Source: Archaeoglobus fulgidus DSM 4304 (lineage in GTDB: Archaea > Halobacteriota > Archaeoglobi > Archaeoglobales > Archaeoglobaceae). Taken from it: DNA of 32,000 bases. The notes beneath the pieces were generated by a model. That model was not told the origin of the DNA and did not search any database. It saw only the letters and a program-made list of their open reading frames with translations. The first letter of the stretch is position 1, and each line of letters begins with the position of its first letter. The DNA lies in the NCBI RefSeq assembly GCF_000008665.1, contig NC_000917.1, positions 660,001-692,000 of the forward strand, read 5' to 3'. Below, piece after piece: positions 1-32,000 of this stretch. Made by a program: the position numbers and the translations under genes.

Positions 1-2
1 TG

Positions 3-257
3 CACCTGACCCTCTACAACATTAAAAAGCTTTTCGAAAATGCCGGCATCGCCAACGGCCACTTCAAGGCCTATGATGAGCTGGGCGTTCAGCCCGTGCA
101 CATTCACAAAAGCAAAACCGAGCACAAAAAGGCTATTTCCCTGCTTTGTAAGGGGATTTCGGAGATTTTTAGGGAGCGCAGCCCTGAGGACCTGATAGAA
201 AGCGAGAATTTGAAGTTCGTAATCGAATCTATTGCACCTGAGCTGTGCGAGCCATGA
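3..257 (+). CDS. 3' end (84 codons) of an unidentified gene entering from the left edge
   Basis: Frame 3 is open from the window edge to TGA at 255-257 (...KFVIESIAPELCEP*). It is absent from the ORF track because it has no start codon in the window. No family recognised. It overlaps the convergent GNAT gene by 29 nt. Confidence 0.45.
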   Translation, partial: HLTLYNIKKLFENAGIANGHFKAYDELGVQPVHIHKSKTEHKKAISLLCKGISEIFRERSPEDLIESENLKFVIESIAPELCEP

Positions 258-717
258 GATAAGCGTCCTCTCCGTCACTGTAGTAGCCACTGATAACATC
301 GATAATTTCGAATCCAAATTTTTTATACAATTTTTGAGCCTGAACGTTTGAGACCCTAACTTCCAGGGTTATCTTCCTCTTTCCCCTCCCCTCAAGCCTT
401 TTAATCGCTTCCGAGAGAAGCATCTTTCCTATACCCATCCCCCTGAACTCTTTCCTCACAGCAAAAGCTATTATCTTGCCTGTAAACTCGTCAACATCCA
501 TCGTAACGATGTAACCGGCTATTTTCGACCCTATGTCCGCAACAAGCAGGTCGGTGCCGTAGGTTATGTAAACGTAAACGTCATAAGCAGGATTGCGCGG
601 AGAGAAGGCTTCCTTATCTATTTCGAGAACTTCCTTAAAGTCCTTGTGCGTGTAGTCCCTGATTATCACCGTCTGCACAAAACTTAATTGCCCCTCTGAG
701 ATATAAAAATTGTTCAT
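229..717 (-). CDS. GNAT-family N-acetyltransferase (RimI / archaeal Ard1-like)
   Basis: Acetyl-CoA binding motif A is present (AVRKEFRGMGIGKMLL), followed by LEVRVSNVQAQKLYKKFGF. The start may instead be GTG at 678, because a minus-strand TTTATAT box at about 700-710 lies about 25 nt upstream of it. Confidence 0.85.
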   Translation of the reverse strand: MNNFYISEGQLSFVQTVIIRDYTHKDFKEVLEIDKEAFSPRNPAYDVYVYITYGTDLLVADIGSKIAGYIVTMDVDEFTGKIIAFAVRKEFRGMGIGKMLLSEAIKRLEGRGKRKITLEVRVSNVQAQKLYKKFGFEIIDVISGYYSDGEDAYLMARTAQVQ

Positions 718-1102
718 GCTGCAAATTGCCGACTACATAGCAGAAAACTACAGAGGTAAGGTCGTGGAGGTGGGAATAGGGAGATTTACTGCGGTAGCCG
801 AGCTTCTGGCGAGGAGGGGCTTTGAGGTTTTCGCAACGGATGTTGTTGAGCGGAGAGCTCCTGAGGGTTGCAGATTTTACGTTGACGACGTGACAAAGCC
901 CAACCTCAAAATATATGAAGGGGCCTCTCTCATCTACTCCCTCCGCCCACCACCGGAGCTTTTTTCCGCAATAGTCGAGGTTTCGCGGAAAGTTGGTGCG
1001 GACTGCCTCATCAAGCCCCTCTACGGGGACTACATGGAGGCGAGAATTGTAAACTATAAAGGTGCGCAGTTTTACCTCATAAGGAGGGAGAATTATGATT
1101 AA
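716..1102 (+). CDS. UPF0146-family protein (small Rossmann/SAM-methyltransferase-like fold)
   Basis: A glycine-rich loop KVVEVGIGRF is followed by FATDV, the typical UPF0146 layout. I prefer ATG 716 to the track's TTG 710. Confidence 0.7.
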   Translation: MLQIADYIAENYRGKVVEVGIGRFTAVAELLARRGFEVFATDVVERRAPEGCRFYVDDVTKPNLKIYEGASLIYSLRPPPELFSAIVEVSRKVGADCLIKPLYGDYMEARIVNYKGAQFYLIRRENYD

Positions 1103-1508
1103 GGAAATAGAGGTTGAGCTGGACGGTTTCGGGGACATGGCCGACATAACCCCTGAGGTTGAGAAATTCGTCAAGGAGAGCAGCGTGGAGAGTGGCGCGG
1201 TTCTCGTCTTCAGCGTTGGAAGCACAGGGGCCGTGACAACCATCGAATACGAGCCGGGCTTGAAAAAAGACCTTCCGAGGATTATGGAGAAGATTGCCCC
1301 CTATGGGGACAGCTACGAGCATCACAAGACGTGGGGGGATGACAACGGTTCGGGGCACGTTAAGGCGAGCATAATAGGCCCATCCGTCCTAATTCCCTTC
1401 CACAACTCAAAACCGATTCTGGGGACATGGCAGCAGGTTGTGATTATCAACTTCGATACCAGAAGAAGGAGAAGAAGGGTAATCCTGCAGATTCTGCGCT
1501 CATGCTGA
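1095..1508 (+). CDS. YjbQ/UPF0047 family protein (secondary thiamine-phosphate synthase-like)
   Basis: Family-typical motifs are TTIEYEPGL, HHKTWGDDNGSGHVKASI and LGTWQQVV. It overlaps the upstream gene by 8 nt and priS by 7 nt. Confidence 0.8.
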   Translation: MIKEIEVELDGFGDMADITPEVEKFVKESSVESGAVLVFSVGSTGAVTTIEYEPGLKKDLPRIMEKIAPYGDSYEHHKTWGDDNGSGHVKASIIGPSVLIPFHNSKPILGTWQQVVIINFDTRRRRRRVILQILRSC

Positions 1509-2509
1509 CAAAGCTTTTCCTTAAAAAGAAGTTCGAGGAGTATTACTCGAAAAATGAGGTTGAACTTCCGAGGAAGTTCAAAAACAGAGAGTTCGCCTTC
1601 GTCCCGCTGGAATTGCTTCCCGATTTTGTGATGCACCGGCACATATCCTTCAGGTCGGAGACTGACTTCAGAGCCTACATACTGTCCAACGTTCCAGCCC
1701 ACATCTACTTCTCCTCCGCATACTACGAGAGACCCGCTGAGGACAAAATGGAGAACAAGGGCTGGCTCGGTGCGGACCTAATCTTCGACATTGATGCGGA
1801 CCACCTGCCGGTAAAAGCGCAATCCTTCGAAAAGGCTCTTGAGATGGCGAAGAGGGAGATTAAAAAGCTTACAGCCGTCCTTCGTGCGGATTTCGGAATA
1901 AGAGATATGAAGATTTACTTCTCAGGCGGGAGGGGGTATCACGTTCACGTCCACGACGAGGAGTTCCTCTCTCTGGGAAGCGCGGAGAGGAGGGAGATAG
2001 TGGATTACCTCCGCCTCAACTCCCCTAAAATCGTGGTTGAGGACAGGTTTGCCAACTCAAACGCGGCAAAGAGGGTTCTGAATTACCTCAGAAAGAAGCT
2101 TGAGGAGGATGAGAGGCTGACCAGCAAGCTCAAAATCAAACCTGCAGACCTGAAAAAGGAGAAGCTAACGAAGAAGGTTATCCGTGCTGTCGAGAAGTTT
2201 GACTACTCCGCCCTCAGCATATACATCGATGCTCCAGTCACTGCGGACGTTAAAAGGCTGATAAGGCTTCCGGGAAGCCTTCACGGGAAAACCGGACTGA
2301 GGGTGACGGAAGTTGAGGATATTGAGAGCTTCAACCCTCTTAAAGATGCTCTTGCTTTCGGTGATGAAGCGGTCGTGGTAAAGGTAGCGAGAAAGCTGAA
2401 TTTGAGCATCGGGGACTTCAGCGGGAAGATTTACCCGGGAAGAGTTAAACTGCCCGAGTACGCAGCGGTGTTTCTGATTTGCAGAGGGGATGCAAGCTAC
2501 GATTCCTAA
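1502..2509 (+). CDS. priS: DNA primase small (catalytic) subunit PriS
   Basis: The AEP primase catalytic motifs [10 protein letters not shown] and GGRGYHVHV are present, plus [11 protein letters not shown]. Start placed at ATG 1502 (MLTKLF...), overlapping the yjbQ stop. Confidence 0.9.
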
Positions 2510-2922
2510 ACCTTCTTAACCGCAGAGATCAGTTTGACGTTCATAACGCCTCTTGCGGCTGAGATTTTGTCAACGAGCACTTTTATTCTCTCCATTTTGC
2601 CCTTAACCAGTATCATCTCAAGACACTGGTCCTCGTTGAGGTGTATGTGCGTGCTTGAGGTGATTATTTCATGAAAATCGTGCTGCAAGTCGATCAGTAA
2701 ATCGCTAACGCCCTTTACGTGATGGTCGTAGAGCACCACAAGAACGCCCACAATCTCCCCTTTTTCGCTCTCAAGCCACCTGTACTCGGTTATATACGTC
2801 CTTATTGCATCTCTGATGGCTTCACTTCTTGAGGAGTAACCTCTGGTGGATATTATCCTATCAAACTCGTCTAAGAGATTTTTCGGCAGGCTCACACCGA
2901 TTCTCGTAATGCCCTCTTCCAT
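2506..2922 (-). CDS. nikR: NikR-like nickel-responsive transcriptional regulator (ribbon-helix-helix plus ACT-like metal-binding domain)
   Basis: An N-terminal RHH ([15 protein letters not shown]) is present. The C-terminal HIHLNEDQC matches the NikR HxH-x5-C nickel-site spacing. Start at ATG 2922 (MEEGITR), with a TATA box about 24 nt upstream. Confidence 0.8.
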
Positions 2923-2940
2923 GCATAACTTCGTTCGGAA

Positions 2941-2949
2941 ATTTATAAA
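2941..2949 (-). promoter_or_regulatory. TATA box for nikR (leaderless)
   Basis: The minus strand reads TTTTTTATAAAT, centred about 24 nt upstream of ATG 2922. Confidence 0.45.
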
Positions 2950-3149
2950 AAAGTATTCGTTTGCGGCAAATCCGAGTTTTAAAATTTTCAATACAAAATT
3001 AAATCAAAGATTCCATGCAAGTTTGATGAGAACCCTGCAATCAGATTAGCCACCTGTTCAGATTCTGCAGAATGTCCTTCATTTCCAGCACAGTAAGGTT
3101 TACGCTGTCAAGAAAATTCCGTGCGCCCTATAATAGTGGCTATTTTGAG

Positions 3150-3205
3150 TTTTCGTGAAAAATTCTGAAAAGCTCTTAAAAAGGCGAGAGGCGATTAAAA
3201 AGTTT
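3150..3205 (-). terminator. Oligo-T terminator tracts downstream of the GTPase gene
   Basis: The minus strand carries several T5-T6 runs directly after the stop at 3206-3208 (GTTTTTTGAAAACTTTTTAATCGCCTCTCGCCTTTTTAAG...). Confidence 0.45.
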
Positions 3206-4816
3206 TCAAAAAACCCTGATTATCTCCCCCATCCCCTTGCTCCTTCCCTCCCTGAAGATGAACTTCTGGCCTTCGTAAACGAAGTGGGGGTGATATTTGA
3301 ACTTCATTCTCACTATTCCTCTGTCTCCGGGCTTGAGGTATTCCTTATCCATCTCAACAAACGTCACAGTCTCTGAAATGGTTTCGACGTGCATAACCGG
3401 CTCGTAGCCGACGCTGATTAGGGTTGGGTGGGTGAAGACGTAAATCTCAGCATCAAACTCCCAGACAGCCCTTGGCTCTTTCCTGCTTATGACCATTCCC
3501 CTCCTCAACTCGTCGTACCTTACTCCTTTGACTGCAGCACCAATTATGTCTCCCGCCTTTGCTCTGTCGATTCTGTAGTGGTGCATCTCTATGCTCTGAA
3601 TCCTCACCCTCCTGAAGCTGCCATCCTGAAAGGGTCCGATGTAAACCTCATCGCCCTCAGCAAGTTCTCCGCTCTTCACGCTCCCGCTCACGACTGTCCC
3701 CACTCCAGTAACACTGTAAATCTTGTCGATGTACATGAGGAAGTCTTCGTCAGCAGTATAGCGCTTTGGCAGGTGCAGGAAAATCTCCTCAAGGATGTCG
3801 TAGCCCTCCAGAGTAACAGCAGAAGTTATGACTACGGGAACGAGAAGTTTGTTGCTTTTTACCATCTCAGCAGCTTTTCTGGCGTCGTGCCTTGACTTCA
3901 GGACGGTTGGAACCCTCCCAACTCTCCTGAGAGTGGCTGATATCTCCTGCAAAACCTCACTGAGTCTCGCATCGTCGACCATGTCCGCCTTGGTTACAGC
4001 CACGATGACGGGCAAATCCATCGCGAGCATTATTCCGAGGTGTTCTTTTGTCGTTCTCATCACACCATCGTTTGCAGCAACCACGAGGAGGCCGTAATCG
4101 ACCTTCTGCCCCAACAGACCTCTTATGGTAGTCCTGAGCCACGGCTCGTGGCCTACGGTGTCAACGAAGCTCACCAGCTTGTCGGCCGTTTCAACAACCA
4201 TTGCTTTCTCTGCCTTGCTCAGCGGATTTTTCATTCTCAGAACTTTTCCGTCTTTGTAACCGAAAACGGCAAAGCTTATTTCAGCACTCAGCCCCCTCTC
4301 AATTTCGTGCTTCAGAACGTCTAAATAAACTCTCGTCGCGCCATCCCCATCGTCTGGCTTTCCCGTGATGAGGCAGCCGACGAGCGTTGATTTCCCGTGG
4401 TCAACATGTCCCGCTGTTCCTACCAATATGTGCTCCTTCGCCTTTGTCTTCCTTATCTCCACCAACCCCACGTAGCCTCCGTTAACCTCATGCCTCTCAA
4501 CGGAGCTTACCTCAGCCTCAATTTCGGTGGCAAGCTTTTTCAAAACCTCAATGGTTTCGGAAAATTTGTTTTCATCAATACCCTTTATCTCACCGCTGTC
4601 TGACACGCCAACAACGTAAAGAGCCACACCCTTTCCCATTATAATCCTGTGGTTCATCTGGCAGGCGAGCTGCCTGAACCTGCCCTCTTTAAGGTGAAAG
4701 TTGCCCAAGAACTCCTTGAACTCTACGTTTTCTCCCTCTCCCCTCTCCAGGAGCTTGAGGATTTTTTCCACAATTAAATTTCCATGTTGGGGATTTAATT
4801 TTTCCGATTGGAGCAC
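3206..4816 (-). CDS. GTPBP1/EF-Tu-like translational GTPase (EF-1alpha paralogue)
   Basis: G1 GHVDHGKSTLVG, G3 DTVGHE and G4 TKAD are present, followed by EF-Tu-type beta-barrel domains. I moved the start to GTG 4816, because the track's ATG 4903 overlaps pyrD and a minus-strand TTTATTTT box sits about 26 nt upstream of 4816. Confidence 0.85.
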   Translation of the reverse strand: MLQSEKLNPQHGNLIVEKILKLLERGEGENVEFKEFLGNFHLKEGRFRQLACQMNHRIIMGKGVALYVVGVSDSGEIKGIDENKFSETIEVLKKLATEIEAEVSSVERHEVNGGYVGLVEIRKTKAKEHILVGTAGHVDHGKSTLVGCLITGKPDDGDGATRVYLDVLKHEIERGLSAEISFAVFGYKDGKVLRMKNPLSKAEKAMVVETADKLVSFVDTVGHEPWLRTTIRGLLGQKVDYGLLVVAANDGVMRTTKEHLGIMLAMDLPVIVAVTKADMVDDARLSEVLQEISATLRRVGRVPTVLKSRHDARKAAEMVKSNKLLVPVVITSAVTLEGYDILEEIFLHLPKRYTADEDFLMYIDKIYSVTGVGTVVSGSVKSGELAEGDEVYIGPFQDGSFRRVRIQSIEMHHYRIDRAKAGDIIGAAVKGVRYDELRRGMVISRKEPRAVWEFDAEIYVFTHPTLISVGYEPVMHVETISETVTFVEMDKEYLKPGDRGIVRMKFKYHPHFVYEGQKFIFREGRSKGMGEIIRVF

Positions 4817-4822
4817 CAAACC

Positions 4823-4829
4823 TTTATAA
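4823..4829 (+). promoter_or_regulatory. TATA box for pyrD (leaderless)
   Basis: TTTATAA is centred about 25 nt upstream of ATG 4851. Confidence 0.5.
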
Positions 4830-4838
4830 TGTCCATGC

Positions 4839-4846
4839 AAAATAAA
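4839..4846 (-). promoter_or_regulatory. TATA box for the GTPase gene (leaderless GTG 4816)
   Basis: The minus strand reads TTTATTTT, centred about 26 nt upstream of GTG 4816 and back-to-back with the pyrD TATA. Confidence 0.45.
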
Positions 4847-4850
4847 CACG

Positions 4851-5750
4851 ATGAACCCGCTGGAAACGGAGATTGGCGGTTTAAGAATGAAAAACCCTCT
4901 CATGCTTGCAAGCGGGATTATGGGCAGTAAGGTTCACTCCCTCAATCTCATCGCGCGGGATGCGGGAGCGGTTGTTACAAAGTCTGTCGGTGTTGAGGAG
5001 AGGGAGGGCTACAGGAATCCGACCGTCGTAAACTGGAAATGCGGGCTGATAAACGCAGTTGGACTAGCTTCTCCTGCGGCCAAAGATTTTGCCGAGGAGC
5101 TGAAGGACTACACGAATGAGGCACCTCTCCTCATAAGCCTCTACGGACATTCCGTTGAGGAGTTTTCCGATCTCGTTGACACCTTTGACTCCGCTCTTCC
5201 CTATCTCCACGGTTACGAGCTAAACCTCAGCTGCCCTCACGTGAAGGGAGCGGGCCTCGATATAGGAATGGACCTTGAGCTTTCAGCGGCAATAGTTGAG
5301 GAGCTGAAAGGAAAGACGAAGAACCCAGTTTTTGCCAAGCTGTCAGCGATGCACGACTACCTGAAGCTCGCAAAGGTCCTTGAGGATGCCGGAGTTGATG
5401 GAATAACGATATCAAACACTCTCAGGGGAATGAAGATAGACATAATGTCTGGAAAGCCGGTTTTGAGCAACCTCTCTGGCGGTGTGAGCGGGCCGGCAAT
5501 CAAGCCCATAGCCCTAAAGTGCGTTTACGACCTCTACAAGGAAATCGAGGTTCCAATAGTGGGCTGTGGGGGGATAACGAGCTTTGAGGACGTTCTTGAG
5601 TTTATAATGGCAGGTGCAAGGGCCGTGCAGATAGGCTCGGCGGTTTACTACAGCCGGAGAATTTTCTACAGCCTGAAGGAGAGCCTGATAGCCTTTACGA
5701 GGGCAAGAGACTGCACAATCTCCGACCTCATCGGAATCGCCCACAGCTGA
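4851..5750 (+). CDS. pyrD: Dihydroorotate dehydrogenase, class 1 catalytic subunit
   Basis: N-terminal LKNPLMLASG, an NLSCPH active-site region, and ISNT...GGVSGPAIKP...GCGGI FMN-binding motifs are present. Confidence 0.9.
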   Translation: MNPLETEIGGLRMKNPLMLASGIMGSKVHSLNLIARDAGAVVTKSVGVEEREGYRNPTVVNWKCGLINAVGLASPAAKDFAEELKDYTNEAPLLISLYGHSVEEFSDLVDTFDSALPYLHGYELNLSCPHVKGAGLDIGMDLELSAAIVEELKGKTKNPVFAKLSAMHDYLKLAKVLEDAGVDGITISNTLRGMKIDIMSGKPVLSNLSGGVSGPAIKPIALKCVYDLYKEIEVPIVGCGGITSFEDVLEFIMAGARAVQIGSAVYYSRRIFYSLKESLIAFTRARDCTISDLIGIAHS

Positions 5751-6477
5751 GCTCAACGGGCTGGGAAAGGAGGGGACTTCTCAGCATTTTTTCGAAGAAG
5801 TTTTCGTCCCTCAAAACAGCCCTGGCTGCCGAAGCCATCTTCGCCCCTGCCATTATGATTCTCTCCCCGCTCTCGATGTCAACGAAGGAGTTGTTTCCTA
5901 TCACATTCCCAATTCTTGAAATTCTCTCAATCAGGGAAAAATCGCATCCACCACCCGGAATCATGGCATCGACATGAATTGCCAGACAGCCGGCATCGAA
6001 GAGCTTTCGAGCGATCTTCTCGTAATCCAATTTGTGACCTCCCCTTATTTTCACGAATGTGGGTGCTATTCTTGAGGTTTTGCTGACGATTTCCACCAGC
6101 CTCTCGTGGTTGAAGAGCAGCCACTCCCCGCAGCCTATCTCAACGAACTCCGGCTGCCTGCAGTGAGCATTTATTTCAATTATGCCTTCAAACTCCGCTA
6201 CCAGTTCAGCAACGTTCAGGTAGCCTTCAAGGGATGAAGACCTTACGTTTACCGCAAACTTCCTCCTCCCAAGCTTTTTTATCTCGCCTTCAATTCCGTC
6301 AATCCCGAACAGAAACTCCTTTCTACCCCTCTTAACGGCTTTTTCCGCCGCTTCAAGGGCCCTTCTGTCAGCATTGAACCCTCCTAGGATTACAAGCGAC
6401 GCTTTCTGCTTTCTGCAAAACTCCGCATTGTTCACTCCGGCCATCGCAGAGAGAGCGAGGCGGTTCTCAAATATCAT
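5728..6477 (-). CDS. NifR3/Dus-related archaeal TIM-barrel flavoprotein (function unknown)
   Basis: The family call rests on N-terminal LALSAMAGVNNAEF, the EINAHCRQPE motif and an overall alternating beta/alpha pattern. It comes from pattern memory only. Confidence 0.55.
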   Translation of the reverse strand: MIFENRLALSAMAGVNNAEFCRKQKASLVILGGFNADRRALEAAEKAVKRGRKEFLFGIDGIEGEIKKLGRRKFAVNVRSSSLEGYLNVAELVAEFEGIIEINAHCRQPEFVEIGCGEWLLFNHERLVEIVSKTSRIAPTFVKIRGGHKLDYEKIARKLFDAGCLAIHVDAMIPGGGCDFSLIERISRIGNVIGNNSFVDIESGERIIMAGAKMASAARAVLRDENFFEKMLRSPLLSQPVELSCGRFR

Positions 6478-7309
6478 ATCTCAGCTCGTTTAGCCTCAAA
6501 ATCCCGTCGAAAACTCTGCTCGCCCCACCCGTCATGTAGGCAGTATCCTCTGTAAGCTCTATCTTGAGCAAACCTCCCTTCGTTACAACGTCAACCTTAC
6601 TTCCGGTTAGGCCGAGCCTGTTTGCTATTGCCGCAACGGCAACGCTTCCGGTTCCGCAGCTCAGTGTTTCCCCTTCAACACCCCTCTCGTAGGTTCTGAC
6701 CGTAATTGTGTCCCCATCAACTTTCGCAAAGTTTACGTTGGTTCCCTCCGGAAAAATCTCGGAATAGCGGATTTTTCTCGCAAGGGGGACGATGTCGAAG
6801 TCGAGACTGTCCACGAAAACGGCCACGTGCGGCACTCCGGTGTTGGCAGCGTAAATCCTGAACTTCCTGCCGTCGTGCTCCACCTCATACCCCCACACGT
6901 CGGTTTTTGCTGGAATCTCCTCCCTTCCAAACTTAGGCTTTCCCATGTCAACCTTCACCCACCAGCCGTTCTCCCTCTTTACCTCAAGCTCAAGAATCCC
7001 AGCGAGGGTTTCTACTCTCAACCTCTCCCCAGCATAGCCCTCCTCCACGACGTAGCGGGAGAAGCACCTTATACCGTTCCCGCACATCGCAGCCTCGCTG
7101 CCATCGCTGTTGAAGTACCTGAACCTGACGTCCGCCTTTTGCGAGGGCTGAACAAAAAGCGCACCGTCAGCACCAACGCCGAAGTTTCTGTGGCATACTG
7201 CCCTTACAAACCTCGGCTTCTCCTCTTCTCCCACAATCACTCCTTCGAATTCGTCAATCAGGACGAAGTCGTTACCGTTACCGTGCATTTTAGTAAAGGC
7301 AATTCGCAT
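6467..7309 (-). CDS. dapF: Diaminopimelate epimerase
   Basis: FTKMHGNGNDFVLID and both catalytic Cys regions (MCGNGIRC and LSCGTGSVA) are present. Start at ATG 7309 (MRIAFTK). Confidence 0.9.
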   Translation of the reverse strand: MRIAFTKMHGNGNDFVLIDEFEGVIVGEEEKPRFVRAVCHRNFGVGADGALFVQPSQKADVRFRYFNSDGSEAAMCGNGIRCFSRYVVEEGYAGERLRVETLAGILELEVKRENGWWVKVDMGKPKFGREEIPAKTDVWGYEVEHDGRKFRIYAANTGVPHVAVFVDSLDFDIVPLARKIRYSEIFPEGTNVNFAKVDGDTITVRTYERGVEGETLSCGTGSVAVAAIANRLGLTGSKVDVVTKGGLLKIELTEDTAYMTGGASRVFDGILRLNELRYDI

Positions 7310-7328
7310 GAAGCAAGTTCGGGCGAGA

Positions 7329-7337
7329 TTTTTAAAA
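7329..7337. promoter_or_regulatory. Shared near-palindromic TATA element for divergent leaderless dapF and the kinase-like gene
   Basis: TTTTTAAAA is centred at 7333, exactly 24 nt from ATG 7309 (minus) and 24 nt from GTG 7357 (plus). The intergenic spacer is only 47 bp. Confidence 0.5.
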
Positions 7338-7356
7338 GTTCCCGGCAACTTTATCT

Positions 7357-8256
7357 GTGAAGGTCGGCATCGTTCTGAATCCGCACGCCGGCGGAGGGTT
7401 TGATGACTTGAAGAGGAGAGTGGTGGTTAGAGTTCTGAAAAAGCTCGATGGGGAGTTTGTTACTGCTGACAAAGTAGCGGAACTGCTCGGCATCGAGGCT
7501 GAGAGGGTAAAAGTTAAGGAGACAAACACGAGGCTCGACACGGTAAATCTGGTGAAAGCTCTCGACGGCAATGTTGACGTTATAGCCGTTTTCGGCGGTG
7601 ACGGAACCGTAAGCGACGCAGCATCAGCCAAACCGCAAACACCCCTCCTATGCATCGGCATCGGCACGACCAACGTAAGTCCTGCGCTCTGTCCACCGGA
7701 CTTTGACAGGCTGGAAGAGGTCGAGATGAGGGGGCTGGTGGTCAAATTTGGTGGGGAGGAGAGAGTTGCCTTCAACGATGTAGTTGTTGGCTCCACGATA
7801 CTGTCAACGGTTGACGGAAAAAGAGTTCAGGTTGATGCGCGGAGGTACATGAGGGGCGAGAAGGTCATAGCCACGCCCAGAAAGTTCAGAGCAAGGGTGG
7901 AGGTCGGTGAGAGGGTTGTTGAGGGCGTTTTCGGCAACATCTTTGTCGCAATGACCGACAGGAGATTTCTCGGTAAGGGTATTGCCGGCGGAGCGTCCCT
8001 CTCAGCTTTCCTCGGCTTTAAAGGTGTCGTGGCGTGCGTGAGCGAGGGAATTGTTGTATCCACCTACACAAAGGAAGATTTGAGGAGAGTAGAGCCCATC
8101 GTCACGAGCACCATCAGTTTTGACGATGAGGTGGTGAAAATAGATGCTGACGAGGTCGTTTCGTGCGACGGAAATCCGCTGGGTGTGGGTAGGGCAGAGG
8201 TGGCCATTGAAGATGGGGTTGTGAGGGTTCTGAAACCTTTTAAAGAGGAGGAGTGA
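7357..8256 (+). CDS. ATP-NAD kinase / diacylglycerol kinase-like superfamily protein (AcoX/COG3199-like)
   Basis: The start MKVGIVLNPHAGGG and the kinase signature VIAVFGGDGTV are present. GTG start. It lies directly upstream of the oxidoreductase genes. Confidence 0.6.
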   Translation: MKVGIVLNPHAGGGFDDLKRRVVVRVLKKLDGEFVTADKVAELLGIEAERVKVKETNTRLDTVNLVKALDGNVDVIAVFGGDGTVSDAASAKPQTPLLCIGIGTTNVSPALCPPDFDRLEEVEMRGLVVKFGGEERVAFNDVVVGSTILSTVDGKRVQVDARRYMRGEKVIATPRKFRARVEVGERVVEGVFGNIFVAMTDRRFLGKGIAGGASLSAFLGFKGVVACVSEGIVVSTYTKEDLRRVEPIVTSTISFDDEVVKIDADEVVSCDGNPLGVGRAEVAIEDGVVRVLKPFKEEE

Positions 8257-8266
8257 TGAAGGGGCG

Positions 8267-9865
8267 ATGAATGTTTGCATTGCTGGTGCCGCTGGAGATG
8301 GAGTAAGAGGGGCTGGGACTATTCTCGGAAGGATTTTCTCTGAGCTTGGCTACCACGTTTTCGTGTATCAGGAATATCAGTCTCTGATCAGGGGTGGGCA
8401 CAACGCCAGCGTGGTGAGAGCATCGCTGAAAGAAATTAACTCCTACAGCTATCACTACGACGCCCTAATCTGCCTTCGGGATTACGTATTTGAGAAACAC
8501 GCCGATAGGCTGAGAGGGTTGCTGATTAGCGATTCTTCCCTTAACCTAAATTATGACCCAAAGCTGGAGTTTCCGATTGCCGAAACGGTAAAGGAGCTTG
8601 GCCTGCCCGACATTTCGAGAAACATTGCGGCCATTGCCATTTTCTGCAGGTCGGTGGGGGTTGAGAGGGGCGTTGTTGAGGAAGTAATCAAGGAGGAGCT
8701 TGGGAAGAGGGGTGAGGAAAACCTCAGAATTGTTGGGAAGGTTTATGAGAGCCTTGACCTTTCTGCTGAAGTTGGGCGTGTTGAGCGGGTTGGTGAGAAA
8801 AAGGAGCTCGTTTCCGGTGCGAGGGCAATTGCCGAAGGGATGCTGGCAGCCGGACTGAAGTTTTACTACGCCTACCCCATGACGCCCGCCTCGCCAATAC
8901 TCCACATTCTGGCCGCAGACAGCAGGTGTGTAGCTCTGCAACCCGAAAACGAGATTGCCGCAATAATGATGGCCATAGGGAGCGCCTTTGGCGGGGAGAG
9001 GGCTGCAGTGGGGACGAGCGGTGGTGGGTTTGCGCTGATGAGCGAGAGCATAAGCCTTGCAGGGATGGCTGAGGTGCCCGTTCTGATCATTCTCGCCCAG
9101 AGGAGCGGGCCATCCACGGGAATGGCGACCTACACCGCTCAGCAGGACCTTTACTTTGCCCTTAACCCAGCGCACGGCGAGTTTCCGCTTATAGTTGCAT
9201 CACCCATAACCATCGAGGACTCCTACAGGCTTGCGGGTGAGCTTCTGAATCTGGCATGGCAGTTCCAGACACCAGCAATACTTCTGACGGAGAAGCACAT
9301 CACGGAAAGCCTTGCAACAGCGAAGCTCGAAGGGGTGGTTAAGAGGGAAGTAGAGATTTTCAGAGAAAAGGGGGAGCTTTTCAAGAGGTACGCGATAACG
9401 GAGAGCGGTATTTCCCCCTACGCTGCCCCTCCGGCCATATTCAAGGCAAACAGCAACGAGCACGATGAATACGGCTTTGCAACCGATGATGCGGAAACCG
9501 CAACAAAGATGTACGCGAAAAGGATGAGGAAGGAGGAGGAAATAAGGAGGGTCGTAGCGAATCTCAACCCCTACGTGGTGGTAAAAAACGGGAAGGACTG
9601 GATTGTTACGTGGGGCAGCAATTTTGGAGCTGTGAAGGAGGTTGCTGAGGAGCTTGGATTCAGCGTGGCGGCGATCAGGTACATGAGACCCCTCTTCCTG
9701 CCGAAAATTAGCGGGAATGTTTTCTGCGTGGAGTGCAACTACACGGGACTGCTCGCAAGGCTGATCGAGGCTGAGGGGGTTGAGGTTAAAAGAATCCTCA
9801 GGTGGGATGGAAGGCCGTTTACGCCTGAAGAGGTCAGAGAGGAGGTGGAGAAATGGTCAGGATAA
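8267..9865 (+). CDS. 2-oxoacid:ferredoxin oxidoreductase, fused gamma-alpha subunit
   Basis: An N-terminal gamma-type domain (IAGAAGDGVRGAGTILG...GGHN) is followed by an alpha domain (YAYPMTPASPI, GTSGGGFALM). Confidence 0.85.
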   Translation: MNVCIAGAAGDGVRGAGTILGRIFSELGYHVFVYQEYQSLIRGGHNASVVRASLKEINSYSYHYDALICLRDYVFEKHADRLRGLLISDSSLNLNYDPKLEFPIAETVKELGLPDISRNIAAIAIFCRSVGVERGVVEEVIKEELGKRGEENLRIVGKVYESLDLSAEVGRVERVGEKKELVSGARAIAEGMLAAGLKFYYAYPMTPASPILHILAADSRCVALQPENEIAAIMMAIGSAFGGERAAVGTSGGGFALMSESISLAGMAEVPVLIILAQRSGPSTGMATYTAQQDLYFALNPAHGEFPLIVASPITIEDSYRLAGELLNLAWQFQTPAILLTEKHITESLATAKLEGVVKREVEIFREKGELFKRYAITESGISPYAAPPAIFKANSNEHDEYGFATDDAETATKMYAKRMRKEEEIRRVVANLNPYVVVKNGKDWIVTWGSNFGAVKEVAEELGFSVAAIRYMRPLFLPKISGNVFCVECNYTGLLARLIEAEGVEVKRILRWDGRPFTPEEVREEVEKWSG

Positions 9866-10590
9866 CCTGGTGTCCCGGATGCGGGAACTTCGCGATTCTC
9901 AAAGCCTTTGAGAGGGCAAGCAGGAGAGTAATCGAGGAGGGCTTTGACATTGCGGTCTCGTCTGGCATAGGGTGCCATGGAAAGATTTCAGACTACCTAA
10001 GTCTGCCGGGTTTCCACGTCATTCACGGCAGGGTTCCTCCTTTCCTCACCGGCCTGAAGCTTGCAAACCCCAATCTGGTGGTTGTTGGATTCTCAGGAGA
10101 TGGAGACGGGCTTAACGAGGGTGTGGAGCACCTCGTCCATGCGGCGAGAAGAAACACCGACATTACAATAATCCTTCACAACAACGGCGTTTTCGGGCTC
10201 ACAACCGGGCAGGTTACGGCAACCTCCCCCAGAGGCAGGAAAAGCAGGTCAACTCCCCGCGGAAATCCGGAGTATCCTCTAAACCCGTGCCATCTCATGC
10301 TCGTCAGCGGGGCCACGTTTGTCGCGAGGGTCTTTGCAGGGGAGCAGGAGAGGCTGTCGGAAGTTTTTTACAATGCAATGAAGCACAAAGGCTTCTCGTT
10401 TGTTGAGGTTATGCAGCCGTGCGTGAGCTTCAACAACTTCTGGGAAATGAGGAAGGAAATTTACTGGATTGAGAGGAGCAGCGACCTTCTCGAAGCCATG
10501 AAAAACTGCTCGGACGCAAAGGCCTGCGGAATTTTCTACGCTGAGGAGAAGGAAACTTACGAGGATGCGGTATGGAAGTCTACGTTTTGA
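9853..10590 (+). CDS. 2-oxoacid:ferredoxin oxidoreductase, beta (TPP-binding) subunit
   Basis: WCPGCGNF cluster ligands and the TPP motif GDGDG...NN are present. It overlaps the alpha gene by 13 nt. Confidence 0.85.
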
Positions 10591-11078
10591 GGCTGGGGCA
10601 CAGGCCGGAAAGGGACAAGCGGATCTCGACTCACGTTGCTCTGACAGCGAGAGCCTTCGGGGCTAAGGGAATATACTTCGATACTGAGGACAAATCCGTT
10701 TTTGAGAGTGTCAGAGACGTTGTGGAGAGGTGGGGAGGGGACTTCTTCATCAAGGCAGTGAGCTGGAAAAAGCTTCTAAGGGAGTTTGACGGGCTTAAGG
10801 TTCACTTGACGATGTACGGCATTCCCCTGCCTCAAAAGCTTGAAGAGATCAAGAGGGCTGATAAGGTTCTCGTGGTTGTTGGGGCGGAGAAGGTTCCGCC
10901 GGAGGTTTACGAGCTTTGCGACCTGAACATCTCAATCGGCACTCAGCCGCACAGCGAGGTTGCAGCACTTGCAGTGTTTCTCGACAGGGTTCTGGGCAAA
11001 GTCTTCGACATCAGCTTTGATGACGCAAAGATTAAGGTGATTCCGAGCGAGAGGGGAAAGAGAGTCGTTTCAGAGTAG
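10572..11078 (+). CDS. tRNA (cytidine56-2'-O)-methyltransferase aTrm56 (SPOUT)
   Basis: The N-terminal signature [27 protein letters not shown] is characteristic of the Trm56 family. It overlaps the beta subunit gene by 19 nt. Confidence 0.85.
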
Positions 11079-11339
11079 CTCTATCTCGATCTCGTCCTTT
11101 GTTGCCTCAATCCTTCTCAGCCTTTTGGCAATCTCGAACCTCAGCCTGTCCGGCACCCTTTCGTCGGCACTTTTCAGACCAACTTTGTCGAGGATGAAGC
11201 TGAATAGGAGGTTGCTGTTGTAGAAGAGCAGAGCCGAAAAGCCAAGGTCGAGGTAAAGCCTGAAGTTCTGCTCACCCATCATCAAATCGTATCCCCTTTC
11301 CCTCAGCCACTCCTCGAAGTCAGCAATCGATAGCTTCAC
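11070..11339 (-). CDS. Hypothetical protein (89 aa)
   Basis: The ORF has a GTG start, and a minus-strand TTTTAAAG box at 11361-11367 lies about 25 nt upstream. No family recognised. Confidence 0.5.
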
Positions 11340-11373
11340 GAATGCTTGTGGTGAGGGAGCTTTAAAAGCTTTG

Positions 11374-12840
11374 TCAGATTGCCCTGTAAACGCTGAAGTT
11401 CATGCAGGAGACGTCGGTGAGGGGCTCTCTGAACGCAAGGAACGCTGGAATCCTTTGCAACTCTGGTGTGGTCCAGAAGGTCCAGCATCTGACGACCATG
11501 GTCTCCACGAACTCCAGATTTGTCTTGTCCAGCCTCATGTCGTTGGTCGCGTTGACCACGATGTAATTTCCAGAGATGAAGCTTCTCCCCTCAACACCCG
11601 TCGTTATGAAGTAAGCCCTGTGGTCCCTGAGGTACCATGCAAGGGGCCAGTACTCTCCAACACTCGTGAAAACGTAAACCGTCTCATTTTTCGTTTTCTC
11701 CGCGAACTCTCTGACGTCGTACTGGGTTGGGAGGTAAAGGGCAGGCTCTGCAGGATTAACCGGGTTGATGTGGTTAACATGGATAGAACCGTAGGCTGAG
11801 AAGAGAATGCAAAGTGCGGCGAGCGCGGAAATCTTTTTTCCATCCAAATCAAGCCTGCTCAATCCGATTCCCGTGAGGAGATACATGGGGAAGAGGATGT
11901 GGACGTCGAGCCACGGAACCTTTTCCTGCATGTAGGAGAAGAAAATCAGACTGCTGAGGAACCAGTAGGCCGCAAAAGCCTCGAAGTTCGTTCTTTTCTT
12001 GATTATAACATACACCGCAAATGCTGCAGCCAGAAAGGCCGGCAAATCGTAGAGAAGGATGAGTTCGAGGTAGTAGTACCACGGTCCGGCAATTCTCGCT
12101 ATATCGTGCTGGTACTTCCAGTAGCTCACAGCTTTCACGGCCGGAAACTCTGAGAAGTTCGTCAGAGGGGTGGTGTAAGTGAAGAAATTGGTGTAAAAGG
12201 CCGAGTATATGGCGAAAAAAACCGCAATTGAAACTGCCAGATCGGAGAGCCTGAATTTTTTGACGTCAAAAATGAAGTACAGCAGGAAGATTGCCGCTAT
12301 TGGATAAAAGGTCTCCTTCAGCGTGGCGAAAAGAGCGAGGAAGGTAAAGGCCGCTACCAGCAGCAGCGTGTCCCTGTCCAGCTTGAAGTCTGTTAGCCTC
12401 TTCTCCCTTTCAAGGTACCTGAAAATGAAGTAAACGAAGAGGGCGGTGAAGAGAAGCTGGAAGATGTCCGCCCTGCAGAACCTCGAGTAGTTCACGATTA
12501 CCGCCGAAATCGTCACAAGAGTTGAGGCTATCAGCGCTGCCTTACTCCCAAGAAACCTTCTGTAGAGGAGGGGTGTAAGAGCCACAACCACGCCGGTAAT
12601 GGCGGGAAGGATGCGCAACGAAAACTCGCTTTCCCCCAGCAGCTTAACAGGAGCGTAGAGGATGTAGTAAAGCAAAGGGCCATGATAGGCGGGGTCGTAC
12701 CTGTAGGTTCCCTGAAAGAGGGATTTCAGAATCGTAGCGTGAATGCTCTCGTCGAAGAATAAGGGTGGGAGGGAGAGGTTGTAAAGCCTTATCAGAGATG
12801 CTATGATGAGCAGGACGATGACCGGGAGAGTTCTCCTCAT
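11374..12840 (-). CDS. Polytopic GT-C type glycosyltransferase (PMT/ArnT family 39-like)
   Basis: There are more than 10 predicted TM helices. The first-loop acidic motif FFDESIH matches the GT-C DE motif. A soluble C-terminal domain follows. Confidence 0.7.
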   Translation of the reverse strand: MRRTLPVIVLLIIASLIRLYNLSLPPLFFDESIHATILKSLFQGTYRYDPAYHGPLLYYILYAPVKLLGESEFSLRILPAITGVVVALTPLLYRRFLGSKAALIASTLVTISAVIVNYSRFCRADIFQLLFTALFVYFIFRYLEREKRLTDFKLDRDTLLLVAAFTFLALFATLKETFYPIAAIFLLYFIFDVKKFRLSDLAVSIAVFFAIYSAFYTNFFTYTTPLTNFSEFPAVKAVSYWKYQHDIARIAGPWYYYLELILLYDLPAFLAAAFAVYVIIKKRTNFEAFAAYWFLSSLIFFSYMQEKVPWLDVHILFPMYLLTGIGLSRLDLDGKKISALAALCILFSAYGSIHVNHINPVNPAEPALYLPTQYDVREFAEKTKNETVYVFTSVGEYWPLAWYLRDHRAYFITTGVEGRSFISGNYIVVNATNDMRLDKTNLEFVETMVVRCWTFWTTPELQRIPAFLAFREPLTDVSCMNFSVYRAI

Positions 12841-13087
12841 GAACGAAGGAGTTCAGGCCGATTTATATTTATTTTTTCGAGGTGGGTAAAGCTTCGTGTG
12901 GAAACAATTTTTAAATGAGCTAAGAAACTGCTTAATACCTAAAATCAACTTTAAAAAGTCTCCTCAATCACTTTTGTTCGGCAGGCGTATTTCAAAGCCT
13001 CCTTTACCCACAGTTACGAACAACTGAATGTCACATAACCCAAATCAATGTTCCCAGTTCCCTGCCCTTTACACTCCAATATGGCCG

Positions 13088-14227
13088 CTAACTACTACTT
13101 CGAAGCTTTCTCTTTGAAATTTCCTCCCTCACTGTCCTTACAAACTCCTGAACCTCCTTTGACTCCGTATCGTATATTCTCCAGCTCTTTGCCACCTTTT
13201 TCTTCTCAAGACTATCTTTTCCTACGAACTCGTAAAAAACACTGCTCCTGTAGAGGTAAAGTCCGACAGCACCGAGACCGAGCAGGAAAGCGGGAACTCC
13301 TATGCCAAGAACTCCCAGAGCTATAACCGCTCCCCCAACTGCAAGCAGCCTGACATCTCTTCCGGTAGAGAGGGTCAATCCGTCGATTTCGGAGTATGAC
13401 AGCTCTGCAAAATCCTCACCCTTTGTCGTTGCCCTGTACCTCAGAATTCTCGCGTTGGTTGCGTAAAACTCGTACCCCGTTAAGCTGTCCTTGCAATGCG
13501 ATAAAATCTCCTCCTCGGGAGAGAGGTAGTACCTGATTCCGCTTTTCACCTCCACCTCGTCGGAAGTAAGCTTCTCTATCAGCCTCTTCACCTCGCTGAC
13601 CTTCTGAGCCTTCTTCTTGAGGTAGTCCTCCACGTAGTCCTTTACCTCTCTGGAATGCTCGAGCAGAGCGTCGAAACCCTTCTTAGTGAGCTTAAAACCA
13701 TCCGATTTCTCCAGATAGCCATCCATTTCAAGTTTTTCAAGAAGTCTGTCCAGCTCGCTGGCCGAGATAGGAAGGAGAGTTTTGATATCAACGGAATGGC
13801 TCACACCTTCGGATATAAGGTAAAGGATTACTATCTCTGTCTTGCCCAGCTCAACAGGCTCAGCATTGCGCTCCTCCTCAAGCCTCTGCAGAAACAGCTT
13901 TGCTTCTCCAACCTTTCCTAATACATCCTCTTCGGAAATAAGCCTCTCAATTTCCTCTCTCGCGTCATCGTCCGAAGCGAGCGTTTCAATGTGCTTCCTC
14001 ACCTCGCTGACCATCTTCACGACCTCTTCATCCATTAAAACCTCAAAACCCCTCTTTGTCAGCTTGAGACCGTTTGAGTTTACCAGGTAACCCTCCTGCT
14101 CAAGATTTCTAATTATGCCCTCAACCTCGCTGTCCGAGATGGGAAGGACCGTCTTAAGCTCTTCAACACTACCTATACCTTCAGAAATCATGTAAAGCGT
14201 TACCGCCTCAGTTTTGCCAATCATCAT
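13088..14227 (-). CDS. Membrane-anchored protein with two tandem winged-helix-like modules and a C-terminal PH-like region
   Basis: An internal duplication is evident (residues 4-64 and 128-188: GKTE.V.LY.ISEG...KT.LPIS.SE...LE..GYL...G.KLTK.GF). A 32-residue hydrophobic segment follows (LLAVGGAVIALGVLGIGVPAFLLGLGAVGLYLY). A TATA box lies about 24 nt upstream of ATG 14227. Confidence 0.7.
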   Translation of the reverse strand: MMIGKTEAVTLYMISEGIGSVEELKTVLPISDSEVEGIIRNLEQEGYLVNSNGLKLTKRGFEVLMDEEVVKMVSEVRKHIETLASDDDAREEIERLISEEDVLGKVGEAKLFLQRLEEERNAEPVELGKTEIVILYLISEGVSHSVDIKTLLPISASELDRLLEKLEMDGYLEKSDGFKLTKKGFDALLEHSREVKDYVEDYLKKKAQKVSEVKRLIEKLTSDEVEVKSGIRYYLSPEEEILSHCKDSLTGYEFYATNARILRYRATTKGEDFAELSYSEIDGLTLSTGRDVRLLAVGGAVIALGVLGIGVPAFLLGLGAVGLYLYRSSVFYEFVGKDSLEKKKVAKSWRIYDTESKEVQEFVRTVREEISKRKLRSSS

Positions 14228-14292
14228 TAAAACTGCACTTCATACTTAAAAAATTTATTGACCAATCTCATAAAAATTATGATAACAATAAG

Positions 14293-16257
14293 TTACTCCT
14301 CACCATACACAGCAGCGTACACAAGCTCAGTGACGTCCATCACCGCCATCTGCTTGTCAGCTCCAACAGCCTTCACGCCATCCTCAAGCATTATCATGCA
14401 GAAGGGGCAGGCAACTGCCAGAATTTCCGCACCGGTTTCAGCAGCCTCCCTTGCCCTTATGTTGTTTGGCCTGTCCTCGCCCGGATACTCTCTAACCAAG
14501 TTTCCTCCACCACCGCCACAGCAGAAGCTCCTGTTCCTGTTCCTCGGCATCTCAACCAGCTCAACGCCCGGAATGGCTTTCAGAATCTCTCTTGGCAGCT
14601 CGTACATTCCGTTGTATCTGCCGAGGTAGCAGGGGTCGTGGAAGGTCACCCTCTTCTTCACCTCGTGCTTCAGCTGAAGTTTCCCCGACTTTATCGCATC
14701 GTAGATAATTTCGAGGATGAACTTGGCCTCGATACCTTCATACTCGTTCTTGAAGGTGTTGTAGCAGTGCGGGGAGGTTGCGAAGAGTCTCTCAACGCCG
14801 TACTTCTCGAAGGTCTGGTAGTTTTCCTCTCTAAGCAGCTGGAATAGCCCTTCCTCTCCAACCCTCCTTACGTCATTTCCGCAGCACCCCTCCTCCCTGC
14901 CGAGGATGGCGTAGTTGATGCCGATGTCCGAGAGCAGCCTGGCAAGCTTTATCGCAACCTGCTGGTTCCTGCTGTCGAAGCTGTGGCCGCAGCCCACAAA
15001 CCACAGCCACTCGAACTCCGGATTGTTTTTGACAGTCAGCACCTCCACATCGCTCTTCTTCACCCACTGATCCCTCTTGAACTTCGCCTCTCCCCACGGG
15101 TTCTTCTGCTTCTGCACGTTCGTCAGGAAGTCCCTTATATCTGGCGGTGTTTCAGCGCTCTCAACCAATCCCCTCCTCATCTCCCCGATTATCTCCATCT
15201 GCTCTATGTAAACCGGACACATCTCCATGCATGCCCTGCAAGTTGTGCACGCCCAAACTGCTTCCTCATCCAGAACATTGCCAACGAGCTCGAAATCACC
15301 GAGGTTGCCGGTAATGTCGGATTTCTGGTTGAGGCTCCTCCTGAGGTTCTGCATCAGGTACATGGGCGAGAGAGTTGTTCCGGAGTTAAACGCCGGACAG
15401 TTGTCCTGACACCTCCCGCAGCGCATGCATGCAAGGCTCGAAAGCAGGTCCCTCCACTGCAAATCTCTTGCACTTACAGCACCCATGTACTCCTCATCGC
15501 TAACTTCCCTTGCCCCAACTCTGTTCGTTTTCGTCAAAATATTGAGTGGTGCAGCTATGGCATGAAGGAGCTTCGTGTAGGGGACAAGGGCGATCAAAGT
15601 CAGGGCAAAGATGGAGTGGGCCACCCATACCGCCCTGTAAGCAGAGACATCAAAGGGCAGGGTTGAGGCGATTAATCCCCCAATAAAGGCGGTGTATGCG
15701 GGATAGCCCGACGCAATTCTCAATGCCTCTATTGCGAATCCGAGGAGGGCAACAATTAACAGCCCAAAAAGCACTCCGCCGTCATCATTGGCATATGGCC
15801 ACTTCTTTGCGAACCTTGTGGGTTTGACAATGTAGCGGTTCACGATTGCTATTAAAAGTCCTGTGAGAAACGCTAAGCCGGCAATGTCCATCAGGGCCTC
15901 ATGGATGAGGTAGAAGGTGCCCCTGAAAAAGTCCGACGTCACGTGGTCGGCAATTGTAAGAACCGCCGTACCGACGGTAAGGATGGCTACCCCCCAAAGA
16001 ATCAGCACATGCATCAAACCCATCTTGGCCTCACGCAGAAACAGGCGCACGAAGAAAACCGAGTCCTTCAAAGCTGTGATAATTCTTGCAGGAAGGTTAT
16101 CAAACCTGTTCTCATCGTTCCTGCCAGCTTTAATTATTCTGTACAGCCTGAAAAGGCCGAACAGGAAAACTATTCCAGCTACTATAAAGTAAAGGTAGTG
16201 AACCGTGACATGAAGCTCCTCAACACCCCAAAGAAGTTCTCTTGTCGGTTCGACCAT
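14293..16257 (-). CDS. Fused membrane cytochrome b-like (NarI/DsrM/HdrE-type) plus HdrD/DsrK-type Fe-S CCG-domain oxidoreductase
   Basis: The N-terminal ~260 aa carry about 5-6 TM helices. Two ferredoxin motifs follow (CMRCGRCQDNCP, CTTCRACMEMCP). Two CCG-type Cys-rich regions are also present (GCGH...GCCGN and PCYLGR...FCCGGGGG). Confidence 0.85.
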   Translation of the reverse strand: MVEPTRELLWGVEELHVTVHYLYFIVAGIVFLFGLFRLYRIIKAGRNDENRFDNLPARIITALKDSVFFVRLFLREAKMGLMHVLILWGVAILTVGTAVLTIADHVTSDFFRGTFYLIHEALMDIAGLAFLTGLLIAIVNRYIVKPTRFAKKWPYANDDGGVLFGLLIVALLGFAIEALRIASGYPAYTAFIGGLIASTLPFDVSAYRAVWVAHSIFALTLIALVPYTKLLHAIAAPLNILTKTNRVGAREVSDEEYMGAVSARDLQWRDLLSSLACMRCGRCQDNCPAFNSGTTLSPMYLMQNLRRSLNQKSDITGNLGDFELVGNVLDEEAVWACTTCRACMEMCPVYIEQMEIIGEMRRGLVESAETPPDIRDFLTNVQKQKNPWGEAKFKRDQWVKKSDVEVLTVKNNPEFEWLWFVGCGHSFDSRNQQVAIKLARLLSDIGINYAILGREEGCCGNDVRRVGEEGLFQLLREENYQTFEKYGVERLFATSPHCYNTFKNEYEGIEAKFILEIIYDAIKSGKLQLKHEVKKRVTFHDPCYLGRYNGMYELPREILKAIPGVELVEMPRNRNRSFCCGGGGGNLVREYPGEDRPNNIRAREAAETGAEILAVACPFCMIMLEDGVKAVGADKQMAVMDVTELVYAAVYGEE

Positions 16258-16463
16258 TTCACCACCCCCTTTCGTTTTTTTGGAAGAAATCGGAGTGATA
16301 TTTTAAATTTTTGTGTATGAAAGATTTCGCTGTATTCGAAATACGTGTAATTATTTTGAACTCAACGGAGCTAGAATCGAGTTAAAGATGAGTCTGAATT
16401 GAGTACGAATAGGTTTTGAAAAAATTTCGAAAACGTTATTACCTTCCCATCATTGACTTTGCT

Positions 16464-17432
16464 ATGGAGCACGTGGTTTATGTTGTTGGACACAAGAATC
16501 CCGATACAGACAGCGTCTGTTCTGCAATTGCCTTTGCCTATCTCTGGAACAAGTGGAAAGAGGGCGGAAATGTGGCCAAGATGATGAAGATTGAGGCTGA
16601 AGCGAAACCAGTAATCCAGGGAGATGTGAATCCGGAAACGAAGTACGTTCTTGAGAAGTTTGGGTTTGAAGTGCCTGAGATTATGACGAACGGTGAGGGC
16701 AAGAAGGTTGCCCTCGTTGACCACAGCGAGAAGGCACAGACCGTCGACGGCATAGACAAGGCTGAGGTTGTTGCAATCGTTGACCACCACAAAATCGGGG
16801 ATGTTACCACCCCACAGCCAATACTCTTCGTCAACCTGCCTGTAGGGTGCACTGCAACTGTCATAAAGCTGCTGTTCGACAAGACGGGAGTTGAGATTCC
16901 AAAGGATATTGCCGGAATTCTGCTCTCCTCGATACTGAGCGATACGGTAATATTCAAGTCGGCGACAACAACCGAGCTTGACAAGGAGGTTGCAGAGGAG
17001 CTCGCGAAGATTGCAGGAATTGATGACTTGACGAAGTTCGGAGTGGAGATCAAGGCCAAGCTTTCCGCAGTTGACGATTTGACGGCCATGGACATCATAA
17101 AGAGGGACTACAAGGACTTCGACATGAGCGGGAAGAAGGTTGGTGTGGGTCAGATTGAGCTTGTTGACCTCTCGCTAATAGAAAGCAGGATTGACGAGAT
17201 TTACGAGGCAATGAAGAAGATGAAGGAGGAGGGCGGCTACGCCGGAATCTTCCTGATGCTGACCGACATAATGAAAGAGGGCACAGAGTTGCTGGTGGTT
17301 ACAGACTATCCGGAAGTTGTCGAGAAGGCCTTCGGAAAGAAGCTTGAGGGCAAGAGCGTGTGGCTGGATGGTGTGATGAGCAGGAAAAAGCAGGTTGTAC
17401 CGCCCCTCGAAAAAGCCTTCGCTGAACTCTAA
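16464..17432 (+). CDS. ppaC: Family II (Mn-dependent, DHH) inorganic pyrophosphatase
   Basis: GHKNPDTDS, VDHSE and the DHH motif VDHHKIGD are present, followed by a DHHA2-type C-terminal domain. Start at ATG 16464 (MEHVVYVV). Confidence 0.85.
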   Translation: MEHVVYVVGHKNPDTDSVCSAIAFAYLWNKWKEGGNVAKMMKIEAEAKPVIQGDVNPETKYVLEKFGFEVPEIMTNGEGKKVALVDHSEKAQTVDGIDKAEVVAIVDHHKIGDVTTPQPILFVNLPVGCTATVIKLLFDKTGVEIPKDIAGILLSSILSDTVIFKSATTTELDKEVAEELAKIAGIDDLTKFGVEIKAKLSAVDDLTAMDIIKRDYKDFDMSGKKVGVGQIELVDLSLIESRIDEIYEAMKKMKEEGGYAGIFLMLTDIMKEGTELLVVTDYPEVVEKAFGKKLEGKSVWLDGVMSRKKQVVPPLEKAFAEL

Positions 17433-17448
17433 TTTTTTATAAATTTTT
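17433..17448 (+). terminator. Oligo-T terminator after ppaC
   Basis: TTTTTTATAAATTTTT follows immediately after the TAA at 17430-17432. Confidence 0.45.
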
Positions 17449-17509
17449 GCTGGATTCATTTTATCAAGACCAAAAGGTTAAAAAAGGTTTGTGACCATTA
17501 GATATATTT

Positions 17510-18043
17510 GTGAAAGCTGAGACGACGACTGGTGTAGAGGAGCTGCTGAACGAGCTTGTTGGGAGGGCCGCTGGTGAGGTTGGTTTGATTCTCTTTTCGC
17601 TTGGCATTGAGGGTGAGTTTACCGATGACCAGCTTTCCCTTGAACTCGGAATAGAGATTAACGAGATAAGAAAGGCTCTGTTTGCGCTATACGAAATAGG
17701 TCTGGCGGACTACGTGAGGAGAAGGGACGACGAGACAGGGTGGATGGAGTACTACTGGCGGATAAACTACGACAAAGCGCTGGACGTGCTCAAAAGGGAG
17801 CTTGAGAAGACTGCAAAAAAGCTGAGGGAGAAAATAGAGGCCGAGACGAGCACCATCTACTACATTTGCCCCAACATGTGCGTCAAAGTTTCGTATAACG
17901 ATGCGATGGAGCTCAACTTCACCTGCCCACGCTGCGGGGCGATGCTTGACTACCTGGACTGCAGCAAGGCTATAGAGAAGATTGAGGAGGAAGTGAGGAG
18001 GATAGAGGAGATTCTGGAGTCTTTAGATAAAAATTCGGGTTAG
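17510..18043 (+). CDS. tfe: Transcription factor E (TFE alpha, TFIIE-alpha homologue)
   Basis: A winged-helix N-terminus (IRKALFALYEIGLADYVRRRDDETGWMEYYW) is followed by a zinc ribbon (CPNMC...CPRCG). GTG start, with an A/T-rich box about 30 nt upstream. Confidence 0.85.
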   Translation: MKAETTTGVEELLNELVGRAAGEVGLILFSLGIEGEFTDDQLSLELGIEINEIRKALFALYEIGLADYVRRRDDETGWMEYYWRINYDKALDVLKRELEKTAKKLREKIEAETSTIYYICPNMCVKVSYNDAMELNFTCPRCGAMLDYLDCSKAIEKIEEEVRRIEEILESLDKNSG

Positions 18044-18957
18044 GTGGAAAACAAAACTTGTCTGAATATAACAATAATTTCGTGAACGTTGCTAAGTTTA
18101 ATGCTTGCCATCGCATTTTCCGAGTTCGAGCATCTGCGGTAGGACGTTTTAGTATCATCCAAGGTTGTGTTAAAAACGTCTCCACTCCTCTCAAAAAACC
18201 TGCACCAAGCATCCTTGTTTTCCGTACCCCTCAAAATTACATAGGCATCGTTGAAGTCCTGCCCAAGGTTGCTGACGCTTATTAAGCTCACATTGCTGTT
18301 TCCCTCATTCAAAACAAACCTAAATCTCCCTGAGCCCCCTATGGACAGCTCACCATCCAGCAAAGGAATTGTCATTACGAGAAATCTTTTTCCTGGTGTG
18401 GAGAGGGTTGCGTTGTAGAGAATTCTCGGCTCGTATAGCAACTTTGAGTAATCCTGGTTAGAGTACTTTGAAAAAACGCTTCCCGCTTCCAGCGTTAAAA
18501 ACCAGTCCTTGTATCTGTAAACAATTTTTCCGATGGTGTGGTTAAGGGTGCACGCTGAGAAGTTGTAACCGGTGTGAGTGCAGGCAGTATAAAGCCTTCC
18601 AGTGGAGAGGTTTATGCACAATGGAACGGAATTTGGAACTCTGCCGCACGGCAAGTTTGAGGGATTCGTTTCAGTGTAGTTGACGAATGCTACAATGAAC
18701 TCCGGATCACTTTTGTCAAGAGTTAAGGTCCCTCCCTGCAGTTCTATTTCAACCGCCTGAGAAGGAACCTCTCCAAAGGAAACGGAATGGATGATGTACT
18801 GTATCTTCTTGAAGCTCTGCTCCAGACTCTGCGACATGACGCTCCTCTTCATGTCCTCCGTCATGGTGTTAACCTGAACAAAAACAATGGCAAGTACGGC
18901 CATCACAATTCCAAAGATGTACATGTAGCCCAGAATCTCCGATACGGCCTTGCTCAT
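18040..18957 (-). CDS. Class III signal peptide (archaeal type IV pilin-like) protein, gene 6 of 6
   Basis: The N-terminus is MSKA-VSEILGYMYIFGIVMAVLAIVFV. At least 7 N-X-S/T sequons and several Cys are present. An ATGA overlap joins it to the upstream gene. Confidence 0.65.
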   Translation of the reverse strand: MSKAVSEILGYMYIFGIVMAVLAIVFVQVNTMTEDMKRSVMSQSLEQSFKKIQYIIHSVSFGEVPSQAVEIELQGGTLTLDKSDPEFIVAFVNYTETNPSNLPCGRVPNSVPLCINLSTGRLYTACTHTGYNFSACTLNHTIGKIVYRYKDWFLTLEAGSVFSKYSNQDYSKLLYEPRILYNATLSTPGKRFLVMTIPLLDGELSIGGSGRFRFVLNEGNSNVSLISVSNLGQDFNDAYVILRGTENKDAWCRFFERSGDVFNTTLDDTKTSYRRCSNSENAMASIKLSNVHEIIVIFRQVLFST

Positions 18958-19742
18958 GTGACCTCAACCCTCGTGAAAATTATGCTGATGTCGCCACTGG
19001 CTTTCTTAATTTTTATCGTGTTGTCGATGCAGTCATCATCCTCGAAATCAGCGGGCTTTGACGGAACGTCGTTTAGCGCTTTTTCGAAAGATTTTTTCCA
19101 TATATCGCAGAATTCCGACTTAAGTTCAAAGGAGGTTACGTTGCTGAAAATTGTTGTGAAGTTGTGTTTGAAGTTGATAGTGATTTTTTGTCCTCCGGCA
19201 GAGTAATCTCCTATAAAGTCGTAGATTGACAGGTATAGCGTGTCGTTGGTGACTATGATGTCAGGTTCGGATATGGGAATAGGATTTACCGAGCCATACT
19301 CCTTAACGAATATTCCCGACTCGAACACGATTTCCCTTCCTGCGATTTCAATGTTAAGCGTATGCGTGTACCAGTCAACCTCTATGTCGTGAGCAGCATG
19401 AATGATTGCATTGATGTTAGGATTAGGATTTCCCTGCAACCCGGGTGGGAGTTCGGTAGTAAAAACTGTGAAATTGAAAAATCTCGCATTCGACATGCTC
19501 CCACCGTTGAGCTGAATAACTTTAGACGTTGCAACCTCACTGCCGTACTTCATTCTCTGCACAATTTCCTTGATTTCGGCCATGTTTTTTACGGCGTTCT
19601 GGTAGTTCACGTTGTCTATGGAGTTTGCTATAACTGGATGCGAGATTACGTAGATTATTCCGGCTGCGGTGACTATGACTACAACTGTAAGTAGTGCTCC
19701 CACAACTTCTGAAACGCCGTTGTTATTCAAGTGATATAGCAC
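18954..19742 (-). CDS. Class III signal peptide (archaeal type IV pilin N-terminal domain, DUF1628-like) protein, gene 5 of 6
   Basis: NNNG-VSEVVGALLTVVVIVTAAGIIYV is present. The track start is GTG 19742. TTG 19730 (MNNNGVSEVVG) has better spacing (9 nt) from a GGGAGGTG SD. Confidence 0.7.
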   Translation of the reverse strand: MLYHLNNNGVSEVVGALLTVVVIVTAAGIIYVISHPVIANSIDNVNYQNAVKNMAEIKEIVQRMKYGSEVATSKVIQLNGGSMSNARFFNFTVFTTELPPGLQGNPNPNINAIIHAAHDIEVDWYTHTLNIEIAGREIVFESGIFVKEYGSVNPIPISEPDIIVTNDTLYLSIYDFIGDYSAGGQKITINFKHNFTTIFSNVTSFELKSEFCDIWKKSFEKALNDVPSKPADFEDDDCIDNTIKIKKASGDISIIFTRVEVT

Positions 19743-22602
19743 CTCCCTCTCCCTTTCTTATTGTAACTTTGTCCCTATCGGACTGAATCAGAAGCTTGCA
19801 TTTCCCGTCAGCGGGCGTTGTGCCGGCAGGACACTGCGTGGTTTCTTGGCCAAGATAGTTGAGGGCGGTAAATTCAATGTAGGATTCGGTAGCTCCGTCA
19901 ATATTTATATCGTAGGTTCCCTCCGGCGCATCCTCTTTCACCTTCAGCTTCACAACAAGCTCAACAACCTCGTCTTTCTGTATTGACTGAAGGTCTATTT
20001 TTATTACTGTCTTGTCCGCTAAGTGCTCAACCTGTAGATTTACAGGGGTGCCCTTGTTGGACGTTGCATGTGCGCTGACGAACTCAAAAATACCACCCGT
20101 AGAAACGTTCACAGTCTCATGTATTGAGATGTTCTTTGCGGCTATCTGGAATATGTTGAAAATGGTCTTGTAGGCTTCAATAAGCTCCTCGCTGGTTGTA
20201 GCGAAGAAGTAGCACGCTTCGCCGTTGTCCGGACGGGGTGAGGCTATATCTCTAAGGAAAGCCTGCCCGTCACTGCCTATATCCGTCCCGAATCCGATTG
20301 TACAAATTGGTATATTGAAGCCATTAACCTTTATGTTTCTCTTTATATAATCTGCCACACATAATGCCTGTTGAGCACCATAATGCCCGTTATCCCTGAC
20401 ACATTTGTTTTTACAAGTGTTGTTGAAGTAGTCTTCATTTTTGTCGCATGTTGTTGTCTCACCGTCAGTCAGCAATATCATCAACGGGCGTGTGTTGTTT
20501 ATGCACTCTGTGCAGTTGTTCTGTGTTTCGTCAGGCCATATCGGAAATACTTTCACTCCCCAGTACAGGGCGTCGGCGTGGTCTGTCGCCAGTTTAGCGT
20601 ATAATCCCTCGATTTCATTGTTCACTCTGAGTTTATCCTTAGTCATATACTTGAGTGGTGTCTGATTAACTGAAATCCTCTCAGCATATGTTGTGAATGT
20701 TGCTAGACCTACGAAGTCACCCTCTCCAAGCATGTTATTGAAAGTTATTGCTGCCAATTTTGCGGCATCCATTCTTTTCATAACAACTTTTGGTTCTATG
20801 ACAATACTTTCTTTTGTCAATGGAACAATTATGATTTTATAAGTTCCCGGAGTGGGGTTTGGTACAAAAAAGTCCGAATAAAAATCGTATCCATAATTGT
20901 TCCAAGCGTAATACCACCCATAATAGTTCCCATCATAATATCTCTTCAGAACATATGTTTTCTCGGATGGTCCCACCACCCATTGGTCAAGGAGGACATT
21001 TTCTCCGTCATAGGTGAAAGAATTGTAACCACATATTCTCTCAATATATCTCCAATATCTTACTCTATCGTCTACTGTGTAATACTCGATTGTATTCCAA
21101 TCGCTCCAATACGCGTTACTCCAATACGGCGTGTGGTCCAGTCCCGTAATTGCCAACCACTTATACTCAACCAATCCCGGCAGCTCAAAGCTGATTTCCT
21201 GATAGTTCTCATAGGGAACGGTTTGATTTAGAATCTCTTCTGTAGAATTAAATTTAACGAGGATCGTTAAATTTATTTGCTTGGGGGCTCTCGCTACAAC
21301 CTCAATTGTGTAGTTACCCGGACCGACAGTGTCGGAATAGTACTTGCCCAACTTTGCTCCTTCTGAGTACTCGTTACCACTTTCCACATTATTAACATAC
21401 AATCTAACAAAAGAGGCGTCATACCCTTCACCGTACCAAGGACAGTTGGCATAACATGCCTTACAGGCATCATCTGTGTACCATTCTGGAAGTCGGTCAG
21501 TCGTGTAAGCCCAAATTTCAAGTTTCCCAGAATCAGTAAGATTTATTGTTTTCCTTACAATTTTGGGAACAACAGTTACAGTATAGTTTTTGTATATTGT
21601 AGGGTCCATCATGCTCCCGGAAACATCAACCACATGCACAGTAGAGAGGTTAATTGCCTGATTTACAAACCCTCTGCCCTCCAACCTCAGATGAACTTCA
21701 AAAGTCTCTCCCGGAGAAACGTCTTTTGGCTCGACCCACTTGTCGTAAACCAAGTAAGGGTTTGACTGCGCCGGCTGCTCAGACACAAGCAGAGATTGAG
21801 TATAGGTTCCATTACATCTTAAATTTCCGTTTTCGGTGTATTCTGGCTCATCAATCCATGCAAAGATTTCTGCCTTGCATTCGTATTCATAAGTTCCAAC
21901 TTGGTTGCAGCCAGTAATGTCATCAACTTTAATATCAAAGCTGGCTGACTTTTCAGTTCCATGTATAACCGTTCCATTCCAGAGGGTGATATTCCAAGCC
22001 ACATTTTTTGTTATTTCGTCAGAGTTATCAAAGTACACGTCCACTTCGGTGCTGCCTCCCTTCTCAATACTGCTTGGCGAGAACTTAAACCGGGGTTTGA
22101 CTTCAAAAGGACACTCCTCCTCTCTCCCATAAACAATTTCAGGTTTCTCTTCTTCACCTTCCGCCTTTGTGCTTATAAACTCACCCTGGGCGTTTATTTC
22201 AAGCTTTTCTCCGTTTGGAAGGATGAACTTGTCCAATCCAAGCCCGCTCGCAGACTCAAATTCACCCGTGGTGCTTTTTACTCTCACAAAAACGTTGCTT
22301 CCTTCCTTTTCCAACTTAACGTTGTACTCATAGTCACCAACTTCAGGTAAAATGGACACCTTCGTTTTAATGTAGCCAGAGGGCGGCCTGAGCAAAATGT
22401 AGTCTGTGTAAAAGGCAGAAATCTGGGAAGCCACATCGGCAAACTGGTTTTCAACAACCCTTGAAACCTGAGCTTCAGTGAGTGTGTCGTGGATTGATAA
22501 GCCTAAGATTACAACAAACACTCCTAGAATAGCGGTGAGTAGCAAATACTCTAAAAGTAACGAAACTCCCCTTTCATCGGGCTCAACAATCACTTCCCGC
22601 AC
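19723..22602 (-). CDS. Giant modular pilin-like protein with class III signal-anchor, beta-sandwich repeats and a vWA/MIDAS domain
   Basis: The N-terminus is EPDERG-VSLLLEYLLLTAILGVFVVILGL. MIDAS elements are VHVVDVSGSM, LATDHADAL and ILLTDGETT, with ICTIGFGTD. About 15 N-X-S/T sequons are present. Start set to GTG 22602 (GGAGGTGGAT SD 4 nt upstream) rather than the track's TTG 22632. Confidence 0.7.
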   Translation of the reverse strand: MREVIVEPDERGVSLLLEYLLLTAILGVFVVILGLSIHDTLTEAQVSRVVENQFADVASQISAFYTDYILLRPPSGYIKTKVSILPEVGDYEYNVKLEKEGSNVFVRVKSTTGEFESASGLGLDKFILPNGEKLEINAQGEFISTKAEGEEEKPEIVYGREEECPFEVKPRFKFSPSSIEKGGSTEVDVYFDNSDEITKNVAWNITLWNGTVIHGTEKSASFDIKVDDITGCNQVGTYEYECKAEIFAWIDEPEYTENGNLRCNGTYTQSLLVSEQPAQSNPYLVYDKWVEPKDVSPGETFEVHLRLEGRGFVNQAINLSTVHVVDVSGSMMDPTIYKNYTVTVVPKIVRKTINLTDSGKLEIWAYTTDRLPEWYTDDACKACYANCPWYGEGYDASFVRLYVNNVESGNEYSEGAKLGKYYSDTVGPGNYTIEVVARAPKQINLTILVKFNSTEEILNQTVPYENYQEISFELPGLVEYKWLAITGLDHTPYWSNAYWSDWNTIEYYTVDDRVRYWRYIERICGYNSFTYDGENVLLDQWVVGPSEKTYVLKRYYDGNYYGWYYAWNNYGYDFYSDFFVPNPTPGTYKIIIVPLTKESIVIEPKVVMKRMDAAKLAAITFNNMLGEGDFVGLATFTTYAERISVNQTPLKYMTKDKLRVNNEIEGLYAKLATDHADALYWGVKVFPIWPDETQNNCTECINNTRPLMILLTDGETTTCDKNEDYFNNTCKNKCVRDNGHYGAQQALCVADYIKRNIKVNGFNIPICTIGFGTDIGSDGQAFLRDIASPRPDNGEACYFFATTSEELIEAYKTIFNIFQIAAKNISIHETVNVSTGGIFEFVSAHATSNKGTPVNLQVEHLADKTVIKIDLQSIQKDEVVELVVKLKVKEDAPEGTYDINIDGATESYIEFTALNYLGQETTQCPAGTTPADGKCKLLIQSDRDKVTIRKGEGGAISLE

Positions 22603-22900
22603 AATAATCCACCTCCACGTTCTTAAACTCAACCTTATCTACCCCAACATAACAAACCCATCCATTTTTGGCGCATAGCGTCTGTATTTGCGAATTGACC
22701 TCACTGTCCCCTCCAAAGTTCTTCTGGATTTCCTCCAGATTCCTGATTTCCTCTTTAGGGAAGGCGAGCATGGCCCTTGAGCTTTCCACACCCGCAATAA
22801 TGTTCTGGGCGTAAACATAGGACAGAGTTAGAACGACAATCACAACTACGAATGCAAAGAGGAGTATCATCTGCCCCTTCTCATCCATTATGTTCTCCAT
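22583..22900 (-). CDS. Small class III signal peptide (pilin-like) protein, gene 3 of 6
   Basis: MDEKGQ-MILLFAFVVVIVVLTLSYV is followed by a Cys-rich C-terminus. A GGAGGTGA SD lies 12 nt upstream of ATG 22900. An alternative ATG at 22888 forms a TAATG overlap with the upstream stop. Confidence 0.65.
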   Translation of the reverse strand: MENIMDEKGQMILLFAFVVVIVVLTLSYVYAQNIIAGVESSRAMLAFPKEEIRNLEEIQKNFGGDSEVNSQIQTLCAKNGWVCYVGVDKVEFKNVEVDYCAGSDC

Positions 22901-23376
22901 AGCGTTAACCTCACCTCCACAACTTTGGTTGTTGGCGTGGTTAAGTTAAAGCACTCTGAATTGTTTAAATCCTGGACAACAACAAACCTGCTCACCCTAA
23001 CAGCGTCGGGCGTGGGTGTTTTGTTAAATCCGTAAAGCGCATGGCTTTCAATTTTTGAGCCATTAACCCATATCAGCTCAACCTTCCCGAAGGCATTTAG
23101 ACTATCGAGAATTTTTGACAGGTTCGCATTAAATTCGTCAGGGGCTTTGAAGCCGGATGAGCAGTTCACAATTGCCCCCTTTAAGGATGAGTTGCCACCA
23201 TCTGAGTCAAAAACTCTTAGGATGTCATATCCAAGCTGCTTTAGCTGAACGTTAGCGTAATCGCTCCAGGAGGGGGCGATGACAACGGTGCTCTGGAAGA
23301 TGGTGTAAACTGCGAGGAGAATGAGCAGTGAAGCAGCAACCCCTTCGAGCGTGAAGGTTTGCCCCCTCAAATCCAT
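22888..23376 (-). CDS. Class III signal peptide (TadE/pseudopilin-like RGQ motif) protein, gene 2 of 6
   Basis: MDLRGQ-TFTLEGVAASLLILLAVYTIF is present, with 7 N-X-S/T sequons. Start at ATG 23376, with a GGAGGTGG SD 4 nt upstream, rather than the track's 23403. Confidence 0.7.
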   Translation of the reverse strand: MDLRGQTFTLEGVAASLLILLAVYTIFQSTVVIAPSWSDYANVQLKQLGYDILRVFDSDGGNSSLKGAIVNCSSGFKAPDEFNANLSKILDSLNAFGKVELIWVNGSKIESHALYGFNKTPTPDAVRVSRFVVVQDLNNSECFNLTTPTTKVVEVRLTLWRT

Positions 23377-23939
23377 ACCGCCACCTCCAATTTGCAAACA
23401 CACCTTTCCGCGATGCTTTCACAGGGTATTGCGGTGCAGTTGTCAACGTAAACCAGCCTGTCAAACTTGATGATGTTGCCCATTTCAGGCAAATTATCCC
23501 CACCGCTTACGATTTCTGTGTCATTGAGGTACTTCAGGCTGAAGTAGAACTTATACTTAAAATTCGTAGAATTCAGTCCCAAGTAATTCCTCACAGTGTC
23601 CCTGCAGGCCGAGTTGCTTAAAAGCTCTTGTAGCTTGAATATTTTGGATGTATTGAGGTAATTGTATTCTGTTCCGTTGTTTTCGTCAAATATTGCCAAT
23701 CCGGGTCGAAATTCTTTGCTAATACAGTTGGAGGTGTCAACCGCAGTGCACCAGTCATCTGGATACCCCGGATCCTCCACAAGCAAAGCAGCAACACGAT
23801 ACGCATGACTTCCGAGGGCAATCTCATGCCTTACGTCGGCAAAAATCCCCGGCAGAAAGTTGGCTACGAATAAGAAGGTGGTGAGAAATATTGAAAGTCC
23901 TAGCAACAGGTCTAAGCTCAGTTTAGCTTGGTTGTCCAT
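23367..23939 (-). CDS. Pilin-like signal-anchor protein, gene 1 of 6
   Basis: MDNQAK-LSLDLLLGLSIFLTTFLFV is followed by a Cys-rich, sequon-rich extracellular-looking domain. The cleavage motif is less canonical than in the other five genes. Confidence 0.55.
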   Translation of the reverse strand: MDNQAKLSLDLLLGLSIFLTTFLFVANFLPGIFADVRHEIALGSHAYRVAALLVEDPGYPDDWCTAVDTSNCISKEFRPGLAIFDENNGTEYNYLNTSKIFKLQELLSNSACRDTVRNYLGLNSTNFKYKFYFSLKYLNDTEIVSGGDNLPEMGNIIKFDRLVYVDNCTAIPCESIAERCVCKLEVAVWI

Positions 23940-23964
23940 ATCATAAAAAATAGGATGTTAATCC

Positions 23965-23972
23965 ATTTAAAT
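23965..23972 (-). promoter_or_regulatory. TATA box for the six-gene pilin-like operon
   Basis: The palindromic ATTTAAAT is centred about 29 nt upstream of ATG 23939. Confidence 0.4.
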
Positions 23973-24011
23973 CTTGTGATTACCATCATCACATATCAGT
24001 GTTACCAAAAC

Positions 24012-24019
24012 TTTTAAAA
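24012..24019 (+). promoter_or_regulatory. TATA box for the rpl7ae operon
   Basis: TTTTAAAA lies about 60 nt upstream of ATG 24078. This predicts a ~35-40 nt leader containing the GATGA repeats. Confidence 0.45.
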
Positions 24020-24044
24020 CTGCACGGGGAATTAGGGAAGAGCC

Positions 24045-24076
24045 GATGAATGATGATTTGATGAAGGAGGTGATGA
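24045..24076 (+). promoter_or_regulatory. rpl7ae 5' leader with four GAUGA (box C-like) motifs flanking the SD; candidate L7Ae-binding K-turn element
   Basis: GATGA occurs at 24045, 24052, 24060 and 24072. Three copies are full TGATGA. A GGAGGTGAT SD lies at 24065-24073. CTGA (box D-like) is at 24100-24103, inside the first codons. Confidence 0.45.
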
Positions 24077-24077
24077 C

Positions 24078-24437
24078 ATGTACGTGAGATTTGAGGTTCC
24101 TGAGGACATGCAGAACGAAGCTCTGAGTCTGCTGGAGAAGGTTAGGGAGAGCGGTAAGGTAAAGAAAGGTACCAACGAGACGACAAAGGCTGTGGAGAGG
24201 GGACTGGCAAAGCTCGTTTACATCGCAGAGGATGTTGACCCGCCTGAGATCGTTGCTCATCTGCCCCTCCTCTGCGAGGAGAAGAATGTGCCGTACATTT
24301 ACGTTAAAAGCAAGAACGACCTTGGAAGGGCTGTGGGCATTGAGGTGCCATGCGCTTCGGCAGCGATAATCAACGAGGGAGAGCTGAGAAAGGAGCTTGG
24401 AAGCCTTGTGGAGAAGATTAAAGGCCTTCAGAAGTAA
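24078..24437 (+). CDS. rpl7ae: Ribosomal protein L7Ae (K-turn binding; also an sRNP and RNase P component)
   Basis: The full-length sequence is unmistakable: [50 protein letters not shown]. Confidence 0.97.
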
Positions 24438-24450
24438 ATAAGGTGATAAT

Positions 24451-24666
24451 ATGGCTGACGAGGAGGATATTCAGCCTGCTGAGGTTGTTGAGCTTGTCGG
24501 CAGGACAGGAATGCACGGAGAGGTTACTCAGGTGAAGGTCAGGGTGCTTGCTGGAGAGAACAAGGGAAGAGTCATAACCAGAAACGTCTTCGGGCCGGTC
24601 AAGGTTGGAGACATCATTATGATTAAGGAGACGGCAAGAGAGGCAAGGAAGCTTGCTGTGAGGTGA
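24451..24666 (+). CDS. rps28e: Ribosomal protein S28e
   Basis: [17 protein letters not shown]...[14 protein letters not shown] is present. An AGGTGAT SD lies upstream. Confidence 0.95.
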
Positions 24667-24670
24667 AGAG

Positions 24671-24847
24671 ATGGAGAAGAGAGTTTGCTCCTTCTGCGGA
24701 TACGACATAGAGCCGGGGACAGGCAAGATGTACGTCAGGAGGGACGGAAGGGTCTTTTACTTCTGCTCCGGCAAGTGCGAGAAGAACATGCTCAAGCTGA
24801 AGAGGAAGCCGAGAAAGCTGAAGTGGACCAAGCACTACTCAAGGTGA
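24671..24847 (+). CDS. rpl24e: Ribosomal protein L24e (58 aa; missing from the supplied ORF track)
   Basis: My own translation reads [58 protein letters not shown]. It contains the CxxC...CxxxC zinc motif. A GAGGTGA SD overlaps the S28e stop. Confidence 0.9.
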
Positions 24848-24851
24848 TTCC

Positions 24852-25307
24852 ATGGAAAGGACCTTCGTTATGGTAAAGCCTGACGGGGTACAGAGGGGTC
24901 TCGTCGGAGAGGTCATCGGCAGGCTTGAGAGGAAGGGGCTGAAGATTGTTGCAATGAAAATGCTCTGGATTGCAAGGGAGATGGCAGAGAACCACTACGC
25001 GGAGCACAGGGAGAAGCCCTTCTTCTCCGCTCTTGTTGACTACATCACCAGCGGGCCTGTTGTGGCGATGGTTGTTGAGGGCAAAAACGCCATCAAGGTT
25101 GTCAGAACGCTGGTTGGAGCAACCAACCCAGCTGAGGCAGCACCGGGAACCATCAGAGGAGATTTTGGACTTGATGTGGGCAGGAACGTTGTTCATGCGT
25201 CCGACTCTCCTCAGTCCGCAGAGAGGGAAATTTCGCTTTTCTTCAGCGATGATGAAATTGTGAACTGGGAGAAGGCTGACGAAGACTGGATTTACGAGGA
25301 GAGATGA
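24852..25307 (+). CDS. ndk: Nucleoside diphosphate kinase
   Basis: [16 protein letters not shown] and the active-site region NVVHASDS are present. Confidence 0.95.
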
Positions 25308-27091
25308 GCAAAAAGAAAGAAGAAGCAAAAGCTCTGAGAACTCCAATTGTTGCCGTGCTGGGCCACGTTGACCACGGCAAGACAACACTACTGGACAGAA
25401 TCAGAAAGTCGAAGGTTGTGGCAAAGGAGGCTGGGGGAATAACGCAGCACATCGGGGCTACTGAGGTTCCCCTAGATGTCATCAAGCAGATTTGCAAAGA
25501 CATCTGGAAGGTTGAGGTTAAGATTCCCGGTCTTCTTTTTATTGACACTCCCGGCCACAAGGCCTTCACCAACCTCAGAAGAAGGGGTGGAGCTCTGGCA
25601 GATCTCGCCATTCTGATTGTGGACATCAACGAGGGCTTTAAGCCGCAGACGGAGGAAGCTTTATCCATTCTCAGAACTTTCAAAACGCCCTTCGTTGTTG
25701 CCGCCAACAAGATTGACAGAATTCCCGGCTGGCAGAGCCACGAAGACACGCCCTTCATGAAGAGCTACGCGATGCAGGAGGACTTTGCGAAGCAGAACCT
25801 TGAGAACAGGCTCTACAACCTCATTGCAGAGCTTTACCAGCGTGGCTTCTCTGCTGAGCGTTTTGACAGGATATCTGACTTCACGAGAACTGTCGCAGTG
25901 GTGCCAATCTCAGCCCTAAAGGGAGAGGGGATTCCGGAGCTTCTCCTCATTCTTGTTGGCCTTGCCCAGAGGTACCTTGAGAAGAACCTGAGGCTCCACA
26001 TCGAGGGTAAGGGGAGAGGAACTGTCTTGGAGGTTAAAGAGGAGCGCGGTTTAGGGGTTACCTGCGATGCAATCCTCTACGACGGAACGCTCAAAGTTGG
26101 GGACAGGATTGCCATTGCAGGAAAGGATGAGGTAATCGTCACAAACGTTAAGGCGATTCTGAAGCCCCCTCCAGTTAGAGAAATGAGGGTTGAGAGCAAA
26201 TTCCAGAGCGTGAAGAGCGTTACCGCTGCAGCCGGTATAAAGATTGTTGCCCCAAACCTCGAAAACGTGCTTGCGGGAAGCGAGTTCGAGGTTGTTGAGA
26301 GCGAGGAGGACATAAAGAAGTTCGAGGAGAGGGTCAGGAAAGAGTACGAGGAGATTGCCATTAGAACTGATGAGGAGGGGGTTGTGCTCAAAACCGACAC
26401 TCTCGGCTCTCTCGAGGCATTAATCAACGAGCTGAGGCAGGAGGGCATCCCCATAAAGAAGGCAGAAGTGGGGGATGTTGATAAGAGGGACGTTGTCGAT
26501 GCCTCCGCCAACAAGGATGAGCTTAACAAGGTCGTTCTCGCCTTCAACGTCAAGCTTCTTCCCGGAGTTGAGGAGGAGGCGAAGAAGTACGGTGTCAGGA
26601 TTTTCTCCCACGAAATCATCTACACTCTCATCGAAAGCTTTGTCAAGTGGAGAGAGGAGGAGAGGCTGGCGAGGGAGAGGCAGAAGGTTGAGGCTTTAAT
26701 CAAGCCCGGCAAGATCAAGCTTCTGAAGGAGTTTATTTTCAGGAGGAGCAAGCCGGCAATTGTTGGAGTGAGAGTTCTTGCGGGTGAGCTGAGGAGGGGG
26801 GTTGACCTAATCAAGCCCGACGGCACGAAGGTTGGGGCAGTGAGGACAATGCAGAAGGAGGGCAAGAATGTTGCAATAGCCTCTGCCGGTGATGAGCTTG
26901 CCATCGCCATTGAGGATGTTACCATCGGCAGGCAGCTTGAGGGAGATGAGGAGCTTTACGTTGATGTCCCTGAAAGGCATGCGAAGGTTATAGAGCGCGA
27001 CCTTCTGGACTCGCTGGACGAGGAAACAAAGAGGGCCTTTAAGGAGTTTCTTGAGATTAAGAGAAAGGACAATCCCTTCTGGGGCAAGTGA
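25304..27091 (+). CDS. infB: Translation initiation factor aIF5B (IF2-type GTPase)
   Basis: [17 protein letters not shown] and NKID are present, with the four-domain length typical of aIF5B. An ATGA overlap joins it to ndk. Confidence 0.95.
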
Positions 27092-27381
27092 TGAAGGCTT
27101 TGGTTTTCACCAGCAAATACTGCCCCTACTGCAGGGCCTTTGAGAAAGTTGTCGAGAGATTGATGGGGGAGCTTAACGGCACTGTGGAATTTGAAGTCGT
27201 GGACGTTGACGAGAAAAGGGAGCTTGCTGAGAAGTACGAGGTTTTGATGCTCCCCACCTTGGTTCTTGCAGATGGAGATGAGGTTTTGGGAGGCTTCATG
27301 GGCTTTGCCGACTACAAAACAGCCCGAGAAGCCATATTGGAGCAGATTTCAGCATTTCTTAAGCCTGATTACAAAAACTGA
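27091..27381 (+). CDS. Small thioredoxin/glutaredoxin-fold protein with CPYC active site
   Basis: FTSKYCPYCRAF and a cis-Pro region (MLPT) are present. The ATG shares one base with the infB TGA. Confidence 0.8.
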   Translation: MKALVFTSKYCPYCRAFEKVVERLMGELNGTVEFEVVDVDEKRELAEKYEVLMLPTLVLADGDEVLGGFMGFADYKTAREAILEQISAFLKPDYKN

Positions 27382-28989
27382 GCCTTTTGGTTCGTTATCC
27401 TCAACCCAGATTTCTCCAGCATATCTCTCGACTATTTTTCTTGCGATGAAAAGCCCCAGTCCTGTCTGCGCAGCCTTCCCGTACTTGAACCCCTCCTCAA
27501 AAATTCTCTGTTTTATCTCATCCGGAATACCGATTCCAAAATCGGCAATCCTTATCTCACACCATTCCTTGCCTTCAGAAACTGTGATTTCCACTCTGTC
27601 CGTACCGCTGTGGATGAATGCGTTGTTCACGATGTTCTCTACCACAGACCTCAGACCCTCGTCGGCAAGAGCCCTGCCCTCTCCTTTAACCGAAACGTTC
27701 TCAAAGGACTTTGCAACCTCGGAAACCAGCTCTCCAACATCTATGCATCTCAACTCTCCAGACTTCACGGCATCCTCAAACGCCCTCATGTTCCGGACTA
27801 TGCTTACAGCTCTGTTAATTGACGTCAAAGCCTTGTTCAGGTAGTCCTTGTTGCTCTCCTCAATACCCATCTCAAGGAGGGCCATTGCCGAAGTCAGGGC
27901 GTTGAGAACGTCATGCCTTAGCGTCTTGTTTATCAGCTCGAGCATGGATGTCAGCTCTTCCAGCCTTTTTCTCTCCTCCTCAATTTCTGTGATGTCGATA
28001 ACGCTGCCGAGTGCCGCCCTCTCTCCTTCATAAGCGATAGAAGCCACGTTCTCGTAAACCCACCTGATTTTACCGTCTTTCCTCACTACTCTGTACTTGT
28101 AGGGCTCTGTCTCACGCCCTTTCAGCATCTCAATGGCTTTCCGCCTCACAAACTCCCTGTCTTCTTCAGCAACGATCTCAAGGCTTTTCATTCCAACAAG
28201 CTCCTCAGCAGAATAGCCCGTAATTCGCTCAAATGCTGGATTGACGAGCTTAAACTTACCCCCTACGAGTATGTAAAGCCCAGCAGGAGAGATGTTGAAT
28301 ATGCTCCTGAAAAGCTCCTCCCTTTCTGCAAGCCTTTGTTCTATCATTTTCTTGTCGGTTATGTCTATTGCGAAGGCCATGACGGACTTCTTCCCATCCC
28401 AATCAATCGCCCCTCCGGCAACGAGCACCCACCTTTCGCTTCCGTCTTTTCTGATGGTTTTGAGCTCGTAAACCGGCTTTTCTCCCTCAAGCCTCTTTTG
28501 CATCATAGCCCTTGCCAAGTCGTGGTAATCTGGATGAATCAAATCCCAGACCTTCCTATTCAGAAGTTCCTCTCTGGTGTAGCCGTGAATTTGGCAGAGA
28601 GCCTCATTCACGAAGAGAATTGTGCCCTGGTGATGCACGAGGATTCCTGCTGGTGAGAGCTCTGCAAGGGCTTTGAACTTCCTCTCCCTGTCCTCAAGCT
28701 CTTTTTCAAGCCTGATTCTCTCAGTGATGTCCCTCCCCACAACTATGGTCCTCCTGAATCCCTTAATGGCAACCATGCTGTAGTATCTGTCACCGACGGA
28801 GCAGGTGTCATCTTTACAAATCTCAGAGTAGATTTTTCCCCCCACATCCCCAAAAACTCTGCGGGCTGTCTCATTCTGGCTTACTATAACCCCCTCTTCG
28901 TTCATCGTTAGAATGATGTCAGGGGTGCGGTCGAGAAAGGTCACGACTTCTTGGAAGAGCAGCAACCTGTCCAGCAGCTTGCTCAGCAA
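27349..28989 (-). CDS. Cytoplasmic sensor histidine kinase with three PAS domains (5' end uncertain or possibly frameshifted)
   Basis: Three PAS repeats each end in DIT(E/D). An H-box TLRHDVLNAL and HATPase_c motifs (NNAFIHS, DFGIGIP, GLGLFI) are present. There are no TM segments. The only available start is TTG without an SD. Confidence 0.8.
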   Translation of the reverse strand: MLSKLLDRLLLFQEVVTFLDRTPDIILTMNEEGVIVSQNETARRVFGDVGGKIYSEICKDDTCSVGDRYYSMVAIKGFRRTIVVGRDITERIRLEKELEDRERKFKALAELSPAGILVHHQGTILFVNEALCQIHGYTREELLNRKVWDLIHPDYHDLARAMMQKRLEGEKPVYELKTIRKDGSERWVLVAGGAIDWDGKKSVMAFAIDITDKKMIEQRLAEREELFRSIFNISPAGLYILVGGKFKLVNPAFERITGYSAEELVGMKSLEIVAEEDREFVRRKAIEMLKGRETEPYKYRVVRKDGKIRWVYENVASIAYEGERAALGSVIDITEIEEERKRLEELTSMLELINKTLRHDVLNALTSAMALLEMGIEESNKDYLNKALTSINRAVSIVRNMRAFEDAVKSGELRCIDVGELVSEVAKSFENVSVKGEGRALADEGLRSVVENIVNNAFIHSGTDRVEITVSEGKEWCEIRIADFGIGIPDEIKQRIFEEGFKYGKAAQTGLGLFIARKIVERYAGEIWVEDNEPKGSVFVIRLKKC

Positions 28990-29060
28990 GGGAATCAGAA
29001 GCTTTATTACCTCATCATCCCCGCAGAGCCTTATCGTGGCATCTCCAGTTTTTACCTCAG

Positions 29061-29225
29061 TTACCTTGCCACTCTGCTCCCCTGCTCTGCTTTCAGCCCA
29101 CCCACTTCTATTTCTGCATAACTCACCTTAGCATAATTTACAAGAAAGCTGCAGAGATTAGGAAGCGTACTTTCAAGGTCATCCGAGCAAAGCATCTCAA
29201 GGGCTTCAATTGCACTTTTTTCCAC
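29061..29225 (-). CDS. 54-codon ORF upstream of the kinase; possibly the displaced original N-terminus of the kinase gene
   Basis: GTG 29225 is preceded by a minus-strand AAGTTTAAAT box about 25-30 nt upstream. It translates to VEKSAIEALEMLCSDDLESTLPNLCSFLVNYAKVSYAEIEVGGLKAEQGSRVAR*. The kinase frame is open across 29127-28990. Confidence 0.3.
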   Translation of the reverse strand: MEKSAIEALEMLCSDDLESTLPNLCSFLVNYAKVSYAEIEVGGLKAEQGSRVAR

Positions 29226-29422
29226 ATCAATTTTCGTTGTTTATCAACATTTAAACTTTATCTTGTTTAGGCGCAAGAGTAGCATTTTATCCTCTGTTTC
29301 TTTTGCAGCATGTTGATGATAATTATTATTTACGTAATAATGGTCATTGTTATTACAATTATGCTTACATGATAGTAAAATTTATATATCACAAGGTTTA
29401 ATAATGACTGAGGTGATGAAAA

Positions 29423-29491
29423 ATGGAGAGGAAGGACGAGAGAAAGGAAGCGGAGAAGGTGTTCAAGGAGATTAAGATATTTGCAGGTTAA
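29423..29491 (+). CDS. 22-codon upstream ORF coupled by TAATG to the UbiA-family gene
   Basis: A GAGGTGAT SD lies 5 nt upstream of ATG 29423. It encodes MERKDERKEAEKVFKEIKIFAG*, and its stop overlaps ATG 29491. Confidence 0.3.
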   Translation: MERKDERKEAEKVFKEIKIFAG

Positions 29492-30360
29492 TGATATTTG
29501 AAATAATAAAGATCGGGTCTCAACCAATAAATTTTGCTTATCCTATACCTTTACTATCTCTTTTGGCATTCATGCTCTCAGGGTCTGGCTATAACGAGCT
29601 TATTATTTCGTATATTTTCGCATTTTCATTTTTTACAGCCGCTAACCTTTGGAATCACCTAAATGATGCTGAAGATGATCTTAATGCCGGTCGTAACTAT
29701 GCAAGATTTCTTATTGAACATCGCAAAATCGTGACAGAATTTGTCGTTGCTTTTTATTTTGTATCTTTTTTATTAATATTTTTTATATCAAAAAGTAAAG
29801 AAATTGCATTACTATTAACAGGATTATCTGTCGTTTTAACTTGGCTTTACTCTGATAAAATTTTTATTGGAAAAATTATCAGACGATTCAAAGAGGATTA
29901 CAAGACTGAAGTATTTACATATATTTTGTGTTCGTTTTCTTTTCCACTAAGTTTTTGGACCATTTTTTCTGAAATTTCTCAAGTTGGAGTGGTTTTTACT
30001 TTGGCTACTGGATTTACATATCTCTCGGGTTTCTTCTTAAAAGACTTAAAAGACATTTCTGCCGATATAAAATCTGGTTACAGAACATTAGCCGTAGTTC
30101 TTTCACCCAGCACTTTATTGATAATATCGGTGATGTTGTTTATTGCCTCAACTTTTGTCGTAATTTTTTCATCATTGTTAGATGTGACTCCTACCAGTTC
30201 CTTGCTAGTTCTCACAGTATATCCCCCCATTTTGTTCGCAATCTACAAATTTCATAAAGAAAAATGGAAAATAACTAAAAATATTATTTCTTCTTTAAAA
30301 ATTTACACTTACTCTTATCTAGGTTTTTTAATTGCCTTTGCTATAGGTTGTAAACTGTAA
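29491..30360 (+). CDS. UbiA-superfamily membrane prenyltransferase
   Basis: About 8-9 TM helices are predicted. Two Asp-rich motifs are present: NHLNDAEDDLNAGRN (NxxxDxxxD-type) and KDLKDISADIKSGYRTLAV (DxxDxxxD). The gene is very AT-rich. Confidence 0.8.
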   Translation: MIFEIIKIGSQPINFAYPIPLLSLLAFMLSGSGYNELIISYIFAFSFFTAANLWNHLNDAEDDLNAGRNYARFLIEHRKIVTEFVVAFYFVSFLLIFFISKSKEIALLLTGLSVVLTWLYSDKIFIGKIIRRFKEDYKTEVFTYILCSFSFPLSFWTIFSEISQVGVVFTLATGFTYLSGFFLKDLKDISADIKSGYRTLAVVLSPSTLLIISVMLFIASTFVVIFSSLLDVTPTSSLLVLTVYPPILFAIYKFHKEKWKITKNIISSLKIYTYSYLGFLIAFAIGCKL

Positions 30361-30369
30361 TAATTAAGC

Positions 30370-30378
30370 AAAAAAAAA
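30370..30378 (-). terminator. T9 terminator tract after the 349-aa ORF
   Basis: The plus strand has A9, which is T9 on the minus strand, starting about 10 nt downstream of the TAG at 30388-30390. Confidence 0.5.
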
Positions 30379-30387
30379 CGTGGAGTA

Positions 30388-31604
30388 CTATAAATTAAGA
30401 AACACTGTCGACAACGTTGTGTTTAAACAAATTTTTTCTTCTACTTCACTCATTGATCTCTTCTGCATTTTACCTGTGTACGACGGGAAAGACACTAAAA
30501 CGCCGTATACATCTTTTCCCCGAAAAACATTTACAATCCAATCCTCGAACATTAACATAATATTCTGGTCAACGAAAATAAAGTCAAACTTTTCTGAGTT
30601 TATTACTAATTTTATTCTATCCAACCCACCTTTCAGCTGCTCTCCTAAAAATAATCCCTCGTCATAAAATATATCTAAAGTAAAAAAGGAAGGATAAAAT
30701 TTTAAATTATAATCCATCAATCCTAAACATGTAGAACCATTAGTTTCTTTGCTGATTAAAGCTAAAATGTAAGGTGACGCTCCGAATATGCCCTCTCTGT
30801 TAACATCGTTTTCCAAATCACCTCTCATTCTTAAATTATGAGACCTTAAGAATTCTCTTATACTCATATTATTTATTTTTGCTATGGACAAATTTCCTTT
30901 GCTTATGGCAACATCTTCAATGAACTGGAATTCTTTCTTTAAAATTTTCTTAGTTTCTTCAACATCAGTTCCTCTTTCAGGTAAGAAGTCATCATATTTT
31001 GTGCCAAAATTTTTATCAATAGTTAGAAGAATTACACTCCTCCCAATATTAGAACCATTTATTGCTATCTTTGGTTTACCAATACCAAAATTTAGAGGGA
31101 AGAGATTAAGCGAAACAGCGTTTGCTTTTTCATCTCTGAATGGACGCAAAAGCGTATTTATAGGATATATCGCTTCTTTAAATATTCTAGATGCCTCCTC
31201 AACGTTTCTTGCCATTTTAAGTCTTAAAAAGCTACTTAAAAAAGAATATCTACTATCAACATAAAACAGCGGATAGACCAGCAAATTGAACCTCCCCTTC
31301 TCAGCGCTTCTCAACTGCTCGACCACCTCGTCTGGATTACCCCTGAAAACGTTCAGAGTGTAGTCGATGTCGGCAAACATGCACAGGCATCCGCGAGTCC
31401 ACACGCCATCGGGAGTTATAAACCCTTCAACAGGCACCAGAGCGTGTCAAAATCGAATTTGAACACCTTTGCATCTTTCTGCAGATGCTCGGTGAGGTAA
31501 ACTATCGCGAGATTTGGCCTGAAGTCCAAATTCTCCGCTTTGGACCTGATTTCATCAAACGCCTTTTTGGGGTCATTTTTCAGACTGTATGCGAACTCAA
31601 TCAT
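30388..31604 (-). pseudogene. Sensory-domain-like gene (possibly FIST-type) split by a frameshift into 62-aa and 349-aa ORFs
   Basis: ORF 31604-31416 ends ...KFDFDTLWCLLKGL*. ORF 31437-30388, in another frame, starts (V)PVEGFITPDGVW. Joined they would read ...FDFDTLVPVEGF... The family call is weak. Confidence 0.4.
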
Positions 31605-31929
31605 AGACTCGCAGCGACTCGGTGTCTATTCTCACCTTATAAAGCGAGGCAGCGTCGGAAATTCCTACAACAAGGAGCATCGACCTCGAAATCGGCCTTA
31701 TGAGGATTCCCTCCTTCCCCAATCTGAACTCAACGCTGTTCAGGTTCTCCTCAAGCACCTGCCTCGCTACCACCTCAACCTCCTTTTCAGCCCATTCAAG
31801 GGTTGGTATCCACTCCCTGCTTTTTATGTGGCTGGCAAGAACCGTGCCGTCTATACTGTAAACTACCGCAAAGAGAACGGATTCGTCAGTTCTGAAGGGC
31901 TCTATGAGCTCAAGCAAGTCCGCCCTCAT
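31597..31929 (-). CDS. Roadblock/LC7 (MglB-like) domain protein
   Basis: The 110-aa protein carries a pattern typical of the family ([16 protein letters not shown]...[23 protein letters not shown]). It overlaps the downstream ORF by 8 nt (ATGATTGA). Confidence 0.75.
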
Positions 31930-32000
31930 GGTATTCTCCGCTTTATTTTGCTAATATCCTCTAAGGTGAGAGTGCCCTTTTTACACATCTCTGCGATTTT
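31926..32000 (-). CDS. 3' end (24 codons) of an unidentified gene, ATGA-coupled to the Roadblock gene
   Basis: The frame is open from the window edge, reading [24 protein letters not shown]. Its TGA at 31928-31926 overlaps ATG 31929-31927. Confidence 0.4.

Follow-up and report, generated by a model that had tools for sequence, protein, structure and literature searches.

What do six overlapping minus-strand genes of Archaeoglobus fulgidus DSM 4304 encode, when each product opens with a pilin-like N-terminus and one of them carries a von Willebrand factor A (vWA) domain? The genes, here called P1 to P6, span positions 18040-23939 of the window, a stretch of 32,000 nucleotides corresponding to NC_000917 660001-692000. 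The sequence-only reading, which had implied that the locus was uncatalogued, is not borne out on this point: adding 660000 to the window positions gives the coordinates of A. fulgidus DSM 4304 genes in Table S4 of Makarova, Koonin and Albers (2016), where all six are catalogued as 'clade_2' type IV pilus pilins belonging to arCOG02911 (twice), arCOG03926, arCOG06552, arCOG04652 and arCOG06117. The locus is thus a known, previously listed pilin gene set, a real feature and not a new one. That reading also knew of no experimental characterisation, and we likewise found no experimental work on these six genes in the literature. What is new here is the description of P4 as a modular pilin, in which a DUF7266 module is joined to beta domains and to a vWA domain interrupted by some 270 inserted residues; we also add that the Streptococcus sanguinis vWA pilin PilB is its top sequence match among solved structures, and that its predicted fold resembles those of pilus-tip adhesins.

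Operon structure and the five smaller products

All six ORFs and the N-termini quoted for them earlier are present. Successive genes overlap by 10, 13 (or 1), 20, 20 (or 8) and 4 nt, and the internal Shine-Dalgarno sequences that had been described were confirmed as GGAGGTG-type upstream of P2-P5 and GAGGT upstream of P6; P1 is the sole gene of the six with no such sequence upstream. A TATA-like box, TTTAAAT (23965..23971, minus strand), was read directly from the sequence; it precedes the P1 ATG by 26-32 nt and, judged by the archaeal spacing between TATA box and start site, is likely the operon promoter, a position that implies a leaderless or near-leaderless mRNA. The GC content of the operon (44.2%) lies below that of its flanks (48.9% and 50.4%), as had been proposed, the earlier mean of about 42% being slightly too low.

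Each protein begins with a short polar leader and contains one Kyte-Doolittle hydrophobic segment, located within residues 4-43; an N-terminal segment of this kind is absent from all soluble proteins of the window. The residues at -2/-1 are QA, RG, KG, RG, NG and KA in P1 to P6, so that in this strain the sites of P1 (QA/K, the slash marking the putative cleavage site) and P5 (NG/V) have no charged residue at -2 and depart from the canonical class III motif. In Table S4, four of the six genes have 'yes' in a column that we take to be FlaFind, and P1 and P5 do not (Makarova et al. 2016). Among orthologs, the N-terminal motifs [KR][GA]/Q and [KR][GA]/VS are conserved. The products are rich in N-X-S/T sequons, as had been noted (5, 7, 0, 16, 4 and 7 in P1 to P6; a density of 1.97 per 100 aa, 5.3 times the 0.37 of 24 other proteins encoded in the window), and also in cysteine (1.97 against 1.13 per 100 aa).

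P1 (23367..23939, minus strand; 190 aa) belongs to DUF7287 (Pfam, 36.5 bits; cut-off 27) and to arCOG06117, listed as a 'predicted pilin' in Table S4 (Makarova et al. 2016). Its hydrophobic segment covers residues 5-36, and its N-terminus, MDNQA/KLSLDLLLG, compares with an ortholog consensus of xG/KLSLDLLIG, a motif conserved in 23 orthologs. P2 (22888..23376, minus strand; 162 aa; DUF7288, 64 bits; arCOG04652) starts with MDLRG/QTFTLEG, an archaellin-like [KR][GA]/Q site, and 16 homologues all retain Q6, F8, T9, L10, E11 and G12; its AlphaFold2 model (pLDDT 82) opens with a kinked helix (10-29, 37-56) that leads into an alpha/beta domain of four antiparallel strands. Foldseek returned no significant match for this model in the PDB, hence none to any solved pilin. 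P3 (22583..22900, minus strand; 105 or 101 aa), assigned to arCOG06552 in Table S4 and having a weak N-terminal match to DUF7261 (18.9 bits), is a small pilin-like protein with no sequons and four cysteines, in which the [KR]G/Q motif (...DEKG/QMILLFAFVV) is conserved in 22 orthologs. P2 and P3 show the highest conservation among the six products (79-80% identity to loci L012 and L013).

Both P5 (18954..19730, minus strand; 258 aa from a TTG start, or 262 aa from the GTG at 19742) and P6 (18040..18957, minus strand; 305 aa) are pilin-like proteins of DUF7289 and arCOG02911, with Pfam scores of 36.7 and 51.5 bits, respectively; they are distant paralogues with 19% identity over their full length (E 2e-4). 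P5 begins with MNNNG/VSEVVG where its orthologs have [KR][AG]/VSE, and P6 with MSKA/VSEILG, a canonical class III site that is among those with 'yes' in Table S4. Their matches to generic pilin N-terminal profiles stay below the cut-offs (P5, TIGR02537 archaellin/pilin N-terminal domain, 19.4 bits for a cut-off of 20; P6, Pilin_N, 17.7 bits). In the profile searches that had been recommended, DUF7287, DUF7288 and DUF7289 (twice) scored above Pfam cut-offs, the P4 N-terminus matched DUF7266 and VWA_2 was recovered, and Pilin_N and TIGR02537 remained under threshold, with no TadE match at E <= 1.

Architecture of P4

P4 (19723..22602, minus strand; 959 aa, GTG start; arCOG03926) is the product in which a vWA/MIDAS module had been correctly recognised. 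Its AlphaFold2 model has a pLDDT of 83.7 overall. Residues 1-150 (22153..22602) combine a class III-like signal, MREVIVEPDERG/VSLLLEY, with a pilin module of DUF7266/arCOG03926, modelled as a 53-residue alpha-1 helix (12-64) followed by beta strands at 77-143. DUF7266 was matched in 13 of the 26 P4 family members, the assignment being a family-level match for the P4 N-terminus itself; residues 9-114 share 32% identity over 106 aa (E 2e-16) with a free-standing 148-aa DUF7266 pilin of Methanococcoides. Two predicted beta-sandwich spacer domains follow at residues 151-312 (21667..22152; pLDDT mostly 80-90), where distant homologues have a PKD domain.

The first vWA strand and the MIDAS motif DVSGS (D326, S328, G329, S330) occupy residues 313-333 (21604..21666), and the rest of the vWA domain, with T673 and D713-G714, occupies residues 605-818 (20149..20790; Pfam VWA_2 at residues 609-715). 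Between them, beside the MIDAS, lies the insertion (residues 334-604; 20791..21603), modelled as all-beta with pLDDT >90. D326, S328, G329, S330, T673 and D713 do not vary among the homologues (26 of 26), in all of which the aligned spacing from S330 to T673 is 320-443 residues. The C-terminus (residues 819-959 and stop; 19723..20148) is predicted to form one or more beta-sandwich domains, with a weak MG2-like Pfam match. When the P4 family profile was compared with PDB sequences, the best match was PilB (7b7p; E 6.7e-5), the alignment spanning the two parts of the vWA domain and placing DVSGS opposite the DTSGS of PilB. Foldseek matched the model to vWA proteins and pilus-tip adhesins (E 1e-9 to 1e-6), including SpaC, GBS104, Mfa5, PitA and PilB.

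Assembly genes and the function of the set

Pfam searches of the window, together with tblastn using a linked PilB/PilC for these two proteins, confirmed that PilB, PilC and prepilin peptidase are absent from it. The proposal that the motor is encoded elsewhere agrees with Table S4, which lists FlaI/TadC pairs at 591632-595008 and 896237-899903 of the A. fulgidus genome, a prepilin peptidase at 836770-837492 and a stand-alone PilA at 983795-984220 (Makarova et al. 2016). The single A24 prepilin peptidase of the genome lies about 153 kb from the operon. The P1-P6 order is invariant in 21 Archaeoglobi loci; the set directly adjoins PilB/PilC (T2SSE/T2SSF genes) in L011, L022, L024 and A. profundus, PilB/PilC occur within the scanned flanks in only 3 of the 21 loci, and PilB and PilC were confirmed on the 169-kb contig that carries the module. 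Since the module-linked PilBs of different Archaeoglobi belong to different PilB/TadC pairs, the partner ATPase of the A. fulgidus set is not assignable. There is published precedent for ATPase/TadC modules acting on pilin sets encoded in trans, and an archaeal major pilin can lie apart from its minor-pilin locus, as does EpdE of Methanococcus maripaludis.

Direct results are the gene structure, the protein families, the synteny, the PilB/PilC linkage in relatives, the intact MIDAS and the modular build of P4. Families above Pfam thresholds, the clade-2 listing and the PilB/PilC linkage uphold the earlier view of a type IV pilus subunit set, and we regard it as probable that a single operon encodes the subunits of a type IV pilus of the euryarchaeal 'clade 2 / system 2' kind, working as follows. 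The hydrophobic N-terminal helices would take P1-P6 into the membrane, the single A24 peptidase would trim them, and one of the two in-trans PilB(FlaI)/TadC pairs would extract and polymerise them. P4 would be anchored in the filament by its DUF7266 module and display the beta-sandwich spacers and a MIDAS vWA domain bearing a large inserted 'arm'; it would therefore serve as the metal-dependent adhesin, its most probable place being the tip of the filament. The other five products would be minor pilin-like subunits co-translated with P4, probably forming an initiation or tip complex that carries it, and the bulk of the filament would consist either of P3 or of a pilin from another locus, for example the stand-alone PilA. 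Signal cleavage, glycosylation, stoichiometry set by co-translation, tip location and ATPase usage are what we infer from these results, the tip or priming complex by analogy.

The absence of an obvious major pilin gene from the operon, and the resemblance of five pilin-like proteins plus one large one to minor-pilin or pseudopilin sets, would also suit a structure that forms no long filament: a short pseudopilus, or a stalk anchored in the membrane, akin to the T2SS pseudopilus or the Sulfolobus bindosome, by which the vWA adhesin would be held at the surface of the cell or through the S-layer. Most system-2 loci are without visible pili, and functions beyond filaments have been suggested (Sivabalasarma and Albers 2026, preprint). 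We nevertheless consider such a stalk unlikely, given the linkage to standard PilB/TadC genes, as in filament-forming systems, and a stand-alone PilA-family major pilin in the genome; the sequence itself offers nothing to tell a pseudopilus from a pilus. Slightly less likely still is that P4 is the major repeating subunit, giving a thick polymer of 100-kDa subunits, each with a vWA domain, in which the other five are minor pilins. The designation of arCOG03926 as 'predicted major pilin' of the PilB4-type system (Makarova et al. 2016) points that way and conflicts with a tip-only role; moreover, A. profundus and A. sulfaticallidus have a 130-136 aa pilin at the P4 position, and the N-terminal module of P4 is homologous to such small pilins. 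However, a filament would have difficulty accommodating about 810 additional residues in every subunit, modelling of the bacterial PilB gave steric clashes in the filament body and favoured the tip (Raynaud et al. 2021), and the small, sequon-free P3 and the stand-alone PilA are alternative candidates for the major subunit. The giant form also co-varies with arCOG06552 as the third gene instead of arCOG07777, which suggests an altered division of labour among subunits.

We find it very improbable that the six are ordinary Sec-inserted type II membrane glycoproteins, tied to no type IV filament and pilin-like at their N-termini by coincidence. The non-canonical sites of P1 and P5, the sub-threshold generic profiles and the lack of a pilin in the P2 fold search would fit this; against it stand the same layout in six consecutive products, motifs kept in orthologs, repeated PilB/PilC adjacency in relatives, the homology of P4 to small DUF7266 pilins and the FlaFind-type entries for four genes.

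Relation to known systems

The family of this locus is the euryarchaeal clade-2 (system 2) or 'PilB4-type' pilin set (Makarova et al. 2016; Sivabalasarma and Albers 2026, preprint), whose members share with it the six arCOG assignments, the gene order and the FlaI/TadC association, with ATPase/TadC genes often in trans. In A. fulgidus, 83 kb separate the set from its nearest PilB/TadC pair; in A. profundus the two are adjacent. In this literature, the family arCOG03926 is labelled 'predicted major pilin', and its A. fulgidus member is not described as a vWA/MIDAS modular pilin. Among bacterial systems, FimU-PilVWX-PilE with PilY1 and TadE/TadF/TadG resemble P1-P6 in combining several co-transcribed pilin-like proteins with one large vWA adhesin; the genes lie away from that of the major pilin, and the products are believed to initiate assembly and to occupy the tip. 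PilY1, unlike P4, is not a pilin, and P1-P6 gave no Pfam match to TadE or PilY1/PilC at E <= 1, so that homology to these sets is not supported and the resemblance proposed earlier is one of analogy.

The best structural matches of the P4 model include the sortase-pilus tip proteins SpaC, GBS104, RrgA and PitA and the type V protein Mfa5 (E 2e-9 to 2e-6), in which, as predicted for P4, an arm-bearing vWA domain stands on a beta-sandwich stalk, in their case at the pilus tip. They are assembled by an unrelated chemistry, through sortase or strand exchange, and lack a class III signal; the TM-scores are low (0.14-0.26) because their domain arrangement differs from that of P4. S. sanguinis PilB, a minor pilin modelled at the tip that mediates adhesion (Raynaud et al. 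2021, PDB 7b7p; a census restricted to bacteria), was matched by Foldseek at E 3e-6 and resembles P4 in that a class III signal and a pilin module at the N-terminus are combined with a MIDAS vWA domain bearing inserted 'arms'. Its N-methylated IPR012902 pilin module has no detectable relation to DUF7266, and it is 426-461 aa long, its MIDAS Ser and Thr (S208 and T291) lying about 83 residues apart, whereas P4 has 959 aa, two extra beta domains, the far larger vWA insertion and a C-terminal beta domain. The likeness between P4 and PilB is one of design, with homology limited to the vWA part.

Structure of the pilin-like operon and its predicted class III signals

The six overlapping minus-strand genes at 18040-23939, designated P1 (promoter-proximal) to P6, are a published member of a known archaeal pilus system, whose classification dates from 2016 and is unchanged by our results. 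The present analysis adds the identification of the fourth product, P4, as a modular vWA pilin, doubt about its label as a "major pilin", and evidence that its N-terminal DUF7266 module is an archaeal carrier. The sequence-only reading was of a real feature and its interpretation was largely right; the only departure in detail concerned the mean GC content.

All six open reading frames described in that reading are present with the N-termini that it quoted. Their likeliest boundaries are 23367-23939 for P1 (ATG start), 22888-23376 for P2 (ATG), 22583-22900 for P3 (ATG), 19723-22602 for P4 (GTG, 959 amino acids), 18954-19730 for P5 (TTG, with an alternative GTG at 19742) and 18040-18957 for P6 (ATG). 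The claim of overlapping junctions with internal Shine-Dalgarno sequences holds: with these starts, successive genes overlap by 10, 13, 20, 20 and 4 nt, and the upstream gene contains a GGAGGTG-type Shine-Dalgarno sequence for P2 to P5 and GAGGT for P6. No Shine-Dalgarno sequence was found upstream of P1; a TTTAAAT box, read directly from the sequence, lies 26-32 nt upstream of the P1 ATG, and because this is the normal archaeal TATA-to-start spacing, the operon mRNA is probably leaderless or near-leaderless. We take the locus tags to be AF_0758 to AF_0763, judging from GI numbering and from the tag AF_0764 of L7Ae.

Each of the six proteins has a single strongly hydrophobic segment, located within residues 4-43. 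P1 to P6 contain 5, 7, 0, 16, 4 and 7 N-X-S/T sequons, respectively, which corresponds to 1.97 per 100 residues compared with 0.37 in the 24 other proteins of the window; the Cys content is likewise higher (1.97 versus 1.13 per 100 residues), and both enrichments had been noted in the earlier reading. The GC content of the operon is lower than that of its flanks (44.2% versus 48.9% and 50.4%), as had been claimed, although the earlier estimate of a mean near 42% was slightly low, the value being nearer 44%.

At the distal end of the operon, the convergent genes P6 and tfe (17510-18043, plus strand) share their last 4 nt (18040-18043), an overlap that leaves no intergenic room for a terminator of either gene. 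Approximately 5 kb from the sequon-rich operon, a minus-strand gene at 11374-12840 matches TIGR03663, the "flippase activity-associated protein Agl23" of the N-glycosylation pathway (E 8e-132). Elsewhere in the window, 3206-4903 (minus strand) encodes an unusual 565-residue fusion, in which a Schlafen AlbA_2 domain stands N-terminal to an EF-1alpha/SelB-like translational GTPase, and 29000-31500 forms a low-GC island (31-36% GC, compared with 48% for the window) that looks like foreign or recently acquired DNA. The island contains a UbiA-family prenyltransferase gene (29491-30360, plus strand, GC3 25%) and an open reading frame at 30388-31437 (minus strand) for a protein of 349 residues that has five sequons and matches nothing in Pfam or NCBIfam. 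Neither tRNA genes nor Rfam elements were detected in the window.

The assignment of class III signals stands for four of the proteins, in which a short polar leader and a canonical [KRDE][GA] site precede an H-domain of approximately 20 residues at the extreme N-terminus: the sites are RG|Q in P2, KG|Q in P3, RG|V in P4 and KA|V in P6. The same four proteins are marked "yes" in what is presumably the FlaFind column of Table S4 of Makarova, Koonin and Albers 2016 (PMC4858521). In P1 (QA|K) and P5 (NG|V) the site deviates at position -2 and is non-canonical in the A. fulgidus strain, where the two proteins may be processed poorly or not at all. At the P5 N-terminus (19716-19730), Asn occupies position -2 (NNG|VSE) where the aligned orthologs mostly have Lys or Arg, and at the P1 N-terminus (23922-23939) most orthologs have G|K. 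Across the orthologs the N-terminal motifs are xG|KLSLDLLIG for P1, [KR][GA]|QTFTLEG for P2, [KR]G|Q for P3, [KR]G|VSxLxEY for P4 and [KR][AG]|VSE for P5 and P6.

Above the Pfam cut-off of 27 bits, P1 matched DUF7287 (36.5 bits), P2 matched DUF7288 (64 bits), and P5 and P6 matched DUF7289 (36.7 and 51.5 bits), while the generic archaeal pilin N-terminal models remained below threshold: Pilin_N (PF07790) reached 17.7 bits in P6 against a cut-off of 25.2, TIGR02537 reached 19.4 bits in P5 against a cut-off of 20, and neither matched P1 to P4 in the Pfam and NCBIfam scans. The model of P2 (pLDDT 82.1) consists of a kinked N-terminal helix (residues 10-56) and a four-stranded sheet; a Foldseek search of it against the PDB returned no significant pilin, the best E value being 0.026, with chance-level matches to uS3 ribosomal proteins, an outcome that speaks neither for nor against a pilin fold in P2.

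Published classification, assembly machinery and conservation

Makarova, Koonin and Albers 2016 (Table S4, PMC4858521) list the A. fulgidus DSM 4304 (NC_000917) set, all on the minus strand and all labelled "clade_2" pilins: P6 at 678040..678957 and P5 at 678954..679742 (both arCOG02911), P4 at 679723..682602 (arCOG03926), P3 at 682583..682900 (arCOG06552), P2 at 682888..683403 (arCOG04652) and P1 at 683367..683939 (arCOG06117). Once 660000 is subtracted, these are exactly the positions of the genes in the window. The table also gives the same neighbours, TFIIE-alpha at one end of the set and Rpl7Ae, RPS28 and RPL24 at the opposite end. An exact-sequence search recovered this locus from many assemblies. 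Euryarchaeal clade-2 pili are described there as being of two kinds, one based on PilA and the other typified by the Haloferax volcanii PilB4 locus; the latter has its own pilin set, within which arCOG03926 is predicted to be the major pilin and arCOG02911 counts as a minor one. The arCOGs assigned in Table S4 to the six genes and their relatives (arCOG06117, arCOG04652, arCOG06552 or arCOG07777, arCOG03926 and arCOG02911) place the set in this PilB4-type family, and they appear to correspond to Pfam DUF7287, DUF7288, DUF7266 and DUF7289.

The machinery that would be required for assembly is located elsewhere. Pfam scans of the other window genes revealed no PilB/FlaI assembly ATPase, PilC/TadC platform protein or A24 prepilin peptidase, and tblastn with PilB and PilC sequences linked to related sets found none in the window, in agreement with the sequence-only reading. 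Its proposal of a pilin-like set with a motor encoded at a distance was also correct and had already been catalogued: Table S4 (PMC4858521) lists for A. fulgidus two FlaI/TadC pairs (591632-595008 and 896237-899903), a lone FlaI (308760-310547), an A24 prepilin peptidase (836770-837492) and a stand-alone PilA-family pilin (983795-984220), together with FlhG-type ATPases and the archaellum locus. We found a 511-residue PilB (T2SSE with PilB3_N) and a 614-residue T2SSF protein on the same 169-kb contig as the A. fulgidus set, so that PilB, TadC and, from the published table, the prepilin peptidase are all encoded in this genome. According to PMC4858521, ATPase/TadC modules often serve pilin sets encoded in trans, and Archaeoglobales are named explicitly.

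In a scan of one genome per species, 21 Archaeoglobi loci were recovered, and the order P1-P2-P3-P4-P5-P6 was kept in every locus long enough to judge. A. fulgidus DSM 4304 itself was absent from the returned loci; its P2 contains both scan patterns, and the genome is perhaps masked or missing in the species-representative collection. The set is linked to FlaI/PilB and TadC/PilC genes in some genomes: it directly follows T2SSE (PilB) and T2SSF (PilC) genes in one locus (L011), begins 1.3 kb after such genes in a second (L022) and lies adjacent to a divergent T2SSE/T2SSF pair in a third (L024). Additionally, in A. profundus it adjoins a convergent TadC/FlaI pair (Table S4, PMC4858521). In the remaining scanned loci, no PilB/PilC was found within 5-10 kb of the set. 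The stretch at 9349-9786 of locus L033 (A. fulgidus NC_000917 591223-591660) has no detectable counterpart beside the PilB/PilC genes of L011, L022 and L024.

We considered whether these linkages assign a partner ATPase to the A. fulgidus set. The PilB of L011 is 62% identical to the 511-residue A. fulgidus PilB, but its best relative in A. profundus is a PilB that does not adjoin the set there; the two relationships conflict, and we dropped the assignment. Such a conflict agrees with the published picture, in which motors and pilin sets recombine. Recent horizontal transfer, which might have explained the lower GC content of the operon, is also unsupported, because the closest relatives (L012 and L013) keep the set at the same tfe/rpl7ae site and their six proteins are 59-80% identical to those of A. 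fulgidus, compared with 93-100% for the flanking Tfe, L7Ae and S28e. This pattern fits fast-evolving surface proteins.

No experimental study of these genes or of A. fulgidus pili was found, as the sequence-only reading had supposed. Searches for DUF7287, DUF7288, DUF7289 and AF0758-AF0763 returned nothing relevant, the CsmR paper contains nothing on the A. fulgidus pilin system, and a preprint by Sivabalasarma and Albers (2026) describes the A. fulgidus loci as being without known role.

P4, a predicted modular pilin with a split vWA domain

Full-length homologues of P4 in a word-indexed search were all from Archaeoglobales (40-75% identity), and more distant homologues (24-31% identity) carry PKD and VWA domains. 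The vWA/MIDAS module claimed for the fourth product was upheld by several lines of evidence. The DxSxS...T...D residues of the MIDAS are complete in P4, and D326, S328, G329, S330, T673, D713 and G714 show no variation across the 26 aligned homologues. The VWA_2 profile scored 21.9 bits in P4, below the cut-off of 27, and VWA or VWA_2 was found in 17 of the 26 homologues (best E 1e-10); furthermore, Foldseek matched the P4 model to the vWA structure 4fx5 with E 1.5e-9.

In the AlphaFold2 model of P4 (mean pLDDT 83.7, pTM 0.69), a 53-residue N-terminal helix (residues 12-64) leads into a small beta sheet (strands within residues 77-143) and then into a pair of beta-sandwich domains (151-312). 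Next comes the opening strand of the vWA domain, which bears the DVSGS motif (318-330). An all-beta insertion of approximately 270 residues, predicted with confidence, follows (334-604), after which the vWA domain resumes (605-818) and gives way to C-terminal beta domains (819-959). The insertion that splits the vWA domain appears to be a conserved feature, as the MIDAS serine and threonine are separated by 320-443 residues in every P4 homologue aligned (n = 26). When the P4 family profile was compared with PDB sequences, the best match, with E 6.7e-5, was 7b7p, the PilB of Streptococcus sanguinis, to which the two parts of the split vWA domain both aligned. Foldseek searches with the P4 model recovered vWA proteins and, repeatedly, pilus-tip adhesins (SpaC, GBS104, Mfa5, PitA and PilB; E 2e-9 to 3e-5). 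The TM-scores were low, which is unsurprising in a multidomain protein whose domains are arranged differently. On this sequence evidence, P4 carries an intact MIDAS adhesion site and is a candidate adhesin.

The N-terminal part of P4 also occurs without the vWA domain. DUF7266 matches the N-terminus of 13 of the 26 members of the P4 family, and when 1.84 billion representatives were searched exhaustively with the family profile, free-standing DUF7266 proteins of 148-153 residues were recovered from Methanococcoides and Syntropharchaeales, which match profile positions 1-157 only; P4 residues 9-114 share 32% identity with one of these pilins (E 2e-16). In other proteins the module is fused to PKD and VWA domains, or, in a protein of 1623 residues, to PKD and four DUF7507/DUF11 repeats. 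Fused or free-standing, the proteins with a DUF7266 module include P0200, P0204 and P0215 from the representative search as well as P0258, P0265, P0280 and P0296. A similar variation in size is found among the Archaeoglobi themselves (Table S4, PMC4858521): the fourth gene (arCOG03926) encodes 130-136 residues in A. profundus (gene set at 611520-615190) and A. sulfaticallidus (gene set at about 1324752-1326927), and a giant protein in A. fulgidus (959 residues) and A. veneficus (790 residues; gene set at 99386-103529). The third and fourth genes co-vary, since the small arCOG03926 (130-136 residues) is paired with arCOG07777 and the giant form (790-959 residues) with arCOG06552.

In P4, a pilin module that exists free-standing elsewhere is thus fused to an independent functional module, as is characteristic of a modular pilin. 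Sequence and model together identify P4 as a predicted modular vWA pilin in which the MIDAS is intact and the large insertion conserved. They are also evidence that DUF7266 acts in archaea as a carrier for adhesin domains of various kinds. A vWA protein of 959 residues is unlikely to serve as a major pilin, and this label is probably a misfit for the A. fulgidus arCOG03926 protein.

Proposed assembly and comparison with bacterial systems

We propose that a single operon, translated with coupling between neighbouring genes, would yield P4, the modular adhesin, alongside five pilin-like proteins of small or medium size. The A24 peptidase of the genome would process P1 to P6, and one of the two PilB/TadC pairs would assemble them. 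Given its large size, its likeness to tip adhesins and the steric-clash modelling of S. sanguinis PilB (Raynaud et al. 2021), P4 would be sub-stoichiometric, most likely at the filament tip. By analogy with bacterial minor pilins, P1, P2, P3, P5 and P6 might constitute an initiating or tip complex, and P3, or else a pilin from another locus, would supply the bulk of the filament. For a separately encoded bulk subunit there is an archaeal precedent in M. maripaludis, whose major pilin EpdE is encoded apart from the locus of the minor pilins and assembly proteins. In this scheme cleavage, glycosylation, subunit stoichiometry, the position at the tip and the choice of motor are all inferred. Although thoroughly catalogued, the type IV pili of archaea are poorly understood, most "system 2" loci being without a known filament or function, and P4 offers a concrete candidate for surface attachment by a hyperthermophilic sulfate reducer.

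A bolder possibility, which we consider rather improbable, is that the six genes represent a portable "tip and priming cassette" that switches motors, rather than a self-sufficient pilus system, with DUF7266 as its carrier and the major pilin encoded elsewhere. Under such a scheme, the "predicted major pilin" family arCOG03926/DUF7266 may in reality be an archaeal carrier of interchangeable vWA, PKD plus vWA, or DUF7507/DUF11 domains; the set may dock onto PilB/TadC motors that differ among the Archaeoglobi; and it may prime filaments of a major pilin encoded at another site, e.g., the stand-alone PilA. If the cassette proposal were true, the two clade-2 pilus "types" would merge into one machine, and modular pilins and minor-pilin priming complexes would have arisen in archaea in parallel to bacteria.

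The comparison with Tad and PilY1 systems made in the sequence-only reading is one of analogy only. None of the six proteins matched TadE (PF07811) or the PilY1/PilC beta-propeller (PF05567) at E ≤ 1 in Pfam, and a bacterial N_methyl/pilin Pfam domain was likewise absent at this threshold from P4 and the other five. As no TadE, PilY1 or bacterial N-methylation domain was detected in the Pfam and NCBIfam scans (E ≤ 1), homology to these systems was dropped. The design of P4 is that of the modular pilins of bacteria, for which Raynaud et al. (2021) described a carrier pilin plus an effector module; their census relied on a signature of bacterial pilins and leaves archaea unmentioned. Because P4 gave no Pfam match at E ≤ 1 to the bacterial prepilin N-methylation motif (IPR012902), by which the published modular-pilin family is defined, we regard it as an archaeal analogue outside that family. 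The bimodular vWA pilin PilB of S. sanguinis differs from P4 in the spacing between the MIDAS serine and threonine, which is 83 residues in PilB compared with 320-443 in the P4 homologues. The two proteins share the carrier-plus-effector design, and this form of pilin, described for bacteria, occurs in archaea too, on an unrelated pilin scaffold.
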